A stretch of DNA of 64,000 nt from Perkinsus chesapeaki ATCC PRA-425 (taxonomy: Eukaryota > Protista > Perkinsozoa). Shown here one piece after another: positions 1-64,000 of the stretch. The DNA lies in assembly GCA_013115145.1 (NCBI GenBank), contig JAAPAO010000062.1, positions 1-64,000 on the forward strand, in the 5' to 3' direction. How positions within the stretch are numbered: position 1 is the first letter of the stretch; each line of letters begins with the position of its first letter. The translations under genes were made by a program, and so were the position numbers. The notes beneath the pieces are model-generated. The model was not told the origin of the DNA. It did not search any database and was given only the letters and a program-made list of their open reading frames with translations.

Positions 1-253
1 GTGTGCGTGCGGTACTCCCTTAATCTCTGGAGATTTCACAGCCGCTACATTCGCAAGCTCAATCCGCTTATCACAAGTCCCCCGAGTGCATGAAGTTCGG
101 GAAAATATCCCTCTGTGGAATCCCATGTTCTTCTAAAACAGTATCTTCCTCAACTACATAGAATTCAGGACTGTCTTTCAGGACTGTCCACAGGAAGCGT
201 ACTGCCAGAGCTTCGAGGGATCAGATCTCAGTATGTGTATGTACAAGCAGTGA
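1..253 (+). CDS. Small cysteine-rich protein, 3' part only (paralog of 1602-2173)
   Basis: Exon ...HKSPECMKFGKISLCGIPCSSKT, GT-AG intron ending ctttcag, then DCPQEAYCQSFEGSDLSMCMYKQ* (TGA 251-253). It aligns Cys-for-Cys with the gene at 1602-2173. The 5' end lies outside the window. Confidence 0.7.
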
Positions 254-1601
254 TGGATCGCCGTGAGTTCCAGTCAGCTTACATTATATTCGTGAGCAGG
301 AACCCAGCTGCTGGATCCCACCAGCCTTCTAGCAAGAAGTTCTTGCCAAGAACTAGCTTCGAGCTAGTAACTTATGCGACTCGCTTGGGCTCAGCTCTAG
401 AAAGTACCTCTTGCGTTGTCTCAAGTGTCAATCTCTTACACAGCGTGAATCTAGATGATCTACAGTACCGCTTTGGCTTTTGGAGTTTTCTCTGGACAGC
501 TGCACAGCCTCTGTTGCCTGGCTCGTTGGAAGATCGGGGTATGTGAGTTTATGAATGAACGAAAGAGGGGTTTCTGAAGCTTTAATGACTTCAAGGACGC
601 CCTTCTTGACTCATAGATACGGCGACACACAAATTCAGGATAAGTTATGATATGAAGTGTCCGGTAACCTCCTTGTTTAGAGAATAAAAACATAGCTCGG
701 GTCCCAAGTCTTGGGAGCTTCACTTTTGCCTGAAAATCATCGCCGATGATTCATCGGGCTATCTGCTCCAATTTCAGTAACTTCAGCACTACACCTCTTG
801 TCCACGCCCTGCTTGAGCCTCTATCTCTTTGAACACCATTCTTTCCTGTAACATTTCCGATCAGTTCGCTTTCTTCGTTTTTCGAGTTTCCGCACTAAGA
901 TGCGGTGATACTCAATCTGTAGACGTCCGGAATGTGAACAGTCTAACGACAAAGCTTTAACTAAGCTTCTACTTGCATCCTTGAAGATAAGCCGATATCT
1001 GGATATGTACCTACATCATGCAAACGGAAGGTGATTCCTGGCTTACTTAATTTCCGGCGACTCGATGTGAATGCGTGGCACATCGCGGGCTGTACGGAAT
1101 GACCTGCTGGTGTAACCTTTGCTCAACTCCGGAATACTCCAATAAGGCCAGGGTCACAGACCACAGCAACCGTCCTACATGGTCGAGAAGAGAGTCTCAA
1201 TGCACCACTCCTTGCTTGTTTTTGATGATTCGATGTTTGAAAATGCGCACGTACTAAGTCACGCGACACATCGCTGATGTGTGACATATCAGCTTTGTTA
1301 CGCAGGATCTAGCGAGGGTCGAAAGCCAAAATCCTCCCGGCGGGTGTTCGCTCTCACTCGTAATGGCGAACACAACCTGTGAGCTCCCGTCCTTCTGCCT
1401 TATCTTCGAGCCTAAAGCCATTATTCGGCACGAAGGCCTAAGAGAGCATTGCGGTGGTTACCTCCAGAGATTATGTGCTCGCCCAAACAACTCATTCTAG
1501 CCGTAACTTTCAGCTGGACAGTTTCAGGACTACACTTGCAAAGTCGTTCAGGAGGAAACATGTAGGCTCACAAATAACGGACCTTTGGCTCTCTGGATAA
1601 C

Positions 1602-2173
1602 ATGAGGGCCTTCGAAAGGAGACTTTTCAGTTACCTCTTCGATAGGAAACCTCTGGTTAGTAGAGGTACGGCCCGGGGTCGCATGGCTCAATCGACTTGA
1701 CGCTGTATGTTCTCATACTCAGGCGAATGCTACGAAGATCCGATTGGTAAATGCGTGCCAAGCGGGGTGTATGTCACCGGTTGCTGGTGCAAGCCTGGTA
1801 GTGCCCCGCTGCCGTATTATGTAAGGCAGCATTGTTCTCACTGTCCTCTATCCTAGAAGATGAGATGAACCCTGGCCTTCTTTAGAATGGCACCGAACTT
1901 ATTGCAGTGGTGTGCTCGATGGGCTGCTATGGCAATAAGGCCTGTCCTCCCTATCCTCACAATCCTCCCGAATGCATGTCGTTCGGAGAATTGTCAGTTT
2001 GCGGCATTCCCTGCTCTTCTGAAGCGGTAAGCGAGTCACATTTGGAACTGGCAGAGCTCAGCTCGTCTACAGTCTAGATTGCGCGTACTGTACCCTTTCA
2101 GGACTGTCCGGACGAAGGTTACTGCGCAGACTTCGGCGAATATGGTACGCGTATGTGTATGTATAAGGTGTGA
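1602..2173 (+). CDS. Small cysteine-rich protein (4 exons; start uncertain)
   Basis: Spliced reading ...GECYEDPIGKCVPSGVYVTGCWCKPGSAPLPYY / NGTELIAVVCSMGCYGNKACPPYPHNPPECMSFGELSVCGIPCSSEA / DCPDEGYCADFGEYGTRMCMYKV*. Introns are GT-AG, and the last intron position matches the upstream paralog. Confidence 0.65.
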
Positions 2174-3048
2174 AGTAGCGCAACAGTAGCTGGGCCAATC
2201 AATTTAAGAAGACGAAGATCTGTACGCAGTTTATATGTATTTGCTTACCAAGTATGATGAATACTCGGTAGTTGTTATGTTTTACGGTTCAAGATATTCG
2301 TTCTATGTCTTTTAAAGTATCATATGAGAAATGTTAACTCTATCCCACTTCAGAATGTGTGTCTTTCTTGATCTCTCCTGTCTCATGCGAGTCTTGTTGC
2401 TGGTAAGTCTGCAAATAACACGCCTGCTCAAGAGCTGGTGAGCACGGTGAACGACAGCTTACAACAAGGTTGTTGTCGGTGAGGGCATGTCCTTTGAGAA
2501 TATAGAACTATACAAACATGGTTAGTGGTTCCGCGACCACTGTTTCCACTCGATAAGCCCTCAAGCTGGAGGCTACAGTCTCAGTTCGTCTAGACCGGTG
2601 TAGCCTAGCAGAACTTTCGGCTCTGAGGCGCAGAGCATGGAGATCTGGCACTAGTAGTGCCGCACTACTGTATACGCTGTATTCTATACCACAACCAAGC
2701 AATACGGAATTACGAAACTAAAACAGTCCTATGTGCTGCTGGGAACGGTATCCCAGACCCGCGAAATAAATCTGCAGCCCCACTGTTCTATAACGCTCGT
2801 TCATTTTGGAATACAAACCTTCACCTGAGTTTCAGAATCTAAAGATTTTAGATATCCCCTCCCACCGAGGGAGAATCAGTAGTAAGGTTTCCCAGCTGTT
2901 GCTAATTAACTAAGCAAGCCTCTTTCACTGGCCCTGGATGTGAACTAAAAAGGACTAAAAAGGCTCCCATCGAGCAGACAAATTGACTGGTAGTTACGTA
3001 GCTAAACTGTCCATAAGGGGCCTTGTTTTTATAAATAATTTAGTGCAG

Positions 3049-3993
3049 TTACCGAATGACCCTCCTCACTGCGCTCAGGGCATTCAAGCGTCCAAAGAGC
3101 ATGGGAAGTTTATTTTTTACGACTCCAGGAGTACTGGTTTGCTTGATGATGGACTTGATTTCTTGCACAGTTAAATGCTTGGGTGATACACTTTTCATAA
3201 GAGCCACCACACCAGCTACGATGGCAGCCGCGCCAGATGTGCCCGAGGCGCTACCGTACTCGTCGTAAATCATTGTAGTGTAAACATCTCCCGGAGCTGC
3301 GACGTCAACAAAGAAAGCATAACTGCTCAAAGGGTGTAGATTCATCGAGTCTTCACTAGTGGCAGCGACACAAATGACCCCCGGCATTGTTTTAGCATAC
3401 ATGCAAGGATACAGTTCCTTCCCGGGCTTGGTGATGTCCCAGCCGTCATTACCCGAAGGACAGACTAAGGGGATGTCCGCCTTGGATGCTCTTTCAATCG
3501 CAGCGATGACATCGTCGGTGAATGGGACGGCTTCTCGACCTGCCGCGAGGAGAATCACATCAGCTTTAGCGTACACCGCATGGTCGATAGAAGCAGCGAT
3601 GTCTTCATCGAGCTCCTCAGGACCGTCATAGATTGGCATCAACTTGACATAATCAGTAATTCCTGCCACACCTACTCGATTATTTATAACTGCCCCTGCA
3701 ACACCGGCTACTGCTGTTCCATGACCAAGTCTGTCATGAGTGTCGTTGTTTTTGTCAATAACGTTGTAACCACGGACAGCATTAGCCCTCAGATCCAGGT
3801 GGGAAGATTGCATTCCAGAATCTATGATGGCGATAGTCTTATACTTTCTTGGCATACCCTCAACATACTTCCACGCGTCCGGTACTCTAATCGCCTCAAA
3901 GTACCTCTTCTGTTTCGAAGGATAATACTCGTCGTTGGGAAAGGCCGCGTGCAAGTAACCGATAGCCGATAACAGGATGAGAGTTGAGGACAT
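3049..3993 (-). CDS. Secreted subtilisin-like serine protease (S8), intronless
   Basis: Signal peptide; catalytic motifs IIDSG, HGTAVAG and GTSGAAA; oxyanion SGND. Confidence 0.93.
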   Translation of the reverse strand: MSSTLILLSAIGYLHAAFPNDEYYPSKQKRYFEAIRVPDAWKYVEGMPRKYKTIAIIDSGMQSSHLDLRANAVRGYNVIDKNNDTHDRLGHGTAVAGVAGAVINNRVGVAGITDYVKLMPIYDGPEELDEDIAASIDHAVYAKADVILLAAGREAVPFTDDVIAAIERASKADIPLVCPSGNDGWDITKPGKELYPCMYAKTMPGVICVAATSEDSMNLHPLSSYAFFVDVAAPGDVYTTMIYDEYGSASGTSGAAAIVAGVVALMKSVSPKHLTVQEIKSIIKQTSTPGVVKNKLPMLFGRLNALSAVRRVIR

Positions 3994-4795
3994 GAAGTCT
4001 TTGCGGGTGAGACAAGAAAGCGCTATGATGAGAAACGCAGTGAGCTGGACGAAGCTTTGCTCATCGAAGTTTCATGGTTGTCATTTGGTGAACTGAGGGA
4101 CGCCGGCTGAGTGACTCAGCACAAGTAAGCGCACAACGTAGGGATGCCTTCTATACTAAGTATAACAAGACAGTAATCAATGAGGAGCCGGAACACGAGG
4201 CAGCGGTCCTTTCTCATTGTGAGTAGTTTTTGAGAGCATGCAGATGTGAGTGGTTAGGATTGAAGCACTGCCACTGTAACTCTACCTGCTAGAGTCACAT
4301 TTGTGCTACTGCTCCCCGATTTTCAGGCCCGCTCCACTGTATCTCACTAGCTCCTAGTTTCAGTAGAGCTACAAACTGAAAACTGAGTACGTAAAACTGT
4401 TCTACGTACCCAATTGGAAAGGTCCTTATTAACGACCCAGGTTCGAACTTCGAACTTCGAATCCCGGCCCCGAGTGACCGAAGTTGGCTGGCCGAAGTGA
4501 GAGGGACGAAGCGGTAGTGGATGAAACTTTCATCATGCAAGAGCAATGGGTGAAAAAAGAATTGATCAACTGGCCACTAGACGTAATTATACTGGTTCAG
4601 ATGGTTTACCCCGAGCAACGTACCTAGTTTTCAGTTCGTCTCGGCGTGCTGAGGATACAATCTACCGAGTACATCAAGAAGCTTTTCTTTGTGCCGACCC
4701 TCTACGGTTCCGTGTCACCCTACGAGGCGCACTCGTCACTCCTCCAGCTTAATGAAATCGCGTGCGTTATTACTGCAAGTCTGCTTCGGCATTGC

Positions 4796-4996
4796 CGACT
4801 GTACTCGAACAGGATCACTTATGTAGTGATTTCCTTTCGTTCACAAAAGTACTCTTGACAAAACCCTAAACCGTGATGAGGAGTTGTATACCTTTCCACC
4901 CTAATGGAGGTTTAGTCAATACAATAATGTATTCGACTTCGATGAACCATTTACTCTTTTAAGAGTTATTGGCTGTGGGTATTGCTGAGAGGTTTA
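4796..4996 (+). ncRNA. U3: U3 snoRNA, copy 1
   Basis: 5' GACTGTACTC (box A'-like) and CAGGATCA (box A, complementary to UGAUCCUG at the 18S 5' end). Box C' TGATGA and box D CTGA are flanked by a TAAACC/GGTTTA terminal stem, with an internal CGATGA box C-like motif. About 200 nt, with near-identical copies at 19872 and 25995. Confidence 0.85.
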
Positions 4997-5365
4997 CCTT
5001 TGCAACTAGTTTAGACTGCTAAGACAAGTTGGTGTTCTGAAGGTAACAGTCTTATCGACATGTAGGGTCGTTTGAGCCTCTGCTTATATCAGCCAAGTTC
5101 CGTCGTGGAAGAATGCGTTTCTGATGCGCGTTTACAATGCGCACCGAAACTTTGCAACATCCTAAAAAATCCATTTGCTAAAGTTTTGTTGCGCAGTGGA
5201 TATAGTTCACTGGGAGCATCGATACTGTGAATCTTCTAGTTATTCTATACTCGTTTCATTATTTCGTCACCGTGTCCAGATGGATTCGTGTTCGAAGCCC
5301 CTTCAACATGGATGTTAACAAAACACGTCTGAATAGTATAAAGACCAGCGGGACATGATAGCATG

Positions 5366-7340
5366 CTATTGGGTGATCACACTGGCATCCTTCCAATCCA
5401 ATAATCTATAGATGTCCCCGTTACTCTGGAATATATCAGCAACGTGAGGTACTTTATCATACCTGAGAGTAATGCAGCAGCATTCAACAGTGAACTGCAA
5501 CTTTACCCTCTAGCAAGTCCAACAAGAACGGCAGCATTGCCTTGTCGTCCGTGGTCACCTGCTTTGCTGGCAAGATTATAATACTTCTCTAGTAATGATG
5601 TTGCTCTTCTCTAACACGGGGGATAGTATCAACAAAGTGTTCTGACACGATTACATCCTCTTCATTGAAGAGCAGCACCGACAGATCTAGACAGGCATCA
5701 GCGGCCAAGGTGATCTCGCCTGCCTTCTCCGCGACAACTTCGAGGTGCTCTAACTCGACAATAGCGGCATCTCTGAAGGTAATGCTTCAACCGGAGAGAT
5801 GTAGCCTTATTCACACACCTGTCTCCGAGTTTCTGGTATATCTTACCAAGCTCCGCTCGAGCTGCTGCCTCATTTTTGAGATGCCCTAAATGTTGAGAAA
5901 TATCTAGATATCGTCGTTGAAGTGGTAGAGCCTCTTCGAACATGCCGGCTTCCACCCTACATAACAGTTGGCTAGCAAAGCCCCTTGTTCTTTATACTAC
6001 ATAGAAACCCCCAGTTTATAACTGGCCGCTCCTTCAACCGCTTCATCGCAGCTTAATTTACCACATTCGAGAGCTCGCTGATAACATCCCATCGGAGACC
6101 ATTCTCTTCCCGCGACGACCAACTCCTCTGAATGACCCATAAAGGCCAGTGCGTGCCTTTCAACGCCCCACCTGACGACTGCTCGATCTCCTCTGACGGA
6201 TTGCCAAGAAAGAAATCATCATCACCAGCCAAACGCCTAGAAAGAGGGCTGTGGCAGATGAGGAAAGAGAATTGAATACTCACAGGTACAACGTGGCGAG
6301 ATCTGCTGCTATTTTGTAGCTTATAGGGGCAACACTTGCAGCATCCTGCTGGGGCCCACTAGCCAAGTCGAGAGCATGCTCCAAAACGACGATTGCTCCC
6401 ATTAAGTCTTGTAGCTCAGCCTTTATAGATCCTATTCGAAGCTTGCCTTTACGGGCAGAAGGGCCAGACAGGATACTACCTAGCTTATAAAAGGCTTCCG
6501 AAGCAACTGATGCATCACACTCCGAGTCGACCAAGTTCGCCGAACGATTGCAAAAATACAATGCTGCTGGGAGATCGCCTTCCTCGTGAAGATAACTGCA
6601 ACGCAGATGTGAACTGGCGGTGGGTGACGAGCGTTACTCGGCAAGGCTGGAGTACTGTCTTAGGGCCTCTAGACGTTGACCGCCCAAAAGATGCTCTTCA
6701 GCTTTGGATAAGCCGGAGCTTAGATAGGAGAGATTAACAGAGGTAGAAGAGCTCACACTGACAAGGTGAAATGTTGCCAATCCGTAGACAAAATACCTCA
6801 TTTTCGAGTTCTCATCTCTTTGCGTGAAATAGGTGAAGTCGATGAACGATCTATGAAAGGATAGGGCTATGCAGTAAAAGAAGGGCTACTGCGGGTATCC
6901 TCCAAGGAGCAGCTCCAGAGAGATATCTTCGCTCGATGCGTGACCTTTGCTCGTTAACTCGACACTGGTATTGGAAGAGTTCTCGGCCTGAATATCCAAG
7001 GTCAACTGAGTAAGATACAATCAAGCTCAACATAATGCCAGCTTTGGAGGACGTCCTCACCACATCCATCTGATGACCAGCCAGTTTTCCATTATCAGAT
7101 TTCTCCTCGATTCGTTCGCCTTCTTCCGTCATAAGAATGAACCACTCAGCTGTACGAGTATGCAACGAAGTTGCGCAGTTTGTTGCGCGCGGCAAAATGA
7201 TCTATAGATTATTAGCCGTAACACAAAGCTATCCGAATGAAGCTGTCTCCATGGGATCTCAATCACCTGCTTGGCCACGTCGATGGTCGAATACTCGGCT
7301 TAGGACTTCTCCGGGGCTACTTGGTAGGGGCACGAGGCTC
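5366..7340 (-). CDS. Multi-exon TPR protein, TTC29-like (start approximate)
   Basis: TPR-like helices EAFYKLGSIL, ALPLQRRYLDISQHLGHLKNEAAARAELGKIYQKLG. The last exon SNGDIYRLLDWKDASVITQ* resembles the TTC29 C-terminal LLxWK motif. Confidence 0.55.
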
Positions 7341-7836
7341 CTTGTATGACTTGCATTGTGTTCGAGTTCCTTGTTAATTCAGTAACTTCCCCTAGTCAGT
7401 CTTTCAGGTTCGTTTAATAGTATATTTACCCCTTTATTCTACTACTGCTTTATTATGCTGTCTCTCGCCTTGAGCAGTTTTCAAATCATTATTTATTCTG
7501 CACAATTCGGTGTAGAGGATTATTTGCCTTTATTTTCTCATAGACTTCGAATTTAGAATCCCTTTCGAGCTGCCTATATAAAGCCAACACACAGCTGTCC
7601 TTTGGATAGTCTTAAGGCTATAACGTTCCAATCCTGTTAACGTTCATCTCGCGAAGGCTCTGCCAAAAGAAATCAGTAGTGCGGCAAAATCGATTAGTTG
7701 GGCGCGCGCGTCATGATTTGTGCAGTTTTTCCTGCATTTTATGCGAATGTTGAAGATCTCTTCGCAGAGGTTAAATTGAATTGAAGTGGAGCAACAGTTG
7801 CTCGGCCATTCACCAGGCGAGTCTTTTATCAAAAGT

Positions 7837-10800
7837 ATGAGTAGTGCTACACCGGGACAGCAACAACAACATCTAGGATCGGACGGAAGTGATTCTCATC
7901 TTTCTGCTGGGGAGGGAGGAGCTCCTAGCTCCAGAAGTGATGCACAGGACCGACTTGCGAGTTCTGGTAATTCTGGTTTGGATTCATTTTGGGGCGTAAT
8001 GATGCTTGCGTAGTCGACTCAGTTTTATGTGAGAAACTGTTTTGAGCGCCTTTAAAAAGTAGAAGTTTGCCGCGTCACGCTTTAGGATGCGCTGATGGCC
8101 ACACGAGGAAACGGTTCCTCCTGGGGCTCTATGCGAAATAAACAACTTTTATATGGTTCAAATGGGAACTTCTGGGCTTACTAATCGCTGGAGTGAATCT
8201 GGTAACGATTTTCTAGGTGGGGGTTCAGGAGGCGCCCAACCGTCCGGAGGGCCAAGACGCCGAGCGGAGCTTCCGGAGACGATAAGGACCTTTCTCGACC
8301 GACCGGATGAGGTTGCTAGAGATGATGTTAGGTAGTCTGGTGGGGTTATGGATGAGATTTGGGAGAATTTTGGTACTATTTAGGACGATAATAAATAATT
8401 TCGAGAAGACCCAATTGGTAGAGCTACTGGCGCATGCTTCCACGATAAGCAGGGAAGTTCGAGATGCCCTAAGGGCAGTTGTTGGAAGCAATGCGACCTT
8501 CAGGAGGCTGCTTGTGAGAAATATAAGGTTATATCGGGCAGATATTAGCTGGAGTGGTAGCAAGGGTGTTCTTTGTCAGTTTTCAAAGCTCCAGCGATAC
8601 CGTTAAAAACGCTCTAGGAAAATTTGGGATGATCGAGGAGGTGAGAATCTCAATCGACTCTTTAGCACGGAACTCCTTATGGTGGTTTAGGGAACTGTCG
8701 TATACGATCGGCACACAGGGCGAAGTAAGGGCTTTGCATTTGTTACATTTGAAAGAGTTGAAAGTGCATGTGAAGCAGTGAGCTGCTCCAACCAAGGAAA
8801 AGTAGTAGGAAGAGGATCGGTCAGAGGGTGTATAAGTTTCTAGATTTATCTTGATGGCCGACAATTGATTCTCAAGTTCGCGGCGGACAAGATTGATCAT
8901 GATCAGCAAATGGGAGTTGTGCAAGGTAAGTTTTTCATTGTTAGCGGAGCGAAGCATTTTTGCGTTTTAGCACTTCCGAGCGCTGGTGAGAGAGAAAGAT
9001 CCGTTGATGTAATAGGCGGGATAGGGAAGGGTGGCTATGAAGGATGGCTGTTAGGTGTCCGCAGCCTCTTCTGGCGGTGGCGGCGGTGGAACAGCAGGTG
9101 CTGCTGCTGCGGGAGGAGGAGGTCTATCCGCCTCTGAAGGAGGCGGTGGGAATAAGGGAACCTACTCTAATCAGAGTATGCGTAAATTGTTCGTTTATAA
9201 TCTAGCACCGTACACTACGTCAGAGACATTAAGAGTAATAAGTTGGTGGTGATGATGGTTATTATTATTGTCTGTACTATAGGAAGTATTTGGTAAATAT
9301 GGTCCGATGGATGAGTGCATAGTTGTGTACGATTCTGCCGGTAAAAGCAAACGTTATGCGTTTGTCACGTACAGTAATGTAGAAGATGCTTGGGCTTGCT
9401 TGGAAGTAGTAGTAGTCGTATTATATATTAATAAGGTATCGGACTTTATATGTAGGAACCTCATAAGACAGTTGATGGTCGAATGACATTCACTCATTTG
9501 GCGTCGGAGGGGAGCAGTAATAGCGCTGCATCTGGAGGAGCAGGAGGAGGAGGTGGTGAGGGTTTATTTAAATGTATGGTGTGGGATTCGAACCGGAGTG
9601 GTTTTAGGTGGAGAGTATGGTAGTCGTAGATCTCGCAGCAATTTTGCGGGGACGTCGAGGCCGCCTAGAGGGCATTCGCCGCCGGGTAGGAGCAGTGGTA
9701 TGCCGCGGAGTGGATCTATGGGAGGTGGCGACAGAACGCCTGTAGGGAAAGGCTTCAGGAAAGGGTAAGTAAAGATGGGCTAATGGTATGATTCACGGCT
9801 CTCATCCCAGAGGCGGTGGTTCGATCCTTGGTATATTCTTTTGTCAGATATCCAGGTGGCCCGCCACCGCAGGTTGCATCGCACGCAGGCTCGATGCGAG
9901 CACCTCAACAACAACAGCAACATGAAGCTTCCATGATGGTAAGTTGCGGACCGTCTATGGAGGTGGTATCTGTAATTCAGGATTTACCCATTCAGCGAGG
10001 AGAAAGGTCACCAATGTCACCACAACGACATCATCATCTTCATCAAATGGATAAGCAACAACAACAACAGCAGCAAGTGAGTGTTTATTATTGTTAGACT
10101 GCTGGGGCGGCGGCGGCGCAAAATATATAAATTCGAAAAGTCCTTTTTCACGCGGCAGCTCGTCATCGTCAGACCACCGCCATAACGACCCCACTAGGAG
10201 GAAGCGGAGTCGGTAGTGGAAACCCACTTCAACAACAACAACCGCCGGCATGGTCACCTGGCCCTGTCGGCAGTAGTAGCAGCAGCGGTCGTGGTCATCA
10301 TCAAGGAGCTATTCCACCCTATCCTTCTGAATATTACTATTCTGGTGGCTCTCCGGGGCCATGGGGTCCAATATTTTGAACACAGCAGCAGCAGCGGCAA
10401 CGTTGTTGTTAATGATCGTGTCATTTCTGTTTATTACGATTTGCTTACGTAAACTATCGTTTGCCCAACATCCCGCATATGATGATAGTACCATCAACAT
10501 CACACACTTCGTCAGTAGCACCACCTCTACCCTTTCGGTTGTAGATAAGTGTGCTGACTACCCTGCTGCTTGGTAATTGTTATCGTTGTTGGTGATGATG
10601 ATGTCTCATTGCTATAATTACATTACCATTATTATCCCTCTTCCTTCTCCTCCTCCTCGTCGTCTCTCCCAATCACCACCGTATAGTAAGAGTGGTGTCG
10701 ACTAGTTGTGGTGGATATAGCTTGCTGTCTGATTGTTATTATTATTATTATGGAGATGGTGGTTGTGGCGTAGGCGGCGGCCAACATCAACATCATCATC

Positions 10801-11805
10801 ATCCACTGCGGATGCTCGCATTCTCGTTTGTTGTTGTTGTTATCATCATTATCACCGCTGCCGTCGTCGTCGTTGTTGCTGTAATTGTCTTCTCATCCTT
10901 CACGATAATACTTATTGTTTATCTCGGAAGGCGATCACCGAAGGCAACGGTGGTGTTGATGATGATTGTCATCATCATCATCATCATCATCATCATAATC
11001 GTTATTGTATTTGCTTTTCATACCGTACAATAGTAGAAACCTGACGATACTTATGATGCTTATGATGTTGATGATGGTTATATTATGTGGTCTATTACGA
11101 TGATAACGTTAATGTTAAATCTTTTGCAAGATTATGAGTAGTTGTCAGGCGAAGAAAGAGCAACAGTTAATCTCAGTTGTTTGGTTATCTAGTGGGGTGG
11201 GGATCAGACACAAAATGGCACACGCGTATAAAAATAATACCGTCACCTGGGTTCGAACCCACGACCACCATCATCATCTGTTCTTGTGACCTCAGGAAGG
11301 TGGTGGCCCACGCGGCGGCGGCGGCTGTCCTGCTCCTGTATCGACTAATAGTATCAACCAATGGAGCCTCTCATCTGGCGTCGACACCCCTTCCACTAAT
11401 TTCTCCCCAACCCCCCCAAACCAAGATGGGAGCGCTGGTGGGATGATGATGAGTTCACCGTGGGGATTCACTAGGCCGGAATACACCACACGAGGGCAGC
11501 AGCCGGAAGGTGAGCAATAGCTGTATTCTGTTTGTAAAACGCTCATCCACTTCAGCTATAGGAAGCGGCATGTCGATGATTTCGGTTACATCTCCTCATG
11601 GAAGATACCAAGAAGGTTCACGATCGGTTATGGTAGGCCTTGTAGCTGAGCGCAGACATTCACCTGCTCTCAGAGCCCTTTCCCACCTGTGATGTCTCCT
11701 GGTCCGGTGGGCACACTGCCATCAGCCGCACCCCCTCAACAGCAGCAGCAGGGTAGATATTTCAGCGATGCTCCGAATGCCTGGGGTCCGAGGCCCAATT
11801 TCTGA
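7837..11805 (+). CDS. Multi-exon RRM RNA-binding protein, UBP1-associated protein 2 (UBA2)-like, with Gly/Gln-rich low-complexity regions
   Basis: Exons RKLFVYNLAPYTTSETLR / EVFGKYGPMDECIVVYDSAGKSKRYAFVTYSNVEDAWACLE / EPHKTVDGRMTFTHLASEG give RNP2/RNP1, with an upstream FRRLLVRNI RRM start. Plausible last exon SPFPPVMSPG...GPRPNF*. The middle exon structure is uncertain. Confidence 0.7.
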
Positions 11806-12260
11806 GAGTTTGTCGATGTCGTATATTACTTTTGAGACGATCAATGAAAGATTGGTTTTCATAATTGAGAGAGTTGTTGCTATCCGATAATGAAGCATAT
11901 GTTCTATTGTTTCCGCTCTTGTCATTGTCCTCGTCGTACACCATCTTCAGTTAATGTTGGCCGCCGCCGCTACCGCTGCCCTTGAAACATTATTACTTTA
12001 TCCTGTTGCTTGGTATATAGTATGACAGTGTTTATGAGAAGAACATCTAGCAACAGTATGATAATACTAATTGCTCACTACAGACGTAGGTATTGGAGCG
12101 CAAGCTCGCAAGTTCATCCTCTTTTTACGGTTGTTATATAATTAATACAACATTGCTGCTGCTGCTGCTCTAATCGCCTATATACGGCTGTGGGGGTGAG
12201 CTGCTGCCGTTGAAGTATACACTAGTGGATCATTACTGTTGCTAATGCATAGCTGCTGCT
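9900..12260. repeat. Dense trinucleotide microsatellite and low-complexity tract (CAT, CAA, CAG, GTT, GCT runs)
   Basis: For example (CAT)~9 at about 10970-10996 and many short CAA/GCA/GTT runs, in introns and the 3' flank of the RRM gene. Confidence 0.8.
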
Positions 12261-12491
12261 GCTGCTTCTACCTTGTTATTATTGATCTCATTATCGTCAA
12301 TACTTATAAACGAAAATAGCTCACTGTGATCCTCTACGGGGAAGTGAGCTGGTAGAAGTTGTAGCAGGCGTATGGAGTTACCCCGCTTTGTATTGACATT
12401 GCTCAGATTTCCCCCGAGTGGGACGATCTGTTGAGGCAGATCAGAATCAGTATTGATACCCAGATTATGCCTTCGGGCACCAAAGAAATGC

Positions 12492-12868
12492 TTGTTGCGT
12501 TCTAGTCGTCGGTGATGGGCTTATTCTCACACTTGGAATTAATTCAACTTGAATTAATAGGCGTCGCAACCCATCTGGCAGCCCGGCAATGGCCGGCCGG
12601 CCCAGTGAGGTACCCGGCTCTGCCCGGCGAAGTCGGGACGGCCCGCGAGAGTACCCGGCGCTGCCCGGGTGGTCTCTGGGGCCCCCTCTAGTCGACTGAG
12701 TTAGTACTGTACTGTTACTAACCATCCGTCAGCCTTACAGTATTACTGAGTAACTGTTACGCCAGTAAGCTACAGTAGTCTACGACTCGTAGACTACAAG
12801 CTGCCCGAGCAGGGCATTGTGAGACTCACACCGTTAGTCCCGCGCTTTGCGGCCTCGTAACGCAACAA
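12492..12868. other. 377-nt self-complementary element (candidate structured ncRNA or MITE-like element)
   Basis: 10-bp terminal inverted repeat TTGTTGCGTT/AACGCAACAA; nested pairings CGGTG/CACCG and CTCACA/TGTGAG; internal 10- and 11-bp perfect hairpins; GC-rich core. Confidence 0.4.
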
Positions 12869-13526
12869 TTATATACATTTAATAGCGCGTGTCATTCCTG
12901 CTATAATGTTCTCATCGTAGAAACTCTGCGGCAGGAACTATCTTGCCGAGAATTTTCGTAGGTTGCGGCCAGCCCATCGTGAGAGCGGGTATGTCGGGCA
13001 GCGGTCGAAGAAAACGACGCCATTAAACTTGAATTATTCAAGTTTAATGGATCAGATTTCATTATCTAATAGTAGAGTGAGGTACTCAAGTCGAATAATC
13101 TACATTACCTAATACTCTTTAGTTCAAGTAGTAGCAGTAGTTTAATTATCTAAATCTTCGTGAGACCATCCTGGGCTGTCCTTAAAGGGCGACGACCTTC
13201 GCATTTGTCAACTTTGTACCGTAACCATAATTTCCCTATTTTCCTGCCACTCTGCCTCAAATTGCTGTACCGGAGTAATCGCTGTGGGTTGTTGTCTTCT
13301 GTAGAGTGGTTGGCAAGTGTTGTACAATATGTCGATTGATTTATTGCTGGGGTGACAGAGAGTGATAAAAAATACTCTCAGAAGGGATGCATTTCATATC
13401 TTACTCTTCACCAGGAACAAACTCTTCAGAGTCTCTAGTAGCTCAGCTCGGGGTCGCCTCTTCAGCACGCGGGGAGTACGATTCCCCAATCTTGAGCGGT
13501 CCCCGGTTGTTAAAGGTGTTTTGTCA

Positions 13527-16500
13527 ATGTTACCAGTGGGCATTCACCTTACCCGACCATCTATAGAAAAGAGTATTATAGTGCCGCAGAGAAGGGCACT
13601 ATCAGCAGCAGCTACTGCCGCTGTCTCACTCGGAGAGGAACGGGTTATCAGATTGGGAGTAACTAAGCATTGGTGGAGAGACCCTAATAAACCTGTAAGA
13701 AATGCTAAACGGGTTGTATCGCGCGATGGGTAGCATGGCGAGGAATTGTCGGAAATGTGATTGTGTGCAGGTAATCGACGAACTTGAAGATGACACTAAG
13801 GCGAGGAATGTCGTTACTAAGCCATTGCATGCAGGGACGATGCTCTACGGAAAGAAGTGCACGCGATTGGATTACGAAGGCAATGGTGTTGTAAGTTGAT
13901 GAAGTTGTGGGAGGAGCGGTATGATTCTGCATCCTTTCCCAGGTGCCGGTGTACTCTAGAGTCTGCAAGCATCTTTACACACCAAAGCATCCTAGAGTGC
14001 TCCCTGGTGACACAGTGGACCTCAGTATCGAACGGAAAGTCGAATTCTGGGATCGGAAAACATCTCCTAGATACTCCCTCGCAGTGTACTCAGGAAAAAC
14101 CGCACAGCATAGATTTTCGTTATCTCAGTCAAACTGGTGTGAAACCCAGTGAGCTTCGAGTTGCCGAGGTTCCTTGTAAGCACTTTGCTGAGGGCTGCGG
14201 GGGCTGCAGGATCCTACCACTAAAATACGAAGAGCAGGTAAGCTGCCGAGCTTTCGGTCGGAAATGTTGGCTCTGATCAGGTTAAACGGAAGGTTCGCTT
14301 TCTGAGCCAGCTCTGTCCGACTCAACCTCTAGAATTCCATAAGTCAACCTCGGAGCTTGGATTCCGTAAGGCTAATGTTACTTCGTTATTTTTTGACGTT
14401 GTTTTATGTCGTCGCGCCTGTCGAATCTGGGTGTCTCCAATCTGGAGGAACGACTTCTTCTTCGGTGTGCACTGGAAGTTATATTGTCATCCACGCATTG
14501 ACGCTATAGCATAACGAATTACGTTATGACGCCGGAAGAATGTATGATATGTATTCCTAGAAATGCAATTAAACAGGTTGAAGCTGCAATGTTGCGTACG
14601 TATGAAACTATGTATAATCCATCTCGTGCTCTAAATCCCTGCTGTCCTCTTCGATACTGCTCAGAGAACGGCAGTAGGTAGTTAATTTATCTATCATCGT
14701 TTACTAGACTTATATAAGAGCCTATTGTAATTCTGCGTACATGTATGAGCGGCTGCAATTTGTCCGTGTCAGGTACACTAAGCGTGGATACCATATTTAA
14801 TGAGGCTAAAACAACTCCTGGTGCAGTTGCGCCGGAGGTCCAGGTAGGCTGCCAGATAGTGTTGCACAGTCGACTGAAATAGTCTCCAATAGAGCTCTCC
14901 TTATTAGTTTGGGTTGGCGAAGTTCGACACGGAGGAACACATGTCCATTGATGAATGTCCGTTACTGACACCTCTAGCTGCTAGAGTACGCCGAATAGCA
15001 ATGAGCAAGATTAGAGGTGCCCTACTAGACACCAAGGGCCCTCGACATCATAGACTCAGCGCCTTCAGCCCACGCAACGGACTAGGTAAGTTACAACTGT
15101 TGTGGTGCTACTATGTCGAGGGAGTCCTGCTTTTTGCAGGCTTGCTGCGGGCTCTTTGGGTTCGAGTAGATGATTCAGATAAACAAGCAATCGTTGGGTT
15201 AGAAGTGTCTCCGGGATACTCTAAACAGAGTAAGCAGTGATGTTTTGTATAACTGTAACATTAGTAATCTTGAACGCGAGAAGAGATAGATTACTAGTAC
15301 AGGCTGCCAGCATGTACTGTGCTACTGTCAATAACTAGGTGTGCTCAACGAACCCGAGACGTATACAGCGTACTGGAGATGTCCTCCTAGCATCTTTTAT
15401 TCGGGCGCCAGCTATTTCATTGAGTTAGTGTATGTAAGGAAATTATCCGGTTGTTGGTGGTATATTTTGTTAGTGGTAAGTCAAGATTTTTAGTTTACAT
15501 TATACAAAACATACGTATAGTTCATATTCAATCTTAGCAATAGCTTAAATGGATTACTATCTATCATATTATATAATTCTATATATTTTATCAGTACTTG
15601 GATATTATCATGGACTATGATGAATTATGTTGAATAGGTCTGAAGAGGCTGCGTCTACTTGCTGGTGAGATAATGAAGGAGTGTGGTGATGCGACAGTGG
15701 GTGTAGTTAAGATAGAACGCTATCAATATGATGGTAGATGTTCAGTGTTGGGAGAATGAAGTGAAGTTCATATTGCGCAGGTGTTGAAGAAGAGAACGAG
15801 GATCAGCAGCAGCAGCAGCAGCCGAGAATATATGAAGGTGATGTCTCCCTAGTTGGGGATGGCTCATTACCCATCCACATAGAAGGATTCGATCAGTAGG
15901 CTCGAGTTAATTCTAGATACTCCACCCGTCTCCTCAGTCCATACATGATCGAGGCCAGTGGCTACTACCCGAACCATAACGGTCTGAGCTCTGTATTGTT
16001 GAACACTGTTTTGAAGGAATGTGAAACAGATGATTTGATTGTGGATTTGTATGCCTCAAGAACTCATGGGCTCTACACAGGGTAGCTCGGATTGACCTCT
16101 GACGTATCTTTCATGGGTCGAGCTCAGGCTACTTGTTGCGATTGGTAACCCCAAAGTAAATTGCGTTTTGGATTCCACTGTGGAGGAAGGCAATCACACT
16201 ATTGTGTCGTCCATTGGTGAGGAAGACGCGCAATTTACTGAAGTTGCAGACCTCGTAACCGAGGACGGCATCAATGGATTGAGGATCGAAGATGAGATAC
16301 AGACACTTCTTTTAACACCCCCCGCAGGGGAAGGCATCTCTGAATTCGTACGGAATTGGATCGAGCAGGTTCAGCCGGAGCGACTTGTTTATCACAACAC
16401 TTCTTTTAGAAGCGCCACGGCTGACATTAGGGCGTTAACGCATAGCAGGGAAGATGGCCTGTCGTATAAAGTTGTGAAGTTGGTCGGTTTTGATACCACT

Positions 16501-16986
16501 CCTCATACAATGGAGTGCTCCCTGGTTGTGGTTTTACAAAGAGATTTTGATGCCGCGAAGGCCAGGGAATCTGAGGAGAAACGAAGACTGAGCAATGACA
16601 GCAGCCGAGATTATATGGGTATCGATGAGGCTAACGAAGATATCGATATTTGTAGTGATGACGAATTCGATGTCGACAAATTGGTGGCGCAGTACAGTGG
16701 GACAGGGGTATCTGGTAAGGATGGCATATACACGCATGAGGGAGAGGAAGAAGAAGAAAAAGTAGAGGAGTGGAAATTTCCGGAAAAGGATCAAGACGTT
16801 GCCCCACCGATTAAACGGGAGGAGCAGCGGCTCCCACCTGTAGAGGAGGGTGTGCCGAGGCCACGCGGGATTGACGAGGAGAGTGATGGAACTGTACAGA
16901 AGCGATGGAAACATGGTGAACAGAAAGAAAAAGAAGGCGACCCAAGTGTCCATAGGAGAAATAAAAATAAACGGTGGAGTCATTGA
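13527..16986 (+). CDS. RlmD/RumA-TrmA family RNA m5U methyltransferase-like protein, probably catalytically inactive, with a mitochondrial-type presequence
   Basis: TRAM-like LDYEGNGV...VLPGDTVDL; Fe-S motif CKHFAEGCGGC plus IDECPLL. Degenerate motifs: I IVDLYASR, IV LLTPPAGEG, VI RLVYHNTSF, VIII GFDTTPHTMECSLVVVLQR. N-terminus MLPVG...QRRALSAAA. Confidence 0.75.
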
Positions 16987-17639
16987 GCATGCAGTTTCTG
17001 ACTTTATACAGCAACTTGTTGCGTTCCGCCATCATGAACAGCAAAAGTGTAACGCATATCCAGTATCTGCAAGTATGGCAGTTCCTTCATCCTGGAGTGG
17101 GGGTCAAAAGCGAGTTGCTTTAGATAAGCAGCCTATTCATAAGCAGGTGAGAAACTGATGCAGTCCGTATGTTATAAAAATTAGTCTACGGGTCCCCTTG
17201 CGTCCTCGTATTGAGGACATTATCATGCATGCTGCGATTCGTTGAAGAGTTCGGAAGTTCTTTTCTGAGCGATGAGGAGTGCTGGTTCAACCAGCTTGGT
17301 TGAATTGTAATGGATTTAAGGGTTTAAAATCCTTACTAATTTTTTTCTGAGACAAGATTCCCGAAGTTCCAGTGGAACATTAGGCAAAACAGGTCTTGTT
17401 GACAAAGCAGTGCCGGAATGTTCCTACAGGCACTTAGTGCCTACGGCGCTAATGTGATCATATACTAGCAGGTATTCTTGATATATACTATATAGTGCTG
17501 CTTGCGCTGTACCGACATCACAGCACAGAATGCTTATCATAAGAATCCTATGATAAGCAGCTTACATCATACACAGTGTATGATAAACTCGTGGGATGCA
17601 TCGTTGTAACACAAAGATACAAGGGTTGTATCTATCACT

Positions 17640-18737
17640 ATGCATGTGAGCGGTTGATAGTCAACTTATTCAAGAAGAACCGTATCACTGGAGTCCGCGA
17701 GATCTTCATATTAGACATGTATACCCGCTTGTGCACGGCTTTCATAGAGGCAATGTCCAGCAGATTATGCGAGGCATCTGCAACTGAGATACTCACAAAA
17801 GGCAGGTGAAAAGTATCCTGCAATGTCACAAGATGAACGCCGTGCGGTATTTCGAGCCACGGCTATTAGCGAATAATAGGTCGCTGACAGGAAATCGCTG
17901 TAGCAATGACTATCTGTGAACACTAGTGACTGCACAACCTGGTGCCAACAATTCATGATGCCAGTATTACTGCCGCTACTATGAACCATTGTACTGTGCA
18001 AAATTGTGCGGAGTCTCTGTGCAAGAATCTTATGTAGGCATGCTGGCCACACTGTGTGGTCCTAAAGATCTGAAGGAGGACGTGAAGCCGCAGCGAGGCT
18101 GATGTCTCGCGTATTTCGACACAGATGCTCGATTTGCGAGAATTAATTCCATCTTTGAACAATTGTATTCTCAACAAATGCATTTTGTTTTGTTACCTCG
18201 TCGATTCGTATAGGGCCGCCCGGGCAGTCTCAGAAAGGCTTCGCCTGTCCAGACTCTGAATCAGAGTCTCTAAAATATACAGATTAAACATTTTATGGCA
18301 CTTACTTGCAAACACGTGTGCGTTACATGTCTGCGCTCCTCTCTCAGGTAGTCTTCTGTGAAGACTCTTCTTCATAAGCCCCCGCCAATAACTCACTGGT
18401 CGCATAAGGCCGTTTCATGCATACAGCTGGTGCAAGACTGAGACTGTTAGTGATCAACTCGCGTTGAGTTATCCGTTTGCAAGATCTCCCTCAGCATTCC
18501 TTGTAACCTTCTTAATGGCTGGTCTTGATGGCCCAGGCATTGATGTTACCACTGGACTTGCCGAAACTGATGAGTTGGTCGTAAAGGACGACGACCGTAG
18601 GTTACCCAGCACGTCTTCTGCATAACTGTCGACTCCTTAGTCGCTGCCAATCCAGGAGCATTGTGGGCGGAACTGTCAAGCTTCGAGCGACAAATGGCCC
18701 GCACACGAAAGGATATCCTTGTAAGCCGTGACCACAT
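17640..18737 (-). CDS. Hypothetical multi-exon protein, possibly mitochondrial
   Basis: Series of same-strand open segments joined by GT-AG junctions, with an Arg/Ser-rich N-terminus MWSRLTRISFRVRAICRSK. No family recognised. Confidence 0.3.
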
Positions 18738-18813
18738 CGCTTTTATCTTATAATGGGATTTACTATTCCACTATTCATTTACTATTTAACGTCATGTATG
18801 TATTACCCTTCAG

Positions 18814-19675
18814 AACAGTACCACTTCTGTAACTTCTACCGATCTTCGAGAGTGCATCCATAATGCGCGTGCAGACTGGCCGGCAGCAATGGAGCCTTTC
18901 AAAGACGTGAACGAGTGAGCCTTGTTCTACACTGTGTTCCCAACAAGTCTGTGGTGTCAGCGCCCTCGAGCGGCTCCTACCCTACCACGCATGCTACGAG
19001 CAAGACAGTGCCGAGGATTCAACGGCGCAGCTTGATAAAGTTTGTTCCTTCAATCATAATGTATGGTCAAGCTCCCGTTCAACAGGTTCTTGCAACAGTC
19101 GAGTCTCGCGTATCAGGAGTTCGTAATGAAACTAAATTGTGTAGAGAAGCAACTGCGCGAGATACTCCAAAGCGGAAGTTCAATGTCGTGAAGTACTTAA
19201 AATGGCGGAGTAAATCTCGATATTACTACCTTCAGGTCCATTGAGTTTGAAGAACTAAGTCACAAGAGTGGCCGTCTCAGACAGGAAAGTAAGACAGTAG
19301 CTAAGCATTGTCTTTACGTATCGCTAGCTCTTCGCATGGTCACAGTTCGTGTAGTTTACATAATGTTACCTACACGAACTGTGGAATGTAACTTGCATTC
19401 CTGTTCCATTCAGTTGATCGCATCGAGAGGGATATTCAACTACAACGAGCAGCAGCCAAGCTCCAAGCCGCGAAGGCTGAAGAAGCAGCTCAGGCGGCTG
19501 AGGCGGCGACTACGAATGAAGAGAAAGTGAAGACAGAAGAAAACCAGGGTAAGTAGAGTGGACGACGAAGTGACCACGTTCTGTTCCACGCGCTCTTCAT
19601 TTTGTGGAAGTGCTGCTGTATATTACTACGGAAGGTACCGAGAGTTCACCGAGCAAAATACGTCTCTTCAGCTGA
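18814..19675 (+). CDS. Small protein with a GLTSCR1/BICRA C-terminal-like motif
   Basis: Spliced ...DWPAAMEPFKD / ...SALERLLPYHACYE resembles the GLTSCR1 domain PFxxxxxAxxRLLPYH. It is followed by an Ala/Glu-rich coiled exon and the last exon GTESSPSKIRLFS*. Start uncertain. Confidence 0.45.
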
Positions 19676-19871
19676 CCACAACGGTTCGGTTGCGTTTTAT
19701 ATCGTAAATGTAATCCTGGGTTGAATAGTGCTGAAATCATTACTAGACCAAGACAAGAGTATCAAGACGAACCCGCAACGAAGACAGATTCGTTGTGTTA
19801 TTGTCGTTCCACCTACCACACTTCCCTCAACTCTCACCCCAATAAGGCGTCTCCGTGCTATTAATGTATGT

Positions 19872-20072
19872 CGACTGTACTCGAACAGGATCACTTATGT
19901 AGTGATTTCCTTTCGTTCACAAGAGTACTCTTGACAAAACCCTAAACCGTGATGAGGAGTTGTATACCTTTCCACCCTAATGGAGGTTTAGTCAATACAA
20001 TAATGTATTCGACTTCGATGATCCATTTACTCTTTTAAGAGTTATTGGGTGTGGGTATTGCTGAGCGGTTTA
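19872..20072 (+). ncRNA. U3: U3 snoRNA, copy 2
   Basis: Same boxes as copy 1, with a perfect TAAACCG/CGGTTTA terminal stem around C' and D. Confidence 0.87.
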
Positions 20073-20703
20073 ATTGTCAAACATGTTCTTCCGTCTGTGA
20101 ATTGATGTATTATTTTCAACAGCTATGGTGACTTCGCCTTAAATCTACGCTCCGACAACAATCCTACAACAATCATCTCGCCATTACAAATCCAAATGCA
20201 CATTCTAGCTTGCACAGCATTGTGTGGCAACACAAATATAACTTACACCGGCTCGAACTGTACCTCCAAGCACTTTGCGCTCTCCAATACAGTTGAGCTG
20301 TATTGCTATCACGTAACTCTATTGTATCTTACGCAACAGTCACCTGGGTCGTTCGTTATCATGCTTTACTAGGCTAATCCTGCGTCGTTCTGCACAGCAG
20401 TGATCCGTACCAACTTGGTACTACCAAGGTCCTGATGGTCCATGAAGGAAGGTTTGCTCTTACAGTCTGAGCTGTTTCACACCCTTTCCCGTTTGGATTA
20501 ACGTGAGATCTCACTGGGTACCTCCTTCAAGCATAACGGTAGACGTAGTGTTGTCTTGCTTCTGGACAGCAGCGCCGATCAAAAGCCACCGTTGAGTTAT
20601 GTCCGATATCACACTAGACACAAAACACACGAAATAAGAAAATACAAAACGCCGATAGCAACAAATCATGAAATAACGAATCGGCCACAATCGCAAACAT
20701 CAC

Positions 20704-22186
<1,483 letters not shown>

Positions 22187-22304
22187 TTAACCTCAAAAGT
22201 ATCTTCTAATAATGGGTTAAGAAATATCCAATGGTCTAACAGCTCACGCTTGTTAGTGTTATAGAGGACCATAACCACATCAACCTCCTCGCAACGACCA
22301 AGCC

Positions 22305-22833
22305 CTAGTTGATGTACCTACGAAGGAAGGGTGCTTCAAAACAGCAGCAGCAGACTGGAGTAGTGCGACGACACTTACTTCTTTCCAACACCGTACTTGG
22401 TTGGACCGTAGAGTCTATCAGCCTCAGCTAGCTGCTTCCTCTGGGATTCCCATAATGGACGAATTTGCTTAATAAAACCTTAATAGTGCGGAAAGATACG
22501 CGGCGGTACTTACCCAAGCTCCGAAGAAGACCCAGACAAAGAAGTTGAAGGCGCAGAACATAGAGAAGCCGAACCAGGGGTTACGGTTCTGAGAACAATG
22601 AATCATAGGTTGACCATGCAAGATACGCAACAGGTCGATCCGGGTTACATCTGTACTACCTGTGTGAAGAAATCTATGATCGGTTGTGGTTTAGGCATGT
22701 CACCATAATCACCAGAAGTGAGCTCTGGATTGAGGCCTCTCTCAAAGCGTGGAGTGAACTTCCAACGGCGAGTGACCATAGAGGCCATCATGGGCCTCCT
22801 TGAGCAGGTAACAGCAGCCGCACGGGAGAGCAT
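22305..22833 (-). CDS. Small single-pass mitochondrial membrane protein (~116 aa, 4 exons)
   Basis: Presequence MLSRAAAVTCSRR; hydrophobic segment WFGFSMFCAFNFFVWVFFGAW; in-frame splices to ...GVGKKYIN*. Confidence 0.65.
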
Positions 22834-22943
22834 ATTACGATGATCGACGCTTCTACACTGATGAAGGTAGAGCGTACATCTTGCTATCTTAATAAATCTT
22901 GCATTTACTCAACGTTACATCCCACAGCGCGATTTGACAGCTC

Positions 22944-23677
22944 ATGGGGAACTGCTCTTCTCCTTTATCCTCCTCCTCTGATTTGCCTCCACGCCATTCG
23001 GGTGGCTGTTCACCCTTCGAAGCTGCTCTTCGTGAGCTCGCCAATCAATCGAAGGTGTTCTCGAGCGTCGCTATCTACGGTAGAGGAGACATAACTCTTG
23101 ATTTTGCATCTCACAGTAACACTGCGCTGATACTTCCTTCGCGATTAATGTTGAAACAGGCACCTGCAGGGATATACCGTCTCGAGTAGAGGGAGTTCCC
23201 GATGCTGGTGTGCTACTCTCGTTGATTACTCTCTACCAATTGCTCTCAAGGTATAATATTCAAATCTGCAAACCTGAACTATTTGCTTGAAATGACCAGT
23301 GAAGCTGGCCTGGTGTACGAGAAGGCCGCCGCCTACCGGTATCGAAGGGATCTTCACCGGTTTGAAAGCCACCACTCAGATTCGCCGTCCCGCGCTTTAG
23401 AGTGATCGCTACCTTGAAAGGGCACATCGAGCCGAGCCTTGTCTTGGAGTACCTGGCGAACGATCTCAAGATGAAAGTGTTCACTGATGCTGGAAGCATG
23501 CGGTACCCATTGGGCGGAGAGGATCGTTCGAAGTTACACAGGTATCGAGACTTCGCACTTTTGCTATTCGACCACGTCCGTTTGAACTCCGATCCCAACT
23601 CAACACGATTGGTGATGCATGCCAACGAAAGGAAGGCTTCTACTGAGCTGCCGAAAGTGCCTTCTCGTCGATCATAG
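22944..23677 (+). CDS. Hypothetical protein (fragmentary exons)
   Basis: Same-strand open segments 22944-23189 and 23402-23677; no recognisable family. Confidence 0.25.
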
Positions 23678-23749
23678 AGCTCTCAGAGTTGCGTTAAGTC
23701 GTCATCCCCGGAGTGCTACGTTACTGGTCCAGTGATGATTGGTTAGTTA

Positions 23750-25794
23750 ATGCGTTGTTTCCTTCTCTTATTGCTTGTCCAATTATTGGTAGCTTACGGG
23801 AACCCCAAATGGGGTTTGCTCACCGATCGGCGGATGGCTGACGAGGATAAAGTCTATACTGCAGAGCTCTACGGTGGGTTAGAGGAAGGTGGCTCATGGT
23901 AGTGATGGGAGAGGCTTTGCTGCATTCTATCTACTCTGGAAGGTATGTCGATTTACTTGTCGGGGCTCCTCCTCAACGAATCAGTGCCATTGTTGACACA
24001 GCCAGCGGTATCACAGGAGCTGCCTGTTATCATTGTACTAACTGTGGTAGACATATTGACCCACCATTTAGAGCAGAAAACTCCACCACCCTCGAGTGGG
24101 TAAGACTTTTTAATGAGAGAATTTCTTAGGCCGGTTGCTGCTATCAGATGACCTGTAATGATTGCCTACCACCGGCCCATTGTAGCGGCAGTCAAACGGG
24201 CTCGAGCAGCGAAGAACACAGTATTTGCGTATATAATCAGAACTATCTCGAAGGCTCAGCCGTCTATGGCAAGTACGCAGGTGGGCTCGACCTGAGGGAA
24301 TTCGTTCAACTCAGGATGTTCCGAGATGTCTGTCACCTCGGGGACACACTCGAGGATTCCTTTGCATGTCGGATTGGCTGCCACGACTCGGAGACAAACC
24401 TCTTCCAGACGCAAAAACCGAATGCCATTCTTGGTTTGTCACCCCAAGCGGGCGGGTTCTTGGATGATGCGTTCGATACGACGGCAGCGCGCACATTAGG
24501 CTTGTGCTTGTCTGGTCGAGGCGGTGGTCGAATCGACATAGGAGGCGAAGTTAACGGTAAGAAGCATGCGTTTATCCAGACGGTGCTCATCGGAAACCGC
24601 TGGTGGTATAGAGTTTTGGGAGTCTCATTCTAGATGTAAAATGCCAAATACATCCTCTCTGAGAAGCTTTAAATATCTCTCGATGACCTCTGGCAAGAAA
24701 AGGGGAACGTGGATCACCAAGGATCATGTAGAAATATTTGCCATACTTCCCCGGCCGAGGCCTAACGTTTCTCTTGTGGCTTGCTATAATAGATAAACTG
24801 TAGTGATGAGACAATCCAATTTGGAATTTTGTAAAATTTAGTGGAAACTTTTTGGCTTCTCAGCTCTGATCTTAATGGGCTGAATGGCGTGTAACTAGCT
24901 GTCTTTGAAAGAAAAATATGACTAGCGTTGGGCGGCGGTTGGGTTATATTGAATATAGATTCAGGTGATGGGTCCTCCAGTCTGACCTGGCTGCCGGTGA
25001 GCCTCACTAACAACCAATATAGAATTTCTCCATCTCAAGTGACTTTAGATTTCGGAGGCGATACCAAGGAAGTGCTGGTCTCAAGCTCTCCGGGGGATGC
25101 GGTCATTGATAGCTCCTCTACATACACATATTTCCCGGATGACATCTTTCGCAGCCTCACGAAAACTCTCAGTACAATGTGCGCGAACAACCGATGCCAC
25201 GCCGAGTCTGTGGGTGATGGGTGCTGGAGAGCGAAGTCCATAAGGGGTGGTATGGCACTACCCGATATTGTTCTGCAATTCGAAGACAAAGTTGTACGGT
25301 GGCCCGCTGTAGATGGTTATTTGATGAAGCAGAAAAGTGGCGGTCTCAACTATCACTGCTATGCGTTCCTTAAGGGAGAGAAAGGCTCGGAGATAGTTCT
25401 GGGGGGATCATTCCTGCGCGACCGAGAAGTGTTTCTCGATATAAACCAGAAACAATTGGGCCTGGGGCGGTCGGATAAGAGCACTTGCCCCTCTTATACT
25501 TCTCGACCGTCTCTGCCCCCTTATCAGTTGGTGATGGGGTGGGATTATCAGAATGACGTTGAGCATTGGTCATGGTATGGTATTGGATTTACGATCTTCC
25601 TGGCGTCTTTATCAGTCGGTGTTATATACATCGTATTTAAGACTATCTATCGTACAATGCATCCGATGCCAAAGGGCTGGCAGGAGGTTGACGAGCTGAC
25701 GGCATCCTCGTTGGCGAGTGACAGCGATGGAGTAACTACGGACGGCGAAAGGTCTCCGTCATCTTCGGATTCTTCGTTAGTTGCTGCTGAATGA
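23750..25794 (+). CDS. Plasmepsin V/ASP5-like aspartyl protease with signal peptide and C-terminal TM helix
   Basis: Signal MRCFLLLLLVQLLVAYG; GAPPQRISAIVDTAS; CYHCTNCGRHIDPPF; QNYLEGSAVYG; GCHDSETNLFQTQKPNAILGLS; AVIDSSSTYTYFP; IVLGGSFLR; TM WYGIGFTIFLASLSVGVIYIVF. Confidence 0.85.
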
Positions 25795-25994
25795 TTTAGA
25801 ATATCCTTCACACTTTTGTAAAGCTTTCCGCCACATTATACTGTTTTAGCACTAAGATGCTGCTACTTTGTGGTCTCACTGAGGTAATGCGTAGTTGAGT
25901 TAGTAAAGAAACCAAATATTTAAAGCAAATTCACCATAACTGTTGAAGATAATACATGACATCAATTCACAGACGGAAGAACGTGGTTGACAAT

Positions 25995-26195
25995 TAAAAC
26001 GCTCAGCAATACCCACACCCAATAACTCTTAAAAGAGTAAATGGATCATCGAAGTCGAATACGTTATTGTATTGACTAAACCTCCATTAGGGTGGAAAGG
26101 TATACAACTCCTCATCACGGTTTAGGGTTTTGTCAAGAGTACTCTTGTGAACGAAAGCAAATCACTACATAAGTGATCCTGTTCGAGTACAGTCG
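25995..26195 (-). ncRNA. U3: U3 snoRNA, copy 3
   Basis: Reverse-complement near-identical copy, sharing about 60 nt upstream and 70 nt downstream flank with copy 2. Confidence 0.83.
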
Positions 26196-27680
26196 ACATA
26201 AGTTAATAGCACGGAGACGCGTTATTGGGGTGAGAGTTGAGGGAAGTGTGGTATGACTAGGACACATAACTCCTGTACCTAAACGCTCTTTGCGGTTGGA
26301 AACTGAATCGGCATGAAGTACAGTAAAGATAATGTTCCCATTATTTCTTCTCGAATTTTGTGTACTGTATACAAAGCGAACATTCTGCGAGGCGTAGGGC
26401 ACATCGCGCACTCTGCGTGTTAAGTATCAATCGACTGTTTCTGGCCACTATGCCGCATCTGGATGCTCGCAGGGTCCTTCGTAGCTGTTCTATACAATTG
26501 CAACCGTATACCGTCTAGAGTCGCCCATTATGCTTTCATCCGTATTATTCGCATGCCGCAGATGCGAAAGTCTTACTGCATCAGCAGCTGGTCCGAACCG
26601 TCGAGACTCGTTAAGGAGTGAAAGCCCAGAGGATTGGAGAATGCAAACGGCATAGTTGCGCCAGCAGGCTGTACACTATCGGCCCAGAACCGCAGAAGAA
26701 CGTCAGTTTTGTAACGTGGTTTGCTCGTTATTGAGAACCGTTTTGGAGCAAATGGCTGTCGGATTTTTGGTGTAATGACTCACCTCAATATCACTGTCCC
26801 TATAGGTTTATTACAACTTATAATTTGTAGCGACTTGCCGCTTGTACTCGACCCTTTCGAGGCAGCATACACAACTCAAGCATCAGGAGTGCATGTCTTC
26901 GAAATTGTCTTTCTAGTGTCCTGCCAACTCCGCATGAACAAGGCGGCACCGATCGATAGCGGCAACTGCCCCTAGCTGAGTTTTGTGCACTTGGTACTCC
27001 AGAGACACTCTAGCGGGGAGCTCCTGCTATATTATAGGCACCTTGACTCGAATCTGGATTGGTTGCTTCACTGCTAATCAACTGAACAGGCGGAAGTTAC
27101 TCATCCACCCCAGTGAGAAGAATAAGTATCCATGATTGGCCAACTAGCCGCTCGAATCAACTTGAATGTTCTTCAGCCCTCGTCCTGGACCGAGCTAATG
27201 AGCTGATATCGCCTCGAAGCTTTCAGCTGCTTGAACTCTGTATTAACCACGCTCCGGTATAGTAGGACGAGATAAGATACGGGTGGACAGTGCGAAAGGA
27301 TGAATTCAAGCCAGCATGTTCTGAGAGCTTCCTAGCATAGCGCTAGTAGCGTCGGTGTTGCAAGGTGCTTAGATGATTGCAATAAGATTACGAGAATCGA
27401 GACCATGGTTTTCAACATTGTCCGGAGTATGCAGAAACCACCATTTAGTTAGGTTTCCTAGTCGCCCTCATTTTATCGGTCCGAGCGAATTAAAATATTC
27501 ATAAGTGATGGACTCTATAGTCTCCGGCCCGTATTGGGAGCCTAGTGCACAAACAATCTCGTTATGTCGCCGTTCTACCAGTTTTTCGTTCATTTGTATG
27601 TTTAAATTGGCGCGTACTCGGGTCGAGTCGAGTCAAATGGCCAGTCACGTTGATTATCGAGTACTAGTAGTACTGGCTAA

Positions 27681-27751
27681 TCACATGGCTAATCACGTTG
27701 GTTGTCGAGTAGTATTGTACTACTCGACAACCAACGTGATTAGCCATGTGA
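27681..27751. repeat. Perfect 34-bp inverted repeat with 3-nt loop
   Basis: TCACATGGCTAATCACGTTGGTTGTCGAGTAGTA-TTG-TACTACTCGACAACCAACGTGATTAGCCATGTGA. Confidence 0.95.
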
Positions 27752-28076
27752 CTTGAGAGCTTTTGAAGAGGAGGTTCATTCTGCCCAGAACGGGGAGATA
27801 ATCTGGATGCAATCACTGCCCAGAAAATACGTTGGTGATGGCCGGCTTTGGACCTAATCCATTGGCGCTAATTTTCGAGACGGCAAAGGAGTTCAATGCG
27901 CTACTCATATCACCATATCCCCTTCATTAAACAGGACAACTCTAAGACAGCGAGAAACTACGAGCGGCTTGGACATTCTCAATAAGCCACTGATCAGACC
28001 ATTGCGAGCAGGGTGAGAACCTACGTACCACTGATGCTACTCGGTCGCTTAACACACCTCCACTAGAGCTTGGATA

Positions 28077-28385
28077 TATCTATTGAGAACCGTCTCCCTC
28101 GAATGCCGAGCAGAACACGGAAGCTGCTTCTTCTTCCTTTGTGGTCTCATTAGTATGAATATTTGATTCCACATATGGTATTACAGCAACAACCACTTGA
28201 TTATCTCATTGAGTTTAGAAAAGTCACAATATCCCACTGGTCATCAGCATAAGCGGGATCACCTGTATTCTGCAAAGAATGACGTAGCACTTCCATCATA
28301 TCAGCTCTCACTTCCTCGTGCTCGGGTATATCCCACCTTATTTGTAAATCACCATCGTCCGTAGGAGTATAATGTCCCCTAACAA
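28077..28385 (-). pseudogene. Truncated, frameshifted paralog of the secreted protein at 28844-29371
   Basis: GHYTPTDDGDLQIRWDIPEH...DPAYA...FLNSM aligns with GHYTPTSNGNLQIRWDIPGY...DPAYA...FLQSM. A deletion/frameshift follows before DNQVVVAVIP...EEEAASVFCSAF. No 5' part was found. Confidence 0.75.
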
Positions 28386-28450
28386 TGAGAGGCTGGCCGC
28401 CTGCGAACCTCTGCCAAAGTTCGAGCTCTTCTAATTATCAAAACCGTCAT

Positions 28451-28620
28451 AGAGGTTCACTGTAAGGAAAAAGTAAGAGCTTCACTGTAGGGAGAGCGGG
28501 AGGGCTAAGCTCTCAGAGCTTCACCGTCGAGCAAGAGTAAGAGCTTTACTGTCGGAAAAGAGTAAGAACTTCATCGTCAGGAAAGGCGGAGAGCTAAGCT
28601 CTCAGAGCTTCACTGTCGGC
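28451..28620. repeat. Minisatellite with 25-bp and 39-bp units (core AGAGCTTCACTGT)
   Basis: Six cores at 28456, 28481, 28520, 28545, 28570 and 28609 (spacing 25-39-25-25-39). Confidence 0.85.
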
Positions 28621-28843
28621 AAGAAAAGAGGGAACAAGATAGTTTATGCTCGAGAGAATGTGGAATTTTGATGCTCAGCCTGAGCTGTCATTTCATTCAA
28701 GGGGGATCTTCGAGAACACGAGGGGCTTTCATACTCCCACTATATCACCATCTAACAACACAACTCAAATAACCTCTCATGAAATATGAGCCCGTAAGCA
28801 CATCGACGACTGAGGTAATGAAAAGCTGTAGAAACAAATTGTT

Positions 28844-29371
28844 CTACGAGAATGGATTACGGAATGCCCAGCAGAAACGAGCAGCTGCTTCTTCTTGCAT
28901 CACGACCTCATCAGTACGAACATGTGTTTCCGGATTTGGTAGTATAGCAATATTCACTTGATTCGTATCTCCAACATAGTACATTGATTGAAGAAATGTA
29001 CTGGGATCCCACAGCTCTGGAGCATAAGCGGGGTCCCGTGTAGCCACTAGCTCACTTCTTAGAAGCGAGAGCATATCAGCCCTTGCTTGGTCGTAACCCG
29101 GTATATCCCACCTTATTTGTAGATTACCATTGGAGGTAGGCGTATAATGCCCTCTTGCAGTCCAGGCCCCGTCGCCACCAAACCTTGGCACTACCACGAG
29201 CTCAAAGATATCCTCGTCGTTATGATTGATGAAAAGTACTCTAATGTTGAATCCTGCCATGGCATGGAGGCCGAAATGTGTTAAAGTGCTTTCGTAGACA
29301 CGACCACTGAGATGTCCGTTTCCTAGGGTAGAAACCATTGCCATAAGGGTAAGAGCAGTAGTAGCGTACAT
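28844..29371 (-). CDS. Secreted hypothetical protein (175 aa), intronless
   Basis: Signal peptide MYATTALTLMAMVSTLGNG within a 238-aa ORF. Coding status is supported by the adjacent paralogous pseudogene. Confidence 0.7.
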   Translation of the reverse strand: MYATTALTLMAMVSTLGNGHLSGRVYESTLTHFGLHAMAGFNIRVLFINHNDEDIFELVVVPRFGGDGAWTARGHYTPTSNGNLQIRWDIPGYDQARADMLSLLRSELVATRDPAYAPELWDPSTFLQSMYYVGDTNQVNIAILPNPETHVRTDEVVMQEEAAARFCWAFRNPFS

Positions 29372-30861
29372 CCTTGATGTTGATAATACTGGTTTCCAAA
29401 CTACACAAGTTAACCACTGGTATGAGAATTCGCTATCTTGCACGTTTCTGCAATGAGGAATGCCACAGCTAAGGTACGCTTCCATTTGGCTCGAATCGGG
29501 AATCCCGTCGGGATTTTCGGGTTTCATATTCTTCAGACTAATTTCTTCTGACAACCTCATCTCAATGAGACGTCGAATCTCTTTGCTTTCCTATCCTGTA
29601 TGTGTCCTTGTGCATCGGAAAGCATCGGAGTACCGAAGTTAGGAAAAGTATAGCTATCAGCAAAAAAGGTGGAGCATCCACGTCGCGAGGAAACCTACAG
29701 GGTAGGAAAGTAAAGAAATTCGGCGTCGCACTCTCAGTTTAGAGCGCGGGGTGCGAACCAGCCAACCCCCTCTGGCTGCATTGAACATGACTCGTTGCAC
29801 ATATGAGTCGCTGAAAGACGTTACAATTGATAAACTTGTGGTCCGCGACCCGAAGGCCGCTCTTGTCAGATTGTTAGTGCTGGTGACGTAGATATCGATA
29901 ACCCTGGCGCGTTGCGAGTGGCCTTCATGTGGCCATACGTATCCTGTCCACATGAAATGCAACAGTAATAGCGCACATGTATGTACACTTGAAGGAGTGG
30001 CGGGTATATATCATCGGCTGGATAGCAAGTCTTGGTTATAACTATTTTCCATTTATTCTCATGCATCAGATTTAAGTCAAATGCCAGGTACAGGAGTGAC
30101 ATGGTTCGGCGGAGCGGCTCAGATGCTCCGGCAGAAATAGAAAAGTGCCGTTCTCGACACTCATTTCTGAGAAAAAGTCTTCCGCACAATCTTGGTTTTC
30201 TCTTCGAGACTCTGCAGAGGTCATGGCTTTGTTTACGGCGGAACAGATTGTTGCTTAGGCGCCAAGCTGTTGGTGTGTTAGGCTACAACTAATGGGGCTT
30301 CCGTAATGTAGTACGTATATGCGCGCAACTCTGTACGTGAGCAGGCTGATGAGCTACCTCCTGTTTATCATGGGCCTCGCTCATCCATGCGGGAAAGCGG
30401 GATTGGGAGGGGAGACGGGCCCGTATTATTCTTCACAGTTACATGTGTGAGTGAGGGTTGATGCCAACGCTGGCATAGTTCGGCTTAGAAGATTTACTTC
30501 ACCAAGGATTACTCAATATGCTTTCAATTGCCATCAACGTATGTCGTGATATTGTGGTAGCGTGGATATTCTCTACGCTCAGGCATATGTCAGTGCTAAG
30601 AACCGGGAAGGTATTCTTAGTATTGTAAGTAGTTGCGCTGTGCGCCATAGCTATCCAGTTTACACAGTCGCACTCATACACACTAAGGCTCTTTCTTACG
30701 CCTCTCCGTCAGCTTTGTGTTGGAGTATATCTCTGGCACTTAACAAGTATTAATTAGTAACTACGGAAACTGAACACGTGACGGCTACGCTTCTGTCGAA
30801 TTCATTATAGGCAATTTGATAACAGAAAATATTAATGTAACATGGTCACTCAGAGAAGTGG

Positions 30862-33495
30862 TTACTCAGCCTCGACGTCATCGGCAATCTCGTTCTGGGG
30901 CAACCGATGAGATTGTAAAGGAGCACCTGACAGCGGAAATCTGCGGGGACCTCTCGCCGATGGATGCTCACTAGTGGTAGAAATCTCGCAAGATTTCCAC
31001 AGCATAATGATAATTCCACCAGCGACGCTGCAGCAACCTCCGAGCAGAAAACTCGCACTGTCAGATCCAAAAGCGGCGTTGAGGGGACCACCCACTAGAG
31101 ATAGCAGTAACTGCGGGATGCATACCGCAACATTGAGCACCTGAAGGGGCGGATTGTGCAACAAAATTTGCGCTTGCAACTTCATGACCAACAAACAGGC
31201 GCGCATTATGAGACTTACGCCCATCATTGCGCCTCCACCTTCATCCACCCCACCTGGGTGTTCTTCAACTTGCTCCACGCCGTTGGAGGGCTCAGCCGAG
31301 GCTACATGCGAAATGGATGCCACCAATGCGTACGGTACCGAACAAGTGACCGCATACCTGACGGCGATGATAATGATGCTAAGCACAGATCGATAAGACC
31401 CAAATAGTGCCTTTACATCGGTCCAATGGCGGCCAGCCACACCTGAGTTCCGATAGTGCTCACATCCAAGTGTTTAAGAAGTGGGGCAAGACTGAGCACT
31501 CCCCCCAGAGTAAGACAAGATACTCCCCATAGAGGATAGGAGTACTTCCCATCACGCTTTAAAACGAATGCGAGGATCTGACAAACCACCGATGGAACTG
31601 CAGGCAAGCAGCATCAGCAGCAGCAGCAGCCTACCACACCAGCAACTCCAGATAGTATCGCAGCACCAAGCATGCCACCAGCGGCAACGTGCATCGCCTC
31701 CTCGTATCTGAGAGATGGTCGCCAAGAGAATCCAGCGGCTCTGGCTGAGGATCACTTCGGCCCACTGTCTCCACCATGAAGGAGCTCGACTGCTGCGAAA
31801 TGAGATTGATAAATCTGTGAGGCAAACCATCCCATCCAAGAAAGTAGAGTTGCCACCTGAAACGGCTACTGTTATCGAGCGGTTCTGGGGAATGACCCTC
31901 ACGTAAATGAGTGTGTAGTCGGAAGGCAGAGCTCTGAAGTCCACGCAACACATCTTCAAAGGATTTGATAAGACACTTCGGACTGTCATACGATACCTTG
32001 CCAAGTGTTGAGCTTCTCGGCCAACTATGCCTAAATGACCGGAAGTTGATGACAGTGTTGGTATGGGACATACATGCAATAGAGACAGTAAGTACAACCA
32101 CGAGTATGTTGACGCTGAAGGCCGAGCGAAGATCGTAACATCCTGGCACGTATTCAGGAGGGCCTGAAGAGAGCAGCTAACGAGAAGGTGTAGAACAAGC
32201 GTACATTGCTCTTTCAGATGTGTCAAAGCACACTGCTTGGGACAGGCTACTGAGAGATCAACTCCCATCACAGCCAGCAGTGGCGCGGCGAAGCTCCAAG
32301 AGCCTTCAGTGGCCCAGCCAACTGAGGCCCAAGATAGGCGACAACAGAAATACCTGCGCTGGCTACGAGTAGGAGCGCTGGATCTGCGGGGTACCCTGAT
32401 ATCATGCCTAGAGCCCACCAGCATTGCTGGCTGCTGTACGCTAATGAGAGTTGCGAGTCGGGTACCATGTCCGATATCAATGCTCGGAATACCACCGCGA
32501 GAACCTACAAGCCATTCTGGGGTCGTCGACGGCTGCTGCTCTGCAGGGATGTATCGCGATGGATGGGCGGCGGTGCCCATTGGTAGAGTGGATAGTCAGA
32601 CCCGTTTCGAGGAAAGAAATAATGCAATAGTGTCTGCCTATACTGGCCTATGGTGTCGATAGAAAGCCCACCATGGGGGGCACTAGGTTCATTATAGATT
32701 GAGTGTGATGGAGGGCCAAGGCTTATTACTTACCGTAGGGAGTAATAAGCCTCGCTCTTCTCCCATCACACAGTGTAATCATCAATACTTACGTTATTAG
32801 AGGCATCAAAGAGCCAGAACGATATGATAAATATAACAGTAGCATAACGATGATCAGTGTCTCGATCACCGAGCAATACACCAAGGTCCAATGACCATGC
32901 TATTAGAAACAAAGATACCAACAATATCAATGTACCACCCAACGCGTATCTACATACACCATACAGCTGAACGAGAATGAACAGTGTAATACGGTCGTCG
33001 ACGTCCCCATTTGTGTTCGCATTGGTCACTGAGTCTACCCACCAGGGGCTGCACCAGCATGCCTGTGATAGGGCCACACAGCCAGAGGTAAGACGACATG
33101 CTCTCAGATATACCTATATGCGAGGAGGACCGCTGCGGGTGGCTGGACGAAGGGTATGCTACCGAGCTTCATGCCAAAGGGAGTTAATAATGCGAATTGG
33201 AGAGCGAAACCGAATGACACTCCGAAGGGGCCGACAGTGAGGAGGAGGATCCACCTGACACATCCAGAGGGAGGAGTGGTGTAATATCCCCACAGAGTTA
33301 CAAGAACCCCAGAGGAGAGTTCAGCTATCGGAGCTTTATTTAACCACCTTAATCACGTGTAAGTGATAAATTGAACTAATCTCTATTAAAGTGCATCTCC
33401 AAGTGAGCCACAGTACTGCGTTGGAGATAAGACCCACACAGAGTTAGTCGAACTCACCAAAGTGGTCGAGTCGATATATTATCTTCATCAGTCAT
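30862..33495 (-). CDS. SUT/SUC-SLC45 family (GPH/MFS) sugar:cation symporter
   Basis: FGFALQFALLTPF...YLWLCGPITGMLVQPLV; LIAWSLDLGVLLGD...FIISFWLFDASNN; FRALISDMVP; VLNVAVCIPQLLLSLVGGP. These are hallmark sucrose-transporter motifs. Confidence 0.85.
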
Positions 33496-33599
33496 CTCTC
33501 TATATCGTACCGATGGGCAAAAGCTCATAAGCTACTACCCCGCCCACTATCACCAACAAACACAATCCTCACATGGCTTAAAATGAAACAGTTGATATA

Positions 33600-34997
33600 T
33601 TAACACATTATAGTCTCATCACAATACCAGCAACACTGCCTGCCAGCCGCATCCACTCTACTAGCTGGGATCACCTCCCGCTGACCGTTCCCTTCTTTAG
33701 AAACACATCGCTCATTCCCACACTTCACACCGCCGCCAAACGTGACGTCTGTCCATGGCTTCCGGCCCGCAGCTCCGAGACCGCGCAGCAAAACTATGCG
33801 CAAAAAATAACCGTTTCGGCTTTGCTCGTCCCACCCATTCAGGGAAGTCTCGTCGATTTCGTACGGGATCGTCGGGAACCTCGAATCCCGTGGGAGAGGA
33901 TGGAAAAACTTACAATCCTTCGGAACTTTATCGACCATAGTGGCAGGATCAAACGTGACCGCGCGCCTCAAAACTGCCGATCTTTGCTGCTGGTCTTCGT
34001 CCATTCTTTCCAACTGTATTCGAGTGAAGTACCAAATGTTCGCTACGTCACTCTGCGATAGATACTCCTCAAGGGACGCGAATTGCCGTACATCATATCC
34101 CAGAGATATCATCCTGTCCGTATAAGCTTGAGGCATTCCTATTTCATCTGGAGCGACCAGATCGACTTTAACATTATCGAAGACACGCAAACCGTTGACT
34201 TTTGAATGGACCGTTCGGCCGTTCTTGAGATCACCGATAAGGGCGACGTGAATCTTATGGAAGTCGGATGGCTCCACCCCTATCCGCTGGAACTCGAGGT
34301 CCTCCTCGCGGCTCTGCAGCCTTTTGATGTGCTCCACGAAAGTGAACTGATCGAGTAGCTCCTGTGTCGGGTGCTCGTGCGATCCATCGCCAGCATTTAT
34401 GAAAATAGGAGTTTTGATGCCGTGCAGTTCAGCATATTTCACCATAGCGTACTCAAGCCAGCGGCAAACGCCCTCCAGCTTGGAACGAATCACAAAGGTC
34501 GTTCTCCCCACTGGCGAGTAACCGACGAGCATCTTAATGGTGTCGGTGATGGTCTCTGATTTTTGGAAACTACTTGTTTGGCAGTCGAAGACGTTAACTT
34601 TGACATCGTGGAACTTGGCGGCATTCAGAAAGGATTCTCTCGTTCTGGTGGAGTTCTCCATAAAGATGAGATACACGCAGGATTGAGGGTCGTCAACCTG
34701 ATCGATTTGCGCACTATGAAAGATACGCCAATAAGCATCTTAGGCGCCCTACCCGAGCTCCAGTTCTCAGAACATCAACCGGATCGGAAAAGACTTCCTT
34801 CAGCCTTATCGCATCAGCCAGGATGCGACGCCTTTCCTCTACAGAGACGTCATCGATCACACAGAGGCTTCGAGGGTCCATCGCTCAAAAGATGCTGGGG
34901 CAGCTCTATCAAATAACTTCAAAGAATGCAGCTTTGAATCTTTCAGTCTGACAGCAGGGCTACTTCGAACCGTACTATGATGTTGACTTTTGAACAT
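33600..34997 (-). CDS. pyrB: Aspartate carbamoyltransferase (PyrB) fused to a C-terminal PyrI-type Zn-binding motif
   Basis: FMENSTRTRESF, INAGDGSHEHPTQELLD, GDLKNGRTVHSK, YFTRIQLER, FHPLPR; C-terminal KCGNERCVS...CWYCD. Start inferred from two small upstream exons. Confidence 0.92.
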
Positions 34998-35464
34998 CCC
35001 CGTTATGGGTAACGAAAGCAAAATCGATCAGAATGGCGCGCGCTAGCCGCATCGCCTGAAACTCAGCTTTTTTAGACAGCGCTGCTTCTAAGGTTGAACT
35101 CTAGAAGCTTTGACACACAATTTCGGCGGATGAGTAGACGACTCGTTCATTATGTTGCTGGGTGCATGTAGGATAGTATATGGCAATGCTGATGATAAGT
35201 ATGACGCCGAAGTGGACGTATTTTGTATCTTCCTGGGTCAACCTTAAGATGCGCGTTGATGTGAAATTGCGCCGATCTGAGCTTCAGTTAGGCTGTGTCG
35301 TGTAGCAAGCGTTTTGTCGTCTGAATTTTTGGTCGATCAGGACTAGTTCGCTCCTAGTGAAGCGCAATTATACCGTGAATCCTTGGTTAAACTATGCGAG
35401 ATACATATTAGGTCAGATTGACATGCCTGCTATTTAGTTTTCTTCCACTAGTTCTCTTATAGAG

Positions 35465-35778
35465 ATGTCCTGCAAGTCCGGCTGCGCTAGCTTCTGCGCT
35501 GTCCTTTCAGCTGGTAAGTTCCTCTCTTCTCTATTTATCAAATCATCTTACTCTCAGTTGCCGTACCGGTACTCGTTTACTTCGCCCTTTTGTGCGGCTC
35601 TGGCTCTCGCCTTATTGAGGTTGCTGATGCCAAAAAGCCTTCTGCCGCCGTTGGTTGCTGGATCTCTGCCGCTCTTTACGCATTGACTTTCATCGGCTGC
35701 TACGCCTACAAGAAGAAGCTTAATCGTCAAGAGAAGGCTCAGGCTCAAGCTAACTATCAGTTGGCTGCCGCCGAGTAG
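35465..35778 (+). CDS. RNASEK / V-ATPase subunit f-like small two-TM protein
   Basis: Spliced MSCKSGCASFCAVLSAVAVPVLVYFALLCGSGSRLIEV...VGCWISAALYALTFIGC. The CxxLS...LIE...CxIxAxLY pattern resembles RNASEK. Confidence 0.55.
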
Positions 35779-36329
35779 TTATCCCCACTCCAACAACAGT
35801 TCACTGTTAAGCAAGAAAGACAGCGGCGCTTCTATAGTACAGTATTTACGACGACACTTCTGATGGCTGCCAATAGCTGGTGGTTGATTGTCCCATGAAT
35901 CCTGCTACTAAAACCACAACAAGTCATCGCTCCATTGGTTCTCTTCAACAACAGTAAGTCACTCATCTTTCACTGATGAGCATTATTTCATCCTCAGTTA
36001 CCTTCAATTTGCTGCTTAACCGCGCAACACCAGCGGCCTCGGTGATTCCGTAGCCCATTCGATCGACCCTCTACTGTGTGTTGTGATTCCTTAATAGGAC
36101 CATTACTCTCAGTGGTGGTGTTCGGAAGGCAGAAGTGGCTGAAGTGTTACTATTGTTGATGCATCTTACTGTGGACTAGTCGCTTGGTTTTTTATACATT
36201 TGCGTGAAGTATTCAAAAGTGTTATTTTTGTCAATTAATGGGCCAACGGTGTCATATCGCAGTTGTTGTTTTCATACCGACTTTCGCTCAGATCTACATC
36301 TTTGGTTATGTAAGATTCTTTCATAATTT

Positions 36330-36731
36330 TTGTTACAAGTAGGTTATTGTAGGTTCTGCCAGGACATAGAGCGTTTCCTAACACTCACAGCAACTCACGC
36401 CCATCTGTTCCACACGGGGTTTGGGGGCTCTTCTATCACTCCCTCTAAAGTGGACATAGCTAATGAAGACTATATCACTACACTATCAGAAACACAACGC
36501 AGCTGCGGTCGAGATTCTGACACCTCTAGCTGTCAGCATCAAAGCATGGATTCCGAATTAGCCGATGAGTTCGGTCTTGCTATAGAAGAGTGCCTCGAAA
36601 TATGTGCTCGGTGGGGCCTGGACGATGTCACGTCGGAAGCTGCAGAGAGCGACGCATCCGACGAGCCGTGGGTGCTGCTGTCTGATGAAAACGAGAACGA
36701 AGGTTTTATTGTTGTTGCCCAAGAGAACTGA
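36330..36731 (+). CDS. Hypothetical acidic protein (likely last exon)
   Basis: 133-aa ORF with an acidic C-terminus; no family recognised. Confidence 0.3.
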   Translation: MLQVGYCRFCQDIERFLTLTATHAHLFHTGFGGSSITPSKVDIANEDYITTLSETQRSCGRDSDTSSCQHQSMDSELADEFGLAIEECLEICARWGLDDVTSEAAESDASDEPWVLLSDENENEGFIVVAQEN

Positions 36732-36871
36732 ATCGTTTTATTAACTGCAAAATTAACGGAAATGAGCCTGTCATATCTTGAGTTGCGTTACTTAGTGACA
36801 ACACAAAGCAAAGGCGATACAGATCAATTTGAAATTATGGTATAGAAGGACAGTTTGTATCAGACAATGGT

Positions 36872-38800
36872 TTACAATGGAGAAGCTTTCCCTTCCTCAA
36901 GAGTTTGTAATTCATGATTAACCTGAGACATTCGATCATTATATGACCCAGAGAGCTGGTAAACCCACCACTTCGCGGCCTCTGTCGGCTAGATCCGCTC
37001 GTCGATTCTCATCGCTGGATGATAGTGTGCCCATGTTATCGTCTAGGAATTGCAGGGCACGTCTTCCTAAATTAAATATTGAACTAATGGATGTTATAAA
37101 TCATTACGTCGGTCATCGAACTCCCTCTTGGCGCTGGATGCCATCGAAGCAGCTTGGTCTGAAGGAGGATAGAATAACAGAGACCAAGTCTAATGGCTAG
37201 TGTTACCAGTTGCATCACTGAAGAGAGCTCTGCTGTGTGCTTGGGCATGGGCGGTGGCAGAGGGGCCGTAAAGCCTGATAATAACATACTGGAACCGAGA
37301 ATCGAACTCGGAACCTATCGCGTGTGAGGCGATCGTCATAACCAACTAGACCATTCCAGCCGTGGAAAATAACGCGAAGCACGAACGCCCTCGAGCTGGT
37401 TGTCTTACATGTCCGAAGGCACGCTCTCCGAGTTATTTCGGCCATGACGAAGCCGCAGTCCTCCACACATTCTGGTCATCACCGCGTATAAACTGCCACA
37501 CACTCTATCGAAAAATGGCCTGAAATAGGAACCAAGAATCGACCGGACGAGATCTACGTGTAATAATCGATTATTATTCATCTCTATATTCACCTGGGTG
37601 AACCTCAGATATGAGCTCCCGTTCAAAATGACCATTCCTATCGCGGGTCTATTAGACTGATTATTAAACTCCCGACCTCAACGGCGCACAATGAGGCCGT
37701 TTATATCGCTAGTTCTACTCAAGTCGACGTTGAAGAAGGACCTGCTCACCTCAGAGCCTTCGGGAACATTGAAGCAAAGCGGAAATCATTGGAGTGATCA
37801 CCGTACTGCTGGGCAAAGTAAAAATACCTACACTACAATCATCACCATCAGGAGGAGGAGGAGGAGGAGGTATGATCTCAAACCCTATCACATGTAATAT
37901 CGAATGTAAACCCATCCGGAGATGAAGGCACCGGCTGTCAGAGCCACGTCATGGTGGGCTGGAGAAGTTGCCGGTGATAAAACAGCTACTATTAACTGAT
38001 AAGAGGACAGATAGACGCCAGTTCAAGTAACGGTGTTATTACAGCGATCACAAGGAGGGTAAACGGGAGATGCTCCGCTTCAATGGACTGAAAAACAGTA
38101 CCACCATTTTGCACGCATGCGCATGAATTACCCTGTGATGAGGTATCCTGACGAGCTTCATGGTCGGGAAAGCTTGCTTAACCCCGATTGCTAGAGCACA
38201 GTCTAGACCGGAGATAGTTGCTGTGGGTTGAAACCTGTAGCTCAAAATATCCAAAAAGATTCCGCCCGTTATAGCTCACCAAATAACCTCAGATCGAGTC
38301 ACGTAATAATTGATGACTCGACAGATGAATGCAAACACTCCGGAGAAAACTGAGCGATGAAGACAATGGTATCAAAGCTCCACGCGTGCACATTACATGC
38401 TGTTAAAATGATAAATTTGACCAGCATCTTAGACCCCCATAGTGGCTCCAGTAGACTTGTCAACCACACAGCCAACGGATAGTGGAACACAAACCGCACT
38501 ATACTTGGGTCATATAGCGAACTCTGAATCACCACCTTAGAACCCCCCGTGTCACCGCCCGGTTATCACCGTTATTAAGTTCCAAAATCGTGGTATAGGT
38601 AGCAATGCTCCAGAAGCTGGATAAATGGTCCGCGCTGGAACTAGACCAATAAACTCCCCAACAGCATTCGGCCAGATCCAGCTCAACACGGAGAGGCAAG
38701 GAACCACGCCAAGCAAGAGTATTCGGGAGAGGCTCTTGCTGCTTGTATGGTGATACGCTACTGGCGCCGACTCTGATGACCGGATATCAGAGGAATTCAT
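36872..38800 (-). CDS. TMEM115/DUF1751 (rhomboid-like) Golgi membrane protein
   Basis: GLVPARTIYP...WNLIT; LLEPLWGSKMLVKFI; IGVKQAFP; SYLRFTQ; C-terminal DDRRRRALQFLDDN, assembled through in-frame GT-AG splices. Confidence 0.75.
37287..37360 (-). tRNA. trnV-CAC: tRNA-Val (anticodon CAC)
   Basis: GCTGGAA...TTCCAGT acceptor stem; D arm GGTCTAGTTGGTTATGAC; anticodon arm ATCGC-CTCACAC-GCGAT; T arm CCGAG-TTCGATT-CTCGG. Confidence 0.95.
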
Positions 38801-39041
38801 AACTCGACAAACTGATTGAAAAACCGTAAAATGATCTTCGCCGTCCCCGTGATGATGATGACCGATGTACTATATCAACGCAAGAACCCGATATTAGAAA
38901 CGAAACGGTGGCAGGAGCTCCTCTTTTTTGTTGTTATTCTTCAGTAAGCAACCTATACGGGGTGTAAAAGTGTAGCACAGAAACGCCAGCCAGCCAGACA
39001 GATACGGTTTCATCATCATCAATAAAAACCACAGTAACAGC

Positions 39042-39788
39042 TCAGACATAATTATTACGGATTGCAAAGTCCACCACAGTGAATACGGCTGAGCAGAGAG
39101 AATTATTTTTCTGACACCTCTAGCTACTGTCCTACCTGCAGATGCCACACTGTATTTGGCCATTGCCACCCAACTACCACTAGTAGCTTTGAATAAAGCA
39201 CCGCTTAACGCACCAGCGCCAACAGCATTCCATTGGTCATCCTTTCCCCCTCGAGCCCAGGAAACCATACCGTTAAAAGCGACATAATACATCGCTACGA
39301 CGGAGAATCATTCCCAGTATTCTAGCTCTTCTATTATTACTTATTATTGCCGCTTGATTAGCCAAGGCTGGTCCCTGCGTCGACATGGCATTCATCACAG
39401 CATTAACACGCAGCTTGGATGTTGCACCGCCCTTCTGTAAACCAGTTAAGAGACCAAAGGTACCGCCCACCAACATACCTACAACGACCAACACTAAACC
39501 TTATCTACCATTATAAAAAGCAGCGTACCAGTACCGTACGACAGACCAACTGAATATGTCATTTTATCGCCAAATTGCCTGCCATATCCTTGCAAGTACA
39601 GATTGTCCGGCACGGACTTGTGGTTCACCGCCGACTAAAACAGGCCAGAAAAATCCTATTTTGCGCCGGTTTTTGTCGTTTCTCGCAGCAGCCTGATTTC
39701 GCACCTGTCGTTTAGCTTGGTTCAATATACCAACCGATTGTACGCCTCCTGTGTTTAAATAATCATCAGTTTCCGTGGAGGCAGACAT
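39042..39788 (-). CDS. TIM23: Mitochondrial inner membrane translocase subunit Tim23 (Tim17/22/23 family)
   Basis: GRQFGDKMTYSVGLSYGTG; GGTFGLLTGL...KLRVNAVMNAMSTQGPALANQAA; DDQWNAVGAGALSGALFK. Confidence 0.82.
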
Positions 39789-39841
39789 TATTACGCTGGT
39801 GGAAAAATATCGATTGTATGGGCGCGCGCTAAACGAAACAC

Positions 39842-42800
39842 TCAACACGGCAGCCGGCGCGTCACCGGCGGTGACACAAGGCGGGTGTTAAACTCAAGGA
39901 CTGATGTTAAGTACGACTGTGATGAGAAACTCTGTATAACTGGGAGGACGGTCTCGGCCCATTGCTCGTTCCAGTCGATCTGCCGCCATGCTCTGGCTTT
40001 CTCCATCATCGATGATCTGATAGAAAAATAGGAAAATTACTTCACCCTTACGTCCCCTTTCTAGGGTAGCTCTATGAAGCTCTATATCACACGATTGGCC
40101 GGCAGCTTCTAACTCCATAAGGAATAAGGAGAAGGCAGACTAATTCGACGGCTGCCCGGAAATCGACACGCAACCAAGTGAGTTCCTGGATGTTGACCGT
40201 TCTTCGTTCTTACCGAAGTTTCACCGAACGATCTCCTTCTAAGGCAAGTTTGGTGAATAAGTTGACAACATCATGTGATGTATTGAATGTTAATACACCA
40301 GCGGCATCGGCTGAAAAGGTAAGAAGATACCCGGGAAAGCGACAATGGGAGGGTAGGTGATCGTTGGTTGGCGGGCGAAGGTGTAATTATGATGTACATT
40401 GCGGAATGGATGTTTCAAGCGATTGATGGGCTTAGAAGAGGTCGAATATATTGCTTTTCTGCGATATTTGACAAGTTCGACCCTGTAAATTCTAGCAATG
40501 CAAAATATAGAGCCCAGATAGCTCAGTTGGGAGAGCGCCAGACTGAAGATCTGGAGGTCCTCAGTTCGATCCTGGGTCTGGGCATTTTCGAAATTAGAGC
40601 ATTTAATTCGCTTTAAAACCTTCTTCATCAATGCCACACGATCTGCAAGTATCACATGAAAATTCAGCCGTCCCGTCTCACCAAGCTCTCCAAATGCCTC
40701 AAAGTCTCGTCCCATGACTGGAAGCTCAGCACCCAACATATCGACAACCTTCATTGGTAAATCCAAACCAGATGATGATTGATGCAATGATATACCCATC
40801 TCAACAGAACCTATTACGTTGCGTACGAGACCATCCAATTACGACCGCGCGCCACGAAATATAGCTACCCAGCAGAAGAGGATAGTCGGACGCTGATAAC
40901 CACGGTGTGTAGAGCTTCACATTCGTGAGCTTTAAATCATCGAAGGCTCGAACGAAGGCCTCTTTGCATGGCCCTTTACCGGTTATGAAGAATACCTAAT
41001 AATAGGTTGTAAAGGTATGGATAGGTATGTAATATATAATAATATTATAGAGTTGGAATATTAGATTGGATTAAGGATATAGAAATAATGGAATTGAAGT
41101 TGACATGAGAAAATTTCCAAGGACTAAATCGTACAGCCTACAACTACACTGTTCTTTACTCTGCAAATTACACATCATTGATCCATTTAAGCCTACGCAG
41201 GTTACATTAACTAGGTGGTTAACGGGACGGAAGTGTACGAGCTATCAGGCAAGTAGGTAACTAAGTTATTTAAATTATTATTTGATTATTACTAAATATT
41301 TATTTATTTTTATTTAATTAAATGTTTATTTGTGTTACGGGTCAATTCAACTTTACTGACAATACAAAAGCGAAGCCACTCCATACGGTGTCCAATTCAA
41401 GAGTTACCAAATTCATTTTGTCCTTCCTCAATAGATAATCTATCTCCACTAGACCCGGCAATAGCATCATGAAATCTTCATCTGGCGTCCATGAAGTACC
41501 TTAGATGAATATGCATAAATTCATATCCTCAATTCTCGAATATCGAAGTTTCACAGAACATTATTTCAATAAATCGCAAAATTCACCGATTGTCATTTCA
41601 TCTGGTGAAGCATATCTTTGCGAGCGTGCAAAACCGCGATCAGCGATGACTTCTTACACAAGGTAGAGTTGAGAAGCTAGTCCGTACAAAGATGAGGTAG
41701 AAATTATGTTAAGAAAAAACATCTTCAAAATAGCAGGGACGACACGGTAATAAAACGCTAAAGACAAACTGGATGTCCAATACTGATCGGAAGCGAGGAG
41801 AAAAGTCTCTTTGAATCCTGGTGATAAGGCAAGCTAATTAGCTTAGACTCAGCAGCAGTCATTCAATTGCACCAGATTGATAAGAAATTAGATATCATCC
41901 CACCATCGAGGGCCTATTAAAATAAAGCACAGTATTAATATTACTCGACACCATCGTAACAACATTCGAGCTACTGCTTGTTAAGTCCTCCTGTACACCA
42001 TAATCTTCCTGTAGTTTATTATAAAGAATCCGTCGTTCATTAACTGACGCTCGACCGCGGAACCTTCCCTTTAACGGTCTATCGTAACAAGTGACCACAT
42101 GTGATACCTAAACACAGGGAGATATGATCTCACGTATTTGCAAAGCTAATTATAATCCAGCTCAAAGTATACTTTCACCTGGTAAACTACCACCAATCGA
42201 TTTTAGAACTAAACTGGTTCACACGTTATAATCCGTATGGCATGTCCGCCCTAATAGTAACTTAATAGGTACTGTGTATCATATTTTTATTCTCCTTCTT
42301 ACGCAGCACCGATCCCTTCAACCGTATGCCGTAAGTGAGGGGCTTGCCGTCTATCTTCTCAGTAGTTATACTGTTTCTTTTCTCAGGTAGCGCTCGCCTT
42401 CACCAGGCAGACAGTAGCTCTATAAGTTTCAGTTACTAGAAAAAACCGAGCCCTCCGAAATGTAGAAACAATATTATGTACTACAACAGTAATCGAGGTC
42501 CAAAACCTCCCGAAAAGAGCTATATTACTAATAGTAAACACATAGCAATCTCCTATCCAGCTATATCGTCTCCTCCTCCTCCTACAATGTCGACAATCAA
42601 AGCCTTTCCGAGCCCCCCAGATACCACTATTATCACCTTCCACTTATCCCTCAAGAATCCTCCCATTTTATGGGTTACACATAAGCCAAAGTCACATCTA
42701 GAGGCCCAAAACGATTCGTAGATTTCACTTAACCGTACGAGAATGTTGCGCTGACCAAGTTTCTCAGCAAGAATAGTGTACCTAATAATAAGGAATGGCA

Positions 42801-44283
42801 CGCATTATGTAACGATGAGGAAGGCTCTATTATTGGAGAAAGTAGTTAACAGCATGTTGCTAAAGGAGAAATATTTTATTAAGTCGGGGAACAAGGAAAG
42901 TGAGATATGGAATATATAATGCAAAGTGTCAGCAATGTCTACATTATACAGTGGAATGTGAAATCGTCACCGATATTCAATCGTTACTACGTTGCTGATA
43001 ATTGATTATTATTAATTACGAGCAAATCATTGATAATTAATCGTAATTGGTGTTAATTAGTTCTTTTCGTCAAACCATAACGGAGATTGAAGCCCTGTTT
43101 CAAAAGTCAGCAAGATGCTTTTCACGCAATGACCTCAGTTTATGTTACGTCATTACGAGTCACAGTCACTCGCCACAAAATTCCGAGCTGCTTACGCTAG
43201 GTTATGGAAATCCACTATCAATTTGGAATGCCTTAAGAACGCTACCGTACTGGCGACCATTAAAGTCGGAATAGCTGGTGGAGTTTGAACCTGGAGTCCA
43301 GCCACAAAGATAGTCACAATCGATCACGTGATCGATTACCATAATGAGTTGCGGCCTCGGAGTTTCAACCAGCAATACCCAGAGCAGTTGACCACCCTCG
43401 AATGCTAACTTGCATGCGGCATACAGAATGTATCTGGTGGTGGAAAAACTGATAGAAAAACCGTATTTGAAACTGACAATAACTTACGGTATTGCGAACC
43501 TGGATGCAAAGGGCTTGATGTGCCGCAACTTAATATGCTCTGATTCAACAACCTCTCTCGTCGGCTGTGACCTGACATCATCATCACGATGCAGCTTGCA
43601 AAACCCAAAACCCAAAACCCGAAACCCAACTTGGAGACTAGCATGAAGATTTTTAATTTTAGCGTAATAGTTTTTAGTATCTTCCCATCTTAGCGTAATG
43701 ACGTCAAAAAATGAGTTCGCTTTGCAAAAGTAAGAACACCATGATGAAGGAAGAGTGATATTATTTTATCCTCTATTTTTATAGATATCATAAGTATCAT
43801 TGTAGACCATAAGATGTACATTACCTTACTGGGATCATCCCTGAGGGATATAAGGTAATCCGCCATCAATAATAGATAATAATAACGTATAATAACAAAT
43901 AGTACAACACACTGAAATTTAGTAGGATTCATTATCAATCATTTATGTTGGTTCTATTTACCGTAATGATATTACTATAAGATGATGAAGAGGGAGGAAG
44001 TCATCTACATCTTTACTACCCCGGATATCCAACCAGAACAACGTCCATACCCGCCTGATTCGCCAGTGACAAGGAATGATATCTGACCCGAAAAATATCT
44101 TTACGCACTGCGGAGAATTTAAGATACTTACTGCATTCTAGGAGAATGGCCAACATCCCCCAAGACCAACACAATAGCAAGCTTTCGCTGAGATTCATGA
44201 TAAGGTCGATAGAGAATATACGCAAACACCAGTAGCACGGCGATGACAATTCCTACTAGTATGAGAGTCGCCGCCGCCATCAT
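39842..44283 (-). CDS. ALG1: Chitobiosyldiphosphodolichol beta-mannosyltransferase
   Basis: N-terminal TM; GDVGHSPRMQ, RYHSLSLA, QTPPAIPTL, YDRP, STSWTPDEDF, ITGKGP, HQSSSGLDLPMKVVDM; C-terminal DWNEQWAETVLP. Many introns. Confidence 0.92.
40512..40584 (+). tRNA. trnF-GAA: tRNA-Phe (anticodon GAA)
   Basis: GCCCAGA TAGCTCAGTTGGGAGAGC G CCAGA-CTGAAGA-TCTGG AGGTC CTCAG-TTCGATC-CTGGG TCTGGGC A, followed by TTTT. Confidence 0.97.
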
Positions 44284-45403
44284 AATCGATCATAAAAAAA
44301 CTAAAGGGAGGGTCCATAACAGAGAGGCTAGTCAGGTTTATGTTGTAGCAGGTTTCTTGTCGTTGCTTTCGATGGCTTTGAAGACTGGCTGAAAAGAGTA
44401 TCGGGTAACAGCCAGATACTCTCCACCGGGCAGAGTAATAAGAACCACATTGATATATCAACAACTACTCGGGGCTTCCCAATCCCCGCTTTTGCTGTGC
44501 GTTTTTATGATAAGGCAATCGGCACGAATAAGACAGAGCGAGCTGCCGAGGAAAGGATCATATTATACCCCGTAGCGCCAATAAGTGCATTAACAAATAT
44601 GATAGTGATAGACAGTGCTCCTAACTTACGAGTTATCTCATCGGATTTGAGTTTGATCTGGGACTAGAGGAAAAACACACTTACAGCTGAACTTGGTCAC
44701 TACAAATATCCAACAAATAATAACCGAATATGGATAAATAATACCATACTTCCCTCAGCTCCTACAAATATCACGCCTCCAATACATAAGTGAATCAATA
44801 ATATCATATTTCCCCCAACTCTTACAACTATCAACACCACACACTATCATAATGTAATACTCTTCCTATCAAGTACTAATACCCTCTCTATGAGGCTTCC
44901 TCTTCCTCAGTACTACCAGCAGCATTCGCTGTGGTGGAGTCCTTCACCGCTGCATCGGTTGCCGAGCTAGTTGCACCTGATAATAACTAATAACCAAGCG
45001 AGCTGCTAGTGGCATGTGAACAAGATCGTCGGACGGAGAGATCAACACTAAATTGCGACCGTATTAGCATTGCAGCTGCAGGTTATCTGCTAACCTTGGC
45101 TTGGGCACGGATCAATACCTTCGCGTCGGGCGATGATATAAACACTGTGACCTTGGGAAACTCAGCCAATCTTGCAAGAATCGAGCGCCCGGAAATTAGT
45201 GTTATTCTTATCAATATAACCTCAGCCCTATCCAAAGCTTCCGCCGGCACTCCCTATTACGGAATATTATCAATGTCTAAATCGACCTAATACTAATATT
45301 ACTCAGAGCATCTTCTCCTATTTTATCTTTTCACAACAACTACTAATAATTTCACAAAATTCAAAATGCACCCAAAAATGGCCTTGCCCCACATGCCCCC
45401 CCA

Positions 45404-45817
45404 TTACACACCATTTTCTCCATGATTCTCGGTGGCATTCTCGTCACCAGCAGCGTTACTGCTCTCGTGCTGCTCCTCCCGGCCCCTTTCAAAATACTTC
45501 TCTAGATCTTCATCGTACTTCTTCGCCAAAGCATCTTCACCCTTGTAACGCAACAATGCCTCATCCTGAATCATTGGAATCTTAGCTTCAACCGTGCATG
45601 ATACTCCCAAGCTTACAAGCTGCTCAGCTGTAACATGTTCCTTTCTTCCCTTACCCCCCTTTCCACTGAAAAAACACCACCATAACAGCCCAATTGCCCC
45701 GTCATCCAGGTACCCTTTGCGTCCAGAATTCTTCCATCCACCCCGTCTGGTCATATTGCCTTGTCGACTTCCCTTCCCTTTACCACCGCTCCGACGCTGA
45801 TTGTTGTATTGGACCAT
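45404..45817 (-). CDS. RGG-rich protein with a Chtop/Friend-of-PRMT1 C-terminal duplication-like motif
   Basis: Arg/Gly/Lys-rich N-terminus; spliced VTAEQL/DEALLRYKGEDALAKKYDEDLEKYF resembles the duplicated (T)AEELDxELDxY motif. Confidence 0.55.
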   Translation of the reverse strand: MVQYNNQRRSGGKGKGSRQGNMTRRGGWKNSGRKGYLDDGAIGLLWWCFFSGKGGKGRKEHVTAEQLVSLGVSCTVEAKIPMIQDEALLRYKGEDALAKKYDEDLEKYFERGREEQHESSNAAGDENATENHGENGV

Positions 45818-46130
45818 CGAGGATTCAAAGGTGACAAAAAGCAGCAGCTATCAAATGATAATGCATATCGACTCAATTACTCCACGGATTCCCTATTAAA
45901 GCGAAGCCATTTATGTGCAGCTATACAGAATGCGACTTTTAAGTAACTACAACCAGTAAGGTAAGCTGCCGCCCACCAGTTCCTTCAAAATCTCCAACTA
46001 AAATGCGCATAACATGAGTCGCTTCGCTCCGCTTTTTATATTTCTCGCTACGCAAAGTCGATCGATAAAAGTGGCTTTGGCTACCGTAGGCCTGCCTGTT
46101 TTGCCGTAGGTTGGCAGTACCGCAGTCATA

Positions 46131-46936
46131 ATGGTTAAGACGGATCCTTCTATCAGCATGAAGGTAATTCTTCTTGGGTGGCTTTATATAGTGGAGAGGG
46201 ACGTCTTACATCAATGAGAATCTTAGCTTCACCCGTGCTAGATGTAACTTAGGTCAATCCGTGTGGCACGTTGACCGATCTATTCCCTTAATGTATGTAC
46301 CATTCTCAGATGCACCTGTACCAACTCGTTGGTCGGGCTGCTCCTTCAGCTAAGAACCCCAAGCCGAAGATCTTCCGCATGAAGATGTTCGCCCGCAACT
46401 CCGTTGTTGCCAAGTCCAAGTTCTGGTAGTATTCCTGTTACTCCCATTTTACCTTTTTTCTATCAGTTTTTTCATCTCAGGTATTACATGAAACGTATTA
46501 CCAAGGCTAAGCTTACCGGGGGTGAGATGCTTGGCATCACTGAGTGCTTCGAGAAGCACCCCACTACCGTCAACAACTACGGTATCTGGCTCCGTTACGA
46601 TTCTCGTTCCGGCACTCACAACATGTAATGCTCTAGCCACTCTTCAACCATTATTATTATCCTCTCTTACGCAGGTACAAGGAGTACCGTGACACCACTC
46701 TTACTGGTGCCGTCGGGCAGATGTACCAGGAGATGGCCGGTCGTCATCGTGCTCTCGCCTCCAACGTGCAGATCATCAAGACTGCCACTTTGAAGAACGA
46801 TGAGTGCCGTCGTCCTCACATCACCCAGTACCATCACAACGCCAAGTTCCCTCTGCCTCGTCGTATCCCTCGTACTGCTCTTAAGTACAAGAAGACCTTC
46901 CGTGCCGGCAGCAGACCTAGCGTATTCGCCCAGTAA
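46131..46936 (+). CDS. RPL18A: 60S ribosomal protein L18a (eL20)
   Basis: YQLVGRAAP...[20 protein letters not shown] / [17 protein letters not shown] / [26 protein letters not shown]; 4 exons. Confidence 0.97.
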
Positions 46937-47622
46937 ACTATAGCTGTGGTTAACTTTGGTGGCTATTACGATGATAGATGGACTAACGGCTGCTGCTATT
47001 ACTGATTGGCCTTGCGGATCATCCAACCTGCCAGGGATTACTAACTGTCTTGTGTTTTAGTAATTGTAATTCAATGGTTAGGTAGATGGGCTGCAGACTA
47101 TCTGACTGTGTATGCCTTAGGAACGCTGGTGGGAGGAGAGTGCTTGTGTCCAGTGAGGCAATGGACAATTTGGGAAACGCTGATTTATAAGAAATCGTTT
47201 GAATCCAAAAGTGAATGGATTGAATTAGGATGACTGATCCTGAGTCACGTCAGACCTCGAACATTGGTTTGGTTATTACTTATCCTTTCCAGTGCAAAGC
47301 GCCCTTTTGGAAATCCCGTTGTTGAACAAGATGCAGCCCATTGATCGCTCCAGTTTTATTCTTATTCTCAATCCGTAATGTCTCGCTACGATGCTTATTT
47401 CCCTTAATTAAGTTTTAGGTAGGCTCTCAAGCGTGCAGGAGACGCTGGATGAAGTGTTGCCTCTGACTTAGGCAAAGAAGGCTCTCGAGTCCTCCCACAC
47501 TTATAGTCTGAACTGGGGAAGCTAATTAATAAAACTCAACTGAACGACCTAAATGTAAAAGTCACTTTCTGAAGGCCCCACGATTTCTGAGGTGACCAGC
47601 AAAATTAAAATAAAATGCAACA

Positions 47623-48375
47623 TTAGAGATTTTCAAGAACGACACGTTTAGCGGTTTCGAGGCCAGTTCTGATCATCCTTTCCTTGCCCTGCTTCACGAC
47701 TTCGCCATGGGGGTCGTAATCACCATCATCCCACTTCAATGGTGACCCGTCTACAGTGGCAATAGCAGCAGATCTGATGCCTCTCAAACTTGCCACGACA
47801 AACAGAGCGGCGTTCTCCATTTCGACGGCAATGGCACCTGCGGCAGCGTGCTTAAGCAAGTTGCTGTCGGCAGCCGCACTTGGATAGAAGGCAGCGAGAC
47901 TTAATGATACACCAAAATGAGTGTTCTCATAACCGAGGCTTCTGGCAGTGTCTCGCATAGCAAGGCAGAGCACAGGATCGGCAACTGCTGGGAAACCATC
48001 GGGGACAAGAGTTTGTGTAACACCATCTTCACGACAAGCACCAGTAGTGACTATCAAATCACCTTGCTTGATGTCATCAGGCTTTAGCGAACCACAAGTT
48101 CCAAGACGCATAATAACCTTAGCGCCACATTTGATGAGTTCCTCGAAGCAAATGGCACAACCTGGGCCGCCGATACCGTGGGAACAAATAGAGAAGTCCG
48201 CCCCGCCGTAAGTGACATTATAGGAACGATACTCTCTGTTGAAGGCGAGCTCCTCGGACTTGTCACAGTACTTGGTCGCGATGAGCTCGGCACGAAAAGG
48301 GTCACCTACAACGCAGACAACGGGACGGATGGCGCCCTCCTTGATTTTCAAATGCGGAGCTTCGTAGGCGGGCAT
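47623..48375 (-). CDS. PNP: Purine nucleoside phosphorylase (PNP/UDP family, apicomplexan/bacterial type), intronless
   Basis: VVGDPFRA, FNREYRSY, SHGIGGPGCAICFEEL, RLGTCGSL, AVEMENAALF, ATVDG. Confidence 0.93.
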   Translation of the reverse strand: MPAYEAPHLKIKEGAIRPVVCVVGDPFRAELIATKYCDKSEELAFNREYRSYNVTYGGADFSICSHGIGGPGCAICFEELIKCGAKVIMRLGTCGSLKPDDIKQGDLIVTTGACREDGVTQTLVPDGFPAVADPVLCLAMRDTARSLGYENTHFGVSLSLAAFYPSAAADSNLLKHAAAGAIAVEMENAALFVVASLRGIRSAAIATVDGSPLKWDDGDYDPHGEVVKQGKERMIRTGLETAKRVVLENL

Positions 48376-50818
48376 GGAATGAAAGGAAATCTGTCAGTCA
48401 ACTAAACGAGACGAACTAACGCTAGCGAGACGCTGGACAAGTACACAATTTCCGAGCGGAGCGAAGCGTTGCATATTAAGCGGTTTTCCCGATGAAACAG
48501 AATCGCACATGAGACGCTGGTAAATACAATGTGGTATGCAAGTGACAGATGCCACGGCTGTGCCCTGTTATCCAACTTGTCACGGGAATGAATTACAAAC
48601 ACAACACGGTCGAACACGCGTCACGAAGAAGGCTTTCCCTGATGCTTCCCTGAGGGAAGGTCCCTCAAGGATGAAGGAGGCGAAAGTGAGCACGGACCGG
48701 ATCTTTCTTGGCCATCTGATGGCTTTAGTGTATTTAGAATGTCCTTTTCGTGCCCTTGTTTTCCACCTGACATCCTTCGCGAAGCTCGCCGAAGTAAACT
48801 TGCTTCCCAATGCTCACTCTCCTCCTGTCTAAGAGGCCCAAATGCAAGCCTTGTGGAAGTGTTGCAGACAACCTACAATAACACCGCATTCTCCCTAGCC
48901 TTCCAGCAAACATGAGATCCCCGTATGCTGCGGGTGATCGTGGCATGCTATAGCAAAGCGGCAGTAAGCATAAAGCTCGCTTGGGCAAAACCTGCTCCTG
49001 TGCGGCGGCCTCCCAGGTGAGACGCTGCGTCAACCGCCGACTCGGTGCAGTTATGCCGTAGAATGAGATTACAACGCTCGTATGCAACGCTCAACAGGAT
49101 CGTTCGCTATGTAAGATCATTCCGATGCTAAACGATTGACTGCCGGAAAGAAAGGGCAACATGCTGTGTAGTCTCACGGTCATAGCCGCAACAACTCGCA
49201 GGCTACAAGTGCCGCCTCGACCTCGGTATGTTAACAACCATGTGCCTCCCGCTGCTCAACAATGGAGAGATATAGTATTCGCCACCGCTTGTGGGTCACC
49301 CGTATTGATGCCAGAAAGGGGGACAAAGAGATCTTTAAATGAAAGTATTGGGGGTTCCCCACTGGGGAAGTAACATCATGCAGTCTGGATGCGCGGCTTC
49401 CTGCTTTGCCAAAACCCCAGGACTAGGCCGTGAAGCCTCTGCGCGCTCGGGGAGGGGGCGACCCCCGAGAGAACGCGGCGCACTTGCGCGCCCATACCGT
49501 GCGTGCAGGAAGCCATCGACCGCTGGGGGCCTAACGAATTTGGAATTCAACGGTGAACTTGCTTCATATTCCGCATGGTGATAGCTATTGTATAAGGACG
49601 TAGCTGTGCAAATTTTCAGCTTGAGACATTGCGTGAGCGTTTCACAACGAGCGCGGAAAGTCCAGTACTAATACGCTAATACGAGCTAATAAGGGAATTT
49701 TTCCATGTACCAGGCATCAGAAGTTCGGGTTATTATCAACGAGTCTGCCTGCCCAAGTACCATGTGTCGAAGGTACGTTATTGAAGAAATGAGATTTTGA
49801 GAAATCTGGAAAGTGCGCTAAAAACCGCACTACTGTCCCCTTCGCAATTGAGTAGTTGCGCACTGAAACGAGCGACTACTTTCAGCAGCTGTTCCGTGGC
49901 AAACTTTCCGGGCATGCGGACATGTACTTGAACTCCAAGCCTCGAAGACAGTACAATATAACGCTGTCGACATTGTCAATGTTGATGACAAGATTCGGGG
50001 TCACGCAACTCCTAGTACTATGTGGGATCTACGAAGCGTGCCAAGCAATGGCTTCGAATACCAACATAGTGTTTCCCCTATTGTGTGACCTATCCGCTCT
50101 TGGTCCAGTCGCGAATAATGTCGTTGCATCTCTCTAACTTCACGGATTGCCTTAGGCAATTTGCCTACAGTTATTCCAGAGTCCACCGGAAACTATTGCC
50201 GTGCCGACGCGCCACGGACCGCTAAGCTGAAACTGAGCCTTTGCGACATGATTTAACGAAGTAATTATAAATCGTGATCTTCCACGTGAAGCCGTTCGCA
50301 GGCTTTCAATACCTCCGAATGTCGAGCGAATCAACTCGTTTTAAGCCATCGTCGGGTCGAGCTCTGTGTTAGACTTGAGTGCGCTCACAGTGATTGAGAA
50401 TGGAGGATGACTGTGTGACGCGGTAATGTGACGTGGTTGCAACCAATGCTTTGAGACTCAACCACTAAAGTTCTTGTGTACCATAGTCGAGTGCACCTCT
50501 CTGCGTCATGTTTAATCAGGTTAGAAAGTAGTAAGAGACTTGCGATCTGCAAACGTTGAAAACTCGTCCAAAACCGCGAAAGTTACTCTGCCAGGCCTGG
50601 CCTGGAAACTGAGCGTACCACCTACTAAACCGGCCACAAGGCGAAGAGCTACTGTGTGGATTAGAGAGTCTGCAGAGATGCATGCACTATCGAGCCATGT
50701 GCTGTAATTGAAGAATTGGATCACACCAAAAGGGTTAAGTTATTCATCACATCCGTAGTAGACAAAAAAGATACTCCCTGAAGACACTGACTTTAGTTTC
50801 ACCTCTTACGAAGGGGTT

Positions 50819-50870
50819 CGACGCCGACGCAGATCCTGATAGGATCTCTAGGCCAACTGTGAAAGCGTAC
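50819..50870 (+). promoter_or_regulatory. Conserved upstream motifs CGACGCCGACGCA and AAGCGTAC
   Basis: The same two motifs occur at similar spacing about 105-115 nt upstream of both aspartyl-protease paralogs (also 54735-54787), within otherwise diverged flanks. Confidence 0.5.
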
Positions 50871-50922
50871 GACTCGTTCAGAAGAAAGGTCCCCAATTTC
50901 TGGTATATATTTTTTTATCGAA

Positions 50923-53343
50923 ATGCATCATCTCCCCATCCTGGTTATCTGTGGTTTATCTTATGCGGCTCCGGTAGATGATAACATGGTAACATTTTTT
51001 GCCGGAGGCAGCCTCCGTCGCTCTGCTGCTTTGCTCGGAGATCCAAGAGCTACCAGAAGGCTTGCTGACACATCCCAATACCCGGCAGTCTTCCCACTCA
51101 CTTATGACTTCAGAACTACCATAGAAATGGATGGTGAACTGGTCTCTGGGACTATCGATACTGGTTCAGCCTCTGTAAGGCGTTATATCTATAACCCTCA
51201 ACAGACCTTCGGCTGCGTCGGTGATCGGTGCTTCAAGTGTGAGGTAGATAGCTGTAAGTCGGGCAAAACCTTCGGCAACTATGATACTTATGATCAATAT
51301 CGTTTAGAGCTTGCTGACTCCAAGGCGGTTATCAGTCTGGGTGATCGCAACAGGAGCGATGTGTATGTACAGAATATTGTCCGAGCCACCCGCAATGACG
51401 GCCGACCAACAACTCGGCCACCTATTTCTGTTGACACGGCGTTTGGTCTAGGTCTGCATGGCTATAAGGGTCCCGAAGCTGAGGCTAATGGCTCGTTCTT
51501 ACGGCAGTTATTCGATGTGCCTCCGTCAGCCGTACCGCATCGCGCATTCAGCATTGAGCCTGCTCGGTCCCCTTTCACTCCGGGGCACTTAACCATTGGG
51601 GGCTACTTCAATTATACACCGGTTGGCAATGAATCTACGGGCCGCCCAGCTGCATTTGTCGAGGACTTCTTGTATAACGACTTCGAGTGGTCGACGAGTG
51701 AGTACGACGGAGATCTTCGTAGGAGTCACTTCAAGGGGAATGCCGTACAAGTACGAGCCAAAGGTTCCGATTTCTTCTCCGAAGACCTCTACACCCTCCA
51801 TGTTGGACACGGAGAGAAGCCACCATTTGTGGGGTTCGATTCTTCCGCCCCTCTTATCTATGTAAGCGAGGCCGATATGAAAGACCGCTATATGAGGGTC
51901 ACTAATACGATGTTAAAAGAATGCAATACCTCGTTGAGCACGATGGCTTATGTATCCGATGCCGATGAGGGCTACACTCTACCTTGCAGCAAGGCTCATT
52001 GCTTACCTGATTTCGAGTTCGACTTCTTCCCTAATGGCAGAACACTCACAAGAGAGGTCTCCTTTACTGTACCGGGGTGGGCCACCGTCACACCTACTGG
52101 GTCTAGATCTGCAGATAGCTGCCGTTGGCTAGTCGGTGTACCAAAGAACCGAAAACTGGTTGACGTGGTCGATACTAGACCATACGTGGTCCTTGGTCAA
52201 CCTGCATTCCGAGCGCACAGATTGGCTTTTCATGACAATGTCATTGGGCATGTATACTTCCAGCCTCTTGAGAAGCCAGAAAGTATGTATGGAGTCTTCA
52301 CACTGGCTGTTGACTACGAGATGACAACTTTGATCGACCTAGATCACCAGATCATTCAGATGGTCGTTGATACCGGTGTTGAGGACATTAAGGTTCTCCG
52401 GTCCGCTGAAGATGTTTGTCACCGTGGTAGCCTGGTCTGCTATGATTGCTCCAAAGCCATCCACTCCTGCTCAGGAGGAATTCCAAAGCTACATATAGAT
52501 GTCACCGGTTATAGAAGAGAATATGTTGCTTACGGCAACAGTTTTGTAACCTTGGGAGGCTCTAACCTACGCACGCGGATGAGTTTGGTGAAGGCGGTGA
52601 ACCGCGCGGTATCGCAAGGTGGCTACAGTTCCTTCGGGCTCGGTTGGGACAACGGTGACAGCTCGTTTTTCTTCAGAGTGCTGGGCCTACCTCTGGAAAG
52701 CGGAGGCCAGTTCTCTATTTACGGCCAGCGAGATCCAGTCTCACGTCTGGGCGTACTATCTCTTGGGGGCTTCCGTCGGCCCGAACTAAAACGCGAAGGG
52801 GATACGGTGAAGATGATTGACCATCCATCACATTGGACTGCGGCTAAGAGCTGGTATATCGCGGCTGGTGTCAGAGGCTTTATTCAAAGCAAGACGTCAT
52901 CGGAGCCATTCGGTGAAGTTGCGGTGAACTACCAGATATTCGCTTTTGTAAGCAGCTTCTCGCTCATCTACGGGCCGCAGGAAGCGATAGAAGACCTGGT
53001 TGAGTTGCTCGCGAAATACCTCAAAGCCCGCAAATTCCAGGATTACCAGACTGATGACTCGACGAAGGGATGGGCCCTACCAACAGATGATGTGAAGAAT
53101 CTTCCCGACGTTGTGTTCGGCCTGCGAGCTATCACCGGCAGTACCGCTTTTATCACTTTTACCCCGGAAGAATATACTGTTCCCTCGTCTACGGATTGTG
53201 GGACACACAGGTTGCTTTTCGGTGTAACTAAGCAAACCAAGAATGATGACTTATGGATTATGGGCAAACCGTACTTCCGAACTCACTATACGGAATTCGA
53301 CCGCTCCAAGAAGACCATATTCTTCGCGCCTCTTCACGACTAG
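50923..53343 (+). CDS. Secreted aspartyl protease-like protein with two tandem pepsin-like modules (806 aa), intronless
   Basis: Signal peptide; module 1 IDTGS...GFDSSAP...VVLGQPAFR; module 2 VVDTGV...(second Asp absent)...WIMGKPYFR. Confidence 0.85.
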   Translation: MHHLPILVICGLSYAAPVDDNMVTFFAGGSLRRSAALLGDPRATRRLADTSQYPAVFPLTYDFRTTIEMDGELVSGTIDTGSASVRRYIYNPQQTFGCVGDRCFKCEVDSCKSGKTFGNYDTYDQYRLELADSKAVISLGDRNRSDVYVQNIVRATRNDGRPTTRPPISVDTAFGLGLHGYKGPEAEANGSFLRQLFDVPPSAVPHRAFSIEPARSPFTPGHLTIGGYFNYTPVGNESTGRPAAFVEDFLYNDFEWSTSEYDGDLRRSHFKGNAVQVRAKGSDFFSEDLYTLHVGHGEKPPFVGFDSSAPLIYVSEADMKDRYMRVTNTMLKECNTSLSTMAYVSDADEGYTLPCSKAHCLPDFEFDFFPNGRTLTREVSFTVPGWATVTPTGSRSADSCRWLVGVPKNRKLVDVVDTRPYVVLGQPAFRAHRLAFHDNVIGHVYFQPLEKPESMYGVFTLAVDYEMTTLIDLDHQIIQMVVDTGVEDIKVLRSAEDVCHRGSLVCYDCSKAIHSCSGGIPKLHIDVTGYRREYVAYGNSFVTLGGSNLRTRMSLVKAVNRAVSQGGYSSFGLGWDNGDSSFFFRVLGLPLESGGQFSIYGQRDPVSRLGVLSLGGFRRPELKREGDTVKMIDHPSHWTAAKSWYIAAGVRGFIQSKTSSEPFGEVAVNYQIFAFVSSFSLIYGPQEAIEDLVELLAKYLKARKFQDYQTDDSTKGWALPTDDVKNLPDVVFGLRAITGSTAFITFTPEEYTVPSSTDCGTHRLLFGVTKQTKNDDLWIMGKPYFRTHYTEFDRSKKTIFFAPLHD

Positions 53344-53852
53344 GTGCACCAGAGGTTAATCCTTAAATTGTCTTTACTGTCGTCCGCATCTAGAGTAGCT
53401 GCTAATGTGTTGATAGTGTCGTCGTTGGGCGTAGATAATGATCCTTCACTTAGAGATCAGGCAGCACCGATTGTTATATAGCTCTGTTTTCTCCATATAA
53501 TGAAGACAGAGAAGCACTAGTGCTAGTATCCCGAAAGCTATTATCAAGTATCTCTTCACCTTTCCAGTCGAGTTAATAGGGGAAGTTTCAATGTGATGGT
53601 ATCGTATTGGGCACGGGAATGGTATTGGACTATCTAGAGTATTGACAACACTCGAATAGTGGAGGGGAGGCTCCACTAGCACCAGTAGCGCAGGAGTGTA
53701 TAGTACAGGTGCAATGCTAAGCTAAAACTCTAAAACTGTGTTTGTATTTATGAGGAGATACCTTGCACCGAACTTCCGATGCGCAATAAGTAGCCCGGTT
53801 TTAGCTCAGACTATGTGTCACGGCACACATATGATTCGACAAGGTCCGAGTT

Positions 53853-54450
53853 TCAGTCGTATATCGCCAGTCCTTGGAGTCCAGTGGTGTGTCGGAGCCT
53901 CCGACTCGGAGGATACCTATGGCATGAAAGGCACCGAGTGCGGATCTGAGTCGAACTCAAGTCACAGTTGATATCGTCTATTCGCAGAGCAATTCGTAGC
54001 AATAACACCGAACTGAGTTCGGCTAACTCATCTGCGTTTGTAATGTGTTGCCATATGTCTCGGCAACCGGCTTCCTTAAGTAGCGTATCTAGCTCTTCTA
54101 GTTTATCCGCACCTCGGATCACTTTCCCGTCCTCTTCAAACTGAGCCTTGCCGTAGAATCGGAACTTAACTGTCTTCACTCGTCCGCTCTTCAACAGCTT
54201 TGTGGCACCCTTCAGCACATGAAGGTCAGCGCCGTTAGTGTGGACAACGAGATCTATTGGGAACCCCAAGATCTACCAAGATAGGAGGGAATAGAAATAA
54301 ACAAGTAAAAGAGAAAAAGTGAGACGTGTAAGGTTCATCATGACAATCGTGTACCGTTCATGACAATCTCTATGCATTAATATAATATACTGAGCCGGGA
54401 TAGCACAGTGATAAACTCGAATATATCACTGATTGAAAAGTAGACATCAT
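53853..54450 (-). pseudogene. Internally deleted copy of the FkbM methyltransferase gene
   Basis: 5' segment homologous to about 59300-59450 is joined directly to FPIDLVVHTNGADLHVLKGATKLLKSGRVKTVKFRFYG... (near-identical to 57700-57900). About 1.4 kb, including the SAM-binding motif, is missing. Confidence 0.85.
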
Positions 54451-54851
54451 ATAAAAGGGCACTACTTTATTTAACCCACTACTGCGCGACTTTAGTCCTG
54501 CGGAAAAGGCGCTCATCGACCCACAGCACAGCAGAGTGAAAGAACGCTTTGCCCTCATGGTTAGCCGCGTTTGATACTCTGATATAATCTTGCTGAGCTG
54601 ACTATTGTGCACCGCCAATGATTGTGCATTTAAATGCGTGCACAGCTAACTCCTCTTGCGACTCGAAGCTGCGAGAGTACGCCAAGTAAGAAAACGCTTT
54701 ACTAGCGTTTACTAAGGTGTGCACCCTTGCACTGCGACGCCGACGCATTTTCTCACGGAACCCCTGCGCGATTTTCCAGAAGCGTACAAAACAGAACCCA
54801 GCTGTTGTTCACAACAAAACCTAGCTAATTTTATCGTATCATCCTCTTAAC

Positions 54852-57195
54852 ATGCGCCATCTTACCAATCTGGTTATCTGTGGCCTATCTTCTTCGGTTC
54901 CGGTTGATGATTCTATGAACCGAACTGCTAAGGGAGCCAAGCTTCGTCGCTCTGCTGCTTCACCCGGAAACCTCCGGCCTGCTAGAAGCCTCGCTGAGGA
55001 GCGTCCACAGTCATTTTACTACCCGCTCACTTAGGACTTCAGGACTACCGTAGAGATGGATGGTGAATTGGTCTTTGGGACTATCGATTCTGGCTCAGCC
55101 TCTGTAAGGCGCTACATCAAAAACCCTGACCAGGCGGGCTCCAAGTGCTTTGGTGATCGGTGCTTCGCATGTAGGGTCCAAAGCTGCATGTCCGGTGAAA
55201 TCTTTGGTGACTCTGTGACTTACGACCCGTTCCAGTTGCAGCCTGCAAACTCCAGGGCCGTTATTCGCATGGAAGATGTCAACGAGAGCAATGTGTACGT
55301 GCAGAATATTGTTGGTGTTGACTATACTGGCAGCCAACCCCAGTATTTGTCACCTAGTTCCGTTGACACGGCCTTTGGCCTAGGCTTGCCTGGGTACAGA
55401 GGTTTCGAAGCTGAGCTCAATGACTCGTTTATCCGGCAGCTATATGCTTCTCACCTGCTGAAGAATCCTGTACCCACTATTGAGCCTGCTCCGTCGCCTT
55501 TCACCTCGGGATCGTTGGTCCTTGGTGGGAGTATCGCTCCCGAATTTGAAGAGGGCTCCAATGGTAGGACCTTTGAGTGGGATACCAGTGCATACGACAA
55601 GGATCTCCCTAAGAGCCATTTCAAGGGTAATGCACTGCAGGTGCAGGCCATCGGCTATGATTCCTTCTCTGAAGACATTCATGTCCTTTCTAAGGGCCAC
55701 GGTGAGTTGCCACCAATTGTGGGGTTCGATTCCTCCGCACCTCTTATTTATGTAAGCGGGGCCGAAATGGAAGATCGCTATATGTGGGTTACCAACACGC
55801 TATTAATAGAGTGCCAAACCTTCTTCACTGAGATGGAGCATGTATACGATGCCGTTGAGGGGTACATCTTACCTTGCAGTAAGGCTCACTGTTTACCTGA
55901 TTTCGAGTTCAAGTTCGCGCCCAATAACTACGCAACTGCCAATGAGATCTCTCTCACGGTACCTGGATGGGCAACCGTTACACCTATCGGGAGTAAATCT
56001 CCAGATAGGTGTCGTTGGTTATTTGGTGTACCCAAGAACCGTAAACCGGTGGAGGTGGTCGATAATAGGTTATATATGGCACTTGGTCAACCTGCATTCC
56101 GTGCGAATAAGCTATTTTTTAATTACTTTCTCCCTGGAGTGATATCCTTCCAACCTCTTAACAAGCCCAAGGATATGTATGGTGTCTTTACACTCGCTTT
56201 CGACTATGACAGGAGAACTGTGATCACAGTGGATCATCAGAGTATCGAAGTGGTCGCTGATACTGAAGATTACTCCATCTATCTTCTCCGTGCCGATGGG
56301 GACAGCAGTCCTTGTGACGTTGGGGATGGTTGCTATGAGTGCTCAAAAACCCCCCATCGGTGCCCCGATAAGGCAGAATATTTCGTCCAGTATTTCACAG
56401 GCTATCAAAGAGACTTTTCTCATCTTAGCGATGGCTTTGTGACATTGGGAAGTTCTAAACTGCGCACAAATTTCAACCTGGTGCAAAAGGCGAATCTGCT
56501 GGTCTCGGAAGGCGGCTTCAGCTCATTTGGACTCAACACCCAAACTGGTAGTTCATTGATATTCGGGAATTCAGATCTGCCGTACGAGAACGGTGCTCAG
56601 TTCTCTATTTATGATCAGAGAACTCCTACGTCAAAGCTGGGCGTTCTAACTCTTGGTGGCTTTCGTCGACCCGAGCTTAAACACGATGGAGATACCGTTA
56701 CAATGCTAGACAATGAACCGGCGTCGTTGGTTCACCAGGAATACCGCGCAGCCACTACCAGAGGCTTCGTTTCAGGTACAAGGTCGTCAGAGCCGTTCGG
56801 TACAACTAATGAGGATTATCGGGAGTTCTTCTTCTGGAGCAAATACCCCCTTATCTATGGGCATGTTGACGTCGTTACAGAATTGGTTGATATCCTGGCG
56901 ACGTATTTCGAGGGGCGCAAGTTCAGTGATGGATTGTCATTTCCGAAAGATGATCTGAAAAGCCTTCCCAGCATTGCGTTCGTCCTGCCAAGTGTTACCG
57001 GTGCTGCGTTTATCTATCTATCCCCGAAGGATTACTCTGCTCCATCGTCTACGCAATGTGACACATACAAGCTACTTCTGGGCACGCACTCTTATAAAGG
57101 ATCATCGGTTCTTGGTAAGCCGTTTTTCCCGAACTCATTATATGGAGTTCGACAACATTAAGAAGACCATATACTTTGCTCCTCTTCATGACTAG
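54852..57195 (+). pseudogene. Disrupted paralog of the double-domain aspartyl protease
   Basis: In-frame TAG at 55032-55034 where the paralog has TAT (PLT*DFRTT vs PLTYDFRTT), plus a +1 frameshift near 57125-57135. The alternative frame resumes RTHYMEFDNIKKTIYFAPLHD*. Confidence 0.8.
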
Positions 57196-57617
57196 ATGAT
57201 CGTGAGTCATGACTACTGAGTTCTTATCTTTTTTCCGTCGTCTCCCATTATGAGTAGCTGTATAGCTGACGATGTGGCTAGCTGTCGGTAGTGTCCTCAG
57301 GATACTCCTATGGTTAGTGTCATCGTAGTATTTTGTACTTTACGAGCTACATCCGGAGATACTAACCACCACTAATTGTTTCAAAATGTCTGTCTTATCC
57401 GTAAAATCCAGAAGAAAATCAGTCCTACTATCCCAATATATATTATCAAGTATTAGTAGGATACCTTAATTGTCGATTTGGGCAGTAGTCACAAGAATTG
57501 CATCGTATTATGGATCTCAAACAATAGAATAACGCAACTGCAAACGAATAGTGCAAGCCTGGTACTTGGCTCTAATCGAGAATCTGGATTAAACACAAAC
57601 CGCGGCCTCTGACGGTA

Positions 57618-59444
57618 TCAATGCCTGGAACAGTGTCTTGCAATAACACCGAACTCATCTGCATGTTTAATATCTTTCTCGTGCCATATGTCTCGGCAAC
57701 CGGCCTCCTTAAGTAGGCCATCTAGCTCTTCTAGTTTATCCGCACCTCGGATCACTTTCCCGTCCTCTTCAAACTGAGCCTTGCCGTAGAATCGGAACTT
57801 AACTGTCTTAACTCGTCCGCTCTTCAACAGCTTTGTGGCACCTTTCAGCACATGAAGCTCAGCACCGTTAGTGTGAACGACAAGGAGGTCTATCGGGAAG
57901 TCGCCGTCAGCCAGCTCAACATCAAGTGTGCTGGAGGGCACTTCCTCAGCAACGGTGCGATCGTTCGAGAAGGGGGAAGAGCCTAGCAGCGTGCCATGAA
58001 CGGACGACTCCTCGTAAAGTCCGAAGCTTGCAGTTTGACTGGTTCGGTATTGCTTTGTTGAAACTAATGCCTTTCGACTTGCTGTGACATTCACAAAGCC
58101 GTTGAGATTTATGCTGGCCTGCATGCATTCAAAGGCTTCCTTCTGAGGCTCGTACGCAATAACTCTCAACGGTCGATTGGACTTCGCAAAGAGTGCTGCC
58201 GCTGTCAACGCTGCATCTCCGAAATGAGCTCCGACTTCCACGAAGACCACTTCTCTCTCCACACGGGGAGCCAGATAAAGCTCCCATACAACTTGCCAGC
58301 AAGCCTTCAAGATGAAGGGACCAACATTGCGAGCAATCTGGGCCGCTGTCTCCCGAGTCTGCGGGAGAACCATCAGAAAGTCAGCATCCCATGGCTCCTC
58401 GTAGCCTTGAAAGTTGCCTTCTAGTAGAGCTTTCTCGACAAAACATTTGCAAGTATCTACCGATGCTGGCTCTCTGCATTTGCAAAATTGTCGGACAACC
58501 TTCGGCAAGCCAGCCCGATCTAGTGCACCGAAAATACCCTCGTAAGGGAAGTTATAAATTACAGTGTCCGATCTGCCAGTGCAGTACCGAACCCAAACGC
58601 TGTGGAGATCACCAGCCTGTTTGACTTCGTCAAGGCCGTTCATGTTTACCAACGTGTTACGAATCTCCGAGGCTAGTGCGAGACACTTCGGCTCAACTGG
58701 TGCACTACTGTTGTAACCGTGCTTCGAAATAACAACCTTCTGAAGGCGAGCCAATGCCATAAAGGTGTTCCACTGAGGCATACTGACACCTTCCGACCAA
58801 CTAAGGTTCAGCAGAGCTCTGCGCAGCTCACTCCAATAAAAAGGTCGAGACCTACCAGCGACATACTCCCCTTCGAGCCAGATCGAATACAGAGTGATGC
58901 GCCCTAAGTGACTGAAAGGAACTTCGTCGGCGTGTTGAAGGAGCTCCCGGCCAACATCAAATAGGTAGTCTGGTGGTAGGTAGTAGTTGAGGATCCTCGG
59001 CAGCTCTTCGTGAGCAGAAAGACGTGTCAAACGCTCGTTCATATCCTGCCACCAGCTCATTGCATAAAGCACGCCCGAGCAGCATGCCATGTGAGTTGTG
59101 TTGCGACCACGAAAGCAACGGGGAAGGCCTCCACCTCCGAAAAGAGGAACGCAGCACCATTGCTTCTCGGGGATGGGTATAACACGCACGTTGCACTCGC
59201 CGTCGACGCCCGTCGCGGCCAAGTTCGGAACTGCTATAGGCGCACTCTCAACGAGGAGGCATTGAATGAGCACCTCCCAGCAGAGGTGCCGTAATATCAT
59301 TTCTAACCAAGATCGGAGGAAATAAAAACGAACACGTAAAAGAGGATAAATGAGATGTGTAAGGTTTATGACAATCCCTATACATACCAAGCCGAGATAA
59401 CATAGTCCTAACTGAGTAAGACAAACTGTATGTATATCACTCAT
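57618..59444 (-). CDS. FkbM-family SAM-dependent methyltransferase with hydrophobic N-terminus, intronless
   Basis: VFVEVGAHFGDAAL...RVIAYEPQKEAFECMQASINLNG; IDLLVVHTNGAELHVLKGA (the family IDxLKIDxEGxE motif is degenerate here). Confidence 0.8.
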   Translation of the reverse strand: MSDIHTVCLTQLGLCYLGLVCIGIVINLTHLIYPLLRVRFYFLRSWLEMILRHLCWEVLIQCLLVESAPIAVPNLAATGVDGECNVRVIPIPEKQWCCVPLFGGGGLPRCFRGRNTTHMACCSGVLYAMSWWQDMNERLTRLSAHEELPRILNYYLPPDYLFDVGRELLQHADEVPFSHLGRITLYSIWLEGEYVAGRSRPFYWSELRRALLNLSWSEGVSMPQWNTFMALARLQKVVISKHGYNSSAPVEPKCLALASEIRNTLVNMNGLDEVKQAGDLHSVWVRYCTGRSDTVIYNFPYEGIFGALDRAGLPKVVRQFCKCREPASVDTCKCFVEKALLEGNFQGYEEPWDADFLMVLPQTRETAAQIARNVGPFILKACWQVVWELYLAPRVEREVVFVEVGAHFGDAALTAAALFAKSNRPLRVIAYEPQKEAFECMQASINLNGFVNVTASRKALVSTKQYRTSQTASFGLYEESSVHGTLLGSSPFSNDRTVAEEVPSSTLDVELADGDFPIDLLVVHTNGAELHVLKGATKLLKSGRVKTVKFRFYGKAQFEEDGKVIRGADKLEELDGLLKEAGCRDIWHEKDIKHADEFGVIARHCSRH

Positions 59445-59844
59445 TTGGATATGTACATCGTAATACTACTTTGTTAAAGTCAGTAGATGAGCAAATCGGA
59501 AACAGTAATGACTCTAGCATCGTGGTGGTGTGGATTTTTTTATCATCATAGCTCAACTTTGGCATACTTATCTTGAGACACGGTAACGCTCATATCGTAA
59601 ATGAGCTATATTATAGTAGTATACTCAACATATATACACTGTAAAGTAATGTGTACTGAAACTCGCCGAATACAGATCTAGAATCATGTTGGGAAGCTCG
59701 TCAAGTTTAACGAAATAATAATAATACCCACGGCTTCCACGGCTTTGATACCAACACTGTGGAGCTTCAAGATGGTTTCATCAGTTGATACGCTGATTAT
59801 TAATTCACAACACAGAAACTTCGTCGCTCTACGTGAGAAACCCA

Positions 59845-62800
59845 TCAGACATGGCGATGAAAAAGCTCCGCTCGTGCAGCGAATTTCCGTTTAATCTCTC
59901 TCTGAGCCAACTGAAGTCTTCGTTCCACCTGAAGCATGTGCCTTCTGCCATCGACACTCTTGGAACTGTTCTCTCTGGCAAGAGCCAAATCCTCCTCCAA
60001 GTCGTGGACCTCCATACGGCTGGCCTGAACAGTCAACAGAGCCGACGGAAGCAAACGGTGGCGGTAACGTAGGGGGATAGAGAGTATGAATATAAAGAGG
60101 TCGCACAGGTACTGCTGAGGACCGTCGGATGGAACAGGCTCCGATCCTGTTCCTACGATCCTGAGAATCGTTTCGCCGAAAGAAGCCGTAACGCATCCCA
60201 AAGCACCGCTGCGGAGTTGGCCGCGAGTTTCGACGGCACGCCTCCCCCACCCTACCAGCTCCTCCAGGTATCCAGCGAGCGATGGTGGCAACTCTTCTAG
60301 ATAATCATAACCACTAAAGATTGCCTCGGTGATTCTGGTAGTGAGTTTTGGATCAATCTTTGCTAGAAGTTCAAGTGCCTGTTCTATCGCATCGATCAGA
60401 GACTTCTGAATCTGACAAAATCAAAGCCTTCGCGAAAATCAGACAGCGTGGGGTTCAATATACATAATTGAGCTCAAATAACTCTTTGTAAAGGCCTAGT
60501 GCTGCCTGTCAACAACTACCACCCTTCATTAAGAATTGGTAACGATACAGTACTAATCCAATACATTAACGTTTGCTTAATTCTCCAACATTTTACCAAT
60601 AAAGTTTTTGTCGATAAGATGACATTTAATAGCATCCCAAATATTAACATTTTACTAACATTATAATATTATTAATTGATAATATCTATCCACGGTTTTC
60701 ATTAAGTTAGGGCCCACTACCTGCAAACTTCTTATTGCGACTCAGTTACATCTCCAGACTAACAAGATCATTCGAAGTTGCCAGGCGAACGTATTGAAGA
60801 GATCAGGTACAAAGTGTAACAGTGAATGGAGTGTTATATAGTACCAAAGTAGTAAATTTATAGTACTGTATAGTACTTATAGTATAGCATATTACTGTAT
60901 TACTATTACTATAGACGTAGTATAGTACTGAAGTCTTATATAGTAGACCCCGGTAAAACGTGCAGCAGACTGCAGCACATTACAGTAGTACAGGTACTCA
61001 TGTGTCCATCAACTACTGTAGAACTAAGCTAAGAGTGAGTAATGAATACCCATATGAACTACCAGCAATCAACTACTCCATTTACAGGACTACCAAGTAA
61101 GCCAAAAGTACAAGTCTACCCCAGTCCACCACCGTTCCCCACGGGAACCTCACCGTTCCTTCGCCACATAGAAGGTTATTATGCTCGGATACTAGAGTCC
61201 CTATGCACTGTGCCAGCTGCTCATGCGCAGCATCACTTTCAGATTTCGTTTTCTCTCTGTAACGCTCGAATGCTTCATCAACTGTGGCCAGGATGTCACC
61301 GGCCTGCGTACCACCAGCAGCCTTTTCCCTGAAATCATTCCGCGGTATCTTGTCAAACTGTCAAATTATCGAGGCAACAGTGAATCAAGAATCCCAGGAC
61401 CAGGGCACACGGAGAGGCCCCTAAGAAGTGTACATTCGGGAGGGGGGCTCTCTGTAACGTAATTTCTCTGCCAACTTGGAGTACCACTAAAATGGTACCT
61501 GCGTCATTAAAATGGATGAATTTGCGGTGATAACTCTAAATGGTGGAATATGAACTTTTTGCTGAATTACTAAATTTTCTCGGAGAGGTCTAAGCGGGAA
61601 CTCAGCAAAGAATGTGACCCGCTAGAAGATCCACCTGATGAGTTGTTCAATAACGGATGACTTGGAGCCATTCATAGCACTGCCTACCACAGCACTCGCC
61701 GTCTGCTCGATATCAGGGAAGCAGAGTCTGCAGCAAAGATTACTATTGAACCATGGAAAGAGGTCTCACTGTATTCGATCAGCAGCCGTGTCCCTTTCTG
61801 ATTTCTGCAAGCCGTTCGATCTCAGCACTACAGGGTCCATAGACTTCTTGAGAGAAGTCACTGAGGAATTATCACGTAAAAAGATTGCCTCAAGATTATG
61901 GGTAAGAAGTACGATAACGTAGCATGGAATCTTGAGGGTAAAATTTATCAAACTGTTCATGAAGCACAACTCATAATCTCTCCACCACTTTCGACCAGGT
62001 CGACTGTCTAGGTGAATGACAATAGCTCGTCTGCATTCTTTCGAAAAGGTTTCGCATCGGCATCCATGGATACACACCCAATGTTGCCCCAATGCAAGGA
62101 AAGCGCAGCTCGCGCTTTTAGGATTCCAGGGCCCCCCGCGGCTGATTGGCAGTCAGCAGCAACTCCTCCACGCCGGAAACGTCGACAAAGCGACGATTTC
62201 GACCCTCACCCCGCAGTAGCTGCTTCCGCTTATCTTGAACATCTTGAAAAGCATTAGTTAATGCCTGAGTAGCAAACCACTGCATAGCCATTCAACACAT
62301 GCGTATTTGAAGATCCATAAGTGATAATAGCATTTCTATACAATTCTATCCGCCTTGCTTTCGCCACTATGACCCCCAAGCACTGTACATCATCCGACCG
62401 ACTCGGTGGGGAGCTACCTGATTAGACCAGTTGGATTCGGTCACTTCCGGGGACCCTCGCTTTGCACGTTCCCCGACTATCGACACCACTTTCTTCGATA
62501 AATCGACTCTCTCGGCACCCAACCTGACTCGACACTCCTCGGCTGCAACCCTACTGTGAAGTGTCGATCCATGGCAGTTACCTCTTCCGGGCTTCATCCG
62601 TATGATCTGATATTTCCTTCACCAGTCTAGCTACTCTCCTACTGTGGCCATCTGACCGAATATTTATGCTCTCCCTCGACGGTATCAGCTCCGCTATCTC
62701 GTTCACCCCTCCGCCGGGCCGTTCAATGCAACCACCCTCTGAGCATAAGGCCTCTAAACGTCTACAGGTATCATACCACACTTTACCCTGTTGCTCGAGC

Positions 62801-63900
62801 CGGTGCACATCCTTGAGCATATCAGCACCTCCTCGGCAGGTACGTTCCAAATTGGACGCAAAGCCTTCTAGTGCATCGGTCAGAGCCCTGAGATGTGCCT
62901 TTACAATAATTATTGCGCCACTTAAACCTCCTCGTATTCTACCCCTCGATTTTGTGGAGTGCAGCACAATATTCTTCCGACAGATGAGTCGTTATAAAAT
63001 TATCCGACCACAGAGGCTACAGTCTAGAACGTGGTTGCCCTCCCGAAACTTACCCATACCATCGCCACTGGGCCTCATGCGCTTGGGACAGGATATTTTG
63101 TACCTGACAAAGATGAACTCACGTGGAGTAAAGTGACAGAGGCTAGTTCAAAAAGCACTCCGAATGCCTGCAGATCATCAGCAGGCCTAAGATAGGTTTC
63201 AGACAAAATCAGTTGTTTATATTATACTTGCTAAGTTCATATAAGCATAACAAGTTTCCTACACTACATTCATACAGCTGCTATCATAAGGTTCACTATC
63301 AACCATTATCGCTAATACAAATCCACACTCTCTCAAGCTCAACGTAGGATAATACTGTATTTCGTCTGCCTGGTGGCTCACTCAAGTTCAATGGGGAGCA
63401 TTCTTCCAGCAGGTGACTTGCCTCCGACATCGACAATCTTAAAAGCTCCTGCAGCTCCTCTCGTGCGAACTCATCCGTTTGCTGGTGATGATGCTGTCTC
63501 AAGAATGCCTCCAACGCCTTGTACTAAAACAGGAATGCTCTGGATAAATTAGACATGACCCTACCATGGCCCTCTGCTGCTCCTCCGCCCACTCATTGCG
63601 GCATTTTGTAAGTTCGTTTTCTATTTCCCCAGTGGCTCTCTCCATCGACTCGGAGCATTCGCGATCTACCTGCATCGAGATCATCATTAGGCCACAATTG
63701 AACGATGTACCGCGGACAGTCGGATGCTGAATAAAGGGGAAATAATACGCAGTAAAACTGGGCTGGAAGCTTTGTATAGGTTCTCCTGTTTAAGCTGGGG
63801 AAGCATGTCAACGATGATGATGACGAATCTCATTCTGATGAACTCATCGCGTGACCGCACTTTTGAACATATCAGTGAATTGGGTCTCAGACTGGCCACT
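59845..63900 (-). CDS. Hypothetical multi-exon coiled-coil protein (one or more genes; boundaries uncertain)
   Basis: Chain of minus-strand Glu/Arg/Leu-rich helical segments (63499-63687, 63299-63514, 62578-62967, 59845-60291) separated by AT-rich intron-like DNA. Confidence 0.35.
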
Positions 63901-64000
63901 AGCGGCCAACTGTAAGGCCGATATTACTCTCACTTGCACTTACGACTGAGAACCCATACGATATACCACCGCATAGTCCACGAAAGCAGTTGTTGCTATA

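What the first reader, a model, noticed from the sequence alone, without database searches (positions are those of the whole stretch)
13527..16986. Catalytically dead, Fe-S-retaining RlmD/TrmA-like protein with a mitochondrial-type presequence
Seen: a TRAM-like segment, the C-x6-CGGC motif and a fourth Cys (IDECP) are retained, but all catalytic motifs are altered. The nucleophilic Cys of motif VI (YVSC) reads YHNT, DPPR reads TPPA, the SAM motif DLYCGxG reads DLYASRT, and FDMFPHTxHxE reads FDTTPHTMEC. An acidic C-terminal extension is added. Known: RlmD needs this Cys for m5U formation, and myzozoan mitochondrial rRNAs are fragmented. Inference: a pseudo-enzyme repurposed as an RNA-binding scaffold or assembly factor of the mitoribosome.
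Basis: partly seen in the sequence, partly recalled or inferred. Interest (0 to 1): 0.72.

Follow-up and report, generated by a model that had tools for sequence, protein, structure and literature searches.

The report
Dead RlmD-like RNA methyltransferase in Perkinsus
The oyster parasite Perkinsus keeps, under clear selection, a copy of a bacterial-type RNA-methylating enzyme that has lost its chemical machinery but kept its RNA-binding and iron-sulfur parts, so it probably binds RNA without modifying it; where it acts in the cell is not shown.

Summary
Window 13527-16986 (+) is a 12-exon gene of Perkinsus chesapeaki. My model is identical to the deposited protein KAF4674467.1 (725 aa), which UniProt auto-names 'tRNA methyltransferase 2'.

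The protein is a real but very diverged member of the RumA/RlmD-RlmC-TrmA m5U RNA methyltransferase superfamily. It keeps the TRAM-like N-domain and all four [4Fe-4S] cysteines. It lacks the nucleophilic Cys, the motif I G-x-G, the motif II acid, the D and R of DPPR and the uracil-binding Gln. The general-base Glu may survive, depending on the alignment.

Orthologues with the same exon structure and the same degenerate motifs occur in P. marinus and P. olseni. I found them nowhere else. Synonymous sites are saturated while pN is 0.23, so this is a selected pseudo-enzyme, not a decaying gene.

The mitochondrial presequence is plausible but untested: three species share a basic N-extension with an R-x-[LF]-[ST] motif. 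The mitoribosome-scaffold idea has no direct support. No methyltransferase is mentioned in the two Toxoplasma mitoribosome structure papers. The P. marinus product, quantified under a fused gene model, peaks near 115-150 kDa in a mitochondria-enriched complexome. A conserved NLS-like C-terminus keeps a nuclear role open.

New variant of a known kind; moderate interest.

The parts
13527..16986 (+). Whole CDS, 12 exons: 13527-13694, 13771-13890, 13943-14085, 14129-14237, 14281-14365, 14773-14843, 14908-15085, 15140-15229, 15638-15733, 15781-15895, 15938-16081, 16128-16986
   Evidence: All introns are GT-AG. The same 12 exons, phases and near-identical exon lengths occur in the P. marinus-like contig L001. 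The translation is identical to P0002/KAF4674467.1.
13527..13634 (+). N-terminal extension, residues 1-36, presequence-like
   Evidence: Net charge +3 with one acidic residue. It is not conserved in sequence between species, except for R-x-[LF]-[ST]-[AT]-A. That motif reads RALSAA in P. chesapeaki, RTFTAA in P. marinus and RPLTTA in P. olseni. The amphipathic moment is not above shuffles here but is in P. marinus.
13771..14132 (+). TRAM-like domain, residues 57-145 (exons 2-3); the most conserved part
   Evidence: pN is 0.086 and 83% of columns are invariant among three species. It aligns to the RlmD N-terminus by hhalign and NCBIfam. Pfam TRAM itself gives no hit.
14175..14207 (+). Cys triad C160-x6-C167-x2-C170 (PCKHFAEGCGGC)
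   Evidence: Aligns to RlmD C81/C87/C90. Invariant in three species. P. marinus reads CSGC.
14956..14958 (+). Fourth cluster ligand, C249 (IDECP)
   Evidence: Aligns to RlmD C162. Invariant.
15963..15977 (+). YYPNH, the former FxQxN uracil-binding motif
   Evidence: TrmA F188 is replaced by Y, Q190 by P and N192 by H.
16044..16070 (+). DLYASRTHG, the former SAM motif I (DLxCGxG)
   Evidence: The first Gly is replaced by S432 and there is a two-residue insertion, TH. The stretch 426-446 is 90% invariant among Perkinsus species.
16315..16326 (+). TPPA, the former motif IV (DPPR)
   Evidence: D is replaced by T503. R is replaced by A506, which is P in the other two species.
16390..16401 (+). YHNT, the former motif VI (YVSC); the nucleophile is lost
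   Evidence: RlmD C389 / TrmA C324 aligns to T531. The position is M in L001 and A in P. olseni.
16489..16518 (+). FDTTPHTMEC, the former motif VIII
   Evidence: MAFFT puts S571 at the general-base position. hhalign gaps the motif so that invariant E569 takes that position.
16549..16983 (+). C-terminal extension, residues 581-725: acidic, with conserved blocks and an invariant basic end (16948-16983)
   Evidence: 28% D/E and pI 4.8; the last 13 residues carry net charge +5. 47% of columns are invariant. No relatives by features or structure. Absent from RlmD, RlmC and TrmA.

Best explanation
This is a Perkinsus-restricted, non-catalytic descendant of an Fe-S-type RNA uracil-C5 methyltransferase of the RumA/RlmD kind.

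**Shown.**
- It is an intact 12-exon gene conserved in three Perkinsus species under purifying selection.
- It is homologous to the m5U methyltransferase superfamily across the whole TRAM, central and methyltransferase architecture.
- All four cluster cysteines are kept.
- The nucleophilic Cys, the SAM-binding G-x-G, the motif II acid, the D and R of motif IV and the uracil-binding Gln are lost.

**Inferred.**
- It can no longer bind SAM or form the covalent C6 adduct, so it makes no m5U.
- It survives as an RNA-binding protein that uses the strongly conserved TRAM domain and the remodelled, still conserved former active-site cleft to hold a U-containing loop of an rRNA fragment or a tRNA T-arm.
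- In that role it would act as an RNA chaperone or assembly/escort factor. The [4Fe-4S] cluster would have a structural role. The Perkinsus-specific acidic tail with its basic tip would be a docking element.

**Location.** The mitochondrion is the most likely single location, at about even odds, because of the N-terminal extension. That is not shown.
For: **The gene is real and independent.**
- The gene model equals the deposited protein.
- Exon structure and phases are identical in the P. marinus-like contig at 63% amino-acid identity, while intron sequences and lengths differ.
- pS is 0.81 (saturated) against pN 0.23; the TRAM domain has pN 0.086.
- P. olseni exon 1 has a stop two codons before its ATG. 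The upstream RRM gene has its own conserved terminal exon and stop.

**It belongs to the m5U methyltransferase superfamily.**
- NCBIfam rumA E 1.2e-8 and RlmC E 2e-4.
- hhalign against RlmD/RlmC/TrmA: probability 97.2, E 3.6e-11.
- ESM Atlas model neighbours are all RumA/RlmD, with TM 0.74-0.85 by target over 433-465 residues.
- The 13 best Foldseek PDB hits are RlmCD, RumA, TrmA, PabTrmU54 and a P. horikoshii rRNA uracil-C5 methyltransferase, at E 4e-18 to 6e-12.

**Residue state.**
- The catalytic and SAM-binding residues are replaced and the Fe-S cysteines kept, as mapped. Their functional meaning comes from PMC1904294.
- The former motif windows are more conserved than the rest of the domain: 53/73 against 52/115 invariant columns, Fisher p 3e-4.

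**Supporting context.**
- A protein product of the P. marinus locus was detected by mass spectrometry in a mitochondria-enriched fraction.
- Catalysis-independent roles of rRNA methyltransferases in mitoribosome biogenesis have precedent in METTL15 (title and abstract of PMC11197891).
Against: - No RNA-seq could be laid on the gene.
- No activity, cluster-binding or localisation data exist.
- The mass-spectrometry entry is a fused RRM plus RlmD-like model, so its peptides may all come from the RRM protein. The fraction also contains cytosolic contaminants.
- The visible native peak is 115-150 kDa, not ribosome-sized.
- E569 may still be the general base.
- Both of my AlphaFold models are of low confidence (pLDDT 37 and 50). 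The second used E. coli family members in its alignment, so its PDB hits are not independent of the sequence homology.
- The invariant C-terminal RRNKNKR looks like a nuclear localisation signal.
Confidence: 0.6

Rival explanations
1. The molecule is the same, but it works in the nucleus or nucleolus, or in the cytosol. Examples would be a role in cytosolic ribosome biogenesis or in tRNA handling, rather than a mitochondrial role.
For: - An invariant basic C-terminus, VHRRNKNKRW-H, is preceded by KR 16 residues upstream and by a long acidic tract, as in many nucleolar proteins.
- The P. chesapeaki N-terminus has no amphipathic moment above shuffles.
- ESM feature neighbours include eukaryotic cytosolic Trm2 clusters.
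- The complexome fraction contains non-mitochondrial proteins.
Against: - All three species carry a basic N-extension, unconserved in sequence and free of acidic residues, ahead of the first conserved block. It contains a shared R-x-[LF]-[ST] motif of the kind cut by the mitochondrial processing peptidase.
- The locus product was detected in the mitochondria-enriched sample.
Confidence: 0.25
2. The true product is an RRM-RlmD-like fusion, as annotated in P. marinus (1162 aa) and P. olseni (1104 aa). The 'presequence' would then be internal or intronic.
For: - Two of the three deposited models are fused.
- The RRM gene lies upstream on the same strand in all three species.
- The native mass of about 115-150 kDa is close to the 128 kDa I estimate for the fused model.
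- From my own knowledge, human TRMT2A also carries an RRM.
Against: - The two fused models join the genes in different, incompatible ways. One skips a conserved exon 1 across a 3.7-kb 'intron' in a genome whose introns here are 42-408 nt.
- P. olseni exon 1 starts two codons after an in-frame stop.
- The RRM gene has its own conserved terminal peptide...YYYSGG[SA]PGPWGPIF, and a conserved stop about 230-300 nt after its donor in two species.
- A second conserved stop-terminated block lies between the genes.
Confidence: 0.1
3. It is still an enzyme that uses altered chemistry, with another nucleophile or cofactor, possibly involving the Fe-S cluster.
For: - The former active-site windows are highly conserved in their new form.
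- E569 may be the retained general base.
- The Fe-S ligands are kept.
Against: - The position of the nucleophile is T, M or A in three lineages, so it is not constrained.
- The motif I glycine, the motif II acid and the motif IV Asp/Arg that hold SAM and the base are all gone.
- Neither the Pfam methyltransferase family nor the curated NCBIfam cut-offs are reached: 34 bits against 183.55.
Confidence: 0.05

Closest known systems
E. coli RumA/RlmD (23S rRNA m5U1939 methyltransferase; PDB 1UWV, 2BH2) and S. pneumoniae RlmCD (5XJ1)
   Same: - The order of domains is the same: TRAM, central domain, class I methyltransferase.
- The four [4Fe-4S] cysteines sit at aligned positions.
- These are the best PDB and Atlas structural neighbours.
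- They give the best NCBIfam hit.
   Different: - The nucleophilic Cys, motif I G-x-G, the motif II Glu, the D and R of motif IV and the uracil-binding Gln are replaced.
- The score is far below the curated family cut-off.
- The TRAM region is enlarged.
- There is a 35-55 residue N-extension and a 145-residue acidic tail.
- It is eukaryotic, intron-rich and confined to Perkinsus.
E. coli TrmA (tRNA m5U54 methyltransferase; PDB 3BT7)
   Same: The catalytic-domain fold is shared. The motif order is the same, so the mutagenesis map of PMC1904294 transfers. TrmA reads HHMEC where Perkinsus reads TMEC.
   Different: TrmA has no Fe-S cluster and no TRAM domain. It is active, and the Perkinsus protein lacks at least six of its seven critical residues.
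Human TRMT2B (mitochondrial tRNA and 12S rRNA m5U methyltransferase; PMC7237155)
   Same: It is a eukaryotic, nucleus-encoded member of the same superfamily that acts on mitochondrial tRNA and rRNA (title and abstract).
   Different: TRMT2B is an active enzyme. No orthology to the Perkinsus protein was detected, and the Perkinsus protein's location is unproven.
Catalysis-independent or inactive RNA methyltransferases (METTL15 in mitoribosome biogenesis, PMC11197891; NSUN7, PMC12804707)
   Same: In both cases the methyltransferase fold is kept for an RNA- or particle-binding role and catalysis is dispensable or absent (titles and abstracts).
   Different: They belong to different methyltransferase families (m4C, m5C). 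I found no described inactive member of the m5U family.

Membership tests
RNA (uracil-C5) methyltransferases, RumA/RlmD-RlmC-TrmA superfamily (COG2265, Pfam PF05958) | Significant sequence homology over the catalytic domain | tested here: met
   hhalign of the Perkinsus profile against the RlmD/RlmC/TrmA profile gives probability 97.2 and E 3.6e-11 over 336 columns. tblastn of the active fragment P0003 against the last exon gives E 1.5e-9.
RNA (uracil-C5) methyltransferases, RumA/RlmD-RlmC-TrmA superfamily (COG2265, Pfam PF05958) | Reaches the curated family thresholds (Pfam PF05958 gathering score; NCBIfam TIGR00479 cut-off 183.55 bits) | tested here: not met
   No Pfam family at E <= 1. TIGR00479 scores 34.3 bits.
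RNA (uracil-C5) methyltransferases, RumA/RlmD-RlmC-TrmA superfamily (COG2265, Pfam PF05958) | Overall fold: TRAM, central domain and class I methyltransferase | tested here: met
   The ESM Atlas model has TM 0.74-0.85 by target to RumA/RlmD clusters over residues 72-612. The 13 best Foldseek hits of my model are all m5U methyltransferases, E 4e-18 to 6e-12, with TM only 0.43-0.52 because the model is poor.
RNA (uracil-C5) methyltransferases, RumA/RlmD-RlmC-TrmA superfamily (COG2265, Pfam PF05958) | Nucleophilic Cys of motif VI (RlmD C389, TrmA C324) | tested here: not met
   T531 in P. chesapeaki, M in L001, A in P. olseni. No canonical motif elsewhere in the window.
RNA (uracil-C5) methyltransferases, RumA/RlmD-RlmC-TrmA superfamily (COG2265, Pfam PF05958) | SAM-binding motif I G-x-G and motif II acidic residue | tested here: not met
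   DLYASRTHG: the first Gly is replaced by Ser and two residues are inserted. The motif II Glu column is a gap or Asn.
RNA (uracil-C5) methyltransferases, RumA/RlmD-RlmC-TrmA superfamily (COG2265, Pfam PF05958) | Motif IV D-P-P-R and the uracil-binding Gln of FxQxN | tested here: not met
   T503-P-P-A506, and P403 in place of Gln, in all three species.
RNA (uracil-C5) methyltransferases, RumA/RlmD-RlmC-TrmA superfamily (COG2265, Pfam PF05958) | General-base Glu of motif VIII (RlmD E424) | tested here: inconclusive
   S571 by the ungapped MAFFT alignment. Invariant E569 by the gapped hhalign alignment.
RNA (uracil-C5) methyltransferases, RumA/RlmD-RlmC-TrmA superfamily (COG2265, Pfam PF05958) | m5U-forming activity | not testable with these tools
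   Needs recombinant protein and an RNA substrate.
Fe-S subgroup (RumA/RlmD, RlmC, RlmCD) | Four Cys ligands: C-x5/6-C-x2-C plus a distal Cys before Pro | tested here: met
   C160, C167, C170 and C249 align to RlmD C81, C87, C90 and C162. They are invariant in three species. Cluster binding itself is untested.
Fe-S subgroup (RumA/RlmD, RlmC, RlmCD) | N-terminal TRAM domain | tested here: inconclusive
   Pfam TRAM gives no hit and my models are unconfident there. Against that, NCBIfam and hhalign align residues 64-145 to the RlmD TRAM region, and Atlas structural alignments start at residue 72-78.
Mitochondrial matrix protein with a cleavable presequence | Basic N-terminal extension poor in acidic residues, amphipathic, with an R-2/R-3 processing motif | tested here: inconclusive
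   Net positive charge, and R-x-[LF]-[ST] shared by three species. Amphipathic moment is significant in P. marinus (2.6% of shuffles) but not in P. chesapeaki (70%). No predictor or experiment was available.
Myzozoan mitoribosomal protein or assembly factor | Orthologue in solved Toxoplasma mitoribosomes, or co-migration with the Perkinsus mitoribosome | tested here: inconclusive
   I found no homologue outside Perkinsus. The two Toxoplasma structure papers contain no mention of a methyltransferase. The P. marinus entry C5L7R6 peaks at 115-150 kDa, but slices above 1 MDa are cut from the held table.

The most novel reading that the evidence does not exclude
The dead RlmD-like protein is a Perkinsus invention tied to what is unique in Perkinsus mitochondrial translation. 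That system relies wholly on imported tRNAs and on 18-19 obligatory frameshifts thought to depend on excluding particular tRNAs (PMC9550989). A T-arm or rRNA-loop binder that can no longer methylate could act as a selective tRNA escort or excluder, or as a lineage-specific mitoribosome factor.
Probability: 0.07. Interest if true: 0.8.

Novelty: new variant of a known kind. Interest (0 to 1): 0.45.

Why it matters
Inactive methyltransferase folds reused as RNA chaperones or ribosome-assembly factors are a recurring theme. I found no described inactive member of the m5U (RumA/TrmA) family.

This one keeps the Fe-S ligands and the TRAM domain while every SAM- and uracil-activating residue is replaced. 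It therefore separates RNA binding, and perhaps cluster-dependent folding, from catalysis in a natural protein.

It is confined to Perkinsus, a shellfish pathogen with an unusually odd mitochondrial translation system. That gives a concrete candidate to tag and pull down.

It also shows that the UniProt name 'tRNA methyltransferase 2' for this entry is misleading, and that the P. marinus and P. olseni gene models are probably false fusions.

Tried and rejected
- **RNA evidence.** The run search listed only two tiny runs of the same species label, and nothing could be laid on the gene. Splicing therefore rests on comparative evidence only.
- **Exon-by-exon family scans.** These gave nothing in Pfam and only E 0.002-0.08 in NCBIfam. 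The full-length deposited protein was needed.
- **Search for relatives.** An exhaustive HMMER search with the last-exon profile found only Perkinsus plus one active metagenomic fragment. Word searches with the whole protein and with residues 57-300 found only Perkinsus. I could not place the protein on a tree or name a donor lineage.
- **PDB profile search.** The three-sequence profile was weaker than the single sequence.
- **AlphaFold.** Three rows gave pLDDT 37. Adding E. coli family members raised it only to 50. No reading of the pocket geometry is justified.
- **C-terminal tail.** It has no look-alikes.
- **Alternative exon restoring the Cys.** None exists in the window.
- **The two 407- and 408-nt introns.** They are unrelated to each other, are not repeated in the window, and hold no tRNA-like genes.
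- **Decaying pseudogene.** Rejected on pN/pS and the conserved exon structure.
- **Plastid targeting.** Considered and set aside because the N-terminus has no hydrophobic signal-peptide-like start. This is from sequence inspection only.
Full report
**What is at the coordinates.**
The region 13527-16986 (+) holds a 12-exon gene. I built the model by hand from the three-frame translation and splice signals. The exons are 13527-13694, 13771-13890, 13943-14085, 14129-14237, 14281-14365, 14773-14843, 14908-15085, 15140-15229, 15638-15733, 15781-15895, 15938-16081 and 16128-16986. All eleven introns are GT-AG. Nine are 42-76 nt long and two are 407 and 408 nt. The 725-residue product is identical to P0002, returned by the exhaustive protein search. 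P0002 is KAF4674467.1, 'hypothetical protein FOL47_009150' of Perkinsus chesapeaki, auto-named 'tRNA methyltransferase 2' by UniProt. The window is therefore Perkinsus chesapeaki, a perkinsozoan within Myzozoa.

**Is the gene real and selected?**
- No RNA-seq was available. Only two tiny runs of the same species label were listed, and nothing lay on the gene.
- Comparative evidence replaces it. A 6.9-kb Logan contig (L001) carries the same 12 exons. Over the five stretches compared its exons are 69-100% identical to the P. marinus protein P0004. The phases match and the exon lengths are the same or differ by whole codons. Intron lengths and sequences differ.
- Amino-acid identity to L001 is 63%. 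Synonymous sites are saturated (pS 0.81) while pN is 0.23. The TRAM-like part has pN 0.086.
- A third orthologue is present in P. olseni (P0007, locus L005).

**Homology.**
- Single exons gave nothing in Pfam and only marginal NCBIfam hits.
- The full protein gives TIGR00479 rumA at E 1.2e-8 (residues 114-254), PRK13168 RlmD at E 3.6e-8 (residues 86-253) and RlmC at E 2e-4 (residues 459-578). All are far below the curated cut-offs. No Pfam family is hit at all.
- A profile of the three Perkinsus proteins against a profile of E. coli RlmD, RlmC, TrmA, some close relatives and an active metagenomic fragment gives hhalign probability 97.2 and E 3.6e-11. The match spans 336 columns, residues 165-572.
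- The ESM Atlas already holds a model of this exact protein (pTM 0.67). Its ten listed structural neighbours are all bacterial RumA/RlmD-type clusters, with TM 0.74-0.85 by target and 433-465 aligned residues starting at residue 72-78.
- My own AlphaFold models were poor (pLDDT 37 and 50). Even so, the 13 best Foldseek PDB hits of the better one are RlmCD, RumA, TrmA, PabTrmU54 and a P. horikoshii rRNA uracil-C5 methyltransferase, at E 4e-18 to 6e-12. The next family follows at E 1e-6. That model's alignment contained E. coli family members, so it is not independent evidence.

**Residue-level state.**
I aligned the three Perkinsus proteins with E. coli RlmD, RlmC and TrmA and the active fragment P0003 and mapped positions by script.
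- *Fe-S ligands.* RlmD C81, C87, C90 and C162 correspond to C160, C167, C170 and C249. All four are invariant in the three species. P. marinus reads CSGC instead of CGGC.
- *Catalytic residues.* Mutagenesis found seven TrmA residues important for the covalent intermediate and/or activity (PMC1904294). They map as follows.

| TrmA residue | P. chesapeaki | Other Perkinsus |
|---|---|---|
| F188 | Y401 | H in P. olseni |
| Q190 | P403 | same |
| G220 | S432, followed by a two-residue insertion | same |
| D299 | T503 | same |
| R302 | A506 | P in the other two |
| C324 (nucleophile) | T531 | M in L001, A in P. olseni |
| E358 | S571 (MAFFT) or E569 (hhalign) | same |

- *Motif II.* The acidic residue of the active enzymes falls in a gap.
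- *General base.* hhalign prefers a two-residue gap, PHT--MEC, which puts the invariant E569 at the general-base position. That one residue may survive.
- *Alternative exon.* The window contains no exon with canonical motifs.
- *Conservation of the replaced motifs.* The windows around the former motifs are more conserved among Perkinsus species than the rest of the domain: 53/73 against 52/115 invariant columns, Fisher p 3e-4. DLYASRTHGLYTGLLVA is 90% invariant. The cleft has been remodelled and then fixed; it is not drifting.

**Distribution.**
An exhaustive HMMER search of 1.84 billion representatives with the last-exon profile found only the Perkinsus proteins and one active RlmD-like fragment at E 3e-4. 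Word-index searches with the whole protein and with residues 57-300 found only Perkinsus. The N-terminal half was not searched exhaustively. More distant orthologues with a different C-terminal half cannot be excluded.

**One gene or an RRM fusion?**
The P. marinus and P. olseni records fuse this gene to an upstream two-RRM gene. That RRM gene lies at about 8189-10097 (+) in the window, 3.4 kb upstream. I think the fusions are artefacts, for four reasons.
- The two fused models join the genes differently. The P. olseni model skips a conserved exon 1 across 3.7 kb.
- P. olseni exon 1 begins with an ATG two codons after an in-frame stop.
- After its Gln run and a GTAAGT donor-like sequence (read directly in P. 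chesapeaki; in P. olseni inferred from the Val-Ser that follows the run), the RRM gene has a conserved terminal peptide, PPYPS[ED]YYYSGG[SA]PGPWGPIF, followed by a conserved stop. This ends at about window 10379.
- A second conserved block that also ends in a stop lies at about 11640-11800.

**Location.**
- *For the mitochondrion.* The three N-termini are MLPVGIHLTRPSIEKSIIVPQRRALSAAATAAV... (P. chesapeaki), MFTCTEYARSLVRVVAAHSRTFTAAVV... (P. marinus-like) and MRRCSITLAHTQVANIRPLTTAAAAATRRG... (P. olseni). They are unconserved, basic and nearly free of acidic residues. They share R-x-[LF]-[ST]-[AT]-A just before the first conserved block. From general knowledge this resembles the R-3 motif of the mitochondrial processing peptidase.
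- *Weak points.* Helical amphipathicity exceeds shuffles only in the P. marinus-like sequence.
- *Proteomic evidence.* The P. marinus entry C5L7R6 (Pmar_PMAR020695, the fused model) appears in replicate 1 of the mitochondria-enriched complexome of Maclean et al. It has iBAQ peaks in slices 26-29, at 114-151 kDa on the soluble scale. The held table is cut after slice 49, at about 1 MDa. The paper places the mitoribosome at about 2 MDa. The peptides cannot be assigned to either half of the fused model, and the fraction contains contaminants.
- *Against a mitoribosome role.* The paper's mitoribosome list was built from Toxoplasma homologues. The two Toxoplasma structure papers never use the word methyltransferase.
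- *For a nuclear role.* The invariant C-terminal VHRRNKNKRW-H after a long acidic tract looks like a nuclear or nucleolar signal.

**Verdict.**
The pseudo-enzyme reading is well supported. Retention of the Fe-S ligands is confirmed at the sequence level. Mitochondrial targeting is about even odds. The mitoribosome-scaffold function is an untested guess with no positive evidence. Because the family is confined to Perkinsus, it is not explained by the rRNA fragmentation shared by all myzozoans.

The best mechanistic reading is a non-catalytic RNA binder or chaperone built on the RumA scaffold. I found no described inactive member of the m5U methyltransferase family. Inactive or catalysis-independent methyltransferases are known in other families. 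I therefore rate it a new variant of a known kind, of moderate interest.

Noticed in passing
window 8189-10379 (+): A two-RRM protein gene lies upstream on the same strand, and this arrangement is conserved in P. marinus and P. olseni. After a Gln run and a GTAAGT donor near 10079 there is a short terminal exon. It encodes ...PPYPSEYYYSGGSPGPWGPIF and ends with a stop conserved in P. olseni. The deposited P. marinus (XP_002775712.1) and P. olseni (FOZ61_009479) models that fuse this gene to the RlmD-like gene are probably wrong.
   Followed up: partly
window about 11640-11800 (+); L005 about 6660-6810: A second conserved coding-looking block lies in the 'intergenic' space. It reads SQSPFPPV[MT]SPGPVGTLP...QQGRY[FY]S..NAWGPRP[NK]F and ends in a conserved stop, with a 10-nt insertion in P. 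olseni. It is either an alternative terminal exon of the RRM gene or a small unannotated gene. Its ending resembles that of the block at 10379.
   Followed up: partly
L001 2800-2889 compared with P0004: The deposited P. marinus model lacks exon 8 (G-ILRRLWVRTNDSDTQALVGLEISPGCSKE). That exon is present and in phase on the P. marinus-like contig, so this is an annotation gap. L001 also differs from P0004 at the former nucleophile position (M against T), so it comes from another strain or a close species (SRR12548988).
   Followed up: partly
window 14086-14128, 14238-14280, 15896-15937, 16082-16127: Four introns are only 42-46 nt long, and their positions are conserved in P. marinus, where they are 46-56 nt. 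One of them (14086-14128) splits the region between the TRAM-like domain and the Cys triad. It reads as a frameshift unless it is spliced out.
   Followed up: yes
window 14366-14772 and 15230-15637: The two long introns are almost the same length (407 and 408 nt). They share no similarity, are not repeated in the window and contain no tRNA-like gene. The equal length looks like coincidence.
   Followed up: yes
window 15797-15826: A CAG run encodes QQQQQQ inside an acidic loop of the central domain. It is absent from the other two species, so this is a species-specific low-complexity insertion.
   Followed up: no
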